Virus record (IMG/VR): IMGVR_UViG_3300025401_000039
Location: 1 to 52,576 of that record
Length of the DNA stretch: 52,576 nt
Reading direction: 5' to 3' (one strand)
Origin: a virus
Lineage: Duplodnaviria > Caudoviricetes
Program-made: the position numbers and the translations under genes
Shown: piece by piece, positions 1 to 52,576 of the stretch
How the letters are laid out: the number at the start of each line of letters is the position of its first letter
Position numbering within the stretch: the first letter of the stretch is position 1
Notes under the pieces: model-generated
The model's input: the letters and a program-made list of their open reading frames with translations, nothing else
Told to the model about the DNA's origin: nothing
The model's database searches: none

Positions 1-1
1 A

Positions 2-685
2 GGTGCAAAAATTAAAGCCGATGGTATCATGGGGCCAGCTACACAAGCGGCTATTAAACAATTTGGTGGTAGTGCACCAGCGGCTGCACCAGCTGGCACT
101 ACGGCACCTACGGCACCTACGGCACCTACGGCACCTACGGCACCTACGGCACCAGCAGCAACACCGGCACCAGCGGCTCCTACAGGAGATGCCGCTAAGA
201 ATCCAGTCGGTACTACTAACGCGGCAACCGCAATTCCGACAGGTGGTTTAGAAAATCCAGCTAATCAAGCAAAACCTACTCCTGCACCTGCGGCGGCACC
301 TGCTGGCGCACCTGCAAATGTTACAGCACAAGGTTCTGAATTTGGAACAGATGCTACATTTGCCAAGCCAGATGCTGCACCTGCGACAGGCCAAGCGGCA
401 CAAAAACGAGTTTATAATGGTCCGCGTGACACAGTTGGACATATGGCGACGGCACCTGCGGCAGCACCTGCGGCAGCACCTGCAGCTGCACCTGCAGCTG
501 CACCAGCAAAAAGCGAAGCTGAAAAAGCTGACGATGCACAATATGCGGCAGCCGACGCTCAAAATCAAGCGAATGCGGTAAAAACAACCCAAGAAATGCC
601 AGCCGGGCCAGCAGCAATGGGCGAAAGTACTAGCTTCCGTAATGACGAATTGACTAGAATTGTTAATTTGGTACACTATCGTTGA
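2..685 (+). CDS. Partial (5' end outside window) protein with peptidoglycan-binding motif and Ala/Pro/Thr-rich linker
   Basis: Frame open from position 2: GAKIKADGIMGPATQAAIKQF resembles the PG_binding_1 DG-x-x-GP-x-T-x-x-A motif, followed by TAP/APAA repeats. Confidence 0.6.
   Translation, partial: GAKIKADGIMGPATQAAIKQFGGSAPAAAPAGTTAPTAPTAPTAPTAPTAPAATPAPAAPTGDAAKNPVGTTNAATAIPTGGLENPANQAKPTPAPAAAPAGAPANVTAQGSEFGTDATFAKPDAAPATGQAAQKRVYNGPRDTVGHMATAPAAAPAAAPAAAPAAAPAKSEAEKADDAQYAAADAQNQANAVKTTQEMPAGPAAMGESTSFRNDELTRIVNLVHYR
101..154 (+). repeat. 9-bp tandem repeat ACGGCACCT x6 (TAP)n
   Basis: Read directly; last copy ACGGCACCA. A 12-bp (APAA)n repeat follows at about 452-499. Confidence 0.9.
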
Positions 686-721
686 TTGAGTAAAATACTC
701 GTATTTTCAGCAAGATTTCTC

Positions 722-750
722 TTGCAATGCTAAATAAAAGCGTATACAAT
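722..750 (+). promoter_or_regulatory. sigma70-type promoter for the gp32 operon
   Basis: TTGCAA-17bp-TACAAT; overlaps hairpin AAAGCGTATACA...TGTATGCGCTTT. Confidence 0.55.
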
Positions 751-838
751 AACATGTATGCGCTTTTTGTTTATGTAGATCATAAATGAATATTAGGCAA
801 ATAAAAAAGCACATAAAGGCTAACAATAGGAGAATATT

Positions 839-1822
839 ATGGCAACTTTAGCTGAAATTAGAGCAAAACTTAAGGCATCGGAATCAAAAGGTTCTGGAGA
901 AAGAACAGGCGGAGATAAATCAATTTATCCGTTTTGGAACTTAAAAGAAGGTAGCGAATCCGTTATGCGATTCTTACCAGACGGCAACACAGATAACACA
1001 TTTTTCTGGGTTGAACGTGCAATGATCAAACTTCCCTTTGCAGGTATCAAAGGCGAATCAGAAAGCAAAAACATCACAGTACAAGTACCATGCGTTGAAA
1101 TGTATGGCGACACTTGTCCTATTCTTTCAGAAGTACGTGGATGGTTTAAAGATCCAGCATTGGAAGATATGGGTCGTAAATACTGGAAAAAGCGTTCATA
1201 CATTTTCCAAGGATTTGTTGTTGAGGACGGTCTAGGCGAAAAGGCTGAAGAACAGCCAGAAAATCCAATACGTAGATTTATTATCGGCCCACAAATCTTT
1301 ACAAGCATCCGTGCTGCTTTGGTTGATCCAGAGTTGGAAGATTTGCCAACTGACTACGTGCATGGTCTAGACTATCGCATGAAGAAAGGTAGCAAAGGCG
1401 GTTATGCTGACTACTCAACATCTAGTTGGGCACGTCGTGAGCGTCCATTGAGCGATGCTGAACAGGCTGCTATTTCTCAATATGGTTTATATAACTTACA
1501 AGACTTTTTGCCTAAGAAACCTGGCGAAGTTGAGTTAAAGGTTATGAAAGAAATGTTTGAAGCATCAGTCGACGGCGAACCATATGATATGGAACGTTGG
1601 GGACAATATTTCAAACCAGCAGGGATGAGCCAAAATACTGGAGATCCTGTTAAGTCAACTCCTAAAGCATCTTCACCAGCAACAGATGACATCGACGAAG
1701 ACGATACACCAGTATCTAAGTCGACACCTGCACCAAAAGCAAGTGCTCCGACATCTACAGAGGGTGGCGATTCACGTGCTCAAGATATCTTGGCAATGAT
1801 TCGCAATCGTCAAAAACAATAA
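839..1822 (+). CDS. gp32: T4 gp32-like single-stranded DNA-binding protein
   Basis: RFLPD, CVEMYGDTCPI, YWKKRSY, KGGYADYSTSSW motifs; acidic tail; upstream of UvsX. Confidence 0.9.
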   Translation: MATLAEIRAKLKASESKGSGERTGGDKSIYPFWNLKEGSESVMRFLPDGNTDNTFFWVERAMIKLPFAGIKGESESKNITVQVPCVEMYGDTCPILSEVRGWFKDPALEDMGRKYWKKRSYIFQGFVVEDGLGEKAEEQPENPIRRFIIGPQIFTSIRAALVDPELEDLPTDYVHGLDYRMKKGSKGGYADYSTSSWARRERPLSDAEQAAISQYGLYNLQDFLPKKPGEVELKVMKEMFEASVDGEPYDMERWGQYFKPAGMSQNTGDPVKSTPKASSPATDDIDEDDTPVSKSTPAPKASAPTSTEGGDSRAQDILAMIRNRQKQ

Positions 1823-1884
1823 TCGGTTAGGGCCTCTACAACTTAGTTGTACGCCCTAGTCATCTACAAAAACAGGAGAATTAA

Positions 1885-2076
1885 ATGGCTAAATTAAGCA
1901 AACTAAGCAAAGTAAATGAATCAATTACTATTAACCGTTATGATAATGGCTTTATGGTAGAAGTTGGTGGTCGTGATGACGAAAGCGAGTGGAAGACCGC
2001 AAAAGTTCTTTGTAGTACAGAAGAAGAAATGCTTGCTGTAGTACAAGAATGGAACACAATGGACTTGGATAACTAA
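1885..2076 (+). CDS. Small hypothetical protein
   Basis: 63-aa ORF with AGGAG SD. Confidence 0.75.
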   Translation: MAKLSKLSKVNESITINRYDNGFMVEVGGRDDESEWKTAKVLCSTEEEMLAVVQEWNTMDLDN

Positions 2077-2077
2077 T

Positions 2078-3133
2078 ATGGCAACTAAAGCGTTTGATTT
2101 ATCAAAGTTTAGAAAAACTTTGACCAAGTCAATTGACGGACTTGGAGTAGGATTCAATGATCCTACAGATTGGGTTAGTACAGGCAACTACACACTTAAT
2201 TATTTAATTAGTGGCGACTTCCATAAAGGAGTCCCACTAGGTAAAGTAACTGTGTTTGCCGGCGAAAGCGGTGCAGGTAAAAGTTTTATCTGTTCGGGTA
2301 ATCTAGTACGTAATGCACAAGCTCAAGGCATTTATGTTATCTTAGTTGATACAGAAAATGCGTTAGATGAAAAGTGGTTACACGATTTAGGTGTGGATAC
2401 TAGCGAAGATAAACTTCTTAAACTCAACATGGCCATGATCGATGATGTGGCTAAAACTATTCATGAGTTTATGAAAGAATATAAAGAAATGACTGAACGA
2501 CCAAAAGTCCTGTTTGTCATAGACAGCTTGGGTATGTTACTTACTCCTACTGACATTAATCAATTTGAAGCAGGTGACCTTAAAGGTGATATGGGTCGTA
2601 AACCTAAAGCACTTACAGCACTTGTTCGTAACTGTGTAAACATGTTTGGTAATTATAATGTTGGTATGGTATGTACTAATCATACATACGCAAGCCAAGA
2701 TATGTTTGATCCAGATGACAAAATTTCAGGCGGTCAAGGATTCGTTTATGCAAGTTCTATCGTGGTTGCTATGAAGAAGTTAAAGTTGAAAGAAGACGAA
2801 GACGGCAACAAAACTAGCGAGGTAAATGGTATTCGTGCAGCATGCAAAATTATGAAAACACGTTATGCTAAACCGTTCGAGTCAGTGCAAATTAAAATTC
2901 CATATGAAACTGGAATGAATCCTTATAGCGGTATGGTTGATATGCTTGAAAAGCAAGGACTTCTTGTACAACAAGGTAATCGTTTAAAATATGTTGATCC
3001 AACTACTGGAGAAGAAACCTTATTGTACCGAAAAGAATGGAAAGATGATAAATTAGATATGGTAATGGCAAATTATCATTTAAAAATTAAACCAACTACC
3101 ATTCCAGAGGAGATAGAAGAGAATGTTGAATGA
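2078..3133 (+). CDS. uvsX: RecA-like recombinase UvsX
   Basis: Walker A GESGAGKS, DTENA, VIDSLG, GGQGFVYASS; T4-type context. Confidence 0.93.
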   Translation: MATKAFDLSKFRKTLTKSIDGLGVGFNDPTDWVSTGNYTLNYLISGDFHKGVPLGKVTVFAGESGAGKSFICSGNLVRNAQAQGIYVILVDTENALDEKWLHDLGVDTSEDKLLKLNMAMIDDVAKTIHEFMKEYKEMTERPKVLFVIDSLGMLLTPTDINQFEAGDLKGDMGRKPKALTALVRNCVNMFGNYNVGMVCTNHTYASQDMFDPDDKISGGQGFVYASSIVVAMKKLKLKEDEDGNKTSEVNGIRAACKIMKTRYAKPFESVQIKIPYETGMNPYSGMVDMLEKQGLLVQQGNRLKYVDPTTGEETLLYRKEWKDDKLDMVMANYHLKIKPTTIPEEIEENVE

Positions 3134-3362
3134 AACACAAGTGGGCGATATTTGGCTAAACTTTGTTGAGTATATTGATAAAAAACAATTAGAAACAGTA
3201 GCAGAACGCTATGTTGATCTATTGGCAGATTTCGGTGTACCGGATAAAGTTTTTAAAGAAGCATTAGGTGTAGACGAAACACTTGATCAAGCAATCGGAT
3301 ATTATCTCAATGATGACGAAGATATCGAAGATGACGAAGATTACGGCGAATTGGAGTTTTAA
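3123..3362 (+). CDS. Small acidic hypothetical protein
   Basis: 79-aa ORF coupled between uvsX and uvsY. Confidence 0.75.
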   Translation: MLNETQVGDIWLNFVEYIDKKQLETVAERYVDLLADFGVPDKVFKEALGVDETLDQAIGYYLNDDEDIEDDEDYGELEF

Positions 3363-3817
3363 TGGGTTGGTATTCTGAAGTTAGTAAAGATATTTCTAAA
3401 ATTCCAGATGCCGTTGATTACTTTAACGATCAGTTAATTGATGCAGCTAAAGAATGTAAGATTGTTGGAAATGTTGAACGTGCCGCGGCATCGATGCCAG
3501 GCATTGTCGAGCATAGATTCGGTCAATTACAAGAAATTGAAGCAATTTTAGAATACCTTAACATTGAATTAAGACGTCTTAAGAGTCAACATTTTCGTAA
3601 ATACTTGGAAAACTATCAACGTGCCTTAAGTAGTCAAGATTGCCATCGTTATGTAGAAGGTGAAGCAGATGTTGTTGACTTTGAAAAAATTATCAACGAA
3701 TTTGCTTTACTACGTAATAAGTGGTTAGGTATTACTAAAGCACTTGATCAGAAACAATGGCAAATCACAAATATTGTGAAGCTACGTGTTGCTGGTATGG
3801 AAGATGCAACTTTATAA
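3362..3817 (+). CDS. uvsY: Recombination mediator UvsY-like
   Basis: Helical 151 aa ending KALDQKQWQITNIVKLRVAG; synteny with uvsX/uvsW. Confidence 0.8.
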   Translation: MGWYSEVSKDISKIPDAVDYFNDQLIDAAKECKIVGNVERAAASMPGIVEHRFGQLQEIEAILEYLNIELRRLKSQHFRKYLENYQRALSSQDCHRYVEGEADVVDFEKIINEFALLRNKWLGITKALDQKQWQITNIVKLRVAGMEDATL

Positions 3818-3839
3818 TCAATTTGCCCAAAAGGTACAC

Positions 3840-3874
3840 AATAGGCCTTAAATAATATTGAGGCCTATTTTTTT
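3840..3874 (+). terminator. Rho-independent terminator
   Basis: AATAGGCCT...AGGCCTATT stem plus T run. Confidence 0.8.
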
Positions 3875-3920
3875 CTAATTGGTTGACCTTTAACAATCGT
3901 TAGTGTACACTTACTTTATT

Positions 3921-5111
3921 ATGACTGTAGATAACTTATTAATTAAAATTTCTAATGCAACTAACCCTGCCATTGAAGACCAAATATCTGGTCGAGATTG
4001 CAAAGTGTTACGTAGCCTTGCATCTTCTGTAAATTCGCATATTTTTATCACAGAAAATCAAAGTCGATTGCTAGTCAAAATTCTTCGAGAAAATTCTGAA
4101 AAAATCAAGAATTTTTCAGAAGAAATTAAAACCACATTATCTGATATTTCTTGGTCTAAACCTTTTAGACACATAGAACAAATTAAAAAACTTTATATTA
4201 AAAAGAACGAAGAGCAAGAATCCATACTTTTTATAGAAATGTCATTTTCTCAAGAAATTCGTCAAATTTTGACAAATTTGACAAAAACTACAGATGGGCT
4301 TACTTCGCACGTAAACACTAAAAATTGGCAATGCGAGCTGACTGAAAAAAATATCGTTGCTCTATATGAAGCTCTCAGTCCGTTTGAGTTTGAAATTGAC
4401 GAAGCTATTACAGACTACTATAAAACCATAAAATCATGGTCGAAAACCGAAATTTTTGACCAATTTTTAATCACCGACATTGAACATAAAAATTTTCAAA
4501 AAGCTATTACCGATGACTTAGGGCTGTCAACATCGATTGATCAAAATATCATCAATGACCGAAGTATGCGATACCAGTACTTGGTCGAAAATGCAAAAAA
4601 TCCAGGTGAAAATTTAACAGAGTACATTGCTAACCGGTCAAAAACCAGAGTATATGTGGACAAAAAAACTCATTCAATTTCAGATACCATAGAGTCTTTG
4701 GTCAATTTACGTAGATTACCATTATTGGTTGTATTTGACACTTATGTGAATAACAAGTATTTTGAAAATTTACAAATTTTATCAGAAGCCCTGGAAAATA
4801 ATGGAATTTTTGATCGAATTGGTGTATATTTTAGATTACCCAATGACGAGACTGGAAAACATTTTAATCAGTTAATCAAAGAAAAAGAATATAATTACAG
4901 ACTAGATGACGACACACAAGTAGCTGTTGTAATGAGCGGGAAATTACCGAAATTTTTCTTAACTAATGCATGGAAGCCGATGAGCGTACTTGCTTTGGAT
5001 ACTAAAATGGGTTTACGTCACGGCAAAACTAGTGTATACTCTAACTGTTGCGATTTAATAGTCGAGTGGGCAGACGAGCCAGTTACTATGGATCTTAGAA
5101 TAAAAATATGA
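3921..5111 (+). CDS. Hypothetical protein
   Basis: Long ORF; TTGACC-17-TACACT promoter at 3883-3911 favours ATG 3921. Confidence 0.75.
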   Translation: MTVDNLLIKISNATNPAIEDQISGRDCKVLRSLASSVNSHIFITENQSRLLVKILRENSEKIKNFSEEIKTTLSDISWSKPFRHIEQIKKLYIKKNEEQESILFIEMSFSQEIRQILTNLTKTTDGLTSHVNTKNWQCELTEKNIVALYEALSPFEFEIDEAITDYYKTIKSWSKTEIFDQFLITDIEHKNFQKAITDDLGLSTSIDQNIINDRSMRYQYLVENAKNPGENLTEYIANRSKTRVYVDKKTHSISDTIESLVNLRRLPLLVVFDTYVNNKYFENLQILSEALENNGIFDRIGVYFRLPNDETGKHFNQLIKEKEYNYRLDDDTQVAVVMSGKLPKFFLTNAWKPMSVLALDTKMGLRHGKTSVYSNCCDLIVEWADEPVTMDLRIKI

Positions 5112-6574
5112 CTGTAAAATTAGTAATTAGAGACGAAGTAAATATCAAACTTGAAGGCTTACCGTTGGAAGCTCGAAAGAAATTAGCAAATACATTCAAA
5201 TATGTAGATCCAACGGCACGCTATCGCCCAGCTTATAAATTAGGTCGTTGGGACGGCAAAGTTAGCATGTTTGGACTTGGGGGTAACGGTTACTTGAGTC
5301 AATTAGAAAGAGTACTTGCGGTATTATCCGACATGGATATAGACATCGATGAATTAGAAGATTTGCGTACTACTAAAAAAATATCGTTTGAACCAGTAAC
5401 AGAAACATACTGGGCCGATCAAGGTAAAGTATGGCCAAAAGGTCATCAACAAGAAGGCAAACCTATTATGTTGCGTGATTATCAAGTCGAAGCAATTAAT
5501 AGATTTTTCGAAAATACACAAAGTCTTCAAGAAATTGCAACAGGCGCAGGCAAAACAATTACTACAGCAACACTAAGTCATTGTGCTGAAAAATATGGAA
5601 GAACTATTACGATTGTTCCTAATAAAAGTCTTGTTGAACAAACAGAAGAAGATTTCATCAACGTAGGACTAGATGTAGGTGTATACTACGGGGACAGAAA
5701 AGATCTAAACAAAACACATACAATCTGCACTTGGCAAAGTCTTAATATTTTAGATAAAAAAAGTAAAAATCACGAGTATGATATTGTATCGTTAGCTGAA
5801 TTTTTAGATGGTGTTAGAACGGTGATAGTAGACGAAGTTCATATGGCAAAAGCAGATGTACTCAAAAATTTACTTACACAAAATCTATGTAATGCACCTA
5901 TACGTTGGGGATTAACTGGAACAGTTCCTAAAGGAGACTTTGAAGCAGAACCTATTTTTGCCAGTCTTGGGCCAGTTGTTGGTGGAATTAAAGCTCACGA
6001 ATTGCAAGAAATGGGTGTGCTATCAGCATGCCATGTTAATGTAGTACAGATGATAGATTTACCAGAGTTTAAGACATATCAAGAAGAATTAAAATATCTT
6101 GTTACTGAAGAAAACAGGATGATATATATCAGCAATTTAATTAAAAAAATATCACAATCAGGCAACACATTAGTTCTAGTTAATAGAATAGATTCAGGCA
6201 AATTTTTAGTAAATGAAATACCAGATTCAGTTTTTATATCAGGGGCGGTCAAAACTACTGATAGAAAAGAAGAATATGATGAAATTAAAACAAGCGATAA
6301 TAAAGTAATTGTTGCAACATTCGGTGTTGCTGCGGTTGGAATTAATATTCCCCGTATTTTTAATTTGATTTTATTAGAACCAGGAAAATCATTTGTTAGA
6401 GTTATACAAAGTATAGGCAGAGGCATCCGTAAGGCAGAAGATAAGGATTTTGTACAAATCTGGGATCTAACCAGTACTTGTAAGTGGGCAAAGCGCCATC
6501 TTACAGAAAGAAAGAAATTTTACAAGGAAGCCAAGTATCCATTTACTTTAGATAAAGTGGATTGGCAAAAATAA
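5108..6574 (+). CDS. uvsW: SF2 DNA helicase UvsW
   Basis: LRDYQ, ATGAGKT, DEVH, GLTGT, QSIGRGIR. Confidence 0.92.
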   Translation: MTVKLVIRDEVNIKLEGLPLEARKKLANTFKYVDPTARYRPAYKLGRWDGKVSMFGLGGNGYLSQLERVLAVLSDMDIDIDELEDLRTTKKISFEPVTETYWADQGKVWPKGHQQEGKPIMLRDYQVEAINRFFENTQSLQEIATGAGKTITTATLSHCAEKYGRTITIVPNKSLVEQTEEDFINVGLDVGVYYGDRKDLNKTHTICTWQSLNILDKKSKNHEYDIVSLAEFLDGVRTVIVDEVHMAKADVLKNLLTQNLCNAPIRWGLTGTVPKGDFEAEPIFASLGPVVGGIKAHELQEMGVLSACHVNVVQMIDLPEFKTYQEELKYLVTEENRMIYISNLIKKISQSGNTLVLVNRIDSGKFLVNEIPDSVFISGAVKTTDRKEEYDEIKTSDNKVIVATFGVAAVGINIPRIFNLILLEPGKSFVRVIQSIGRGIRKAEDKDFVQIWDLTSTCKWAKRHLTERKKFYKEAKYPFTLDKVDWQK

Positions 6575-6580
6575 GGAACT

Positions 6581-7087
6581 ATGCAGATACTAACATTAGA
6601 TAACGAAATGTTTTCGTTGAACAATTTACCCGAGGAGGTAGACGAAAATACACGTTTTGCGGTATTAGATAACAGTGATCCCAATTCGCCTGATTTCTTT
6701 TTTATGCCGTTAATATTTTTAGAAAGTTTTAATGCTCCAGCAATTGTATTGCAAATTGGAGATAATGAAGTTACTATGCCGATAGATTGGAGCATAGCGG
6801 TCGGAGATAGTTCAAGTAGTTGTGATATCGAAGTATTACCGTTAACTAGCTTAAATGATCGAGGATTTGAAGCACTATGTTTTAATCCATTAAGTAGTTT
6901 TAGAATCGAATTTAAACCTATTAAAATACTTAACTTTTATAACGATGTAAAATGGTATTTTCCTAAAATGAAGAATGGACAACTACTAGCTACTCCTACA
7001 AGTACCGGGTCAAAACCAGATTGTGTTTATTTTGTTAAAGAAATATCACGACAAAGCGAATTAATTCAATTGGATAAACTATTATGA
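6581..7087 (+). CDS. Hypothetical protein, possibly degenerate Hint-like fold
   Basis: 168-aa beta-rich ORF with AAGGA SD; fold is inference only. Confidence 0.65.
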   Translation: MQILTLDNEMFSLNNLPEEVDENTRFAVLDNSDPNSPDFFFMPLIFLESFNAPAIVLQIGDNEVTMPIDWSIAVGDSSSSCDIEVLPLTSLNDRGFEALCFNPLSSFRIEFKPIKILNFYNDVKWYFPKMKNGQLLATPTSTGSKPDCVYFVKEISRQSELIQLDKLL

Positions 7088-7722
7088 CATTAAAGATAGC
7101 ATATTTTCAACCTACTATAATTTGTATAGATAATGTTCCTCCGCAGGAATATAGTAAAATGTATACACTAGTAGATGCAATGCACTTGCAAGATGGCGCC
7201 AATGATGCGGGAGATCCGACTATTAGTGTTAGAGGTGGACATCAGGTACAAATTTTCCCTAATGATAAAGATGTTGATGTGACATGGTTAATCAAATACA
7301 TTAAAGGTATTTGTCAAGGTTATATGGAAATTGTAACTCAACAATCCGGCGCAGAAGATCTTAAGTTGTGCGATATTGTTGTTACTAGTATTTGGACTAT
7401 TAGACAATATCCTGGAGATTACCAAGAAATGCATAGCCATCCTGCTGGAAATATCAGCGGGAATGTATACATCAGTGCACCAGAATTAGTAGATAACAGT
7501 CAACCGAGTGATGCACAAATTTTATTTAGATTACCTGTAACTAAAGATGTAAACAGGTTTGTCATGACTGATACATGGAAATACGATCCTACACCGGGCA
7601 CAGTTTTAGTATTCCCAAGCCATATTCCACATACTGTGTATCCTTGGAAAGGCAATGGTACTCGGACAGTGTTAGCGTTCGATGCTAGATTAATTCCAAA
7701 AGAGGAATTGTTCCGTGGGTAA
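7084..7722 (+). CDS. 2OG-Fe(II) oxygenase-like protein
   Basis: HSH, FPSHIPHTV, R-T-V-L-A-F-D. Confidence 0.8.
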   Translation: MTLKIAYFQPTIICIDNVPPQEYSKMYTLVDAMHLQDGANDAGDPTISVRGGHQVQIFPNDKDVDVTWLIKYIKGICQGYMEIVTQQSGAEDLKLCDIVVTSIWTIRQYPGDYQEMHSHPAGNISGNVYISAPELVDNSQPSDAQILFRLPVTKDVNRFVMTDTWKYDPTPGTVLVFPSHIPHTVYPWKGNGTRTVLAFDARLIPKEELFRG

Positions 7723-8002
7723 TCTTAAACCAGGCGTAAACTACATTTATGAGCGCAACGGTACTGTTACGTATGCTCGCGAATTTGGTGCAGACCCTAG
7801 TACTAGAAAAGCAATTGGATGGGATTACGATCCCGAAGAATCGAAACGATTTGATGTGCGTAAGGAAATCGGCAATAAAGAATTAGCTGATCATAATGAA
7901 TGGATTAAAATTCGTCTAGCAGGAAAGAGCAATCCTGCCTTGCAAAAAGCTATAGATCGTGTTAAAATATTATATAAACTAAGTCAAGAAAAATATGAGT
8001 GA
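7715..8002 (+). CDS. Hypothetical protein
   Basis: 95-aa ORF overlapping neighbours. Confidence 0.7.
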   Translation: MGNLKPGVNYIYERNGTVTYAREFGADPSTRKAIGWDYDPEESKRFDVRKEIGNKELADHNEWIKIRLAGKSNPALQKAIDRVKILYKLSQEKYE

Positions 8003-8474
8003 TAAGATCGAATTAAAAGAAAAGATAGCATTTGTAGACATGAATGTTCGCGCGGCATGGGACGAAATGACTGTCGAACAACAAAAAAGTCTAAAAAGTG
8101 AATTCTTTATTTTAAACAGGTATCTTAGTAGTGCTCAAGATCAAAAAAGAGAAATACAGGAACATTTTGTATTAACTGTAAACGAATACTTTAATAAAAA
8201 TTGGAATGATTTACAAAAACATCCTAAATTATTATGGTTGTTATTGTGTATGTGTAGTTATAATGGCGAAAAAACATTTTACCATAATTGGATAGGGCCT
8301 AAGAAAAAAACAGGTACTGGCGGTAAGAGATATAAATTTTTAGAAGAAATTTATCCTAATCGTAAACGAGATGAGTTAGAGTTATTGGCTGAAATAACTA
8401 CAGACAAAGAAATGAAAGAGCTAGCAAGAAAATACGGAATGGACGAAGCAACCATAGCTAAAAAATTAAAATGA
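7995..8474 (+). CDS. Clamp-loader small subunit, gp62-like
   Basis: FILNRYLS...VNE...KLLW...WI pattern resembles T4 gp62. Confidence 0.6.
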   Translation: MSDKIELKEKIAFVDMNVRAAWDEMTVEQQKSLKSEFFILNRYLSSAQDQKREIQEHFVLTVNEYFNKNWNDLQKHPKLLWLLLCMCSYNGEKTFYHNWIGPKKKTGTGGKRYKFLEEIYPNRKRDELELLAEITTDKEMKELARKYGMDEATIAKKLK

Positions 8475-9166
8475 TGGCATTAGTTAATCAACCATATTCC
8501 TGTGGACATTGTAGCAAAGGCTTTATGCAAGAAAAGACTTTGTTTGTACATGTGTGTGAGCAAAAACGCAGGCATCTAGCACAAAAAGAAAAACATGTAG
8601 TTCTTGCGTTTGATACATTTCAAAAATTCTATAAAATAGTTCAACCCAATAGTAAACAGGAAAAAACATATGAAGATTTTTGTAAAAGCAGTTACTATAA
8701 TGCTTTTGTTAAGTTTGGCAGTTTTGTCAGCAATGTTAATCCTCTCTACCCGGAAAAATTTATCGATTATGTTGTCCGCTCTGGAGTCAAGCTCGACCAC
8801 TGGTGTAGAGATGAACTCTACACCCAATACGTACTCGACCTTATCAGAAGAGAAACCGCCGAAACCGCAACACAAAGATCGATCCAAACGATGATGGATT
8901 GGGCAGATGATCATAACGCACAATGGAATCATTATTTTTTATATGCTAGTCTAAGTAGAGCATGCTATGATATCAAAGATGGAAAACTTAGTCCTTGGTT
9001 AATCTTAAACAGTTCTAATGGAAAAGCTATGCTACAAAAATTTAGCGATGATCAATTAGGACATATACAAAATATTATTGATCCACAATTTTGGGTTAGC
9101 AAATTTAAAAAATTACCAGAAGATGTAATGTTTGTAAAAGAAGTTATTAAAGAGAGTAATATATAA
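8471..9166 (+). CDS. Protein with N-terminal zinc finger
   Basis: YSCGHCSKGF...HVC. Confidence 0.7.
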   Translation: MMALVNQPYSCGHCSKGFMQEKTLFVHVCEQKRRHLAQKEKHVVLAFDTFQKFYKIVQPNSKQEKTYEDFCKSSYYNAFVKFGSFVSNVNPLYPEKFIDYVVRSGVKLDHWCRDELYTQYVLDLIRRETAETATQRSIQTMMDWADDHNAQWNHYFLYASLSRACYDIKDGKLSPWLILNSSNGKAMLQKFSDDQLGHIQNIIDPQFWVSKFKKLPEDVMFVKEVIKESNI

Positions 9167-9750
9167 TGGGTGTTGAATTATTATTTCCTACAGCAATATA
9201 TACAGATAAAATAACTGAAATTGAAGAAACAAATGCCGATTTGTTATCTAAAATAAAAGCCATACAATCGACAACTAAATCAGGAAGCGAGATGTGGATT
9301 AGTCCTACATACAATACATTAGGCACACATGACATTTCTAAAGATATGGATTTTAAAATAATTGTAGAGACCATTACTGGACATGTAAACAATTTTGCCA
9401 AAATACTAGGTGTAGAACGCAACAAAAAGAAATATGTATGCACAGAAGCTTGGATTAATATTATGAAAAAATACGACTTCCAAGATTTTCATCATCACCA
9501 TAGTAGTACATTTTCGGCTGTTTATTATGTATCGGTGCCTGAAGGATCTTCTAATTTAGTTTTTGAAAGCCCGTTAGAGCCAGACATGTGTCCTGTTGCA
9601 GCTACTATACCTAACTACATGAATGTGATGACACACGATTTTATACCAAGTCCCGGTAGTCTTGTCATATTCAGAAGTTATGTTAGACATTGTGTTCCAA
9701 GACACTTAATCGATGATGAACGAATTTGTATTGCTTTTAATTTTAATTAA
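9166..9750 (+). CDS. 2OG-Fe(II) oxygenase-like protein
   Basis: WINI...HHH...SAVYYV...FRSYVRHCV...RICIAFN. Confidence 0.85.
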   Translation: MGVELLFPTAIYTDKITEIEETNADLLSKIKAIQSTTKSGSEMWISPTYNTLGTHDISKDMDFKIIVETITGHVNNFAKILGVERNKKKYVCTEAWINIMKKYDFQDFHHHHSSTFSAVYYVSVPEGSSNLVFESPLEPDMCPVAATIPNYMNVMTHDFIPSPGSLVIFRSYVRHCVPRHLIDDERICIAFNFN

Positions 9751-9752
9751 CT

Positions 9753-10325
9753 ATGCCAGATATCGACCTCGACTTTGCTGATAGAACTCAAGCACTAGCT
9801 GTATTAAAACATATAGATGCTAGTCTCGACGGTTCTTTTAAAAAGCACAACACTGGTATATATTGTACTAGCATTCCATACAACCCTGCAACTGGAATAA
9901 GTACTATTGATTATAAAACAGCCGAAGATCGCGGATATTTTAAAATAGATTTTTTAAATGTCAGCGTGTACGAAGGTGTTAAAAATAAAGAACACTTAAC
10001 ACAATTAATGGAGACAGAACCTTTATGGGATCTACTAGAGCAAGACGACTTCGTCGATTTACTCTTTCACGTGAATGGGCACGGGTCTATATTGAGACAG
10101 GTCAAGCCCACATCAATAGAACAATTGGCAGCAGTGCTAGCTATGATTCGGCCAGCCAAGCGTTATTTGATAGGAAAAGATTGGACAACGATACTGTCGG
10201 AAATTTGGATAAAACCAGAGAATGACGAATATTATTTTAAGAAAGCGCATGCTATTGCGTATGCACATGTAATTGTAGTGCAGATGAATTTAATCTGCGA
10301 AAGAATTAGCTACGAGTTTAATTAA
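9753..10325 (+). CDS. Miniature DNA polymerase III alpha (DnaE)-like protein
   Basis: PDIDLDF, KHNTG, KIDFL, PTSIEQLAAVLAMIRP, YFKKAHAIAY in DnaE order within 190 aa. Confidence 0.85.
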   Translation: MPDIDLDFADRTQALAVLKHIDASLDGSFKKHNTGIYCTSIPYNPATGISTIDYKTAEDRGYFKIDFLNVSVYEGVKNKEHLTQLMETEPLWDLLEQDDFVDLLFHVNGHGSILRQVKPTSIEQLAAVLAMIRPAKRYLIGKDWTTILSEIWIKPENDEYYFKKAHAIAYAHVIVVQMNLICERISYEFN

Positions 10326-10696
10326 CGAACTTTACGTACTAGCTGAACACTTTTTCGTTTAACACGTTTTAGTGTAAGATTCATTAAATTTACTACTGGG
10401 CCTAATATAATACGTGTGTCTTTGCTATTGAATGTTTTAATAGCATAATTAAAGGGTTGTATTTCATCTCTGCAGAATACAGTAATAGGAAATTGGCGAT
10501 TGCTTTCCCACCACCATACTTCGCCGATTTCTAAAAATACTTTTGTTTCCTCTGGTGTTTTTAAGGCGTTTAGATCGTAGAAACTAGTTACAAACTGATC
10601 TTGGTTTATTATAATTCCCACGTATTCGTTTTCACCATAGTTGATGACGCTAATAAATGGTAGATTTTGTTCAATGTTGTCTCTTAATTTTGCCAT
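10322..10696 (-). CDS. Hypothetical protein
   Basis: ORF; likely start MAKLRD at 10696. Confidence 0.7.
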   Translation of the reverse strand: MAKLRDNIEQNLPFISVINYGENEYVGIIINQDQFVTSFYDLNALKTPEETKVFLEIGEVWWWESNRQFPITVFCRDEIQPFNYAIKTFNSKDTRIILGPVVNLMNLTLKRVKRKSVQLVRKVR

Positions 10697-10720
10697 AAAT
10701 ACTATTAAAGGTCCTCGCCA

Positions 10721-11830
10721 ATGCAAAAAGTTCAAAGTTATTTATATCCTAATAGAGCTATACTATTAGCCAATTTGGCAGGATTCACTGTGGAGAATAA
10801 AGTCGTGTACGCAAGAACAATTAAAATTTATCAAGGCGTGGATAACGTCATAGAATTCGATATCCAGAACGCTGATCAAAAGCGTATAGACTTATCCGCA
10901 TTAACTAACATGGAAGTTAATGTAATGGATGCAAGCGGTAAGGCTTTAGAGAGTAGCCCGTACTCCTTAACATTGCTAGCATCAGCTACAGCAACTGGAG
11001 CTACAGTAGTTGCGCCGATTCCAGTTGCAAAAACTACATCAGCAACAATTACAATACCTACAGCAAATATTACAGGCAATTTTTTAAATTCCAATGTGTT
11101 AACGGGAACAAATATAGTAGGACCGGTTATAGTTTCAAGTGTATCAGTCGATGTCGATAGTGCAACAACATCATTAACAGTTACATTTCCCAGCCAAACT
11201 ATATCTGGGCATACAGGAGTAACACTAACTAGTGCTATCAAAGGGCTAGCAAAAATCATTATTCCAGCAGAAGACATTTCAGATATAGATAGTCAAAGTT
11301 TAACTTATAGTGTTATAGCCGTAGATAGTTCAGGAAATAACATAGTATTATATACAGATAGTTTTTTTAGCGCTGCTGGTAGAATTGATGTAATCGGTAA
11401 TGCTATGCCGAAAAGTCGAAAAACCATCATCTACGATAAATTTTCAGGTGAAATTAATTACATGGGTAATGTAATTAATCATACCAGTGCAATTCCTTGT
11501 AAATTTTATGAAGCGCAGGCTACAGAATACATGAATTTTAGAATCAATATGACAAATTTTATTGGAACAATTTATGTAGAGGCCACAGAAGATATGACTA
11601 TTTCTGTAGAATCATTCAAGGATGCCGTACAATTACAATCAATTACATATTCAGTTCAAACTTCTACAACGGTATCATTTAATAATATTCCAGTGATAAA
11701 TCCAGCAACTGGAAACAGTTATAACTATATGCGAGTTAGTTGGTTGTATCCAGATGTTTGGCAATACGGTGCTCAGCAAAATCCAGCATTAGTTTACGGA
11801 ATGGTTAATACAGTTACCGTTATCAGTTGA
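10721..11830 (+). CDS. Probable structural (beta-rich) protein
   Basis: Thr/Ser/Val-rich 369 aa; ATAAATA late-type motif upstream. Confidence 0.55.
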   Translation: MQKVQSYLYPNRAILLANLAGFTVENKVVYARTIKIYQGVDNVIEFDIQNADQKRIDLSALTNMEVNVMDASGKALESSPYSLTLLASATATGATVVAPIPVAKTTSATITIPTANITGNFLNSNVLTGTNIVGPVIVSSVSVDVDSATTSLTVTFPSQTISGHTGVTLTSAIKGLAKIIIPAEDISDIDSQSLTYSVIAVDSSGNNIVLYTDSFFSAAGRIDVIGNAMPKSRKTIIYDKFSGEINYMGNVINHTSAIPCKFYEAQATEYMNFRINMTNFIGTIYVEATEDMTISVESFKDAVQLQSITYSVQTSTTVSFNNIPVINPATGNSYNYMRVSWLYPDVWQYGAQQNPALVYGMVNTVTVIS

Positions 11831-11860
11831 TTTTAATCAAATAACGTGTTATACTTAGGC

Positions 11861-12832
11861 ATGAGCCTAATTGCAGACACTTTACTACAATACTTGCCTG
11901 GCAAGAGAAAAAATACTCCAAGCGGTTGGATTGGGTTTAATGCTGTCTGTTGTGATGACAAGAGACAGCGCGGTGGCTTTATTGTTAATGGTGGTGATGC
12001 TGTAAGCTATCACTGTTTCAATTGCGGATTCAAATGTAGCTGGCAACCAGGTAGACACATTAGCCAAAAAATGAATAAATTCATGCGGGATTTAAATATC
12101 CCCGATGATATCATTGCACAATTAAGGCTAGAAGCACTGAGATTAGACGAAAATAATACAACAGAAATCCGTAGTATTATTCCAAAATTTGATGTTCGTG
12201 CGTTACCTATGGATAGTCAACTAATTACAGACTTGTTAGTTGACCTTCCAGAAAAACTTATACCTGTGCTAGAGTACATGGTTAATAGAAAAATTTACCC
12301 TGAAGATTTTCCTTTCTATTGGACTCCTAAAGTTGGATTCAGCAATAGACTTATTATTCCATTTTTATTTAATAATGAAATTGTAGGATGGACTGCTAGA
12401 ACTATTGGAGATGCTAGTCCTAAGTATTTGAGCGAACAACAACCTGGCTATGTTTTTAATTTAGATAATCAGAAGGACAATCGTGAGTTCGTAATTGTCA
12501 GCGAAGGTCCGTTTGATGCGCTAAGTATTGATGGCTGTGCATTACTCGGAGCAGAGATTAAAGATAGTCAAAACTGGTTGTTAAAACAATTAGGTAAAGA
12601 AATAGTTTTAGTTCCGGATAGAGACCATGAAGGTCCTAAAACTGTTGAACGTGCAATCGAGTTAGGGTGGAGTGTTAGCATGCCTAACTGGCCCGATAGT
12701 GTTAAAGATATCAACGATGCTATAATCAAACTTGGTCGTCTAGCAACACTATGGCTAATTGTAAATAGTAAGGAATCTAACGGTTTGAAAATTCAATTAC
12801 GAGCAAAAAAATGGTTTAAGGATACAGTATAA
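11861..12832 (+). CDS. DNA primase, gp61-like
   Basis: Zn ribbon (CC...HCFNC), TOPRIM EGPFDA and PDRD, KDIND. Confidence 0.88.
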   Translation: MSLIADTLLQYLPGKRKNTPSGWIGFNAVCCDDKRQRGGFIVNGGDAVSYHCFNCGFKCSWQPGRHISQKMNKFMRDLNIPDDIIAQLRLEALRLDENNTTEIRSIIPKFDVRALPMDSQLITDLLVDLPEKLIPVLEYMVNRKIYPEDFPFYWTPKVGFSNRLIIPFLFNNEIVGWTARTIGDASPKYLSEQQPGYVFNLDNQKDNREFVIVSEGPFDALSIDGCALLGAEIKDSQNWLLKQLGKEIVLVPDRDHEGPKTVERAIELGWSVSMPNWPDSVKDINDAIIKLGRLATLWLIVNSKESNGLKIQLRAKKWFKDTV

Positions 12833-13245
12833 TGGAATCTGGTGCATTTATATTAGGTATTATAATATTTCTTATAATTTTATTTCCATGGCAGGCAGCA
12901 GGATTTTTTGCGGTTATAGGTATTGTATGGTACTTGTATAACGAACACGAAAAAGCAGAGTCAGCTAGACTTGCCGAAGAAGAACGAAAAAAACACGAAG
13001 CCTACGTGAATGATTTGATTAAACGTTTTGGTAAAAACATTGCAGACAGAATATTGTTAGGTGATATTTGGGTTGGGCAAACTCGAGAAATGTTGTTAGA
13101 GTCAAAAGGATATCCTGGATATATTCAGCAACAACAACTTAAAACCAAGTATAAAGAAACATGGAGTTATGATCGAGTAGGCAAAGGAAAATACAGTACT
13201 AGTGTTGTACTAGAAAATAACATAGTAACCGCATACAGAATTTAA
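12832..13245 (+). CDS. Membrane protein
   Basis: Hydrophobic N-terminal segments; IWVGQTREML...W-x-Y C-terminal domain. Confidence 0.65.
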   Translation: MESGAFILGIIIFLIILFPWQAAGFFAVIGIVWYLYNEHEKAESARLAEEERKKHEAYVNDLIKRFGKNIADRILLGDIWVGQTREMLLESKGYPGYIQQQQLKTKYKETWSYDRVGKGKYSTSVVLENNIVTAYRI

Positions 13246-13255
13246 AGGACATAAT

Positions 13256-13369
13256 ATGAAAAAATTAATTAATTGGCTGTTAACTCCTTATCGCAAGTAT
13301 AAAGAGAAAAAGGCATTTGAACAACGCCTAGAAGAATTACGTAAACGTGATCCATTTATATACAAATGA
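13256..13369 (+). CDS. 37-aa peptide MKKLINW...RDPFIYK
   Basis: AAGGA SD; ATGA overlap with next gene. Confidence 0.6.
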   Translation: MKKLINWLLTPYRKYKEKKAFEQRLEELRKRDPFIYK

Positions 13370-14307
13370 TACTCTGGGGGATAAACGCTCTTAATCATGG
13401 CAGTAGTTTAGCTGTATTCAAAGATAATAAATTATTTTCTTTGGATAATTCTTCAGAAGATTTACTAGATGGCACCATACTTAATCGAGCACTAGGGCAA
13501 GGCGCACCAGATCGAATCTTCTGGTATGAGCGTCCTTGGATTAAAAAAGCTAGACAACTATATGCTGGACAGTATAGAACAGCTATGGATATGTCTGTAT
13601 TACCAAAACGACATTTAACACAATTCAAATATGCACCTATCACATATACTCCTCACCATGCTAGTCATGCTGCCGCTGGGTACTATACTAGTCCGTTTAA
13701 TCATTGTGCAATTGTTGTTCTTGATGCAATCGGCGAATTTGAGTGCGCCACGATATGGGAAGCAAAACACGGCAAAATGACCAAAGTGTGGAGCAGAAGT
13801 TATCCACATAGTTTGGGATTGTTTTACAGTGCATTTACAAAACTATGCGGACTTACTCCAATCAAAGATGAATACTTGTTACAACAAATGTCCCAGCAAG
13901 GAGACAAGTGGCGCTATTTTAAAGAAGTTAATAGTTACATAACTGGCACAGTTGATTTGAATTATAATTTCCACAGAGGGGTATTAAATTGGCCTTATCC
14001 CATTAATAATTTACAAGATCAGTGTGATATAGCAGCCGCAGTACAAGATGCATTTGAAGTACAAATTGGCTCGGTAATGAGCTTGGCAAAAGAATTAACA
14101 GGTGCAGACTGTTTGGTCTACATGGGCGGGTGTGCTATGAATAGTCAGGCAAATAAACGGTATGTTGAACCTATGTTTAAGTATCGTTGGAGTCTTCCTA
14201 ACCCTGGAGATCCAAGTAGTAGTATTGGAGCCGTGCTATATCACACTAAACAGAGAGTATGGGATTATAACTGGAGTCCTGTCAAACACCTTGCAATTAA
14301 TATTTAA
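13366..14307 (+). CDS. Carbamoyltransferase (CmcH/NodU/TobZ family), Kae1-like domain only
   Basis: HHASHAAAGYY, LDAIGE, SLGLFYS, GGCAMN, GDPSSSIGA. Confidence 0.85.
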   Translation: MILWGINALNHGSSLAVFKDNKLFSLDNSSEDLLDGTILNRALGQGAPDRIFWYERPWIKKARQLYAGQYRTAMDMSVLPKRHLTQFKYAPITYTPHHASHAAAGYYTSPFNHCAIVVLDAIGEFECATIWEAKHGKMTKVWSRSYPHSLGLFYSAFTKLCGLTPIKDEYLLQQMSQQGDKWRYFKEVNSYITGTVDLNYNFHRGVLNWPYPINNLQDQCDIAAAVQDAFEVQIGSVMSLAKELTGADCLVYMGGCAMNSQANKRYVEPMFKYRWSLPNPGDPSSSIGAVLYHTKQRVWDYNWSPVKHLAINI

Positions 14308-14325
14308 AGAAACTATAATACACAC

Positions 14326-15771
14326 ATGAATGATAAAAAAGACCGCGCAAGACAAAACGTTGATTATGGATATGACATACAACGTGTATATCTAGAAATG
14401 ATGTTGGCAGATGCTGGCACGTTTGTACGCTGTCAAAGTATTTTTGACAGTAATCTATTTGACCGTAAACTACAACCAGCTGCAGAATTTCTAACCAAAT
14501 ATGTAACTGAAAATAATGTATTGCCCACGCCAGACATTATCAATGCAGCTACAGGATCAAATCTCAAGGCAGCAGAAGATCTACGTGACGAACACTATGA
14601 TTGGTTGATGAATGATTTTGAAACATTTATTAGACACAAAGGTCTTGAACGTGCTATCTTAGAGTCAGCTGACTTGCTGGAAAAAGGTGAATATGGTCCT
14701 GTAGAAGAAAAAATTAAACAGGCTGTACAAGTGGGCCTACAACGTGACATGGGCACTGATTACTTTGCTGATCCCCGTGCTAGATTGATGCGTATTAAGG
14801 ATAAAAATGGACAAATATCCACAGGTTGGAAAGCCATCGATGATAAACTATATGGTGGATTTAATCGAGGTGAGCTTAACATATGGGCTGGCGGTAGTGG
14901 TGCTGGTAAGAGTTTGTTTTTGGCTAATCTTGGAGTAAACTATAGCCTAGCTGGACACAATGTCTTGTATCTGACACTTGAATTGAGTGAAGAACTGGTT
15001 AGCTTGCGGGTAGATGCTATGGTAACTGGAATACCCACAAGAGAAATTTTCAAAAGCATTGACGACGTGGAAATGAAAGTCAAAATGATTGGAAAAAAAT
15101 CAGGACAATTCCAAGTCAAGTATATGCCAAGCGGCAAGACAGCCAATGATATTCGCGCTTATATGAAAGAGTATGAAATCAAAATGGGGCGCAAGATTGA
15201 TGTACTACTGGTAGACTATATGGACTTGTTGTTGCCCTTGAGCAAGCGTATCAGTGCTGAAAACTTGTTTGTCAAAGACAAATATGTCAGTGAGGAATTG
15301 CGTAATCTAGCTGTAGAAAAGAACTGTATATTTGTCACAGCGGCACAGCTAAATCGCGGTGCTGTTGAAGAAGTTGAGTTTGATCACAGCCACATCTCGG
15401 GCGGATTAAGTAAGATTCAAACAGCTGATAATGTGTTTGGTATCTTTACCAGTCGTGCAATGCGTGAACGTGGACGTTATCAAATCCAGCTAATGAAAAC
15501 ACGTAGTTCCAGCGGAGTTGGTCAAAAGATTGACCTAGAGTTTAATATTGACACACTGCGTATTTCAGATTTGGATGAAGAAGACGGCTATGGTCACGGA
15601 CAAGCCAGTGCAGGCAGTGTGTTGCTCAACAGTATCAAGCAGCGACAAACAGTTAACAGTACCACAGGTGAAATCGTAGACAACGGTACTCCGGCACCTA
15701 AAGTGCAGGCCGAAGTTGCCAGCAGTAAATTAAGGGAACTATTAAACAATTTGCCTAGCGATGATTTGTAA
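14326..15771 (+). CDS. Replicative DnaB-family helicase, gp41-like
   Basis: GGSGAGKS, LEL, VDYMDL, AQLNR, KTR. Confidence 0.92.
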   Translation: MNDKKDRARQNVDYGYDIQRVYLEMMLADAGTFVRCQSIFDSNLFDRKLQPAAEFLTKYVTENNVLPTPDIINAATGSNLKAAEDLRDEHYDWLMNDFETFIRHKGLERAILESADLLEKGEYGPVEEKIKQAVQVGLQRDMGTDYFADPRARLMRIKDKNGQISTGWKAIDDKLYGGFNRGELNIWAGGSGAGKSLFLANLGVNYSLAGHNVLYLTLELSEELVSLRVDAMVTGIPTREIFKSIDDVEMKVKMIGKKSGQFQVKYMPSGKTANDIRAYMKEYEIKMGRKIDVLLVDYMDLLLPLSKRISAENLFVKDKYVSEELRNLAVEKNCIFVTAAQLNRGAVEEVEFDHSHISGGLSKIQTADNVFGIFTSRAMRERGRYQIQLMKTRSSSGVGQKIDLEFNIDTLRISDLDEEDGYGHGQASAGSVLLNSIKQRQTVNSTTGEIVDNGTPAPKVQAEVASSKLRELLNNLPSDDL

Positions 15772-15819
15772 TTTTTGGTCAGAAAGATAAGTACACATAT
15801 AATAACCAGGTAGCGAAAC

Positions 15820-16269
15820 ATGGAACTTCATCACATTAGAGACATCACTGATCCCCTAGTCAGATTAATCAAGGACGACCCTGTTCGTCCACACATTCCC
15901 CTTGAGCAACGCATTAACGAAGCAGCAGAAATACTCATACTCAAAGCAGGAGAAGAAGTGCTGGCAGCCACTTGTATGCAATGGCTCAAAGGTGTTCCCG
16001 AAACTGAGGAAGACCTAGTTAACATGAGCAAGGACAAGGAAATTGCTGTATTTTACACCATATGGAGTTATGCTCCAGGAGCCGGTGCTACGCTGCTGCA
16101 ACAGGCCGCCGAGTGGTTGAAAAAAGACTATGCTGATCTTAAAGGCATAGTTACACTAAGTCCTCAAACGCCCATGGCACGTAGATTCCATTTAAAAAAT
16201 GGTGCTAGAATTCGTAAAGAAAATGCCACTACAGTCAACTACGAATACTACTATAAAGAAGTTGAATGA
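15820..16269 (+). CDS. GNAT-like acetyltransferase
   Basis: YTIWSY..GAG..L and A..FHLKNG pattern. Confidence 0.5.
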   Translation: MELHHIRDITDPLVRLIKDDPVRPHIPLEQRINEAAEILILKAGEEVLAATCMQWLKGVPETEEDLVNMSKDKEIAVFYTIWSYAPGAGATLLQQAAEWLKKDYADLKGIVTLSPQTPMARRFHLKNGARIRKENATTVNYEYYYKEVE

Positions 16270-16955
16270 TTTGGATTTTTGGCGACAGCTTTTTCAACGA
16301 TGCCACACACGATGACACCACTTGGCATCGTCAGTTAAAGGCTCTAGGTCCTGTAGAAAACCGTGCGTTAGAAGCTACCAGTTTAGATTGGATGTACGCT
16401 GAATACAGTCGGCACGAGGGCACGTTCAAAGCCAAGGATACAGTTATCGTGGGCTTGACCACACTGGATCGCACTTGGTTTTTCATAGACAATCCACAGG
16501 CCAGTCAGGTATTCAGGGGACATGCACCCAACACCATTAGTCAACAGCAGGTAGAAGCTGTTATGCTGTACACACAGTTTCTAATGAATCCCGTTAGTCG
16601 CATGATACAGTTGGAAAACTTTCTAGCTAGATTGGATCATTCAGCCCAGGCTTTGGATATACAAATACTGGTCATAGCCAGTTTTCCCGACAGTGAGCAG
16701 GTGATCAAGGATCTAAATCTTGCCCAACGCTACAAGCATATGACTTTTGCACAGGGCAATCTAGTTGAAATCAGCATGGACGAATGGACCGAGCACACGG
16801 CCAGTATGCAGGATCCTAGACTCAATCATCTAAGTTCAGTTAATCACAACAGACTAGCTCTACTAACAGCCACTTGGATCCTACACAATACGCCAGTAAT
16901 TTTGGATCAGTTTGAAACCGGTATAATATCGCGAGAAAAAGCCTTGACTAGTTAA
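16266..16955 (+). CDS. SGNH/GDSL-like hypothetical protein
   Basis: IFGDSF at N-terminus, NHLS...H near C-terminus. Confidence 0.55.
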   Translation: MIWIFGDSFFNDATHDDTTWHRQLKALGPVENRALEATSLDWMYAEYSRHEGTFKAKDTVIVGLTTLDRTWFFIDNPQASQVFRGHAPNTISQQQVEAVMLYTQFLMNPVSRMIQLENFLARLDHSAQALDIQILVIASFPDSEQVIKDLNLAQRYKHMTFAQGNLVEISMDEWTEHTASMQDPRLNHLSSVNHNRLALLTATWILHNTPVILDQFETGIISREKALTS

Positions 16956-16963
16956 ATACTAGC

Positions 16964-17221
16964 ATGTCCACTTATACTAACTGGGATTACGTCCCAGTAA
17001 TTCATGGCTTTGAGTACACTGCAGATATAGCATGGCCCGGACGTGCATATGAGCAGTTGGATTGGATTGTGGGTATTACAAGTGTAGAAGCTTGGTTACT
17101 CAAGTACACAGGGCCCAAGTATCAGCGTTGGGCTTGGAACATGGCCACAGAGTGTTATCAAATCAGCGTGGCTTTCAAGTACGACAAACATCGCACATTA
17201 TTTTTACTCAATTACAGTTGA
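16964..17221 (+). CDS. Small protein, W/F-x-L-R/K-W family
   Basis: WLLKYTGP..QRW...FKYDKHRTLFLLNYS. Confidence 0.65.
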   Translation: MSTYTNWDYVPVIHGFEYTADIAWPGRAYEQLDWIVGITSVEAWLLKYTGPKYQRWAWNMATECYQISVAFKYDKHRTLFLLNYS

Positions 17222-17505
17222 GGATCCCGACGGGCTAGTCGTTCAGTATGCAGGGCAATTTTCTCTGCAGCAGCCTTGGCTTCGATTTCCAATTCAACAG
17301 CGGCAGCATGTGCACGAGCCGCGGCTGCTTCTGCGTGTTGTCTAGCTTCAGTGGCTGTGTCAATGACTTTTTGATGTGCTTCCGACAGCTGACGTTCTAA
17401 TTGCTCTACGTCATTGACAGCTTTGACGCTGGCTCGCTTGCTTGCGGCAAACAGTTCGGCTAGGTCTGCTGAAATGATATTGTGTAGTTTTGATAGTATG
17501 CTCAT
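17212..17505 (-). CDS. Ala-rich coiled-coil protein
   Basis: GGAG SD; TATAAATA upstream on - strand (17525-17532). Confidence 0.65.
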   Translation of the reverse strand: MSILSKLHNIISADLAELFAASKRASVKAVNDVEQLERQLSEAHQKVIDTATEARQHAEAAAARAHAAAVELEIEAKAAAEKIALHTERLARRDPQL

Positions 17506-17653
17506 GGGATTCTCCAGGGTCAACTATTTATAGGCCCAAGCGGGGCGCAAAAAAATTTTTAATCGGCGAAGCTGCAAGCAAAATTTTTAGTGCGAAGCAC
17601 AGCGGAAAAACGCGAACAAGCGTTCAGCTGTCAGTTGCCGCTAAATATCACAT

Positions 17654-17959
17654 ATGCTAATAAGAGAATTAACTAACAGTCTAAAAGAAAACTGGGTGCA
17701 GAATCATCACATGGGTGCAGGCACGGAACGAGCAAGTGATCAACAGTTGTTGGAATTGGGTGCAGAACCACATGTGCTGGGCAAGCTAGAATCCACGGGC
17801 CGTGTAGTACGTATAGTTAAACGTGAACAACGGGTCAAATTCAGTGAGAAACCCGATTGGATTCTAGTAGACATGGATCTATCTGAAAAGGGCAAAGAGT
17901 TAAAATGGTTGCCCGGTAATACTAGATTCACATGGGTTAGAGAGTTCAATCGCGACTAG
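17654..17959 (+). CDS. Hypothetical late protein
   Basis: TAAATA 6 nt before ATG. Confidence 0.6.
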   Translation: MLIRELTNSLKENWVQNHHMGAGTERASDQQLLELGAEPHVLGKLESTGRVVRIVKREQRVKFSEKPDWILVDMDLSEKGKELKWLPGNTRFTWVREFNRD

Positions 17960-18658
17960 TGTGCTGACATATATTGGCTATAAGTCGATTGGGCTGATCA
18001 CTGTGCGCATTTATACGTTCAATATCTTCTATGGCTAGTTCTAAGGACTGTATACGCTGAGCTTGCGTATAGACACAATCACGTAGTCGACTGGCTTGAA
18101 ATATACTGAGTAATCCAGTAAGTATACGGGGAATAATCAAGTGTGTGTCCATACTAGTATATAGTAAATATACAATGCTAGAAACACTAATGCGATTAAG
18201 TGATAATACATGGATCTATATACTTACTGTGACGCTGTTGGGCCTAGCAGCTTTTGTAGTGGGGTTTCTTATTGGTTGGCTAGTCTAGCCAAAAAGGGTC
18301 CTGCAGGATTGAAAAATTTCTGCGCAAAAAAAATTTGAGAAGTACTTAGCGTTTTTACTGAGAGTAGAATCGGCCTGTTTGACCCGTAATCTTATTGTAA
18401 TCTATAAATAATTATACACAGAACTTATACTGTGACAGGAGGTTTTATGCAGATGATTTCAGAATACTTAGATCACAAGCCTCAAGCAAAATTAATGCAC
18501 AGTGAGAATCCACCAAACTAAGAGTGTTTGATTACTGTTGAACAACTATACGGGACATGCCCGAATCCTTAAGCTCTATTCGTAGGGCTTTTTCACGGGT
18601 GTAATAACAGTAAAAAATAGTAACATGTATAGCATGAGAAGTGGGAGTGTGTTATACT

Positions 18659-18952
18659 ATGAGTATGAAAACACTAATAACAACTGCTTCTATAGTGCTG
18701 TCAGCATGCGGTGCTGGCGCTCCTACAACTTCTGTAAACTCAAAAACATATCCATGTGATAGTCAAATAGTGGCTATAATGGCTACAATGCCAACTCCAA
18801 ACTTATTGGGCTTGGGGGAACCTGATACTACCACTTATACTAACATGGGACAGAACCATATTATGATATATGAGTTTCACTTACAGCATGAACGTATTAC
18901 TTTTGAGTACAATACAAACTACTGTAGTGAACAGGTAGAAATGGGTATTTAG
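18659..18952 (+). CDS. Putative lipoprotein
   Basis: Signal-like N-terminus with LSAC lipobox. Confidence 0.55.
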   Translation: MSMKTLITTASIVLSACGAGAPTTSVNSKTYPCDSQIVAIMATMPTPNLLGLGEPDTTTYTNMGQNHIMIYEFHLQHERITFEYNTNYCSEQVEMGI

Positions 18953-19131
18953 GAATGAAAAAATTGCCCGCGTAAAAAATTATAAAGAAGTACTTAAACT
19001 TTTAGAGGGGTGTTTTTACTTCGGTACCCATGCGCTGTTGCTGTAATACAACAGTTTATAAATGTATATGCCTCCCACCCCTCTCGAAGAAATCTTTTTT
19101 ATTATTATCTCCTCCCGACCTTTTCGAAATC

Positions 19132-19166
19132 AAAAAAAAATCCCCGACCGTCACCGATCGAGGATT
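19132..19166 (-). terminator. Rho-independent terminator closing the early block
   Basis: On - strand ATCCTCGATCG-GTGA-CGGTCGGGGAT plus long T run; G-U pairs work only on this strand. Confidence 0.85.
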
Positions 19167-19168
19167 AA

Positions 19169-19248
19169 AAAAGGTCTTGCCGGGAGCGAATCGGGCTTAT
19201 GGACCTTTTCTGTGACAGCGTTACCGGGAGCGAATCGTTGGCGCTGTC
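19169..19248. ncRNA. Twin hairpins with identical GGAGCGAAT loops
   Basis: Stems AAAAGGTC/GACCTTTT and GACAGCG/CGCTGTC each enclose CCGGGAGCGAATCG. Confidence 0.55.
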
Positions 19249-19286
19249 TGGGTGGGTTACTATATGCTGTACCCTACCCTAAGCTG

Positions 19287-20177
19287 TTATGCGTGGCGCA
19301 TACATGTCATGTCCGCTACAGCTTGCCACTTGTTAGGAAAGCTAACAGCCAAGTCAGCTATCTTAAGTACTGTACGCAAGCTGAGCTCACGTAGACGTGC
19401 TGTGTTGTCTGCTACGAAGTTAACCACATCCAGCTTCTGCTGATCCGTTAAGTCATAGTCATCAAGCATACCACAGTCAGTAACCACTTGTCTAATGCGC
19501 AGGACCTTCTCACGCTCTGTGTCAATAGTTAGATCCAAGTAGTGGCAACGGCTTTCCAATGCTTCCAAGTGATCACGCAGCTTCTTGCTCTTGACGTGAT
19601 CGAACTTGATGTTGGTAATAAAGATAGCGCCGCCTTTGAACTCGAATGAATCAGGCACACCTTCTCTACGCAACAAGCTAGAGTCTGTGTTCCAGTTAAT
19701 GGTACGCTTCTTTGATGTATCCAATGCTGCTTTGAGAATGTTCAAGCTCAAGTCATCAAGTAAGATGCTGTCACAGTCATCAAACACTAAGACGTTCTTC
19801 CGGTCGCTAAAGTGATATAGCTTGCTGTACAAGCCAATGGCACTCATTGCGCCCTTGACCACTTCGTACTTCTTCAGCTTCTCGTCCTGTGCTACATTGG
19901 CGAACACATCATGCTTGGCCAGAACCTTTTCAACACCAAAGCTCTTGCCAACACCTGGAGGGCCTGTGACAATCATTGCTTTGACTTTGCCGCTCTTAAC
20001 AGCACGAGTCATGTCGTCTAGAATCTCAAAGCGATCACGCAAGCGATCCAGGATCTGCTCGTCTGTTTCGCCTTTCAATTTAAGCTCTTTAGCCTTGATC
20101 GCAGCTGTGTCTACTTCCAGTGATTTTGTTTCAGATTGCAGTGCCATAAGCATTTTACTTGTAACTACCTTTGCCAT
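19287..20177 (-). CDS. AAA+ ATPase
   Basis: GPPGVGKS, VLVFDDCD, ITN, ALESR. Confidence 0.85.
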   Translation of the reverse strand: MAKVVTSKMLMALQSETKSLEVDTAAIKAKELKLKGETDEQILDRLRDRFEILDDMTRAVKSGKVKAMIVTGPPGVGKSFGVEKVLAKHDVFANVAQDEKLKKYEVVKGAMSAIGLYSKLYHFSDRKNVLVFDDCDSILLDDLSLNILKAALDTSKKRTINWNTDSSLLRREGVPDSFEFKGGAIFITNIKFDHVKSKKLRDHLEALESRCHYLDLTIDTEREKVLRIRQVVTDCGMLDDYDLTDQQKLDVVNFVADNTARLRELSLRTVLKIADLAVSFPNKWQAVADMTCMRHA

Positions 20178-20284
20178 AAGTCTCGCTCCTTAATGTTAGT
20201 TGATAACGTAATTATACTATCTCTTGCTTCTGCTCGCAAGAATTATGAGCAGAAACATGAGACAGAAATGAATAGCAGTAGCCA

Positions 20285-20605
20285 TTAGTCTAGTCTACTG
20301 CCTGCATAAGCCTTCAAACCTAATGCTGTTAGGTAGTTGGCCAGTGCCTCAGCGCCTGCTTCCTTAACACTCACTGACTGAGTTGGAATCTTTGCTGGAT
20401 CCCAATAGCTCAAGCATTTGGGTTTGTAGTCCTTGCGGAAGCCTGCGGCAATCAATTCCTTGGCTTGCTTGGAGTTAGTACGATCCACGTACACATCCAC
20501 CCAACCAAAACCGCAAGCATCACGCTCGCCAATCTTTTGATACATCTCAACACCTGCGAGATGTGCTAGTACAAAACCTGCTTTGATTTGATCTGCTGTT
20601 ACCAT
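20285..20605 (-). CDS. Early hypothetical protein
   Basis: Own promoter and RBS; ACGFGWV...SRLD. Confidence 0.8.
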   Translation of the reverse strand: MVTADQIKAGFVLAHLAGVEMYQKIGERDACGFGWVDVYVDRTNSKQAKELIAAGFRKDYKPKCLSYWDPAKIPTQSVSVKEAGAEALANYLTALGLKAYAGSRLD

Positions 20606-20648
20606 AGTGTCGCTCCTTATTTGCTGTTGAAGTGTTAATTATACTGTC

Positions 20649-20834
20649 TTACTTACGGGTTGTCAAGCCGTTGATGCCTGCGAAGAACAAGCCCAAGCCT
20701 GCTAAGGCCATAAGGGCTAATGTGAACAATTGACTGTCTGGGGCAGTGTCAATTGTGCCTGACACTCCATAGACTAGAAAGAATCCTACGAATGCTACGA
20801 CTGCGTCGCAGAATGCATATAGTTTATCTGACAT
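20649..20834 (-). CDS. Small two-TM membrane protein
   Basis: Own promoter and RBS; two hydrophobic segments. Confidence 0.7.
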   Translation of the reverse strand: MSDKLYAFCDAVVAFVGFFLVYGVSGTIDTAPDSQLFTLALMALAGLGLFFAGINGLTTRK

Positions 20835-20878
20835 AAGTTTCGCTCCTTATTTGCTGTTGATGTTAGTATTATAGCCTC

Positions 20879-21580
20879 TTAAGCCACTTCTGTCAAGCGG
20901 ATTACGAAGCCTGAATAGTCTTTTTTGGCAGGCCCTTTTGCCTTCAATCCTAACATAATGCCCTTAGGGTCTAAGAAGCGCAGGTCAGTTTCGTCTGCTG
21001 ACGGCACACCCTCTGGGATTTTGTCGTAGACAGCAACCACTGACATGCCTTGCAAGAGTGCTTCTGCTACATCTGCGTCATTGCCGTCTGCCTTGCTGAA
21101 TGTAAGGTGGTAGTTAGGATACATTTTAGTCTTACGACCGAGCACCTTAGTGTAGTCATAGAACTGTACATTAGGGAACATTTCAAAGATGTTCTGCCCT
21201 GGGATAGCATCGTACTTCTCCCAGCTCAAGTCACTAGTACCATTGAGGCGGAACACGGGGATTAATCCTTTGCGCTCTGCGAACTTGATAGCCTTGCGAA
21301 TGTCTGAGACAAGATCCAGCATGAAGTCTGCGCGATTGTTGAAGAAGTATTGGGTCTTACGAATGCGAGCCTTTTGGATCATATTGGTGTTCTCGCCTTT
21401 GCGGAACATGCCACCGCGTCCTGCTTTATTAAGGCAAGCGTCTGTACAACCTTTAGTTCGCTTGGGGCATACTTCGCGTCCGCTAAGATCAGCAGGTGCA
21501 AGGTGTAGGATGAAGCTGAGATAGCCCATCTTTGTACCTTTTTGGATTTTGGGATTCGCTGTAGATAATAGTTTGAACAT
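20879..21580 (-). CDS. Gp88-like phage protein with Cys cluster
   Basis: CP-x5-C-x3-C, RLNGTSD, FYDYTK, YHLTFS, DLRFLD. Confidence 0.7.
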   Translation of the reverse strand: MFKLLSTANPKIQKGTKMGYLSFILHLAPADLSGREVCPKRTKGCTDACLNKAGRGGMFRKGENTNMIQKARIRKTQYFFNNRADFMLDLVSDIRKAIKFAERKGLIPVFRLNGTSDLSWEKYDAIPGQNIFEMFPNVQFYDYTKVLGRKTKMYPNYHLTFSKADGNDADVAEALLQGMSVVAVYDKIPEGVPSADETDLRFLDPKGIMLGLKAKGPAKKDYSGFVIRLTEVA

Positions 21581-21644
21581 AGTTTTCGCTCCAAGTTCGT
21601 TGTTGATGTAAGTATTATACCCTCTTTTGGAGGGTATGTCAACC

Positions 21645-21854
21645 TTAGAGTTTAATTAACTCTGTTGAGCCAATGCTGGCTACTTGAGGGACGATGTTAG
21701 TGAAGGAGGCCTTTACAGGGCGAACTTGAGCACGAACAGTACCTAACTTCTCAACTACCCCAATAACAAGACTACCAGCATTGTGATAGCTGACCATTGC
21801 TACACGATCGCCTACTTTGATCTCTTTACCTTGCATGTCTTTTAATTGTGTCAT
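21645..21854 (-). CDS. Small SH3/KOW-like early protein
   Basis: DMQGKEIKVGDRV; own promoter and RBS. Confidence 0.65.
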   Translation of the reverse strand: MTQLKDMQGKEIKVGDRVAMVSYHNAGSLVIGVVEKLGTVRAQVRPVKASFTNIVPQVASIGSTELIKL

Positions 21855-21910
21855 TTTTCGCTCCTTATTTGCTGTTGATGTTAGTATTATAACGCCTGAG
21901 CGCCATAATG

Positions 21911-22093
21911 TCAAGCACCTGGACAGTCGTTAATATACAACATAGTAACACCATCAAAGGTATCTACTTCTAGCATATCAGCACTCACAGGGCTAGAGTA
22001 CTCCATGTTCATGCCCATATGCACGGGCATGTTGGGATCCATTGTACTCAGGATACGGATCATGTCTGCTACGGTTAGTGTATCGTTTCTCAT
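21911..22093 (-). CDS. Early hypothetical protein
   Basis: Start MRNDT after GGAG SD and promoter. Confidence 0.7.
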   Translation of the reverse strand: MRNDTLTVADMIRILSTMDPNMPVHMGMNMEYSSPVSADMLEVDTFDGVTMLYINDCPGA

Positions 22094-22172
22094 TGTCTGC
22101 TCCTTTTGTTTCTGTATGTGTCTATTATACTGTATTTTGGACACTCAGTCAAATCCCATTCACTTTGGAGGG

Positions 22173-22403
22173 TTAATCCCAATCTTTCTTACCGCCAAAC
22201 TGCTCGTTCCATTGATAGCCTGCTAGGTAGGCTTGGACTTCTTGTGGGCTCATTTGAGCTTCGTTGATACGCTCGCTAGAGCCGGTGTCGCCGATGTAGA
22301 AGTGAGGGCTACGGGGACGATGATACCAACTGTCTGCACTGCCTCTATCAAAAGGCCCGCCGTGTCGTTGATCATAGTTCTTACGGGTTTCTAATGTAAT
22401 CAT
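22173..22403 (-). CDS. Early hypothetical protein
   Basis: HGGPFDRGSADSWY motif; coupled to upstream gene. Confidence 0.75.
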   Translation of the reverse strand: MITLETRKNYDQRHGGPFDRGSADSWYHRPRSPHFYIGDTGSSERINEAQMSPQEVQAYLAGYQWNEQFGGKKDWD

Positions 22404-22774
22404 ACTGTCTCCTTATTGAAGTAACCATAGGGCAAGCCCTGAGTGAAACAGAAATACTCGTAGTCGCCATTGGCGCCTTCAGCATCCATCAACCAAGCAA
22501 TCACTCGCTGACGGTTGGTGCTGGTGTGCATGAGGTTCTCTACACGATCTTCAAATGCCTCAATAGCACGAGCCTCACTGGCCAATTGCTCTTTGTAGTT
22601 GGCTTCGATAGTCCGGCTCAACTGAACGAACTCAGCCTCAAACTCTACTTCTGTCCAATTGGTAGTATCGATACCGCGTGGGCGAACGCCATAGGCATCC
22701 TTATACATATCCCAGTATTGGCAGGCATATTGCTCTAGCACGGACATCTCTTCCCAGCTTTTGAATTCGCTCAT
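22400..22774 (-). CDS. Early hypothetical protein
   Basis: DMYKDAYGVRPRG motif; own promoter and RBS. Confidence 0.8.
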   Translation of the reverse strand: MSEFKSWEEMSVLEQYACQYWDMYKDAYGVRPRGIDTTNWTEVEFEAEFVQLSRTIEANYKEQLASEARAIEAFEDRVENLMHTSTNRQRVIAWLMDAEGANGDYEYFCFTQGLPYGYFNKETV

Positions 22775-22946
22775 TTAGTGCTCCTTTTGTGTCTGTATGT
22801 AAGTATTATAGCAAAGTCTAGCCAAATTGTCAACAACCTTACAGGATGAAAGGGTATTATAGACACGCCCAGCCTTGCCGTCCATCCCGTTGCCTTCGAA
22901 TCATAATTATACTGGATTGGGCGGGGATTGTCAAGTCGTCAAAACC

Positions 22947-22979
22947 AAAAAAAAACGACACATCTTTGGGACGTGTCGT
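22947..22979 (-). terminator. Terminator after tRNA
   Basis: ACGACAC...GTGTCGT stem plus T run on - strand. Confidence 0.75.
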
Positions 22980-22987
22980 CTGTGTAA

Positions 22988-23062
22988 TGGTGGGCCCACC
23001 TGGGTTCGAACCAGGGACCAAGGGATTATGAGTCCCCTGCTCTTCCGCTGAGCTATAGGCCC
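22988..23062 (-). tRNA. tRNA with CAT anticodon, probably tRNA-Ile2 (lysidine type)
   Basis: GGGCCTATAGCTCAG...GACTCATAATCC...GGTTCGAACCC...CCACCA; arm sequence resembles bacterial ileX. Confidence 0.9.
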
Positions 23063-23068
23063 TTGTTC

Positions 23069-23263
23069 TTATCCTATTGGATTGGTATTTCGATAACGTC
23101 TAACTTCTTGTAAGTCATCATCCGTATCTTCTAAGATCCAAATCTCTTCGTTGAACTCTAGCAGATCTTCTGCTACTCGTTCTGCTTCCTTTAGGGTTGG
23201 AACACATTCGAGGAGCTCTTCATGCCCCTCGAATAGTCCCCAAACTTCAAACTGAATGAACAT
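23069..23263 (-). CDS. Small acidic hypothetical protein
   Basis: 64-aa ORF. Confidence 0.6.
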   Translation of the reverse strand: MFIQFEVWGLFEGHEELLECVPTLKEAERVAEDLLEFNEEIWILEDTDDDLQEVRRYRNTNPIG

Positions 23264-23266
23264 AGA

Positions 23267-23629
23267 TTAGAAAGGGATGTTTTCGTCCATGTCAGCTGTA
23301 GGAGCCTTAACAGCCTTAGGTGCTGTAGCCTTAGCTGGCTTCATAACACCCTTTGCGGCAGGCTTAGATGTCTTAGCCTTAGGAGTGTTCTCAGCAATAT
23401 ATTCGGTGATAGTTGCCTGAGCAATTGAATCAGCGAACTCGTCCAACCCCAATAGGATCTTAGCGGCATCCATCTTTGAAACTGAAGCTTCAAGATCAGC
23501 CAAGCGAATGTCAGTATGTCCTGACTTGGCAAGAACCTTAATACGCATCATGTCATTGGCAAAGCGAACTTTGTATGTACCATTCAAATTAGAAATACCT
23601 GCAACCTTAAACAATTTATCTGTAGCCAT
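23267..23629 (-). CDS. Hypothetical protein with Lys/Ala-rich tail ending DENIPF
   Basis: GAGG SD and promoter; SSB-like C-terminal tip. Confidence 0.75.
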   Translation of the reverse strand: MATDKLFKVAGISNLNGTYKVRFANDMMRIKVLAKSGHTDIRLADLEASVSKMDAAKILLGLDEFADSIAQATITEYIAENTPKAKTSKPAAKGVMKPAKATAPKAVKAPTADMDENIPF

Positions 23630-23715
23630 TTTGTTACCTCTGTGTGTGTTAAAAAATATGTTATTGAGCCAATCTCTCTAACATGTTCAAATTATACAAC
23701 TCTTTTGGCGAGTTG

Positions 23716-23976
23716 TCAACCGTTTCTTTTGCGTTTTGGGCGAATATTTGACTGTTGTTCTTTTACAACAGGTCCAAACTCCTTGTTCGTGTAGTAGATA
23801 ATCAAGCTACGCTGAATCATTGTAACCAAATCACCATGATCATCATCCACTACGAACCTAACAGGGCATTGCCCCCATGAGCCTGTAATGGCAAAGTTAT
23901 GATAGTATGACCTATGATCCTTATTCTTAGCATCAAAAACTACGAACGGACGTCCAAATAGTGCGAGTCTACTCAT
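23716..23976 (-). CDS. Early hypothetical protein
   Basis: FDAKNKDHR...WGQCPVRF. Confidence 0.7.
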   Translation of the reverse strand: MSRLALFGRPFVVFDAKNKDHRSYYHNFAITGSWGQCPVRFVVDDDHGDLVTMIQRSLIIYYTNKEFGPVVKEQQSNIRPKRKRNG

Positions 23977-24089
23977 CGTTTTTCACCCATTGACGGATCA
24001 CAGCCTCCAGCTCTTTGAATTGGTATTCGGGCTGTTTGGGTCTAACCTTGTCTTGTTGCTTGGCATCGTGTGCTGTGTTGAGTTCTTTA

Positions 24090-24665
24090 TTAGTCTTCAT
24101 TTTCTTCTTCTTCGTATTCTGCAATCGTTTCTGATATCCCAAACATTTCGTCTAGGGCCTCTGGGATAGCCTCTTTGACAGTCTCTGAAGTGTAACCGCC
24201 AATGTCATAGCAGTCATCTTGGCCGTCTTCCCAAATACCAGCAAATGCCATGCCGGGCTCATAGTAGTAGAGCCTGACTGTGAACCCTTGTTCTATCAAA
24301 TACTCCATAGCACCTGTAGGTGGGCTCCATGCTGAGTCAAAGCCAAAGGTAACATGATCTACATCGCCTTCTAGTTCAATGGTTTCAATGGCATCCACAT
24401 CCCATTTGGTGCCCCACTCATTCACACACCAGTCGTACCAATTGGCATAACCATAGGTGCTGAGATTGTGCATGGTCTGCTCTTGCAGAGCAATCTGTTT
24501 AGGATCGTTGTCATCGCCTACGCGACCCGCTACAATCTGTAGGGCTTCTGGCACTGGCTTGCAGTAGTTCAAGAACTTGCCTTCATTAACCGCCGCAACC
24601 AACTCACGAATCTTGGCTGGGTCGCTGTGTGTGATCTCTACTGTGTTATTGCACCAATTTGGCAT
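24090..24665 (-). CDS. YubB/DUF1281-like ferredoxin-fold protein
   Basis: MPNWCNN, WYDWCVNEWGTKWD, FDSAWSPP, YYEPGMAFAG. Confidence 0.7.
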   Translation of the reverse strand: MPNWCNNTVEITHSDPAKIRELVAAVNEGKFLNYCKPVPEALQIVAGRVGDDNDPKQIALQEQTMHNLSTYGYANWYDWCVNEWGTKWDVDAIETIELEGDVDHVTFGFDSAWSPPTGAMEYLIEQGFTVRLYYYEPGMAFAGIWEDGQDDCYDIGGYTSETVKEAIPEALDEMFGISETIAEYEEEENED

Positions 24666-24666
24666 A

Positions 24667-24933
24667 TTAAACTCCCATTTCAGAAAATGTTACTTTAGGA
24701 TCAATGCTGAGCAACTCGCTAGCACAACGAGTAAGATTACGCATCTTTGCACGAACCACTGACGCAGGCAGTTCGCCATCGCAGGTAAGGTTCTCTGGGC
24801 TCATTTCGCTGTCAATGCTGTCAGCGATGGCCTGACGATCTGCACCGTTCAACAGGCTCAAAGGCTTTTGATTGAATACGGCTCGCCACTTGTTCTTGTT
24901 CTCCACATATTGCTCTAATGTTGCTATGTTCAT
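24667..24933 (-). CDS. Early hypothetical protein
   Basis: SPENLTCDGE motif; own promoter and RBS. Confidence 0.75.
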   Translation of the reverse strand: MNIATLEQYVENKNKWRAVFNQKPLSLLNGADRQAIADSIDSEMSPENLTCDGELPASVVRAKMRNLTRCASELLSIDPKVTFSEMGV

Positions 24934-24968
24934 CTTCGCTCCTTTTTGCTGTGTAAGTAGTTATTATA

Positions 24969-25205
24969 CTAGAGTTTCCTAATCCTGTCAATAACCATGT
25001 TCGCTTCATGGTAATTGTCGGACAAGGACATTTCAGCTTCGATCTTCAATGCTTGAGCCTGCTCACGCAACTCCTGGCTAAAAGCGTTTAAAAGCTCGTG
25101 TGCGTAGTCGATATCATCTGCTGATACCTTACTATGCCAATCTTTAATCGTTGCTTCGTCGGCGTTTAAAAGGAACTCCAAATTAGCCCGATCATGCTCA
25201 TTCAT
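24969..25205 (-). CDS. Early hypothetical protein
   Basis: Likely start MNEHD. Confidence 0.65.
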   Translation of the reverse strand: MNEHDRANLEFLLNADEATIKDWHSKVSADDIDYAHELLNAFSQELREQAQALKIEAEMSLSDNYHEANMVIDRIRKL

Positions 25206-25389
25206 AGTCGCGTCCTTTGTGCTTTTTGTTGCGTTTATACAACACCTTGCTCTCCACCCGTTTGGGTTTGAAGGGCGTGTTCTCCGCAAAGAGAACAAAG
25301 TGTGCTCTTGTCTTTTGTGGTACTTTGATTACAATCTTCATCTCGCTCTCCTTACTATGTCATTATTATAGCAAATTGAGCAGAAGTTG

Positions 25390-25572
25390 TCAACTGTTGA
25401 TGGTCTGATAAGGACTGTGCTCTTCCTCGTCAGCGGCTACATTCACAGCCTCTAACCAATCGTACACCATGCTCAAAGGGATGTCCAATTGAGCCGCGAT
25501 GGATGTGGGCCTGTAGCCCTCAATGTACAGTTGCTCAATATCGTATGCTACTTCTGCTAATTTACTCATCAA
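25390..25572 (-). CDS. Small HTH protein
   Basis: SIAAQLDIPLSMVYDWL. Confidence 0.6.
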   Translation of the reverse strand: MMSKLAEVAYDIEQLYIEGYRPTSIAAQLDIPLSMVYDWLEAVNVAADEEEHSPYQTINS

Positions 25573-25828
25573 AGGCCTCCTCGCCCATTTCAGTTACTCT
25601 TTCTTCCACAACGCCAAGGTCGACGATGCGGGCTGTTTGATCTTCGTTGCTCACGCCCTGAAAGGCTGTACGGAATGACTGATACTCAGCTAGGAAGTCT
25701 AATACATCCTCACGCTCCCAAGTATCAGGAACTTCAAGTTCTTGTGTTAGTAGTGTTTCAACTCGTACTATTTTCATACCTGCTCCTTTAGAGTTAGCCA
25801 TTGCTCGTTTACTTTGAAAGCCTGTCAT
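25562..25828 (-). CDS. Early hypothetical protein
   Basis: ORF in early block. Confidence 0.6.
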   Translation of the reverse strand: MTGFQSKRAMANSKGAGMKIVRVETLLTQELEVPDTWEREDVLDFLAEYQSFRTAFQGVSNEDQTARIVDLGVVEERVTEMGEEAFDE

Positions 25829-26104
25829 TCTGCCTCCGCTGGTTCAAACATACGAGCACCCATATCCATAAAGACGTCGAAGGTCTTAAGGAAGTCCTCA
25901 TCATACTTGTGACGGTTAACTTTAATGGCAAACAGGCCTACTAGGAGGTCTCCATTGCCTACTTCTTTCGCTACTTTTACTAGATGATCAAACATAAGTT
26001 TCGCTCCTTATTGTGTTAATATGTCTATATTATAACGCAGAACTGCTACTACGTCAACCGAATTAGATTGGACTTACATCAGCTTTCGCATGAATGCCTT
26101 AACT

Positions 26105-26179
26105 TGGCGCCGCAGATGGGAATCGAACCCACCTAAGTCTCGCAGACAACGAGTTACCCTCCCAGAGAGCTACTACGGC
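26105..26179 (-). tRNA. Atypical tRNA-Asp(GTC)
   Basis: GCCGTAG/CTGCGGC acceptor, GGTTCGATTCC T-arm, loop TTGTCTG, G discriminator plus CCA. Confidence 0.75.
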
Positions 26180-26183
26180 AAAT

Positions 26184-26251
26184 TGGCGTCCCTACAGGAG
26201 TCTCACCTGCTCACTGCCCTGAGTTGCGAACTCAGCGTGGATTCCCGGGAC
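26184..26251 (-). ncRNA. D-armless tRNA-like RNA
   Basis: GTCCC/GGGAC-GCCA acceptor, CTGAG-TTCGCAA-CTCAG arm, GCAGG-TGAGACT-CCTGT T-like arm. Confidence 0.6.
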
Positions 26252-26259
26252 ATAAACTT

Positions 26260-26470
26260 CAGTTAGAAAAGAACTAAAGGAACCATTGTAGATCTATCTC
26301 TACCACAGGGCAACGTCTGCCTCTGGGCCTCTACGGTCATTACTGCCTACATACTCCGCCGCTACTCCGGATTGCTCCTGTTTCATGCCCCAGCGTCAAG
26401 CGTATCCGTCGATACTGTCCTCTATCTGGGCGCCTAGCAGTGTAGGTAACCTTTAATACTTTTCTAACTG
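26260..26470 (-). ncRNA. About 210-nt structured ncRNA candidate
   Basis: 21-bp terminal stem, internal hairpins, own consensus promoter, no SD after +1. Confidence 0.65.
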
Positions 26471-26641
26471 TTCATGTGCTTATTATAGCACATGAACTAG
26501 TCTCTGTCAATAACCTTACTGTTTGTGTGGTATCTCTTTTGGAGCACCAGGAGCATTACAGCTCTTCAAACCCGCAAAGTGCCATTTTCTACAATAAGTA
26601 CATTCCATTGACTGCTCCTTTGTTGCTAAGTGTTTATTATA

Positions 26642-26980
26642 CTACTCTTCTACTTCTTCGTCAACCACTTCGTTCAAGTGATCAAAACAATCTTGTACAC
26701 GACTTGATTCTGTGTTGAAGAAAGTATAGCTACCACAAGTAACCCTACCTTCGCCCTCATTGATGTACTCAAACCCACCATAGTAGTCGATGGCGCTAGA
26801 GTGTGTAACAGCAATAACCTCTTCATTCCTGTCAATGTACACAGGACCACAGCGCACATCCAAACCCAGTTCAATGGGCGTACAGCGTTCCATCTTGCGT
26901 ACATGACGCTCCACAACCTCATTAACACAATCAATCATGTCCAGGGTTGAATCAAAATCACAATCTGTAAAGTATCCCAC
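26642..26980 (-). CDS. Early hypothetical protein
   Basis: GTG start after GGAGCGA; own promoter. Confidence 0.75.
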   Translation of the reverse strand: MGYFTDCDFDSTLDMIDCVNEVVERHVRKMERCTPIELGLDVRCGPVYIDRNEEVIAVTHSSAIDYYGGFEYINEGEGRVTCGSYTFFNTESSRVQDCFDHLNEVVDEEVEE

Positions 26981-27057
26981 GGTTCGCTCCTTAGTAACTT
27001 AAAAACATAGTATACAACAGAACGGGTACCTTGTCAATACCCGTTCAAGTTGCAGGG

Positions 27058-27549
27058 TTATTCTGCGCACTCCTTTGGGTTGAGTTTACGAATAGCTGGG
27101 GCTAGCTTCTTCCAACGCCCGCCCATCTTTTTGTAGTGCCACTCGCCCGACTGATAGTCGTCTGATGCTTTGTATTTGTAAACATACAAGTACTCGCACC
27201 AGCTACCCTCAAAGTAGTCTTCTGCTTTTTTAAGCGAGGGGAACACTTTAAACGGAGCTGTCTCGCCTCTGTCGCGTGTGTAAAATGTACACTGATTGCC
27301 GTAGAGCTTGTCCCATTCCTCGTCTGTCAACTTAGTATCCAAACGACTAAACGGATGCTCTGCGCCAATCTCAGGGCGCAGGGAGCTAATATCGCCCAGT
27401 GCAATCAAGTTGTTGACTTTGGGACTAGCTGAATAATGCTTTTGAAGAATAGCGCCGTTGTGTTCCAAATACCCGTCCCAGTGACAATAAACTGCGCGAA
27501 CAGTTTTGTTGTAAGGGTTTTGGATAGCAATCATTGAACGTGTACCCAT
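27058..27549 (-). CDS. Conserved-type phage early protein
   Basis: MGTRS...YCHWDGY...GDISSL; own promoter and RBS. Confidence 0.8.
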   Translation of the reverse strand: MGTRSMIAIQNPYNKTVRAVYCHWDGYLEHNGAILQKHYSASPKVNNLIALGDISSLRPEIGAEHPFSRLDTKLTDEEWDKLYGNQCTFYTRDRGETAPFKVFPSLKKAEDYFEGSWCEYLYVYKYKASDDYQSGEWHYKKMGGRWKKLAPAIRKLNPKECAE

Positions 27550-27603
27550 TTATCGCTCCTTAATGTGTTTAAGTGTTAATTATAGCAACTTCTAGCCAAA
27601 CTG

Positions 27604-27813
27604 TCAACCGCAAAACACTTCTTTAGACAAGATCCGGTCCTCAACCAGCTCGTGTGCCAAGTTAAGGGCCATAGTGGCGCAAGTGATAGCAATAATGCGC
27701 TCTTGCCCATTAAAGCGTTGACAGTACTCCATCAGCTGGTCCAAGCTCTCTGGGGTTGCAAACAATCCGGTCTTTGGGATTGGGTTTTGAACAACGTCGT
27801 AAATGCCTGACAT
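27604..27813 (-). CDS. Early hypothetical protein
   Basis: Own promoter and RBS. Confidence 0.75.
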   Translation of the reverse strand: MSGIYDVVQNPIPKTGLFATPESLDQLMEYCQRFNGQERIIAITCATMALNLAHELVEDRILSKEVFCG

Positions 27814-27870
27814 AAGTATCGCTCCTTTTGTTAGTTGATGTTAGTATTATAGTTGAAACCTGGTTAGTTG

Positions 27871-28095
27871 TCAACCAAAGTACTTGTATAACCCTATTGC
27901 GCAAATGGTTATTGACACGCAATTTGTCAACGTTTGTGGCCAGTTGCGCACACGTAAGCTCCATATCATGTACAGCGTTCCCCCACAGAACCCTGCCAGT
28001 ACGCTGTAGCTGTTGTACTCAGGGAAGAACGACATTAATGTATACATGCACATGAAGCAGGCCGTGCCGGCCCACTGCACTGCGTTATTAAACAT
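27871..28095 (-). CDS. Small membrane protein
   Basis: Three short hydrophobic segments. Confidence 0.6.
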   Translation of the reverse strand: MFNNAVQWAGTACFMCMYTLMSFFPEYNSYSVLAGFCGGTLYMIWSLRVRNWPQTLTNCVSITICAIGLYKYFG

Positions 28096-28312
28096 CTAAG
28101 TCAAACTCCGCATCCTCTACTACTGTCTCTAACTGTACAGCTAGCGTCTCTAGCATCTCTTTGCTTAATGTGTCAAGTGTCTCGTCATAAAAGTGTTGCA
28201 TTAAAGCCGCATCTAGTGCTACATGCCCGTCTAAATAGTCAAGCCCGCTATCGCCCATGTCGTAAATTTTCCCAAATGCTTTATTAATGCGTTTTACTAG
28301 TGCTTTTGACAT
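28088..28312 (-). CDS. Early hypothetical protein
   Basis: Own promoter and RBS. Confidence 0.75.
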   Translation of the reverse strand: MSKALVKRINKAFGKIYDMGDSGLDYLDGHVALDAALMQHFYDETLDTLSKEMLETLAVQLETVVEDAEFDLDV

Positions 28313-28402
28313 TGTGTCGCTCCTTTGTTGCTATGTGTGTATTATACTGTCGTTATCTCAAATTGTCAATAACCCTACGCACTGTAGGGCTATTTGTTGT
28401 TA

Positions 28403-28663
28403 TTAGTCTACAAAGACTATGTTGTTACTGCGTATAGTATTGACAGCGTGGGGTAGTACTTTAGCTAACTCTTCTTGTAAGTTTTCTGCAAGTAAGTCCC
28501 CACTAACATACGCACATTTTGCTTGTGTTGGGAACGCATATTTTACTACTTCTGTATTACCAATTTTTTTAATTTGCTTGTGTGCGTTAAACGCGACTAC
28601 GAGCTTGTATGCTTGTACTTTTTTGTTATAAACTAGTTTAGCGTGTGCAAGTGTGTTAAACAT
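28403..28663 (-). CDS. Early hypothetical protein
   Basis: Own promoter and RBS. Confidence 0.7.
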   Translation of the reverse strand: MFNTLAHAKLVYNKKVQAYKLVVAFNAHKQIKKIGNTEVVKYAFPTQAKCAYVSGDLLAENLQEELAKVLPHAVNTIRSNNIVFVD

Positions 28664-28741
28664 AAGAGCTCCTTTTTGCTGTGTATGTGTGTATTATACG
28701 GCATTTTGGGCGGGCTGTCAATAACCCGCCACACAGTAGGG

Positions 28742-29056
28742 TTATATGCAACAAAAAGCATTACTGGGAATTAAATTATTACTTTCTATGTACTGTAGCA
28801 CCTCTATGTAGTACTCCCGTACAAAAGTGTCCTGTTGCATAATACTATCGTGTAACTTTTGCACATTATTGTCCGTATTAAATGCCGCTAGCGCATTAAT
28901 ATTATACTGTATGTCTAGCGTGTGGAACTGTAAATTGTCCACTGTAATGGGCCTGTTAACACCGTGTTGTGTAGTACTAAAGTCTATGTAATCCTGTGTA
29001 GTTTTAAGTACTAGCATGTTAATTTGTAGTTTATGGGCGGGTGTTAGTTTACGCAT
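28742..29056 (-). CDS. Early hypothetical protein
   Basis: Own promoter, AAGGA SD. Confidence 0.7.
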   Translation of the reverse strand: MRKLTPAHKLQINMLVLKTTQDYIDFSTTQHGVNRPITVDNLQFHTLDIQYNINALAAFNTDNNVQKLHDSIMQQDTFVREYYIEVLQYIESNNLIPSNAFCCI

Positions 29057-29128
29057 TGTATTTCCTTTAAAATTGTATTATACAACATTTTGGGCCGACT
29101 GTCAAAGACCCTGCCGACCTCATGGGAT

Positions 29129-29157
29129 TTGACAGTTTGGGATTTTGGTGCTATAAT
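29129..29157 (+). promoter_or_regulatory. Consensus sigma70 promoter pointing into DnaA boxes
   Basis: TTGACA-17-TATAAT, back to back with - strand promoter at 29077-29105. Confidence 0.85.
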
Positions 29158-29241
29158 AGTGGTATGGTTCGAACAGCAGACACTGGGGATGGACGGCGAG
29201 GGCGGGCAACGATTTTTAAGTTAGTAAGCGCCAACTAACTA

Positions 29242-29352
29242 TGTGGATAACGTGTGGATAACTTTTGAGACGGGTTTTGGTTGCGCGCCCCTGTAACGCT
29301 AGATTGACAGTGGATAAACTTGTGGATAAAGTTATTAACAAAGTTATCCACA
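29242..29352. promoter_or_regulatory. DnaA-box cluster
   Basis: TGTGGATAA at 29242, 29253, 29321; TTATCCACA at 29344; near matches at 29309 and 29332. Confidence 0.85.
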
Positions 29353-29752
29353 TAAACCTGGTTGACAAAACGGGTTTGGACTGGGCAAGGTCCCGGGCCC
29401 GAACTGTGGCTATTATTCTTCCGAATCCCCGTGTATTGTTACCTTATAGTAGTAACGAGGCAATGGAGTACTGATAAAGTCACTGGCTTCATACTGTTGA
29501 TCAAAGGTAAATGTGTCCATGTCACACGAGGAATCATTATGTTTGAATACAGTAATAACACCACCCGCATCTACCTTTACATGCGCTTGATGTGTGGTTA
29601 GCTGTATAACTACTCTAGTAGTGATCATATAGTGTTCTCCTTAAAGTATTTACACAGTTCGCTACTAAACGAGCCATTAAGAGTGGTTAGCATAGCAACA
29701 CTGCCACTTAGTGGTTCTGCACTAGTGCGAGGTCTAAAAGTATAGTGTACAT

Positions 29753-30032
29753 TAAGTGTGATAAAGTGTGAAATAGATCTCCCCACCCTGCGTATAGAGT
29801 CATTGACAGGGATCTAGTGGGGAGAAAAGTGTTGAAAAGTGTGACAAAGTGCAATAAAGTGTGACAGATTTGGGATTCTGCGTCACAATAGCGGCCAGGG
29901 TGGGCTAGGTTAGAGTCTACGTTTGAGAACGGGTGTGGTGACGAGAGGCTATGCTGCAATGGTTACTCCCACATTTCCCACATTTCCCACATTTCTCACC
30001 ATTCTCACCATTCTCCCATCTTTCTCACATTC
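29753..30032. repeat. Short repeat arrays (AAAGTGTGA-like; TTCCCACAT/TTCTCACCA-like)
   Basis: About 10-bp period copies at 29753-29772 and 29826-29865; 9-bp period run at about 29967-30032. Confidence 0.75.
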
Positions 30033-30039
30033 TTCCCCT

Positions 30040-30350
30040 ACTGCACACGCATAGCAGCGGGGCCTTTTGCTAGTTGTCCGGTCCCGTTATTGTTCCCTCA
30101 ACACTGCACACGCATAGCAGCGGGGTCTTTTGCTATATACATACATGTTAATACTGTGTCTTCAAAGCCTAGCTGACTCACACGTTAAAGAGCAGTTATG
30201 GCTGTCAGCAGATTGGGTTTCTTATGTACCTGGCTCAGCCACACGGTTCTATATACGTGAGGATCGTCTAGCATGGGCAAAGTTAATTGATCCCCATATT
30301 CAACACATAGCCAGACATGATCACATACTATAGCAGCGGGGCCTTTTCTA
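30040..30350 (+). repeat. Dispersed repeat ACTGCACACGCATAGCAGCGGGGYCTTTTGCTA
   Basis: 33-bp copies at 30040 and 30103 (1 mismatch); partial copy at 30330. Confidence 0.9.
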
Positions 30351-30489
30351 TTGTTTTATTAGTGTGTTACCCAAAGTGCCAATAGTATTATTACAGCTAC
30401 TAGCCAGATCCAAAACACTATTCGTGTACACATGCCCTGTTTGCTCAACCATTGAGTGATTTCTTTATACACATATATTAGACTTGTCA

Positions 30490-30720
30490 TTAGAATCCAT
30501 TCCTATTGTATGTATATGCTGGGTTCTTGTTCAACTCACAATAATAAGCCAAATCAACGACACTATTCCACATGTTACAGTCAGCATCAGTAGTTAGACT
30601 TAATGCATGATCTGTAGGGCTTTTACCTGTTATCACAGTTGTAGTCAAACTCACGGGTGTATAAACTGCGCAACCACTTAGGGCTAGCACTAGATATATA
30701 GTTATGAGCAGGGCTTTCAT
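30490..30720 (-). CDS. Putative lipoprotein
   Basis: LALSGC lipobox. Confidence 0.65.
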   Translation of the reverse strand: MKALLITIYLVLALSGCAVYTPVSLTTTVITGKSPTDHALSLTTDADCNMWNSVVDLAYYCELNKNPAYTYNRNGF

Positions 30721-31054
30721 TTAGTAACGACCAAGTAAATGACTATTGCTATAATACACACAATGGGCAACCAATCTCGTATAGTCATGGGCCTTGTATC
30801 GGGTGTTTTGGGAGGTGTTGGGCGTAGTATCATACCAGTATTGTATATGATTTGTAGCCGCGAGTCAATGGCAAAGGCGCTCATTTGCCATTGATGAAGT
30901 CGTAGCACGAAGGTTCTGAGTGCGTTGACTACTGAATGCTCAAAAAAATTTCGCGCTACCGCTTTGCGGCTTGGGCCTAGCATGCTCGAAATCCTTTGAC
31001 AATCACACAATATCCTGTATAATTAAGTTTTTGTTAAACTAGGAGCAACTAGCA

Positions 31055-31417
31055 ATGGCACAAGCATACAGAGAAACTACTCAGTGGGAAGATGGTAACG
31101 CTGCCATCAATCACACTTACTTGTTGGAAGGTGACATGATGATTGCCTACATGCGTGTGGGGTCAAACGTGCCCTACTACTTTAAGAACCCTATACGTAT
31201 ATCCAAAAGCGGACGTAAGTTTGAACCCTTGGAGCTCAACCCATTTGATAGCATTTTCAGTGTGATCATTCCCCAAACAGTAGAGGGTAGGGTTAGAGAA
31301 ATTGACGGCAGTAAGGGTGCCAAATATATCTTAGACATAGACGCTAAGACTTGTACTTGCCCTGGATATACCTATCGCGGCGCTTGCAGACACGTAAAAG
31401 AATTGGAGACAGTATGA
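31055..31417 (+). CDS. SWIM zinc-finger protein
   Basis: CTCPGYTYRGACRH; TTGACA-16-TATAAT promoter at 30996-31023; AGGAG SD. Confidence 0.8.
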   Translation: MAQAYRETTQWEDGNAAINHTYLLEGDMMIAYMRVGSNVPYYFKNPIRISKSGRKFEPLELNPFDSIFSVIIPQTVEGRVREIDGSKGAKYILDIDAKTCTCPGYTYRGACRHVKELETV

Positions 31418-31938
31418 ATATCTGGTTATTTAGAACTATGATGACAATTTTGGCCGTTTGCGTGATCAGCCAAATTGTAATACTGGCCCTGACACCTCAA
31501 CCCATTGTGGGCTGTGTCAATGGCTTGATCATGGAACAACACGGGGATGTGTGGTTGCAAAAAGGACTTTTGCCCCAGCATTGCCTACTTATAGACAAGG
31601 ACTAACATATGACTACAGTAACAGACGAAATTGTAAACGTACTAGCAACTATTCAAGAACTCAATATCAATCAGTGTGCGGCCACTACCTATGACATGAG
31701 CATGCAGGAATGTGTGCGCAAGGAAATTACCCTGGCCCTGGCTCGCCACTATGGCGTTGACTATACTGTGCCCTACAGACCCAGCCCCAGTGCTTTTCCA
31801 GTTAAGACTGTTCGCCGTGCGTAAAATCTTTACACGAGAGTTTTTTATTGGCTTTATTCTAGCCACTTGTTTTTGGCTATGGATTGCCAGCACGATTGAC
31901 ATACCCGAATATACAGTAACACATCGTACACTCTGCAC

Positions 31939-32235
31939 ATGAAACAGTTTACAGTCACTCGATTGGATCGCCGACACAAAGGGCATGTGTTGTTCAGCCA
32001 TTATATTGTGCCCGTGTGGAGCAGTCGGCTTGAGGACAAGATCAAGTTCTTTGAGTGGCGCAAGTGGTGCTGGGCTACTTGGGGCCCGGGTATGGAACGA
32101 GAAATAGCCATAGAGTTTGGCTCTAACTACTACCCTGTGGGTCGTTGGGCTTGGCATACTAGAGATGGTGCCAAACGCTTGTACTTTCAAACAGAACAAG
32201 AATTAAATTGGTTCATATTAACATGGAGTGAATAA
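31939..32235 (+). CDS. Small protein, W/F-x-L-R/K-W family
   Basis: WCWATWGPG...RW...FQTEQELNWFILTW. Confidence 0.75.
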   Translation: MKQFTVTRLDRRHKGHVLFSHYIVPVWSSRLEDKIKFFEWRKWCWATWGPGMEREIAIEFGSNYYPVGRWAWHTRDGAKRLYFQTEQELNWFILTWSE

Positions 32236-33121
32236 TGGGTAACCTAACTGAATATTTTGAACGGACTATTCCTAAACCCCGATACCAATTTGGTGATAGG
32301 GTAGAGGGCATGTACCAGGGTATACCCTTTGTGGGTACCGTGGGTACAGACAATGTGCGTAGCCTAGAGGAAGGCCCCAGGGTAATGATAAGTTTGGACC
32401 TGCCTATCAAAGTCCAGGGTGCTTACTGTGATTTCATAAGGGTAGAATATAAAATGATTAAAGGACTGAGAAAATGATAACATCAATTACAGGGTCAGAT
32501 GGATTATTTGTAGAAAATGGGCAGGTCACGTTGCCCTATCACTCACCCAATGTAGGAGACACATTCAGCGGTGTACTAAGACTTAATAATGGTAGCATAC
32601 AGTACTATTCAAACGGGTCTTGGCTCAGCTTACCCACTAACTATACTACAATTAGAATGGATGCCAACATTACTAGTTGGGTTCGTGAAAAGCAAACCAA
32701 AGAGAAAGAACAGCAAAAAGAGCTAGAGTATTTGAAGCGCCGTAGTGAAGAACATCCTAGCCTAAAGAAAGCCTATGAAGCTATCATACGTGCCGAAGAA
32801 CGATTGAACGCAGACATAGATCGGGCTGTAGAGGATTTCAAGCTACTAGACAAACTGGTTGGTCAAGAAGAGGTTCACGACGGTATGGCTACTGCGAGCA
32901 TGAGCCCATGAACATCCTAAACTTACGCTTTGAGTTTACTAATCCGTTTGATCGCTGGGATTACTTTAAGAATCTAGGATGCCTGCAGGGCGACATGGGC
33001 ATGTACAAAGCGTGGGAGTTAGAGCACACATACTACAGTCCATTGTTGTTAGACTGTGAACTCAGCTTAATACATCGTTGTGATCATCCAGGCTTTGAGA
33101 TTGGTATTGGCATTCTAGGTT

Positions 33122-33541
33122 ATGGTATCCATTTTAGAATCTATGACACACGACACTGGAACTATGACCTTAACTGTTACGAAGAACGGGACTACAGTGA
33201 GTACTTTGAAATTAACCACTAGACAGTGGAAAGTGATTCGAGAAGAGCTACACAAAGAACATCCAATGAGTGTGTTCATGCTCAAAAACAAAATGAAGCA
33301 AGTTTTGGGATTCACTGTTAGAGAACACTCAGGTTACAGGCCCAGAACAGCCCGAGAACTAGATGACTACGACCGTAGTGATAACATTTGGCATGAAACT
33401 GAACGGGATCGAAAGTTTCATAGGGAAAACATCAACGAGCATGTCATTTGTCTTGACTTCTACAACGAACGACGTTATACTATGTTTTTGTTAAAGTATT
33501 CGGAGTTAATCAATGCGAGAACTAGTGCTAAATTACATTGA
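33122..33541 (+). CDS. Protein ending in the W/F-x-L-R/K-W family motif (start uncertain)
   Basis: FYNERRYTMFLLKYS. Confidence 0.6.
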   Translation: MVSILESMTHDTGTMTLTVTKNGTTVSTLKLTTRQWKVIREELHKEHPMSVFMLKNKMKQVLGFTVREHSGYRPRTARELDDYDRSDNIWHETERDRKFHRENINEHVICLDFYNERRYTMFLLKYSELINARTSAKLH

Positions 33542-34362
33542 TCAAATGTGGCAAATAGGTTTTGAATTAGAATTTGCCATAGATCAAATTGATGTCCACT
33601 TGATGACTGACGACGAATTGTTTAATCTTTTTATTGATATTGTAAGAAAGTACAAATGAGCAAAGAAAAACACATGCCAAAGTTATGGATCGATGGCGAA
33701 ACCGCTGATCGCATTACTCTGGCTACGCTTACAGATTATCGTAAATATCTCAAGTCAGAGCTTAAGAAATGGAAAGACAATCCAAAGACTGACACCAATA
33801 CAGATGGTTATTGGCTACACCCTGACGATGTTTCAGGGAATATTAGACGTATCGAAGCATTGAATTTAATTATAAAGGATTATACTATATGACACTAACT
33901 GAAATTCAAGATATTTTTGCACAAGCTGAAGTCATGTTTGTTGACCGAACAGCACCCTTGTATCAATACTATTTGTTTACTGACACACATCGTAGTGGCG
34001 GCGTAGTTGATCCAAAGAATTTAGTCAGCCTAATATCAGTGCTGGAAAACTACGAATTTAAAGAATATGCACCAGGACAAGTACCAGTGTTTGTAGAAAA
34101 GAAAACTACAATTATTCAAGGAAACTGACATGACACTAGATGAACTCAAACACCTATTTCGTTTTCAAACAACTGCCGACGACAACTATACTCCTTCGGG
34201 AAAACTGGAGTATTTGTTGTATGAAGGTAGAACTCGAAAAGTATTAACCACAGAAGAATCTAAACTGGCAGAAGTTTTGCCCACCTTGGCTAGTTTTGAA
34301 TTTGAAGGTTTCAAAGACCGTACACCTTACTTTGTCAAACCAGATCCTAACTTAGGATAAGG

Positions 34363-34596
34363 ATGTTTGAATTGAAACAAGTTAAAGTTGGCATGTTTAA
34401 ATTGCCAGGTATACTATTTGATAAGGATCCTTCACCAGAAATTATAGAAGAAATGACAGCTTGGTGCAAGGAAAATCATTGTGGCTTTTGCTCGGGCCCA
34501 AAACTATGGAGTTTTAAAAACGAAGCACAGCGTGATTGGTTCATCTTACGATGGAGTGATCATATTCCTAAAGAAGAAAAGAAAGAAGAAGTATAA
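34363..34596 (+). CDS. Small protein, W/F-x-L-R/K-W family
   Basis: WCKENHCG...FKNEAQRDWFILRWS. Confidence 0.75.
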   Translation: MFELKQVKVGMFKLPGILFDKDPSPEIIEEMTAWCKENHCGFCSGPKLWSFKNEAQRDWFILRWSDHIPKEEKKEEV

Positions 34597-34892
34597 TGGA
34601 TGTAGATGTAGCAGCCGAAATATTGGCAGGAAGTATTTTAACCATGTTGTCGTTAACAGTAGTTGTTATTGGTATTGTTATCATTAACAATATCCTTAGC
34701 AAGTATTGGAAGCCTGTTACATGGATGCGGATGTTAGATCATCCTATGTACGTAACCAAAGAGGAACCGGGATATGTTGGATCAACTCAAACAAGCCCTG
34801 AAGTCAAGGCAACGCAGGAAAAAGTTTGAACGAATGAAAGAACAGTTGGATCCTAAGCCCAGACCAAGACCAACTAAAAAGACTATACCAAA

Positions 34893-35396
34893 ATGATTAT
34901 ATATTTAGATGTAGATGATGTTGTGGCTGACTGGATGGGCGAGGCTCGTCGATTAGTTAATCGTAATTGGAATTATGGCGAACGTATTCCAGATGAAGAT
35001 TGGGATAAGGTTCGAGCCAAAGAAAGATTCTATAAGGACTTGCCAGTTAAGAAAGGTGCTTACGAATTAGTATTTTACTGTAAACATCTTGTGTCTCAAG
35101 GACTTGCAGATAACTTGTTCTTTCTAACAGCACTACCACATGGTAATGATGTGCCTTATGCTGTTTACGATAAGGTGCATTGGTGCGATCTACATTTCCC
35201 AGACATTCCTATGTTCATAGGACCGTATAGTCACGATAAATGGCAACACTGCAAAAAAGGTGATATTTTAATTGATGATCGTGTGAGCAACTGTGAAGAA
35301 TGGATTCGCCAAGGCGGTCATGCTCATATCTATAGAACTTGGGAGGAATGTCAGCCATGGCTGGAACAGATTTTAAATACAAAGGTCGCGGAGTAG
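34893..35396 (+). CDS. 5'(3')-deoxyribonucleotidase-like HAD phosphatase
   Basis: LDVDDVVAD, LTA, K, ILIDDR. Confidence 0.82.
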   Translation: MIIYLDVDDVVADWMGEARRLVNRNWNYGERIPDEDWDKVRAKERFYKDLPVKKGAYELVFYCKHLVSQGLADNLFFLTALPHGNDVPYAVYDKVHWCDLHFPDIPMFIGPYSHDKWQHCKKGDILIDDRVSNCEEWIRQGGHAHIYRTWEECQPWLEQILNTKVAE

Positions 35397-35695
35397 TCCA
35401 ACTAACAGGCCGAGGAACTGGCAAAAGTTGGAACATGGATTATGTCAATCATTGGTTACGATCTATGATACCTGCACCTAAAATTAAATGGCAACGTTTG
35501 CCAGGACTTAAACTACAAGCCTATATTGATGAAATTGGAGCACGTGGGTTTGAACGCGGGTTGCGTGAAGACGATATGGATCCTATACAGGCCTGGAGTA
35601 CTGAATGCAACTGTGGTATACGCACAAGTTTTAATGTTTGGAAGTTTAAGAGTGAAAAACAAATCACTATGTTTCTATTGAAGTGGTCGTCATGA
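35339..35695 (+). CDS. Small protein, W/F-x-L-R/K-W family (start uncertain)
   Basis: WSTECNCG...FKSEKQITMFLLKWS. Confidence 0.7.
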   Translation: MGGMSAMAGTDFKYKGRGVVQLTGRGTGKSWNMDYVNHWLRSMIPAPKIKWQRLPGLKLQAYIDEIGARGFERGLREDDMDPIQAWSTECNCGIRTSFNVWKFKSEKQITMFLLKWSS

Positions 35696-35955
35696 ACATA
35701 GAAGATGATATAGCTGACAAACTAGGTAACGACCTTGCCCGCGAAGTAGATAGAGAAATACTTTGGGGCATGTTACAAGGCCTGGGCTGGACCCGTGTTA
35801 TGATTCCGAAATTTATAGACAATCATCATGCTATTGATATTACATATTGGTTAGAAGCTAACTGCAAAAAGGCGTATGAGCGTAGCGGTAGAGACTTCTT
35901 ATTTGAAGATGTCAAAGATGCCAATTGGTTCAAGTTACGTTGGAGTACAGAATAA
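35692..35955 (+). CDS. Small protein, W/F-x-L-R/K-W family
   Basis: WLEANC...FEDVKDANWFKLRWS. Confidence 0.75.
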   Translation: MNIEDDIADKLGNDLAREVDREILWGMLQGLGWTRVMIPKFIDNHHAIDITYWLEANCKKAYERSGRDFLFEDVKDANWFKLRWSTE

Positions 35956-36139
35956 TGTCACAAGCATATTTTAGAGGACCACAAGGTGCATGGGAAAAGA
36001 TGTTTGCATGGCTACCTATTAAGGTTAACAAACGCTGGTATTGGTTAAAAGAAGTATACCGTAGAGAACGCAACAAATATGTATATCCACACCAAGGATA
36101 CGAATATGGAACATTGTTTGATGTAATTAGGGATTCAAA

Positions 36140-37635
36140 ATGAACGAACAGATTTATAAAATAGCCCGCCAAGCTGATGCATTGGCTCGTGAGATTGAAC
36201 CCGACCTTAGAGAGATTGTGCTTTACGATCGCATCCGTGATGAAAAGTTCGCCGAGTTGATTGTTCGGGAATGTATTGCTCAATGTAATGATGGTGATAG
36301 TCGGTGGTTTATCGCACAACATTTTGGAGTTGAAGAATGAACGAGTTAGAGTTAAACTATCGTGCTACTATCATCTGGGATGATATGACCACCGTAGTAG
36401 AGAACGGTGTTGAAGTATCTCGTGTGTATAAAGATAACAGTATCCGGCTCGACCTGTTTAAAGAACACTTTGGAGTTGAAGAATGAACGAACGAATTAAA
36501 CAACTTGCCCTTGATGCTGGTATAGGATTTACCTTATGGGACGATAGTGGCAGAGAAATGATAGACAATTACACTCCTGAAGAATACTTGGAGAAGTTCG
36601 CCGAGTTATTGTTTAATGAAATTGCTAATACGGCTGTAGTTAGCGACGGAATGTTTAACGGAAACGAGCGTCGTTTATCTGTGGAACTACGGTTAGGTGA
36701 TATGGTTAAGAAAATTTCAGTTTTCGGAGTTGAAGAATGAAAACAGTATGGGTAATTTGTAATAGCCTAAGCCTGGGCTATCACATGGTCAAGGGCTACG
36801 ACTCGTATGACCCAGCAAAGGCCGAGTTTGACCGGATCAACGCCGAAGCCGTTGCTGAAAAAGTAGAGTTCTTGATGAGACAGTGTAATTATACACTAGA
36901 GCAAGCCAACGTTTGGTGTACAGATGCCACTTTCTATGAATTGAAAAGTTTGGAGATTGAAGAATGAACGAACGAATCCAAGAACTTGCTGAAAAGGCTG
37001 GATTCTTAAACAAAGATGAAGAATCTATTGGATATTTCGCCGAGTTGATTGTGAGAGAATGTGCCAAAATTGCCGACATCGCAGATAAAAACAAATGCGA
37101 ATGGATTGGTGGAAATATATTAACACATTTCGGAGTTGAAGAATGAACGAACGAATTAAACAACTTGCTGAACAGGCTGGACTACGATTTACTCAACTAA
37201 TGAGCAATCCAATGGTTCCTATTGTGGATGGTAAAGAAACAGACTTGGAAAAGTTCGCCGAGTTGATTGTGGCAGAATGTGCGACCATTATAAATGATAT
37301 TCCTTCATCACCTCAAGGTAGTTGGAGTGATGGTTATTATGAAGGTTGTAGAGATTCGTCAAAACAGATTAAACAACATTTCGGAGTTGAAGAATGAACG
37401 AACGAATTCGAGAACTTGTTAAGCAAGCCACTACTATCGAAGAACATAAGTGGGGAGTAAGTTATGATAATTTCAATAAAGAAAAGTTCGCCGAGTTGCT
37501 TGTATTAGAATGTATCAATACTGCCTTAGAGGTTAGAGGGGAACCAGCAACTGATACACATTATGTTATTGGGTATGACCGTGCTTGTGAAAAGATGATT
37601 AGTGGAATTAGAGAACATTTCGGAGTTGAATAATG
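36140..37635 (+). repeat. Tandem array of seven small genes joined by TTYGGAGTTGAAGAATGAACGA
   Basis: ORFs 36140-36340, 36337-36486, 36483-36740, 36737-36967, 36964-37146, 37143-37397, 37394-37633. Confidence 0.92.
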
Positions 37636-38004
37636 CAAGATTCTAATCAACACTTTTACAATCAAATGGAAATGCATGTTAGAGACAGCAATCGCACATT
37701 GCGTAGGCTACGACGACCGCCATTGCCGCAGATAAATGCATGGGATGTTACCATGTCCGACGACGTGCTATATCAACAAGTATACGCAGAGGAAGTTCCC
37801 TGTGTAGAAATATTCATGCCCAAAGATAGATTAGAAACTATTATCAACTATATCAAATACGCAGAAGACGAAATAGATAAACATGACACTGATAAGAAAC
37901 TAATAGCTCGTTATGAGCATGATCGTGTAGTTAGACTAAACAATCCTGCTGTGGAAAAAGCCTATCAGCATTACTGCACCTTATTGGAACTGTGTCGCAC
38001 ATGA
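37633..38004 (+). CDS. Hypothetical protein
   Basis: ORF ending NPAVEKAYQHYCTLLEL. Confidence 0.7.
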   Translation: MQDSNQHFYNQMEMHVRDSNRTLRRLRRPPLPQINAWDVTMSDDVLYQQVYAEEVPCVEIFMPKDRLETIINYIKYAEDEIDKHDTDKKLIARYEHDRVVRLNNPAVEKAYQHYCTLLELCRT

Positions 38005-38189
38005 TGCCACTACATGCAAATCTATTACTTGATCACGAATACACTATAGTAGAAATTAATGATCGTACGCTTGTACATGATTGGCTAGTAGAGTCATTTG
38101 GAAATCCAGGTACTCGTTGGTTCTATAACGGTAATAAGATATACTTCAGAGATGAGCGAGATTGGATGTGGTTTGAATTGAGAACATAG
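38001..38189 (+). CDS. Small protein, W/F-x-L-R/K-W family
   Basis: WLVESFGNPGTRW...FRDERDWMWFELR. Confidence 0.75.
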   Translation: MMPLHANLLLDHEYTIVEINDRTLVHDWLVESFGNPGTRWFYNGNKIYFRDERDWMWFELRT

Positions 38190-38190
38190 T

Positions 38191-38472
38191 ATGGCAAGTC
38201 TAATCCAATCGGAAATGCGTGTTGCAATGGAACTCAAACGAGATGGGTGGGTATATGATATGACTGGGTTATCAGTTACAGAATGCCAAGATCGTGCCAA
38301 TTGGTGTAGAGAAGCATTTGGTCCTATGTTTGACGACATAACTTGGGCGGGCAAATGGTATGGAGCACAGTTACCTTTTCAAACAGGTGGAGTTAATGTT
38401 AATAGACAATTTGTCTTTATGTTTCGTGATGAAAAACTATATACAATATATCGAATGATGTGGCCAGAATGA
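38191..38472 (+). CDS. Small protein, W/F-x-L-R/K-W family
   Basis: WCREAFGP...KW...FRDEKLYTIYRMMW. Confidence 0.7.
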   Translation: MASLIQSEMRVAMELKRDGWVYDMTGLSVTECQDRANWCREAFGPMFDDITWAGKWYGAQLPFQTGGVNVNRQFVFMFRDEKLYTIYRMMWPE

Positions 38473-39281
38473 AAAAACTATTATTACTCTTATTATTTTG
38501 TGCTACTGCACATGCTGAACAAGGTAGCTTTGCCTTATACGATTATGAACGTAACGAATACCAAGTTGTGTTTAACACAGACGAACAACGTCCAATTGCC
38601 AGTATAAGCAAACTGTTCACCGCCAATACAATCTTGCGCAGTGGTGCAGACTTAGATGAACGAGTCCGTGTACAAGGCCGGAGCTCAGGACACTTTCCAA
38701 ACGGCATGATGGTTACTAGACATAATCTTATGCAGGCCATGCTGATATCTAGCGACAATCGTGCGGCCGAAACACTGGCCAATACCTACCCAGGAGGATT
38801 CGACAAGTTCATAGAAGATACAAATGATTATATTCGTGGTCGGGGATTGCTGCACACTTATATCGAAGAACCTACAGGGCTAAGTCGCAACAATGTAAGC
38901 ACAGCTACAGAACTAGTCAGCTTCTTAGGAGCCATTAGAGGCAATCAAGCATTGAGAAACTATGCAGATGATAAGACAGCAGAGATTCTAGTGCCCAAAG
39001 GTAAAAAGTATATTCATATTAGATTGCACAATACCAATCCTAGTATCTTTAAGTTTGATAATATCTTGATCAGCAAGACAGGCTTTACAAATCCTGCCGG
39101 TCGCTGTGTTGTCATGTTAGTTGATAAAGAACATAGAGAGTATGGTATCATTGTTCTAGGACAGAAGAATGTCAAACAACGCAGCGAAATAGCCAACGAA
39201 TTGATTACAGCACAACCTTTACCACCAAAGCCAGTACAGGTAGAGCGTAATGACCCAATTATATTTGACTTGCCTTTATGA
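38469..39281 (+). CDS. D-Ala-D-Ala carboxy/endopeptidase (peptidase S11, PBP7-like)
   Basis: Signal peptide; SISK, SDN, KTG motifs. Confidence 0.9.
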   Translation: MKKLLLLLLFCATAHAEQGSFALYDYERNEYQVVFNTDEQRPIASISKLFTANTILRSGADLDERVRVQGRSSGHFPNGMMVTRHNLMQAMLISSDNRAAETLANTYPGGFDKFIEDTNDYIRGRGLLHTYIEEPTGLSRNNVSTATELVSFLGAIRGNQALRNYADDKTAEILVPKGKKYIHIRLHNTNPSIFKFDNILISKTGFTNPAGRCVVMLVDKEHREYGIIVLGQKNVKQRSEIANELITAQPLPPKPVQVERNDPIIFDLPL

Positions 39282-39604
39282 CTGTATTGCCATTACCCAA
39301 CGGCGACTTTACTACTGTAGAGCATATTAAAAAGCACGGCCCATTGACTGTAGTAGTTCATAGATTTAGAATGGGCGACGTAGAAGATCCAGACTTATAT
39401 GCAGGTGAACCGCTTTGGCAATGGCAAACGAGTGAAATGGGCAAGTGGGTTATGGATAACGCTGTTCAAACTCCTAGCTGGTACAGAGCTCCTGACCCTA
39501 ATACTTTTGGGTATGCTTATTCAATTCGAGCAGAGCTCACACCAAAAAACTATACCTATTGGTGGATGAAATGGGGCCACGAACTTGACGCAAAGAGCAA
39601 GTGA
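39278..39604 (+). CDS. Hypothetical protein
   Basis: GDVEDPDLYA...YTYWWMKWG. Confidence 0.7.
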   Translation: MTVLPLPNGDFTTVEHIKKHGPLTVVVHRFRMGDVEDPDLYAGEPLWQWQTSEMGKWVMDNAVQTPSWYRAPDPNTFGYAYSIRAELTPKNYTYWWMKWGHELDAKSK

Positions 39605-39643
39605 TAGTATAATAACTACATCTTAAACAACAAGAGATGTGTA

Positions 39644-40006
39644 ATGTCAGGTTGGAACACAATTGAACGAGTTCGTCGTCTTGAACAAGAAATTGACAAG
39701 CTAGGCTTTAAGTTTGCCAAGAGCAAACATTCGGAGTGGAATAATGATCACGGTTCACTATGCTTGAAACCAAAAGATCCAGATGCTCTTCCAATCTACA
39801 ATCGCGATGCTGAACTATATGTAGGTAGTGTTGAAGGACTAGAAACTTGGCTACATGGTGTACGTTGGGCACGTGAATACGATATGATATTGAAGTTAAG
39901 TGACGAAAAGAAACGCACAGCCGCAGAGCAAAAGGAACGCAATCGTCAATTGATGCAGACACTTAAAGAAGGCAAGCGAGTAGAAGGAATTAAAAAAAAT
40001 GGATGA
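39644..40006 (+). CDS. Hypothetical protein
   Basis: TTGACG...TATAAT promoter upstream. Confidence 0.7.
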   Translation: MSGWNTIERVRRLEQEIDKLGFKFAKSKHSEWNNDHGSLCLKPKDPDALPIYNRDAELYVGSVEGLETWLHGVRWAREYDMILKLSDEKKRTAAEQKERNRQLMQTLKEGKRVEGIKKNG

Positions 40007-40183
40007 ACCAATTATACCACGTAAATATCTTTACACAATCAAGTGGACACAACCGTATGCTACTGAGTATCAGCGCCCATATTTAAGAGATATGCAAGCA
40101 GCCGTTGAACGTGCAATTGAACTTCAACTTGAACGCAAGGAATGGCCTCAAGCTAAAGAAGTAATTGAAAGGATAATGAAGTT

Positions 40184-40795
40184 ATGATAACATACTACCC
40201 AGACTATCTCTATGGGTTTCAACTAGACTCTATCGACAATGCTGAACTGTATCGTCGATGTTTTGATATGGAATCTTTTATTGAAAAAGCAATTCCAGGA
40301 CCTGCAGAAATTGGATGGTATGGCAATCTAACCAGTAGCCGCCATCAAGGCTACAACTTGTTTACATTTCCTGTTCCTGAGATCAATCAGTTGTATAAAG
40401 AAATGGTTGATAATATTGTACCATTACTAGATGCTGACCGTCCATATGTAATGAAAGGTTGGATGAATGTTTATCGTAAGGATCAAAATGTAGCATGGCA
40501 TTGGCACTATCCAGCAGAGTCACAAGCATGGCATGGGTTCTATTGCGTACATGTAGGCGAATCACATACAGAATATAAAATTCCAGGAGCACCTGATACT
40601 ATAACTGTTCCTAGCAGTGAAGGTTTATTGGTAATTGGTAAATCAGACGGCGATGAACACAGAAGTTCTCCTTGGACTAATGGTAAGACTCCGAGGATTA
40701 CACTAGCGTTTGACATAGTACCAATAGACAAATTAGTTAAAACAAATGATTTTAGAGATGTTCCAATTAATCATTTTATTCCATTTATTAAGTAG
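40184..40795 (+). CDS. 2OG-Fe(II) oxygenase-like protein
   Basis: WMN, WHWH, HRS, RITLAFD. Confidence 0.75.
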   Translation: MITYYPDYLYGFQLDSIDNAELYRRCFDMESFIEKAIPGPAEIGWYGNLTSSRHQGYNLFTFPVPEINQLYKEMVDNIVPLLDADRPYVMKGWMNVYRKDQNVAWHWHYPAESQAWHGFYCVHVGESHTEYKIPGAPDTITVPSSEGLLVIGKSDGDEHRSSPWTNGKTPRITLAFDIVPIDKLVKTNDFRDVPINHFIPFIK

Positions 40796-40804
40796 GAGAT
40801 AACA

Positions 40805-40972
40805 ATGCAAGTTAGAGTACAAGAAGATAAAACAAAGTTTGGATCGTGCGGTTGCGGCCGTAGTCCAACCGGACAATGTTGCGGCTGGCACGGACTTACT
40901 GAAGATCAATATAAAGAAGCACTTGAAAAATACATGACTAATCAACAAGATAAATCAGGTAAACAAGTATGA
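40805..40972 (+). CDS. 55-aa CDGSH-like Fe-S/Zn protein (absent from ORF track)
   Basis: AGGAG SD; CGCGRSPTGQCCGWH; ATGA overlap with next ORF. Confidence 0.65.
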   Translation: MQVRVQEDKTKFGSCGCGRSPTGQCCGWHGLTEDQYKEALEKYMTNQQDKSGKQV

Positions 40973-41910
40973 CTGAAGAATCAAAGCCAGTAAAAGTTAT
41001 TTTTGAGCCAGGGTGTTTTGATGACTTTGAAGGTACACAGGAAGAGTTAGACGAACTAGTTGCTGAAATACACACAATGTTCGAAGGAAAGACTCGAGAA
41101 GAAATTGAAGCAGAAAGTAGTGAAATCGATATTGGTGAACTAATCGAAGAAGATCCAGAATTAGCAATAAAGTTATTTGATAAAATTAATAAAAATGAAA
41201 GGCCCTTACAATGAGTTGGTTTAAAGACAAATTAAGAAATTGGTTAATGAGTGATGACAGCTCTATAAAGAAAGCATCTAGACTGCGAGCTGGCAATGCT
41301 ATTCCCACTATAGAAGAAGACCATGAGAGCATGAGCAGTGATCCTACCATGCGTTTCAAAGTATACAATGCCCGAGGCGGCAAGATTGTAGAGTTTACCC
41401 GTTATGATCGTCAAAAGGATCGCAACGAACATGATCTGTATATTATACGTAATGATGAAGATTTTGGCGAAAGAATAGCCAAAATTGCTATGTTCGAAGG
41501 TATGAAAGATTAATTTTTGTAAATAACTTATCCAAAAGGAGAACCTCATGGAGACATTTTTCACATATATGCCTTACTTTTGTGTAGCCTATATTGCATT
41601 TTATCTAGGCAAACACTGGGCATTGTTTCAATTCAGTCAAAATCTTAGTAAAAATCCAGATGAGATGATAAGAATTTTGAATAAGATAAAAGAAATTAAT
41701 TCAGAAGTTGACCAGAACGACATGCCTGAAGATGCACATCTATTAGAGCTAGAAGAAGTTAATGGGCAAGTGTATGCTTATGATAAAACTAGTGGAGAGT
41801 TTTTAGCACAAGGACCAAACAAGTATTTGGCTGCTTTGGCTGCATCGTCTCGCTATCCTAATAAGAAATTTTGGCATCCTGATTTTAAGCGAGATAGCCA
41901 AACAGCTTGA
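40969..41910 (+). other. Three hypothetical genes (40969-41214, 41211-41513, 41548-41910)
   Basis: Coupled ORFs or clear SD. Confidence 0.7.
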
Positions 41911-41978
41911 GTTTAGATTACAAATAAGTTATACTGTATCTAGCTGTTGAATTACAGCATAATCTAAAGGAAAACAAG

Positions 41979-42248
41979 ATGAAATTTTTTAATCCAGAAA
42001 CTAAGACCTACAAGCTGTTCAACGCACTCTACAATGGTGAAGCTGTTACAGCTAGCCAAGCTGAAAAGCGTTTTGGCATCAAGAACATCAGTGCTGAAGT
42101 AAGCCGCATCCGTCAAAACGGTTACGCAGTTTATGCCAACACTCGTGTTGCTGGAAACAACGTTAAGGTAACCGAATACGTTATCGGAACACCAAGCCGC
42201 AAGTTAGTTGCAGCAGGATACAAGGCATTGGCTTTGGGTCTAGTTTAA
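41979..42248 (+). CDS. Winged-helix DNA-binding protein
   Basis: VTASQAEKRFGIKNISAEVSRIRQNGY; AAGGA SD. Confidence 0.7.
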   Translation: MKFFNPETKTYKLFNALYNGEAVTASQAEKRFGIKNISAEVSRIRQNGYAVYANTRVAGNNVKVTEYVIGTPSRKLVAAGYKALALGLV

Positions 42249-42267
42249 TATTAAACTAAATTAGTTT

Positions 42268-42292
42268 AAAGGCTGCTTCGGTAGCCTTTTTT
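42268..42292 (+). terminator. Rho-independent terminator
   Basis: AGGCTGC-TTCG-GTAGCCT plus T run. Confidence 0.85.
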
Positions 42293-42327
42293 AATGATCT
42301 TTATATCTAGATATGCTAAAATACTAT

Positions 42328-43041
42328 ATGATTGATAATATATTAAAACCCACATTTGACTGGATCCGTGATGACTATAGTTCAAATAGATTTCGTTTTG
42401 GCATTGAGTTGCTGGCTTGGGCTATTAGCATTGGCTGTAGCATTACAATGGCGGTCACTGTACCCAACCCTCCGCTTCCTATCCTGTATCCCATTTGGAT
42501 TACTGGTTGCAGTTTGTACGCTTGGGCTAGTTGGACCAGACGAAGTTTCGGAATGTTGGCTAACTATCTACTGCTTGTGTCTATCGATAGTATTGGCCTT
42601 ATAAGGATGATAGTCAATGGATGATAATAAATTAGAAGAATTTGTATCAAAATTAGATTTAGTAATACAACAATATCCAGAAATGGAGCCGCATAATATT
42701 AGTGCATTATTGTTAAGTCGTGTTACCTTACTAATGACAATGGACCCAGGTACAGGTAAAGAGCTACTTAAATACGTATGGACTCAATTAGATGAGATAG
42801 AACAAGCAAACCCTGGGAGTATGATACCATGACAACATTTACATCAGAAGATAGAATTAAAGCCTACGAAGGATCTAAGTGGGTAGGATCCACCAGCAGA
42901 GAAGAATTTACGGTACTGGCAGTTTGGAATCCTAATGAAGAAAACGACCCTTGGATTCGTTATCGCAATCAAGACGATAGTGAATTTACTTGTAGGCTTG
43001 AAGCATTTTTAACTAGATTTACACCCTTACCACAACAATAA
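42328..43041 (+). other. Small membrane protein and two hypothetical genes (to 42624; 42617-42832; 42829-43041)
   Basis: Coupled ORFs; first has three hydrophobic segments. Confidence 0.65.
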
Positions 43042-43042
43042 T

Positions 43043-43861
43043 ATGCGTATTCTAGTTACGGGCCACGAAGGCTTTATTGGTCGTAACATGTTAGCCTATT
43101 TAAATGCAGAAGATGGTTGGCAAGTAGACGGCTGGGAATGGGATTCAAAACAATTTCCTGAAGTATCTTCTTATGACTGGGTAATTCATCTAGGTGCAAT
43201 AGCTGACATGTCTTGTACTGATGTAGAAGCAATAATGAAACAAAACTTAGAGTTTAGTCAAAGATTGTTTAACGAGTGTAACTTGCATGGTGTACATTTA
43301 CAATATGCAAGTTCTAGTAGTGTGTATGGTAATACAAAAGACTTTAGTGAACTTGCTCCATGCAATCCGCAAACAGCCTATGCATGGAGCAAGTATCTAT
43401 TTGATCGATGGGTATTTCAACAAGAACATCATATCATGGTGCAAGGATTTCGTTATTTTAATGTCTATGGCAAATGGATGCATCTTCGCGGACGCCGAGC
43501 TAATGTAATTTATAAATGGCAGCAACAGGCACGTAGGGAAGGTAAGATCACTGTGTGGGAAACAGCTGAACATATTAAACGAGATTGGACATGGGTCGGT
43601 GATGTGTGCAGACTACATATAGACTTTATTAAAGAAGTACGAGGTTCAGGTATTTGGAATTGTGGTAGTGGATTGTCACATAGCTTCTTAGATATAGCAG
43701 AAGAAATTGCCGAACTAGAAGGTGTAGAAATAGAATTAGAACCTGTTCCGCTTGAAGAACAAACTAGAATGAGAAATAAAACTTGCGCTAATCTTACCCA
43801 TTTAAAAGAAACAGTAGGTAAGCGTAAATGGCTCAATGTATACGAATGGTTAAGACAATGA
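43043..43861 (+). CDS. hldD: ADP-glyceromanno-heptose 6-epimerase-like extended SDR
   Basis: GHEGFIG, YASSSSVYG, YAWSK, FRYFNVYG; next to GmhB-like gene. Confidence 0.75.
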   Translation: MRILVTGHEGFIGRNMLAYLNAEDGWQVDGWEWDSKQFPEVSSYDWVIHLGAIADMSCTDVEAIMKQNLEFSQRLFNECNLHGVHLQYASSSSVYGNTKDFSELAPCNPQTAYAWSKYLFDRWVFQQEHHIMVQGFRYFNVYGKWMHLRGRRANVIYKWQQQARREGKITVWETAEHIKRDWTWVGDVCRLHIDFIKEVRGSGIWNCGSGLSHSFLDIAEEIAELEGVEIELEPVPLEEQTRMRNKTCANLTHLKETVGKRKWLNVYEWLRQ

Positions 43862-44448
43862 CAAATATTGCGTGGTCAGGTGGAGAAGAATATCGCTCCA
43901 AATGTGTAGTAGGATTAGAAAGAGACGGAGTTCTAAACGAATATTTAGACTACTGTGCCAAACCAGATGATTTCAAAGAGATACCTAATAGCATACAGGC
44001 GGTAGTTACTCTTAGAAACAAAGGCTACAAAATTGTTATCATTACAGATCAACGGGGTGTTGATCAAGGTCATATGACCAAGGAAGATGTTGAAGCTGTT
44101 AATGATGTTCTAATGCAATCATTAGGCAAAGCAGGATGCTTTGATATAGATGGACTTTATTACAGCATTGGAACAACTAAACCAGATCCTTGGGTTAAAC
44201 CAAATACAGGTATGTTCAAACGTTGTGAAAAAGAACATCCAGATATTAAATTTAAAACAGGATACTATGTTGGACATACAATCAGAGATCTCAAAGCCGC
44301 TGTCGCTGTTGGTGCTAAACCTGTATTAGTTCGTACTGGCAAAGGTGTTGAAACAGAGCAAGAATTAACCAAATGGACTTATAGAGAACTTAAAAAACGC
44401 ACTATTATATTTGATAACTTAGATGAATTCGCCAAGTATATGAAATAG
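43858..44448 (+). CDS. gmhB: GmhB/HisB-N-like HAD protein with altered catalytic residues
   Basis: LERDGVLN, KPNTGM, VGHTIRDL, LVRTGKG. Confidence 0.7.
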   Translation: MTNIAWSGGEEYRSKCVVGLERDGVLNEYLDYCAKPDDFKEIPNSIQAVVTLRNKGYKIVIITDQRGVDQGHMTKEDVEAVNDVLMQSLGKAGCFDIDGLYYSIGTTKPDPWVKPNTGMFKRCEKEHPDIKFKTGYYVGHTIRDLKAAVAVGAKPVLVRTGKGVETEQELTKWTYRELKKRTIIFDNLDEFAKYMK

Positions 44449-44456
44449 TATAAATA
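44449..44456 (+). promoter_or_regulatory. T4-type late promoter
   Basis: TATAAATA 7 nt before ATG 44464. Confidence 0.65.
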
Positions 44457-44463
44457 TTGTACT

Positions 44464-44715
44464 ATGAGAGCAAACGAATTTATCAGTGAAAAAGCCAGCA
44501 GAGCACTGTGTGTAAGCGGCCGTCCAGATAGCGACTTAGGAGCAAGTAATCTAGCCAGTTGCAAAAGTCAAGGATTACGTGCCAGAGATGGCGAAAAAAG
44601 CCATTTAATTACTGCAGGTAAACGTAAGGTAAGAGTTACAGTAGGCGGCAAAAAAATCAAAGGTCGTAAGTATGGTGGGCCACTTCCTGATTACGGAACA
44701 AGGAAAGGTCAGTAA
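44464..44715 (+). CDS. Basic late protein, probable internal head protein
   Basis: N-terminus MRANEFISE. Confidence 0.65.
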   Translation: MRANEFISEKASRALCVSGRPDSDLGASNLASCKSQGLRARDGEKSHLITAGKRKVRVTVGGKKIKGRKYGGPLPDYGTRKGQ

Positions 44716-45377
44716 TGAAAGTTTTAGAAATACTGGATGCAAGTAATATATTTGGAGGATTCAATTTGGCAGGAATTGAAATGCCAGATGCTCCTAAATC
44801 TCCAGATGCTCCAAGTAATCCGACAGACATGTTTAAGCCAGCAACGGATTCTAAAAATGATGCATCTGATGCATCTTCAACAAATAAAACGGCGCCAGTC
44901 TCGAATGGCGGACCGATACCAGTGTCATCATTAAAGCCTAGTGATAAAACAAAACTAAACCCAAAAACAGTTGCATCTTATCTAAAATCGCAAGGGTTTG
45001 ATAGTAATCAAACTGCTGGACTAATTGTAAACATGAAATGGGAAAGCGCACTTATGCCAGGGCGTTGGGTAGCAAGTGATGCTGGCCAAGGACCCAGCGG
45101 CGGATTGTTTATGTTTCACAATGGTAAAAAAGATGGAACAGGCTTGTTTACAAAAATGGTGTATGCTTGCGGTGGTATTGACAAATGGCAATCTAATTGG
45201 CAAGGCCAAATAGACTTTGCAATGTCTTCAGGTGTAGGCAACAAATATAAACAAACAAAATTTAAGTCACCAGGCGATGCTGCCAGTTGGTGGGTCATTA
45301 ACTACGAAAAACCTGCTGATACGCATGGCCAGGCTATTGCTAGGGCCAAAGACGCCGCACAATACGCATACGCTTAA
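44715..45377 (+). CDS. Phage tail-lysozyme-like domain protein
   Basis: AGLIVNMKWES, GLF, QIDF, AASWW...YEKP pattern. Confidence 0.7.
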   Translation: MKVLEILDASNIFGGFNLAGIEMPDAPKSPDAPSNPTDMFKPATDSKNDASDASSTNKTAPVSNGGPIPVSSLKPSDKTKLNPKTVASYLKSQGFDSNQTAGLIVNMKWESALMPGRWVASDAGQGPSGGLFMFHNGKKDGTGLFTKMVYACGGIDKWQSNWQGQIDFAMSSGVGNKYKQTKFKSPGDAASWWVINYEKPADTHGQAIARAKDAAQYAYA

Positions 45378-45387
45378 TAAATACCTG

Positions 45388-45936
45388 ATGGAAATATTAG
45401 GTAAATTTTTAATCGCACCCCCCGCCGTCAAAGCAAGTTTTTGGCACAAGACTGTGATAATGATCACTGAACATCATTCTGGTGGAAGTCTTGGGCTTGT
45501 TCTAAACAAACCCAGTGACTTGACTATTGAAGACTTTGGTCACCAACTTGATATGGTCTTAGATGTTCCAGGTAAAGTTTATATTGGCGGGCCAATTAAC
45601 AAAAATAGTCTGAGCATGTTGCATTCTAATGAATGGTCGTGTAAAAATACTTTAATGATAAATGATAAATTTAGTTTAAGTAGTGCAGATGATGTATTAC
45701 CTAGATTAGGTGCAGGTGATCGTCCAAAACAATGGAGATTGTTTCTAGGAATGTGTGGTTGGGGTCAAGGACAGTTGATGTCTGAAATTGAAGGGCGTGC
45801 TCCATGGAAGCACGAACACTCCTGGTGTATTGCAGAACCAGACACAGAATTAGTATTTGAAACAGATGGCATTAATCAATGGGCTAATTCTTTAGATAAA
45901 AGTGCGCTTGATTTTGCTCAAAGTATCTTAGCATAA
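45388..45936 (+). CDS. yqgE: YqgE/AlgH (DUF179) family protein
   Basis: FLIAPP, GLVLNKP, GGP, GW..GQL..EI. Confidence 0.85.
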   Translation: MEILGKFLIAPPAVKASFWHKTVIMITEHHSGGSLGLVLNKPSDLTIEDFGHQLDMVLDVPGKVYIGGPINKNSLSMLHSNEWSCKNTLMINDKFSLSSADDVLPRLGAGDRPKQWRLFLGMCGWGQGQLMSEIEGRAPWKHEHSWCIAEPDTELVFETDGINQWANSLDKSALDFAQSILA

Positions 45937-46026
45937 CTGTAATCTTATTTGACATAAGTACAAGATGAGCGTATAATATATACTTCATAGGTTGGGTCTG
46001 TAAACACAACAAAAGAGGTAATTAAA

Positions 46027-46542
46027 ATGGCAGATACTCTGCTACTAAATGCTGACGGTAATCCAGTTTCATACATGCCGTTGAGCACCTTAATTTGGGA
46101 AGATGCGATCAGATACATGGTCTTGGATAAGGCCGATGTAATATTATTTCACGAAAATTGGATCGTACACTCTGCTACTTGGGAAACACCTGTACCTAGT
46201 GTTATGATACTTCGCGAATATATGAAACCAAAAGTTACAGTCCGTTTCAGTCGTAGCAATGTCTACTTACGGGATAACGGCCAATGCCAATATTGTGGAG
46301 ACTTTATTGGCCGCAGTGAAGCAACCCTTGATCACGTTATGCCTGTTAGCAAGGGTGGTAAATCAGTTTGGGATAATTGTGTTACAGCCTGTGCTCCATG
46401 CAACTCAAATAAGAGCGATAAGACCAAAGGATGGAGGCCAAAGATCAAGCCTTACAAGCCAGACTTCTACGAATTAGTAAATAAGCGTAAGAAGCAAGAA
46501 TTTAATGTAAGGTATCAAGAATGGCTCCAATTTCTAAATTAA
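46027..46542 (+). CDS. HNH endonuclease
   Basis: RD...CQYCG, TLDHVMP.SKGG...W.N....C..CN..K. Confidence 0.9.
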   Translation: MADTLLLNADGNPVSYMPLSTLIWEDAIRYMVLDKADVILFHENWIVHSATWETPVPSVMILREYMKPKVTVRFSRSNVYLRDNGQCQYCGDFIGRSEATLDHVMPVSKGGKSVWDNCVTACAPCNSNKSDKTKGWRPKIKPYKPDFYELVNKRKKQEFNVRYQEWLQFLN

Positions 46543-46949
46543 AAAAAGCAATGTGGTTAACTTTAGGATTTTTATTCCTAGGGTTAGCCTACATCGGAGT
46601 TGTTACTCCGGGTATTCCTTTTAGCACTCCTACAGTGGCGGCTGCTTATTGTTTTAGCAAAGGATCTGAACGTATGCACAACTGGATCATGAATCATAAG
46701 ATTTTTGGTCCATTTTTGCGCGGCTGGGCAGAAAAACGTGTATTTCCTACAAAGGCACGTTGGTTAATGATTATTATGATGGATTCTAGTCTAGTTATTA
46801 TGTGGTTCACTACACATAATATCAAGGCTGTAATTGGCACAGGTATATTCATGTTGCTATGTGCAATTTGGGCACTACGATATCCTAAATCTGTAGAGGA
46901 TCACGATGCTCGTATTGCAGAAGGTAAAAAAGTAGGGTGGTTTAAGTAA
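46521..46949 (+). CDS. ybaN: YbaN/DUF454 inner-membrane protein
   Basis: IGVVTPGIPFSTP...AAYCFSKGSER.HNW...H..FGP. Confidence 0.8.
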   Translation: MAPISKLKKAMWLTLGFLFLGLAYIGVVTPGIPFSTPTVAAAYCFSKGSERMHNWIMNHKIFGPFLRGWAEKRVFPTKARWLMIIMMDSSLVIMWFTTHNIKAVIGTGIFMLLCAIWALRYPKSVEDHDARIAEGKKVGWFK

Positions 46950-46986
46950 AAGAGTAAATAGTAGTACTTAACTAGGAGTACTACTC

Positions 46987-47811
46987 ATGAAGAAGATTAT
47001 TCTAGGCTTGGTTTTAGCCTTAGTTGCTGTCAGCAGTTTCGCATGGACACAACGTCAACCATTTCCACCTGCACAATGTCAAGCACATGCACCGTACGGG
47101 TTTCCACAAACACAACGTCAACTACAACCACTATGCCAACAAGCATACTTGGTAGGCTACGATGCGGCCGCTAAACTACCTAACTATGTAATGTATGAAT
47201 TACTACCACAGAACGCATTAGGGTGTGTAGCACGTACCAACGCATTTGCTGCTAATCAGTTTGTACCTAATGGTGCTACTCCAGCTGACTATGCTGCAAC
47301 AGGGTACGACAAAGGACATATGGCTCCAGATGGAGACTTGAGTTGGGATCCGCAAGTTGAATATGAAAGTTTTTTGATGACAAACATGTCACCACAAGCA
47401 GGTTCTTTAAATCGCGGAATTTGGAAATTGTTGGAGACTTCTGTCCGAGGATGGTCAGTCCAGAGAAATCAGAGCTACACAGTTATTGCGGGCGGCTTAT
47501 ATGGGCCTGGCGATAAGACAATCGGTAAAGGTGTAGTTGTTCCACATGGTTTTTACAAGATTGTTATCAACAATGCTACTAAAGAAATTGCAGGATGGGG
47601 ATTCCCACACGTAGCACCATATCCAAACTTAGGTAACGACTTAACTAAATTCCGTGTACCAGTTGCTACAATTGAACAAGATGCAGGTATTAAGTTTGCT
47701 TTCCCAGCTGGCGCAATAGAACTACAACCAGGCAAAGAATGGCCTGTAGATTTTGGAGCACTAACCAATGCTAAACGTGCTAAATGTGGTGCTAACGCTT
47801 CAGCCGACTGA
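46987..47811 (+). CDS. Secreted DNA/RNA non-specific endonuclease (NucA family)
   Basis: Signal peptide; YDKGHMAP, NMSPQ...LNRGIW..LE. Confidence 0.9.
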   Translation: MKKIILGLVLALVAVSSFAWTQRQPFPPAQCQAHAPYGFPQTQRQLQPLCQQAYLVGYDAAAKLPNYVMYELLPQNALGCVARTNAFAANQFVPNGATPADYAATGYDKGHMAPDGDLSWDPQVEYESFLMTNMSPQAGSLNRGIWKLLETSVRGWSVQRNQSYTVIAGGLYGPGDKTIGKGVVVPHGFYKIVINNATKEIAGWGFPHVAPYPNLGNDLTKFRVPVATIEQDAGIKFAFPAGAIELQPGKEWPVDFGALTNAKRAKCGANASAD

Positions 47812-47937
47812 TCCGGATAAATATCCAGTATACCCAGAAGATGATGGCACAGATCGTCCGAGAAATCCTTATAGCCCTGTGTAAAGACATTTATCTAGGG
47901 CTAGCAAGATTAGGATGCGGGTTAGCTGGAATTTATT

Positions 47938-48717
47938 ATGAAGAAGACACTTGATCAAACATTATTAGAAAATCTTGCTTCCAATCTAACCAACATATGG
48001 GAAGATTGGAACAAGGTCAATCATCATGACAAGACCAACGGTCTTAGTCAAAAAGCTGTTAATGCTTATCGCAGAGAACATCCAGGCAGTAAACTACAGA
48101 CTGCTGTAACAACCAAACCAAGCAAATTAAAATCAGGCTCTAAGGCTGCTAAACGCCGTAAGAGTTTCTGTGCTCGTATGAGTGGCAATAAAGGCCCAAT
48201 GAAAAAGCCTAATGGTAAGCCTACTCCTAAGGCACTAGCACTACGTCGTTGGAATTGTGAAAGCATTGAAGAAATGGCACAGATGATCTTAGAAGGCGAA
48301 CAAATGATTGCTGAGATTAAGAAAGGTGCCAAGGACTCCAACGGCTTCACCAAGTGTTGGCCAGGACATCATGCGGCTGGTACTAAGAAAGGTAAGAACG
48401 GTGGCCAGGTACGCAACTGTGTACCTAACGAGAGCATGTCAGAGACCACTGGTGACAAGCCGTTTGACACTATGATGAAGTCAATCAAGAAAGGCACTAA
48501 AAAACAAGCCACCGCAGATAGACGCGAACAAAAAAGGCAAGACCAAGAAAGAACACGAGACGCAATTGCCAATATGTTTGGTGGAGGTAATCCTGCTGAC
48601 AAACTCAGCATTAGAAAGAAAGATGTGGCGGAAGGTGGCGGAGCTCAACAAGCAGCCATAGCTATAGCCAAGAAAGAATCAGGCAAGTATACCAAACTCG
48701 GCAAGCGTAAAAAATGA
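47938..48717 (+). CDS. Basic modular protein, probable internal head protein
   Basis: RRKSFCARM, CWPG...NCVP modules separated by Glu-rich linkers. Confidence 0.6.
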   Translation: MKKTLDQTLLENLASNLTNIWEDWNKVNHHDKTNGLSQKAVNAYRREHPGSKLQTAVTTKPSKLKSGSKAAKRRKSFCARMSGNKGPMKKPNGKPTPKALALRRWNCESIEEMAQMILEGEQMIAEIKKGAKDSNGFTKCWPGHHAAGTKKGKNGGQVRNCVPNESMSETTGDKPFDTMMKSIKKGTKKQATADRREQKRQDQERTRDAIANMFGGGNPADKLSIRKKDVAEGGGAQQAAIAIAKKESGKYTKLGKRKK

Positions 48718-49427
48718 GATTCGTAGAATTTGATCGCAGTCATGATACACCAGATAGTAGCATATCGATGGACCCGCATCGCGGAGACTATGAATTACGC
48801 AACTATCATAAGTTAGACAAGTATTTGGCAGAACTATGCGATCTAGTAGAGCGAGGACAACAGTCTGACAAAGACTTTGGCATGGTAGCCGCTGGTATAC
48901 TACCACTTAGAGGTGAATACATGGCTCGTCTTAATCGTCCAGGCAAAGATGGCCGCATACATGCAGAACATGCAGTGATTGAAGACTTTATTAAGAAGTA
49001 TGGAAGCATACCAGAAGGTAGTGTTATCATAACAACACTTAGTCCATGTAACACTCCAATGGATGAACGTGATGGCCCTAGTTGTGCTGACTTATTAAAT
49101 GAGCACGGTATACAAAAAGTCTATTGTGGATACATTGATCCTACACAGCACGATGGTGCTGAAGACAATCGTGAATACAATCTAGTCGAAACACAAAACA
49201 AAGAGCTACGCACACGATGCGAAGAGTTTGCCGATACATTCTTAGATAAAGTACACGAGAACTTTGCCGATGGTCGTCATCCAGAAGACAAAGGCGACAG
49301 TAAAAGATATCATGTTCCAACTAAAGGTAGTGTAAGTAGCTTACGTAAGTTTGCCAAAGGGCATAGTGGTCGTGCGGCACAACTAGCGCACTGGATGGCT
49401 AATATGAAATCAGGACATAAAAAATGA
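48714..49427 (+). CDS. Zn-dependent deaminase (CDA/RibD-like)
   Basis: HAE, TLSPC-x10-C, IDP. Confidence 0.8.
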   Translation: MRFVEFDRSHDTPDSSISMDPHRGDYELRNYHKLDKYLAELCDLVERGQQSDKDFGMVAAGILPLRGEYMARLNRPGKDGRIHAEHAVIEDFIKKYGSIPEGSVIITTLSPCNTPMDERDGPSCADLLNEHGIQKVYCGYIDPTQHDGAEDNREYNLVETQNKELRTRCEEFADTFLDKVHENFADGRHPEDKGDSKRYHVPTKGSVSSLRKFAKGHSGRAAQLAHWMANMKSGHKK

Positions 49428-49813
49428 AAAGATTATTATTGATAGCAGTATTGACATTAAGTGGCTGTAGTACATTAAGTGATCTTAAAGATCAAATTCC
49501 TAGCTTCTGGGACGGCAATCAAAGTGTAGTAGTTACTGATATGCAACAGATAGCACGTCACATAGATTGTACTGGAGACGTTAAGCCACAGCTACATGAT
49601 TTGTTTATGAAAGTAGAATGGTATGACTTGTACGCTAATACCAAAGGTACCAAAGACATGGCCAAACTAGATGTTGTTATGCTTAACACAATTAAAGAGT
49701 TTCAAGACAGAGTAGCACAAGGACCAGTAAGCCCATTGTATTGTGACATGAAGAAAAAAGTGTTAATACAGCAAGCTGATATAATTGCAACAACCGTACA
49801 AGGGAGATTCTAA
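49424..49813 (+). CDS. Putative lipoprotein
   Basis: LTLSGC lipobox. Confidence 0.7.
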   Translation: MKRLLLIAVLTLSGCSTLSDLKDQIPSFWDGNQSVVVTDMQQIARHIDCTGDVKPQLHDLFMKVEWYDLYANTKGTKDMAKLDVVMLNTIKEFQDRVAQGPVSPLYCDMKKKVLIQQADIIATTVQGRF

Positions 49814-50049
49814 TGAGCGATCAATTACAACAAGTAGCACAAAGCGGTGACCAATGGGCGGCTGAACGTGCCAATTATGCTATACAAGTCCACGGTGCTG
49901 TAGGTGCTGGACAACTAAGTGCCAGTGAAGCTAAAGAGATTCTACAAGATATGATTAACACACAGCAATTACAAGAGCAGGCTAATGCTGATCATGTAAA
50001 AGCTGCCTTGTTCTTTGGTATTATGGAATTGATTAGTTTATACGGCTAA
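49813..50049 (+). CDS. Hypothetical protein
   Basis: Coupled to lipoprotein gene, GGAG SD. Confidence 0.65.
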
Positions 50050-51235
50050 ACACATCTTTAAGGCCTATTACTAGGTCTTCAATCATTCCATCATCATGAA
50101 ACGGAGTAGGTGCGAAACGCAACCGCTCCGTTCCCACATCAACTGTAGGATAATTGATTGCTTGTACATAAATGCTGTGGTCGTTCAATAAAGCGTCGCT
50201 CATAGCTTTAGCACGTTTAGCATCGCCAACTAGTACAGGTACAATATGGCTAGTACTACATTCCATTACGGGTATACCCGCTACCGTTAATCTATGTTTT
50301 AATTTACGTGCTCGCTCTTGATGCTTTTCACGCACTTCGTTATGATCCTTTAACCATTTGATAGCGGCTAATGCTCCGCTACAAGTAACAGGACTCATTG
50401 ATGTTGTAAAAATGAATCCAGCGGCTACGCTTCGAATAGCGTCGGCTACAATCTTATCGCAAGCAATGTAACCGCCCTGGACTCCAAAGGCCTTTCCCAA
50501 GGTTCCGTTGACTATGTCAATCTTGTCTTCAAGCCCAAGTTCTTCTATTTTGCCACCACCATGCGGTCCATACAGGCCAACGGCGTGTACTTCGTCAATG
50601 TAGGTAATAGCTTTGTATTTCTCAGCTAATTTACATATCTCTTCGATGTGTCCAAAATCGCCATCCATGCTATAGACACTTTCAAACACTACACAAGGAG
50701 TTTTACCTTGTGCAAAACTAATTTTTAATTTTTGTTCTAGATCATCTAAGTCGTTGTGATTGAAGACAACTTTGTCTGCTCGACTATGTTGTATGCCTAC
50801 AATAATACTGTTATGATTGTTAGCATCGCTGATAAATTCAATGTTTGGAATAATCTTAGCTAGGGCAATTAGTGTCCATTCGTTGGCCACATAAGCTGAA
50901 CTGAACAATACAGCCTTTTCTTTTTTGTGTAAGGTAGCAAGCTCGTGCTCTAGAGCTACGTGATAATGACTAGTACCGCCAATGTTACGTGTACCACCTG
51001 ACCCTGATCCTGTATGGTCCAGGGCTGTGTGCATGGCTTCTAAGACTATTTTGTTTTGACCCATGCCCAAATAGTCATTTGAGCACCAATTAACAATAGT
51101 TTTAATGTTATATGGCCCGTACCAAATGGCTTGTGGAAACTTGCCGGTTTCGCGAACAATATCGTTAAACACACGATATTTTCCGTTTTCTTTCAAATCT
51201 GCAATTAGTTTTTCAAAAGGTTGTTTATTAATCAT
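50033..51235 (-). CDS. hemA: 5-aminolevulinate synthase (Shemin/C4 pathway)
   Basis: [62 protein letters not shown]. Confidence 0.93.
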
Positions 51236-51295
51236 AGTAACGTATTTAACGATAAATAACACTAAGAATCCACAAATACGGACAAGGACAACACT

Positions 51296-51613
51296 ATGTT
51301 AACAGTAAGAAAAGGTGCCTACAATCCAGGCGTAACACAAAGTTTCACAACAACTACATCATGCGCAGTATCGTCAACAGTTGGCGCAACAACTAGCATT
51401 ATACGTGTAGCAGTAAACCAAGATACTTGGGTGCTAGTGGGCACAGGGCTAACAACTAGTAGCTTCACAGTTACCAGTAACGTTGCTAATAACAATGCGT
51501 TTTTAATTCCAGCGGGCGGTGTTGAGTTCTTCGTAGCAACGTCAGGCAAAACAATGGTAGCATTTGCGGCCAACAGTTCAACTGGCCCAATCACAATTAC
51601 TGAGCTAGCCTAA
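51296..51613 (+). CDS. Small beta-rich probable virion protein
   Basis: Thr/Ser/Val-rich; ATAAATA upstream; AAGGA SD. Confidence 0.6.
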
Positions 51614-51614
51614 C

Positions 51615-52175
51615 ATGCCAGGATTTGGTTGGCGATCATTGGGTGCTTTGCACGAAAAAGCTGTTACAACTCCGGCTAAAGTTACTGCCAACACTAGCAA
51701 ATATACAGCTGGCATTTATAGAACAGCCTACAGTGGATGGCCTAGCCAAAACACAGCTAGTACTACATTCTTTGCAACAGGAACAGTTACTGGACACTCT
51801 GTAGTAAACAACTTTGATGTGTCGTTAACTGCCGCACAAGTTAATATAGCTTATCAATGGTTAGGATACATTAAGCCAAACTATTCAGGTAACTGGTCTA
51901 TCTACGCAAGCCCTGATGATACTGTTACTGTTTGGATTGGATCAAATGCCGTAAGTGGATTTACAACTGGCAACGCTGTTCTTAACTTATCAGATACAGG
52001 CGGTTCTAGTGGTAATATTAATTTAAATGCAGGAACATATTATCCAATTCGTGTTCAGTATGCTAACAATCAAGGCCCAGGTAGCCTGTCAATACTTTAC
52101 ACCAACAGTCATGCAACTAACTCAGATACATGGACTAACTTATTATATTATAACCCAGCGACTAACGGCTTCTAA
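51615..52175 (+). CDS. PA14/GLEYA-like domain protein
   Basis: W.GY......W....SPDD...VWIG...L.AG.YYPIRVQY. Confidence 0.75.
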   Translation: MPGFGWRSLGALHEKAVTTPAKVTANTSKYTAGIYRTAYSGWPSQNTASTTFFATGTVTGHSVVNNFDVSLTAAQVNIAYQWLGYIKPNYSGNWSIYASPDDTVTVWIGSNAVSGFTTGNAVLNLSDTGGSSGNINLNAGTYYPIRVQYANNQGPGSLSILYTNSHATNSDTWTNLLYYNPATNGF

Positions 52176-52186
52176 TAAATACTACC

Positions 52187-52456
52187 ATGAGAGCAAAAGA
52201 ATTCACTATTAATATTCCTATCAACATTAAGATTAATGGTGATGGCGAGCCTGAAGTTTCAGCAGGTCAAGACCACGAAGAACCTGAACTTCAAAGTAAC
52301 CCTATAATGGTTCCTCCGCTACAACAGCATTTAGAACTAGCTAAAGCCGCACAAGGTAAAGAAAGCCCAGTTATTGATAAACTTACATCTGACGACACTA
52401 TAGGCTCTGAAGATGGCGATTTGCTAGATAAAATCAAACAACTCATACGCCGATAA
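52187..52456 (+). CDS. Late protein, probable internal head protein
   Basis: MRAKEF N-terminus; TAAATA 5 nt before ATG. Confidence 0.6.
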   Translation: MRAKEFTINIPINIKINGDGEPEVSAGQDHEEPELQSNPIMVPPLQQHLELAKAAQGKESPVIDKLTSDDTIGSEDGDLLDKIKQLIRR

Positions 52457-52478
52457 ATACTCTATCTAGGGTATTCTA

Positions 52479-52576
52479 ATGGCATTCGTACAAAAATTAT
52501 TCACAAGTTATCACGGTTATGACGACGGCGATTCACGTATCGGCGAAATTAACCGTATTTGGTACGACTCTGGTTC
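52479..52576 (+). CDS. Partial CDS running off the window
   Basis: MAFVQKLFTSYHGY... open to end; ATAAATA upstream. Confidence 0.55.
   Translation, partial: MAFVQKLFTSYHGYDDGDSRIGEINRIWYDSG

Follow-up and report, generated by a model that had tools for sequence, protein, structure and literature searches.

The c4 RNA of phages P1 and P7 and the FinP RNA of the F plasmid, which works with FinO, are antisense RNAs that display their complementary bases in loops and block a ribosome-binding region. The element described here is similar in having two hairpin loops complementary to a ribosome-binding region, and might likewise block translation; c4 RNA and FinP, however, each have one cognate target, nearby or opposite, whereas the phage element faces a set of unrelated genes that share a ribosome-binding site (RBS). 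CsrB and RsmZ are decoy RNAs for CsrA and RsmA, with a GGA motif in the loops of several hairpins, and the hairpin bound by CsrA has the form A(N)GGA. Likeness to these decoys (hairpin loops with an RBS-like GGA motif) holds only if the + strand of our locus is the RNA, and it is limited by a loop and flanks that depart from the A(N)GGA hairpin and by the lack of an own terminator on that strand. CpxQ and SdhX are small RNAs (sRNAs) derived from the 3′ untranslated regions (3′ UTRs) of mRNAs. A 3′-UTR origin is also given for CisR (PMC13250501). As in such sRNAs, the candidate seeds of the phage element lie upstream of the mRNA's own intrinsic terminator and would be made as an mRNA by-product; they are placed in loops, whereas 3′-UTR-derived sRNAs carry theirs in a single-stranded stretch.

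Staphylococcus aureus RNAIII, the Rsa RNAs and CyaR bind several mRNAs at their Shine-Dalgarno (SD) sequences through conserved, unpaired C-rich or anti-SD loops (PMC2837412, PMC2790875). RNAIII (hairpins 7, 13 and 14), RsaE and Escherichia coli CyaR resemble the phage element in repeating an unpaired anti-SD motif in two to three loops, terminator-proximal hairpins included, in keeping the motif constant while the helices vary, and in having several SD targets. The phage loops differ in that their motif is exactly complementary, over 7 nt, to GGAGCGA, a bespoke and extended form of the SD. They also sit in the 3′ UTR/terminator of an early operon and not in a stand-alone sRNA gene, and the genes that they are presumed to target are early genes of the phage itself, the carrier transcript included. 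In T4, RegB together with S1 is reported to inactivate many early mRNAs via the GGAG SD shortly after infection, and the consensus given for its strong sites is GG*AGRAYARAA (PMC3014915). The likeness to RegB would be one of outcome, with early mRNAs inactivated at GGAG; RegB is a protein nuclease, and its consensus is departed from here by the C that follows GGAG in 95% of 551 promoter cassettes. T4-type phages also carry promoter-early stem-loop (PeSL) cassettes, units of an early promoter and a stem-loop, and an SD-complementary loop is not among the features of those stem-loops in the available part of their description (PMC4122927). Unlike PeSLs, the phage stem-loop pair is unique in its genome and tied to one gene.

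A twin-hairpin element 3′ of an early ATPase gene

The element was found in a 52,576-nt stretch of DNA (the window), a fragment of a freshwater jumbo phage that is ~14% complete. CCGGGAGCGAATCG occurs on the + strand at 19180-19193 and 19224-19237, each time at a hairpin tip, and a third copy is absent from the 52.6-kb record with up to 2 mismatches allowed. The twin hairpins stand between the stop codon of an AAA ATPase gene on the − strand and a − strand intrinsic terminator (Table 1). This is the placement, between the last early gene and the terminator, given in the original prediction, and a 12-pair hairpin (19166..19139) followed by a run of seven T on the − strand has the structure of an intrinsic terminator; both of its wobble positions are G.U on − and C.A on +. 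The loops of hairpins 1 and 2 (AUUCGCUCC at 19183-19191 and 19227-19235 in + coordinates) read UCGCUCC on the early-mRNA strand, the exact complement of GGAGCGA, with computed probabilities of being unpaired of 0.96 and 0.86. Two hairpin loops that match the shared early RBS, as had been claimed, are thus present, and they fold on both strands (+: −56.7 kcal/mol, z −2.6; −: −56.9 kcal/mol, z −4.5). In the mRNA sense, hairpin 1 has a 5′ bulge of the form RUAARY, in which UAA is invariant, and hairpin 2 has an internal loop CCAA/GYAA.

Table 1. Features of the element, the neighboring gene and the early RBSs (positions in the window)
Feature	Position	Strand	Remark
U-tract (A-run on +) of intrinsic terminator	19132..19138	−	
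Extra terminator hairpin	19139..19166	−	12 pairs; only in window-like subgroup
Hairpin 1	19169..19209	−	outer stem, 3-bp CCG/CGG stem, 9-nt loop AUUCGCUCC
Hairpin 2	19214..19248	−	7-bp covarying outer stem, CG/CG stem, 9-nt loop AUUCGCUCC
Third hairpin	19250..19279	−	between ATPase stop codon and hairpin 2; sequence varies among relatives
AAA ATPase gene	19287..20177	−	phrog_1250; homologue of T4-type NrdC.10-class genes
RBS GGAGCGA	20183..20189	−	ATPase gene
RBS GGAGCGA	20610..20616	−	early cassette
RBS GGAGCGA	20840..20846	−	early cassette
RBS GGAGCGA	21586..21592	−	early cassette
RBS GGAGCGA	21858..21864	−	early cassette; DUF7205 protein gene
RBS GGAGCGA	24936..24942	−	early cassette
RBS GGAGCGA	26001..26007	−	early cassette
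RBS GGAGCGA	26984..26990	−	early cassette; GTG start
RBS GGAGCGA	27553..27559	−	early cassette
RBS GGAGCGA	27819..27825	−	early cassette
RBS GGAGCGA	28317..28323	−	early cassette

Searches against known families and phages returned little. Rfam at the gathering score matched the whole window once only, at a tRNA (22991-23062), and with E up to 10 the best matches within 17400-19400 reached 14-19 bits against thresholds of 43-100, which is chance level. Megablast of 18000-21000 against a phage collection gave zero matches, and the sole blastn match to 18950-19300 was a 29-nt A/T-rich stretch in T4-like phages. The nearest cultured homologues of the ATPase are PA5oct-like (44% identity), with co-directional genes following there; no comparable locus was found among phages with published transcriptomes, and no description of the element was found in the literature, supplementary files aside. 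Members of the clade may be among the phages that the supplement of a paper on bS21-encoding phages lists (PMC9723584). Two other identities were considered and rejected. A 61-aa ORF running through hairpin 1 on the + strand was dismissed by eye because the frame of the 14-mer differs or closes early in relatives, and the ATG after the first loop, which varies among relatives, counts further against it. In phage HK022, the two stem-loops of put lie just past an early promoter and act on RNA polymerase before it reaches distant terminators. A put-type antitermination RNA was rejected for the present pair, which stands at the 3′ end of its unit and abuts, or is, the terminator.

Conservation in relatives and the strand of the RNA

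The module downstream of the ATPase gene recurs in ~170 related viral contigs (three protein-anchored scans recovered 153, 171 and 176 relatives, and the best 80 of each, with loci at least 67% identical to the query, were examined; the three best-80 sets overlap in many contigs). In the window and its relatives, the hairpin element is always directly 3′ of the ATPase stop codon. The loop 9-mer GGAGCGAAT lies downstream of the ATPase in 79/79 loci with at least 300 nt of downstream flank and is present twice or more in 69 of them; over 94 distinct loci, the number of hairpins is two in 86, one in 5 and three in 3. The UCGCUCC 7-mer is invariant in all hairpins seen, in variable surroundings, and no lineage with a different loop 7-mer occurs among the best 80 of each scan, confirming the conservation of the loops on which the original prediction depended. 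Closing stems vary (CCG/CGG, GUG/CAC, CUG/CAG, CGG/CCG, GCG/CGC), and the loop, usually 9 nt, is exactly 7 nt in relative L218, where it is carried on perfect 7- and 9-bp stems. A middle hairpin keeps a CCA..CAA frame without the loop, and in most relatives hairpin 1 doubles as the terminator, with U7-U8 after it. Scanning genome contigs for the twin pattern to find a host yielded one mis-binned relative (L285, labelled an Ignavibacteria metagenome-assembled genome) and two unrelated high-G+C bacterial tandem repeats in which the 14-mer lies inside a different palindrome. The element is thus no accident of a single sequence, and even if its loops do not pair with the RBSs it is a structured 3′ end that an abundant clade of jumbo phages from lakes has strongly conserved.

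The outer stems covary in both hairpins. Among 30 distinct sequences of hairpin 2, 7/7 outer pairs change on both sides and 97.6% of cells are paired (slid controls: 24-38%), the score being reached by 0/500 shuffles; among 43 distinct sequences of hairpin 1, 9/9 outer pairs change on both sides. A T-run of at least 6 follows the last loop on its 3′ side in 80/94 distinct loci on the mRNA strand and in 0/94 on the opposite strand. In the variable stem of hairpin 2, G.U cells number 12 in the mRNA sense versus 0 in the + sense, and the 6 outermost pairs of hairpin 1 contain 12 versus 5; overall, transition mismatches favor the mRNA strand by 44 to 11 (binomial P ~ 9e-6, with phylogeny ignored). 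Most loci, the window included, are convergent, with no gene downstream on the early strand. In a subgroup of relatives the next gene after the element is a co-directional early gene whose TTGACA promoter cassette comes directly after the U-tract, and the + strand upstream of the hairpins is there the antisense of an early gene with no promoter-like module. U-tract polarity, the co-directional neighbor, the G.U cells of the variable stems and the position 3′ of the ATPase stop codon therefore favor a placement of the hairpins on the early-mRNA (−) strand. Contigs from two lake metatranscriptome runs (5-7% of words) cover 19287-21500 only, at 88-95% likeness; zero contigs cover 18000-19286, where stems differ between relatives, so that these runs are uninformative either way.

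The original prediction had also offered a + strand decoy for a GGAG-binding factor. In such a reading, GGAGCGA(AU) loops would mimic an RBS and titrate whatever reads it, either a protein of the phage or the 30S subunit (perhaps one with a phage bS21); the invariant loops would be the best site, and the RBSs would be weaker forms tuned from it. The extra + strand G-U pairs that the prediction cited are real and conserved, as a UUR..UGG frame that pairs only on + is present in 30/30 hairpin-2 sequences, a conserved UUR/UGG frame lengthens both stems on that strand only, and the inner three pairs of hairpin 1 contain 34 G.U cells on + versus 13 on the mRNA strand. Minimum free energy is slightly lower on + (−17.3 versus −16.5 kcal/mol; + more stable in 72/123), the convergent subgroup has, upstream on +, a conserved module that contains ATAAAT-type boxes, and in the window-like subgroup an A-run and TTTT border hairpin 1, where + transcripts could end. 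RBSs that drift against invariant loops would fit a shared third partner, and all 5/5 near-complete related genomes encode bS21. The decoy nevertheless seems weakened by the missing + strand U-tract after the hairpin pair (0/94), by a co-directional subgroup that conserves the hairpins though its + upstream has no promoter-like module, and by variable-stem C.A mismatches on + that are G.U on the other strand. The search for CsrA also counts against it, with PF02599 matched in 0/5 near-complete related genomes and the positive control matched in 3 known genomes. RegB (PF10715) and RegA (PF01818) were matched in 0/5 too, in searches for which the control genomes gave no match either. We regard a + strand RBS mimic as unlikely.

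Early RBSs and their promoter cassettes

The window has 14 copies of GGAGCGA where 2.48 would be expected (standard deviation 1.74), a count that 0/100 shuffles reach. Two of these copies are the + strand loop copies, 11 are − strand RBSs of early genes at exactly the positions originally listed (Table 1), and the remaining copy, at 43893 (−), has no start codon after it. Each of the 11 RBSs is followed after 2-5 bases by ATG or GTG and preceded by a TATAAT-like hexamer, with a TTGAC-type element in 10/11; between 20638 and 29105, 15 promoters on the − strand score 12/12. The 11 genes are promoter-proximal and lie in near-consensus sigma-70 promoter/leader cassettes of PeSL type, matching PeSLs, as far as the available part of their description goes, in the TTGACA-N17-TATAAT promoter, short leader, SD, start codon and ORFan-rich early region. 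In the co-directional subgroup, hairpin 1 and the next promoter together have the PeSL layout.

A GGAGC-type cassette lies within ~100 nt of hairpin 1 in that subgroup, and the loops might there work in cis as a filter on read-through, silencing the GGAGCGA RBS of the next gene, while transcripts from its own promoter, without the hairpins, would be translated. T4 genes e and soc follow the logic of such filtering. Since the early strand has no gene downstream of the element in most loci, which are convergent, this cannot be the general function, and we consider it very unlikely as an explanation of the element.

Across relatives, the exact GGAGCGA is found in 313 of 755 promoter cassettes and is the commonest 7-mer in 70/77 loci; the ATPase's own RBS is GGAGCGA in 38/54 distinct loci. 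A matrix from 551 distinct cassettes (A at −1, 0.89; GGAG; C, 0.95; G, 0.76; A, 0.73; A, 0.64), in which the rest of the leader is low in information, gives A-GGAG-CGA-A as the preferred early RBS of the clade. Copies of AGGAGCGA in whole relatives are concentrated on the strand of the hairpins, within the ~10 kb that lie directly upstream of them. The idea that CGA forms a dedicated recognition code held up only in part, for C after GGAG is general and GGAGC is the clade's strong RBS overall, late gene included, leaving an extension that is mainly GA. Because of this, what the loop-specific match adds to a generic anti-SD-like CUCC/GCUCC is effectively two bases. Pairing by the canonical 16S tail is confined to AAGGAG.

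Some lineages have drifted from GGAGCGA. L218 has it in 1/8 cassettes (4 GGAGCAA, 1 GGAGCAC, 2 with none), and in L205 and L213 the RBSs have diversified to GGAGCNN; all three lineages keep the same loops. Covariation between loop and RBS motif, proposed earlier as a check on the prediction, was looked for across relatives and did not appear, the drifted lineages showing no compensatory change. A double-stranded-DNA-binding protein that reads GGAGCGA past early promoters, and twice inverted at the end of the block as an operator or roadblock, would account for a motif that recurs at the block end and that about half of the early promoters have at a fixed distance. Duplex recognition, however, gives no reason for the motif to sit at the apex of hairpins with covarying outer and closing stems, and the G.U asymmetry points to RNA, making a DNA-level site the least credible of the explanations considered.

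A candidate anti-RBS RNA

Our best reading is that of a 3′-UTR/terminator-embedded anti-RBS RNA that would occlude early ribosome-binding sites, to which we assign a probability of roughly 0.45. The module would form the 3′ UTR/terminator of early (−) transcripts in this freshwater jumbo phage clade, with covarying stems presenting an unpaired UCGCUCC at the tip, usually in the 9-nt loop AUUCGCUCC, and transcription would be terminated by the U-tract together with the last hairpin or, in the window, with an additional one. We infer that the loops may then base-pair with the SD region of early mRNAs. In trans, a nuclease-resistant 3′ end would pile up from the many early promoters reading into the terminator; as a cis alternative, the loop would pair with an RBS of the transcript that carries it. 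In both cases the 30S subunit would be kept from binding, and early translation would thereby be limited or ended, an RNA counterpart of the action of RegB on GGAG sites in T4. Of the earlier proposal of a 3′-UTR antisense RNA, the part that has early transcripts ending in two AUUCGCUCC loops gained from the U-tract (80/94 versus 0/94), the co-directional subgroup and the G.U cells, whereas an accumulating RNA that shuts off the early regulon remains conjecture.

Predicted duplexes with the 11 early initiation regions have energies between −13 and −16 kcal/mol, whereas the median for 68 initiation regions is −7.1. The UCGCUCC loops are conserved, SD-complementary and unpaired in the fold, as expected of anti-SD motifs, and complementary RBSs are present on several mRNAs, 11 in the window. 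With the 7-mer invariant and its surroundings variable, base-pairing by sequence alone fits better than recognition of a shaped hairpin. The UUR/UGG frame that pairs only on + and the drifted RBSs with unchanged loops count against the anti-RBS reading, as do the slightly lower + strand energies, an ATPase RBS that is GGAGCGA in only 38/54 loci, and the general use of GGAGC in the clade.

The same locus could also be an early-strand terminator or 3′-end module whose loops do not serve RBS pairing, the complementarity being incidental or secondary; examples would be a site for an RNA-binding protein of phage or host, a nuclease or exonuclease barrier, or an element for termination efficiency. 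Terminator polarity and 3′-UTR position are solid and suit such a module, the UAA bulge of hairpin 1, the CCA..CAA frame and the loopless middle hairpin resemble recognition elements and not pairing seeds, and the lack of loop/RBS covariation also fits. Pfam and PHROGs searches of 20 early ORFs found no RNA-binding family bar one sub-cut-off match, the weak Phage_ProQ_C_like match (E = 0.0066) of the DUF7205 protein of the early unit, which would suit a protein-binding module too. It is, however, unlikely by chance that the invariant 7-mer and the early RBS 7-mer that is most common should be exact reverse complements (~4e-4 as a rough estimate, from 3 seven-mers × 2 orientations / 16384), and loop size, closing pairs and bulges are not kept in L218, which argues against shape recognition. 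We consider a non-pairing module unlikely.

It is possible, though we would hold it doubtful, that the element acts as an RNA-only translational timer, in which the stable terminator fragment piles up as early transcription proceeds and shuts the whole early set. With the same reserve, the host-takeover genes might share a private SD extension, AGGAGCGAA, of which the two 3′-end loops are the exact antisense. Such a timer, combined with the clade's own bS21, could conceivably give the phage a level of its own at which translation initiation is controlled, with base-pairing in place of RegB, a tentative suggestion of comparable standing.

The match to the loops also reaches beyond the early genes: the RBS of at least one gene with a late promoter shows an 11-nt match to the loop, and that gene could be held back too.

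Implications

Because the early promoters fit the sigma-70 consensus perfectly, E. coli reporters can take the cassettes, the 3′ UTR and compensatory mutants without the host. If the loops do pair with the early RBSs, the element would be a 3′-UTR-embedded, regulon-wide anti-RBS RNA in a lytic phage, and it would explain simply how the many T4-like and jumbo phages that have no RegB bring the synthesis of early proteins to an end. The "CGA" spacer of the early RBS would then be an address label and not noise, and a private RBS paired with an antisense terminator would join the known RNA regulators as a compact, portable pair of parts.

Twin hairpins downstream of the AAA ATPase gene

The 14-mer CCGGGAGCGAATCG was found at 19180 and 19224 on the + strand, with no third copy within 2 mismatches anywhere in the record, which is an IMG/VR fragment (52,576 bp, 40% G+C, CheckV completeness of ∼14%). 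Hairpins 1 and 2 each comprise an outer stem of 7 to 10 bp, an internal loop, a closing stem of 2 to 3 bp and a 9-nt loop that reads AUUCGCUCC in the mRNA sense and GGAGCGAAU on the + strand.

Features from the ATPase stop codon to the U-tract, in window positions
Feature	Position	Strand	Order in mRNA
ATPase stop codon	19287-19289	-	1st
Non-conserved hairpin	19279-19250	-	2nd
Hairpin 2	19248-19214	-	3rd
Hairpin 1	19209-19169	-	4th
Extra terminator hairpin	19166-19139	-	5th
U-tract	after extra terminator hairpin	-	last

The source phage has no close cultured counterpart at the DNA level in the phage collection searched. Its UvsW-like helicase shares 50 to 56% identity with its jumbo phage counterparts (Phosso, Atu_ph07, PA5oct-like), near-complete relatives span 265 to 383 kb, and the DNA runs containing the window stretch are labeled freshwater metagenome. 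An exact scan of viral contigs for the 14-mer matched at least 118 stretches, among which 11, besides the window's own two loci, held two copies 43 to 81 nt apart on unrelated stems. An unbiased locus set was anchored on the AAA ATPase (phrog_1250, a homologue of the NrdC.10 class in T4-type phages), keeping the best 80 of 153 relatives (68 to 90% identity); further scans from divergent members kept the best 80 of 171 and the best 80 of 176. All three kept sets had at least 67% identity to their own query and many contigs in common. The loop 9-mer lay downstream of the ATPase in 79/79 loci whose downstream flank reached 300 nt or more (at least two copies in 69), and the 94 distinct loci carried two hairpins in 86 cases, one in 5 and three in 3.

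GGAGCGA was unchanged in every hairpin examined, outer stems of relatives had no sequence in common, and closing stems covaried (CCG/CGG, GUG/CAC, CUG/CAG, CGG/CCG, GCG/CGC). The two 3′-most loop bases on the + strand, AU, seldom vary (UU in L135, L229, L263 and L272; GU in L190 and L205); both loops of L218 are exactly the 7-mer, on perfect stems of 7 and 9 bp. Across 30 distinct gap-free sequences of hairpin 2, 7/7 outer pairs changed on both sides, with 97.6% of cells paired (24 to 38% in slid controls) and a covariation score of 0.77 versus 0.21 in shuffles (0/500 as high). For hairpin 1 (43 distinct sequences), 9/9 outer pairs changed on both sides (score of 0.76 versus 0.18). Within the five near-complete relatives, the 11-mer GGGAGCGAATC has just 2 to 3 copies per genome, namely the hairpin pair (in G002 and G004, only the one hairpin with that exact closing base) and, in 4/5 genomes, one further copy outside the hairpins.

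Some smaller features recur. The 5-nt bulge RUAARY of hairpin 1 (window 19196-19200) has UAA (mRNA sense) invariant in 43/43 distinct sequences (alignments A4 and A5), and a frame reading CCA..CAA in the mRNA sense, or UUG..UGG on the + strand, is common to both hairpins. Relatives with a spacing of 70 to 82 nt (e.g., L124, L125, L138, L153, L174, L175, L186) carry a middle hairpin between hairpins 1 and 2, whose conserved loop, UUGCC(U/G)UGUUGGCG in the + sense, is the hairpin 2 frame without GGAGCGAAUC; the extra terminator of L130, L132, L133, L154 and L185 holds a related loop. Two high-G+C bacterial MAG contigs (L283, L284) contain the same 14-mer in tandem 76- to 84-nt repeats, where it sits in a different palindrome (CGATTCGC..GCGAATCG); they are no kin of the phage element and caution against searches by pattern alone.

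Early promoter and RBS cassettes

GGAGCGA occurs 14 times in the window versus 2.5 expected (0/100 shuffles reached 14): 2 copies in the loops, 1 non-RBS copy at 43893, and 11 on the − strand (20183, 20610, 20840, 21586, 21858, 24936, 26001, 26984, 27553, 27819, 28317), each followed by ATG or GTG 2 to 5 nt on. The original prediction of twin CCGGGAGCGAATCG hairpins alongside 11 early GGAGCGA RBSs was confirmed. Each of the 11 sites belongs to a recurring unit made up of TTGACA-17-TATAAT, a C/A-rich leader of ∼20 nt, AAGGAGCGA and a start codon, a layout matching that of PeSL cassettes in T4-type phages as outlined in PMC4122927. Most other window genes have a weak Shine-Dalgarno sequence (SD) or none. 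Fifteen sigma-70 promoters scoring 12 of 12 against the consensus lie on the − strand within 8.5 kb (20638-29105). Since only two strong − strand terminators were found in the window (22981..22953 and 19166..19139), promoters from ∼22934 to 20239 all read into the element.

Several of the 15 promoters have a small, PeSL-like hairpin at or before the −35 box, and almost all ORFs behind them lack a Pfam family. The early block also encodes tRNA-Met(CAT) and tRNA-Asp(GTC) (window 22988-23062 and 26105-26179, −), with terminator 22981..22953 coming after tRNA-Met. A 69-aa early protein (window 21645-21854, −) carries DUF7205 (PF23835; precomputed labels and Atlas); a weak match to Phage_ProQ_C_like below the cut-off (E = 0.0066, 17.5 bits; cut-off of 27) offers a lead to it as a candidate RNA chaperone. 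The + strand genes, for replication and other functions, mostly have a weak or absent SD, and several show TATAAT(A)/ATAAATA-like boxes just 10 to 25 nt upstream of the start codon.

Which strand carries the RNA

Two alternatives had been proposed: that early transcripts end in anti-RBS loops acting as a 3′-UTR antisense RNA, or that a + strand RNA displays GGAGCGA as a decoy. The hairpin pair always lies 3′ of the ATPase stop codon, and a T-run of at least 6 follows the last hairpin on the early-mRNA strand in 80/94 distinct loci versus 0/94 on the opposite strand, which weakens the decoy proposal. In a co-directional subgroup (L205, L207, L209, L211-L221), which lacks the window's + strand module, the U-tract runs directly into a TTGACA..TATACT..GGAGC..ATG cassette. 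Stem wobble also favors the early mRNA: the variable stem of hairpin 2 has 12 G·U cells in the mRNA sense versus 0 in the + sense (97.6% versus 91.9% of cells paired), hairpin 1 has 12 versus 5 in its outer six pairs, and the transition-tolerant helix tally is 44 versus 11 (binomial P ∼ 9 × 10−6, for related sequences whose events are not independent). On the side of the decoy, a UUR..UGG frame beside the closing stem, present in 30/30 hairpin 2 sequences, pairs only in the + sense, hairpin 1 shows 34 G·U cells in the + sense versus 13 in the mRNA sense among its inner three pairs, and mean minimum free energy is −17.3 (+) versus −16.5 kcal/mol (−), with + the stabler in 72/123. Read in the early-mRNA sense, the frame would be a conserved CCA..CAA internal loop. 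Overall, we favor assigning the hairpins to the early mRNA, at odds of about 2:1.

A conserved + strand module occurs twice in the window (18296-18440 and 18940-19075) and in most convergent-type relatives, in the order GGGTCCTGCAGG .. AAAAATT-GCGC-AAAAAA-TATAAAGAAGTACTTA, ∼65 nt, TATAAAT(G)TATAT. The ∼65 nt hold a UUCG hairpin and a second hairpin that is swapped for other palindromes in relatives; the module may represent either a small RNA gene on the + strand or a unit combining a late promoter with a terminator. A small + strand ORF (18669-18952), whose N-terminus resembles a lipoprotein signal peptide (..LSAC..), stops where the second copy starts. Between module and A-run lies a C-rich, G-poor tract (19066-19131, +) that repeats CCCCGACC/CCGACC units (up to 4 to 6 copies in relatives) and is absent from the co-directional subgroup; AGAGGGGTG at ∼19006 is complementary to CACCCCTCT at ∼19082. 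This tract may consist of iterons, act as a rut-like site or belong to a + strand RNA.

Relationship between loops and RBSs

Among relatives, GGAGCGA follows 313/755 TTGACA/TATAAT cassettes and is the commonest 7-mer in 70/77 loci. Over 551 distinct GGAG-anchored cassettes, base frequency was 0.89 for A(−1), 0.95 for C(+4), 0.76 for G(+5), 0.73 for A(+6) and 0.64 for A(+7), with every leader position upstream of A(−1) at ≤0.8 bit; given this low upstream information, the RBS signal is more than common descent of cassettes. The copies of AGGAGCGA in complete relatives are concentrated on the strand of the hairpins, in the ∼10 kb immediately 5′ of them (in G003, 87657-97782 with hairpins at 99088-99168; in G001, the cluster wraps round the record ends). 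The loops are unpaired in the folded 3′ UTR (P of 0.96 and 0.86), and their predicted pairing with the 11 initiation regions scores −13 to −16 kcal/mol (median over 68 regions, −7.1).

GGAGC is nevertheless a general strong RBS of the clade, a late gene included, and the RBS of the ATPase itself is GGAGCGA in 38/54 distinct loci. Cassette RBSs are diversified in L205 and L213, and L218 has GGAGCGA in only 1/8 cassettes and GGAGCAA in 4; no loop change matching the drifted RBSs was found in these three loci. The loops therefore show co-conservation with the RBSs only, and no co-variation.

Proposed mechanism and targets

Because complementarity is the sole loop-RBS relation on the early-mRNA strand, the best-supported reading is that early transcripts carry an anti-RBS element. 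Its accumulation, pairing with RBSs and repression are putative steps that we infer; the invariant 7-nt loop seed would be held by its many targets, leaving every RBS free to tune its own match. The C-rich anti-SD loops of RNAIII, Rsa RNAs and CyaR have the same invariant-seed, many-target pattern, as described in PMC2837412 and PMC2790875. T4 RegB, which according to PMC3014915 inactivates early mRNAs at GGAG, would be a functional parallel. Homologues of RegB, RegA and CsrA were not detected in the five related genomes, in searches where CsrA alone had a working control. All five (G001-G005) encode ribosomal protein bS21 (PF01165, 57 to 70 bits), without an SD in front at the two loci read (L366, L367); a freshwater group of bS21 phages is described in PMC9723584.

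No Rfam family was found for the element, nor any published description in the literature searched. It resembles known loop-displayed anti-SD regulators and 3′-UTR-derived regulators; what is new is that it sits at the terminator of a phage early operon, that the RBS extension is private and that it presumably targets the early regulon that carries it. In the four near-complete genomes with an 11-mer copy outside the hairpins, this copy is located at the RBS of a 93-aa membrane protein (phrog_18771; L201-L204, L286-L365) or slightly 5′ of it; the gene follows a late promoter of the ATAAATA type. Of the 68 distinct regions upstream of this gene, 25 hold GGAGCGA and 8 the full 11-mer; in these 8, the RBS and the hairpin loop are identical across 11 nt (GGGAGCGAAUC). 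If the loops act by pairing, the phrog_18771 mRNA would be their best-matched target.

Follow-up and report, generated by a model that had tools for sequence, protein, structure and literature searches.

The window, that is, the whole stretch of DNA analysed here, is a 52.6-kb fragment of an IMG/VR virus genome with an estimated completeness of 14%. It carries several replication genes (SSB, a UvsX-like recombinase, helicases and a primase), and its DnaB-type helicase shares 48-54% identity with the homologues of the jumbo phages Atu_ph07 and PA5oct. This report concerns a short locus on the minus strand, where a promoter is followed by a structured RNA, a tRNA-like element, a tRNA-Asp gene and a small GNRA-capped hairpin, in that order. 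A Pfam search of the flanking ORFs (26642-26980 and 27058-27549) gave no match. The features of the locus are the following:

26482-26510, minus strand: sigma-70-type promoter (TTGACA at 26510-26505, 17-nt spacer, TATAAT at 26487-26482, TG before the -10)
26470-26497, unstranded: perfect 11-bp inverted repeat around the -10 hexamer (arms 26497-26487 and 26480-26470)
26260-26470, minus strand: structured RNA of about 211 nt
26184-26251, minus strand: tRNA-like element of 68 nt ending in GCCA (ARAGORN in four modes, and its fold)
26105-26179, minus strand: tRNA-Asp (GUC) with anticodon loop UUGUCUG (tRNA match of 34.3 bits), downstream of the RNA in the same orientation
26056-26104, minus strand: small hairpin with a GAAA loop, then UAAGUCCAAUC

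The promoter had been called perfect in the initial annotation of this DNA, and it does match the consensus at 12 of 12 positions, with no SD or start codon after it. Transcription of the structured RNA would start near 26476-26474. A conserved ORF was sought as a competing explanation of the region, and none of at least 30 aa occurs on either strand of 26267-26475. Between 22 and 30 kb the window holds 34 promoter-like sites vs 14.8 expected, and 12 perfect TTGACA-17-TATAAT sites (11 on the minus strand and one on the plus strand). Judging by these sites, 22-30 kb has the look of an early region read by the host polymerase. The minus-strand perfect promoters of this region (22000-30000) stand ahead of small ORFs; the promoter at 26510-26482 stands ahead of none.

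The -10 hexamer had also been placed inside an inverted repeat, which proves to be a perfect one of 11 nt. Of the 31 relatives with a promoter, 10 have the repeat, in either of two versions (GTTCATGTGC and GTCTATGTGC) whose symmetry is kept by paired changes; it may be the operator of a dimeric regulator. The transcript would include its downstream arm alone. Many promoters of the family are followed on the 3' side by a shared start region (...ACAUAG...).

Downstream of the RNA, the tRNA-like element combines a 5-bp acceptor-like stem (GUCCC/GGGAC), a T-arm-like hairpin, a 3' GCCA and a 7-bp stem with the loop region UUCGCAA (anticodon-like CGC). ARAGORN made no tRNA call for 26184-26251 in any of four modes. 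The element would be co-transcribed with the structured RNA, and it also lies 3' of the RNA in two relatives (L009 and L077). The tRNA-Asp of the window is unusual in having U at anticodon-loop positions 32 and 37. The hairpin module past it (26056-26104) may be a processing or termination signal; similar modules trail the RNA or the tRNA-like element in L009, L077 and L080.

The RNA itself is about 211 nt long in the window (26470-26260) and 170-215 nt across the family described below. Its overall fold is a three-way junction at which three elements meet: the closing stem P1, which is long and AU-rich, the 5' domain with P2-P6, and the 3' domain with P7-P8. The parts, all on the minus strand, are:

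26450-26470, minus strand: P1, 5' strand of the closing stem, 21 bp and AU-rich, paired with 26260-26280
26260-26280, minus strand: P1, 3' strand, partner of 26450-26470
26447-26449, minus strand: J1/2 junction strand UUA, within the GGUUACC block
26346-26446, minus strand: 5' domain, enclosed by P2 (model R1 and alignment A5)
26446-26442 with 26350-26346, minus strand: P2, CCTAC/GTAGG, with covariation
26440-26436 with 26360-26356, minus strand: P3, with covariation
26433-26426 with 26393-26387, minus strand: P4, CCCAG/CTGGG, with covariation
26415-26402, minus strand: P5 hairpin, GTATC/GATAC, with covariation
26406-26410, minus strand: first GACGG loop, capping P5 (demanded by the search pattern)
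26386-26382, minus strand: joining strand AUGAA between P4 and P6 (AYGAA in the family alignment)
26380-26367, minus strand: P6 hairpin, with a GCAA loop at 26375-26372
26338-26343, minus strand: GUAAUG junction strand from P2 to the 3' domain (its TAAT was in the search pattern)
26288-26334, minus strand: 3' domain (alignment A6)
26334-26330 with 26292-26288, minus strand: P7, GTAGA/TCTAC
26327-26303, minus strand: P8 hairpin, with GGCA/TGCC as its top
26313-26317, minus strand: second GACG loop (GACGU in the window), capping P8, with a counterpart in 61 of 61 members
26302-26293, minus strand: conserved strand UAGAGAUAGA of the 3' domain (alignment A6)

Most of these helices had been picked out from the single sequence in the initial annotation, and the picks were sound. 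The distant arms of P1 pair as had been described, with 19 Watson-Crick pairs, one G-U (on the minus strand) and one mismatch, a U-U, over 21 nt, so that 20 of 21 positions are paired; they enclose 169 nt of GC-richer sequence. The proposed CCTACA/TGTAGG helix corresponds to P2, CCCAG/CTGGG to P4, GTATC/GATAC to P5, GTAGA/TCTAC to P7 and GGCA/TGCC to the top of P8, and each shows compensatory changes in relatives. In the family, P3 terminates in a constant U-G pair, and P4 is a long helix with an internal loop, reached via an AG strand and bearing P5. The minimum free energy of the single sequence is -72.5 kcal/mol (z = -2.89), and 1 of 200 shuffled sequences was equally stable. On its own this signal is modest, and the strength of the case lies in the comparison of the family.

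Relatives were retrieved with a 112-aa upstream ORF as a handle, which yielded 52 related loci; nhmmer found the RNA in nine of these 52 loci with the neighbouring protein. A motif taken from the alignment of the nhmmer loci was then scanned over IMG/VR and gave 90 stretches. Together the two sources supplied 60 distinct 5'-domain sequences besides that of the window. A covariance model of the 5' domain (R1; 119 positions, 28 pairs) matched 61 of 62 sources, the sole miss being L062, a spurious AT-rich match to the motif. The structure in R1 was written by hand because plain alignments misaligned the variable helices: on plain MAFFT alignments of 61 or 23 sequences, RNAalifold recovered only some of the helices.

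The covariation in this family is strong. In the alignment of the 5' domain (A5), which was fitted to R1 and thus favours the structure, 95.1% of pair cells are paired and 22 of 28 pairs have changed on both sides. Its covariation score is 0.566, vs 0.177 for shuffled alignments (0 of 500 reach the score) and about 0.05 when the partners are slid. The covariation of P3 and P5 is already visible on a plain MAFFT alignment. For the 3' domain, a plain MAFFT alignment of the 17 members with a window-type 3' domain (A6) has 98.7% of pair cells paired and 9 of 14 pairs changed on both sides, and again none of 500 shuffles attains the score. Moreover, G-U pairs outnumber A-C mismatches by 66 to 9 in P1 and by 191 to 17 in the 5' domain, and selection therefore acts on an RNA read from the promoter strand. 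The RNA is non-coding, is conserved as a fold rather than as a sequence and is read from the minus strand. With no ORF of at least 30 aa and strong covariation in its family, the element was rightly described at the outset as a promoter-driven, structured non-coding RNA.

Different parts of the RNA vary to different extents. P1 has 18-30 bp in 34 of the 52 members with a placeable 3' partner, is 69% A-U and occurs in several unrelated sequence versions among clades; in 16 of the 52 it is short (3-10 bp). The search pattern demanded GGTTACC, TAGG, the first GACGG and TAAT, and the invariance of these four is partly built in. In particular, the GGUUACC block is in every member, having been part of the pattern for 52 of them, and its invariance, like that of the other three, is independent in the nine nhmmer-found members only. 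The base 5' of the first GACGG loop is C in 44 of 61 members and U in 17. P6 is mostly capped by a GNRA or UUCG loop; four members (L063, L065, L075 and L115) have, where P6 would be, a short hairpin with a third CGACGG motif. The build of the 3' domain differs between clades, and a GACG(G/U/A) hairpin loop is present there in 61 of 61 members, though it was absent from the search pattern. This second loop reads GACGG in 36 members, GACGU in 20 and GACGA in five, and it is borne on 30 distinct stems.

The RNA was searched for widely. Rfam 15 at gathering thresholds gave no match in the whole window except a tRNA. With E values up to 10, the stretch 25900-26700 gave only the tRNA-Asp and two chance matches that lie off the RNA or on the wrong strand, and 11 homologous loci gave no match overlapping the RNA. 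The failure of the initial annotation to assign a known family is thus borne out by Rfam 15. Using blastn, three family members had no match among 50,697 GenBank phage records, and a search with R1 did not find the RNA in Atu_ph07, PA5oct, Phosso or Vibrio phage 2.275.O. A lone jumbo-phage match to R1 (E 0.147) was discarded; it falls inside coding sequence with no tRNA nearby. Likewise, 11 pattern matches in bacterial and archaeal genomes (one genome per species, 185,579 species) were all rejected by the model. A search of 43 further whole records with R1 found four members, all of which also fit the search pattern, which lends the constancy of the pattern blocks some further support. We found no description of this RNA family in the openly accessible literature.

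As far as these searches extend, the family is phage-specific and comes from uncultivated freshwater jumbo phages only, and on this ground the proposal of a new class of phage non-coding RNA can be upheld. The RNA occurs once in each of five large records and once in the window. It is present in only one of six related records with a completeness of 90% or more, so it is accessory as well as single-copy.

The stretch was found at high word share in 14 freshwater DNA runs, and at a word share of 0.21-0.39 in six lake metatranscriptome runs. Contigs from all four of the lake metatranscriptome runs examined cover parts of 26176-26608, at a depth of 2-9 in the RNA libraries that is like that of neighbouring genes, and they could be DNA carry-over. 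These contigs speak to presence in RNA libraries only: gaps in their cover are uninformative, and their depth cannot rank the RNA against its neighbours.

The genomic setting of the family is variable, with tRNA genes as a recurring element. Of the 61 members, 31 have a consensus promoter of their own no more than 80 nt upstream. Same-strand tRNAs within 300 nt are found on the downstream side in 20 members and on the upstream side in 10, and several of these tRNAs adjoin P1 at -6 to +7 nt. Many members have no tRNA within reach and others are embedded in tRNA arrays. For example, in L127 the RNA stands at the head of an array of about 25 tRNAs; in two of the large records (G001 and G003) the main tRNA array is 80-110 kb from the RNA, and in larger records of the window type the RNA lies in the early region with one tRNA or none beside it. 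The RNA had been said to head a tRNA-like operon. This holds in the window, where the RNA, the tRNA-like element and tRNA-Asp follow one another, and fails as a general rule, with an own promoter in 31 of 61 members and others inside arrays, without a tRNA or far from the array. What follows the RNA is a tRNA or a fresh promoter, never a regulated-looking ORF.

In five array-embedded members (L065, L075, L099, L102 and L129) the 5' strand of P1 starts inside the encoded CCA of the upstream tRNA (-3 to -6), and the tRNA end would therefore pair with UGG at the 3' end of the RNA in a precursor. Short conserved non-coding modules also stand directly downstream of the RNA, examples being ...UUACAGGGUG..GGC...UUAAAC and GCGGAUAGGGUCAAGUGCGAUCCUGUAG; they occur in three sets of loci (L002, L004, L015 and L057; L008, L058, L076 and L098; L017, L060 and L132).

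The tRNA-Asp gene is the steadiest neighbour of the RNA. Of the 21 loci with downstream tRNAs, 16 have tRNA-Asp in one of the first three places, and it is the sole neighbouring tRNA in the window, L015, L057 and L138, each time with the odd UUGUCU(A/G) loop. This loop type belongs to 6 of the 18 distinct tRNA-Asp(GUC) genes of family contigs; CUGUCAC accounts for 11. Two contigs carry a UUGUCU(A/G) tRNA-Asp plus a normal CUGUCAC copy. For array-embedded members, the immediate neighbour is more often tRNA-Glu.

What, then, might the RNA do? On balance, we think it probable that it is a stable, trans-acting structured RNA of an uncatalogued family in freshwater jumbo phages, which presents its two GACG loops to a partner. 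The host RNA polymerase would transcribe it early from the consensus promoter, alone or together with tRNAs. Its release from the precursor would be the work of the nucleases that process the tRNAs on either side (RNase P and 3' trimming), with RNase III acting on P1 as a possible addition. P1 would lock and protect both ends of the RNA, and the compact core would serve as a two-handed binding platform whose GACG loops grip a dimeric or repeated partner. That partner would most likely be a host or phage protein, a preference we hold because repeated identical loops usually signal dimer binding; the GUC anticodon loop of tRNA-Asp is the alternative. Within the RNA itself, the fifth base of the second loop was compared by mutual information with the columns of the 5' domain, and no Watson-Crick-like partner and no tertiary covariation emerged.

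Among the alternatives, binding to tRNA-Asp fares best, though we regard it as rather unlikely. Here the GACG loops would be mimics of Asp codons, and the RNA would hold, chaperone, sense or sequester tRNA-Asp, the odd phage isoform with loop UUGUCUR included. GAC is the complement of the anticodon GUC, and all of GACGG can pair with loop positions 36-32. The loops are constant and their stems variable, as codon display would have it, and the neighbourhood described above fits as well: the presence of tRNA-Asp in the first three downstream positions, its place as sole neighbour in four promoter-driven loci despite different spacers, and the odd isoform next to the RNA in the same four loci. 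This neighbourhood may, however, be inherited gene order, and in arrays the nearest tRNA is more often tRNA-Glu. A 5-nt loop holds three triplets, which puts a chance match to a neighbouring tRNA at about 1/10 by our own estimate. Details of the pairing also count against it: a kissing contact of five pairs leaves a pentaloop little room, most second loops have the base before GAC tied up in the stem, and the loop has G where A would best pair with U33. Nor was there a T-box match. In the most specific form of this idea the RNA would catch tRNA-Asp, its two loops gripping two molecules (those of the host or the UUGUCUR type of the phage) in order to sequester, protect or deliver them; we give this form the same low likelihood.

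An unlikely alternative is that the RNA acts in cis alone, as a processing or spacer module in which P1 is an RNase III site and the core organises tRNA maturation, with no role in trans. The P1 of 18-30 bp in 34 of 52 members speaks for it, as do the members that abut tRNAs at -6 to +7 nt. Nevertheless, a core of about 170 nt with constant junctions and loops across diverged clades exceeds the needs of a cleavage site. In G001 and G003 the RNA is 80-110 kb from the main tRNA array, and many other members have no tRNA in reach. The model for such a module is the rRNA operon, where sequences flanking a stable RNA form an RNase III stalk of at least 20 bp. A flanking duplex of this type (about 20 bp or more) is present in 34 of the 52 placeable members and absent from 16; since P1 has only 3-10 bp in those 16, cutting by RNase III cannot be general. 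In addition, no RNase III gene was found in the five large records, in further contrast to the likeness in the duplex.

About equally improbable is a ribozyme (self-cleaving or other) or a ligand-binding RNA, in which the constant junction nucleotides would form an active site or a pocket. A multi-helix junction, constant unpaired strands (UUA, AG, AYGAA and GUAAUG) and a GNRA or UUCG loop on P6 are typical of such RNAs, and the size is in the range of the larger ribozymes. Against this, no ribozyme or riboswitch family matched at E values up to 10, nothing regulated-looking lies downstream (a tRNA or a fresh promoter does) and the repeated identical loops suggest binding over catalysis. The T-box leader, which is recognised by a specifier codon loop, a UGGN bulge that pairs with the 3' end of the tRNA and a terminator or regulated gene downstream, was considered and rejected on similar grounds: there is no Rfam match, a tRNA or a new promoter follows instead of a regulated ORF, and the GAC loops are a likeness in codon display only.

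Still less probable is a self-assembling RNA, whose copies would join via their loops into a ring or cage like phi29 pRNA, ROOL and GOLLD. The combination of a three-way junction, a terminal helix and two constant loops is suggestive, and the second loop contains the self-complementary ACGU in the 20 of 61 members with GACGU. Yet the two loops are identical in sequence, without complementarity between them, and GACGG (36 of 61) is not self-complementary. In phi29 pRNA, too, the ends pair into a helix, and there are a three-way junction and two loops, which are functional and mutually complementary. Our RNA is like it as a phage RNA of this general plan, but both loops are GACG and the setting is one of tRNA and early genes, not packaging. 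The RNA is also 3-4 times smaller than ROOL and GOLLD, and Rfam gave no match to ROOL, GOLLD or pRNA. The genomic niche is nevertheless shared, in that ROOL and GOLLD are, according to PMC12286853, RNAs of phages and prophages with unknown function that often lie near tRNA islands.

A miniature inverted-repeat element or a chance palindrome, whose terminal repeats would only mimic a stem, can be dismissed as barely credible: a short core does lie between 21-30 bp terminal inverted repeats, but the element is single-copy (in five of five records and in the window), it is the core that is conserved and the repeats that change from clade to clade, the reverse of a transposon, and G-U far exceeds A-C with compensatory changes throughout, as expected of selection on RNA from one strand.

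The initial annotation had suggested a protein sponge on account of several GGA motifs, and this suggestion found no support. As we read the fold, each GGA triplet in the window falls in a helix or a junction strand, away from the conserved loops. The recurring loops are GACG(G/U/A), GNRA or UUCG, and a sponge of the CsrA/RsmA type, which would need several GGA motifs exposed in hairpin loops, is not supported.

Comparison with known systems places the RNA in company rather than in a family. The T4 RNAs RNAC and RNAD are small non-tRNA RNAs that adjoin phage tRNA genes, 1-6 nt from their neighbours in the T4 annotation, and the array-embedded members of our family sit in the same way. They differ in length (139 and 119 nt vs 170-215 nt), and the new RNA is marked by its three-way junction and GACG loops. 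RNAC ends, in our reading, in a tRNA-like T arm. On the T4 tRNA region, R1 with its filters off gave a best score of 6.1 bits (E 1.6), off both rnaC and rnaD. The roles of RNAC and RNAD are given as unknown in PMC3014915 and PMC9697503.

ROOL and GOLLD are alike in having elaborate conserved folds without a known protein partner and in being phage-borne near tRNA genes, a likeness of niche and not of membership. They are about 600-800 nt or more and form cages, whereas the new RNA has about 170-215 nt. Their Rfam models (presumably RF03087 for ROOL and RF01998-type models for GOLLD) had no match in the window or in the 11 homologous loci. Judged by sequence and fold, the RNA is thus a new family within a known, poorly understood kind, the phage RNAs beside tRNA genes, and we class it so because it is kin in kind to RNAC/RNAD and ROOL/GOLLD and matches none of them in sequence or fold.

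The bacterial Y RNA (YrlA) is similar in that its 5' and 3' ends pair into a long stem that closes a structured module. A Y RNA would be expected to have a conserved Ro-binding sequence in this stem and a tRNA-like module. Membership was rejected: RF02553 had no match on the RNA, and weak YrlA matches fall on tRNAs. The sequence of P1 varies between clades, so there is no fixed Ro-binding site. Rsr (TROVE, PF05731) was found in none of the five large phage records, one of them 96% complete, with control genomes positive; a host-encoded Rsr would be possible. Several likenesses of a few bases were also dropped, namely those to RNase P RNA, the tmRNA D-loop motif UCGACGG, a 16S rRNA antisense (GGUUACC), boxB-like pentaloops, put-type antitermination and hammerhead-like junctions.

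To our knowledge, few structured RNAs beyond tRNAs have been described in phages, and almost none has a known role. RNAC and RNAD have gone unexplained for decades, and the cages of ROOL and GOLLD have been seen only recently. At about 200 nt, the present family is a compact addition to this group: its covariation is very strong, its three-way junction is clear, and the repetition of one loop motif suggests a defined way of binding. The size of the RNA suits it to chemical probing, crystallography, cryo-EM and pull-downs, and its covariance model is ready for the annotation of jumbo-phage contigs in freshwater metagenomes. Since the RNA is accessory, driven by an early promoter and linked to tRNAs, its function likely touches the management of translation by the phage or the evasion of tRNA-targeting defences. 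If the capture of tRNA-Asp were true, the RNA would be a trans-acting, codon-displaying RNA that could shield the tRNA from a host anticodon nuclease; we know of no precedent for a codon-displaying RNA outside T-box leaders.

Clustering of the 1862 ORFs from the 61 loci gave no protein neighbour with a constant position. The commonest neighbour is a small membrane protein, which is present in 35 of 61 loci at about -2000 to +2900. In the window it lies at 27871-28095 on the minus strand and has about 75 aa with a conserved ...W..R..N.PQ... motif, which may resemble that of PQ-loop/SemiSWEET proteins.
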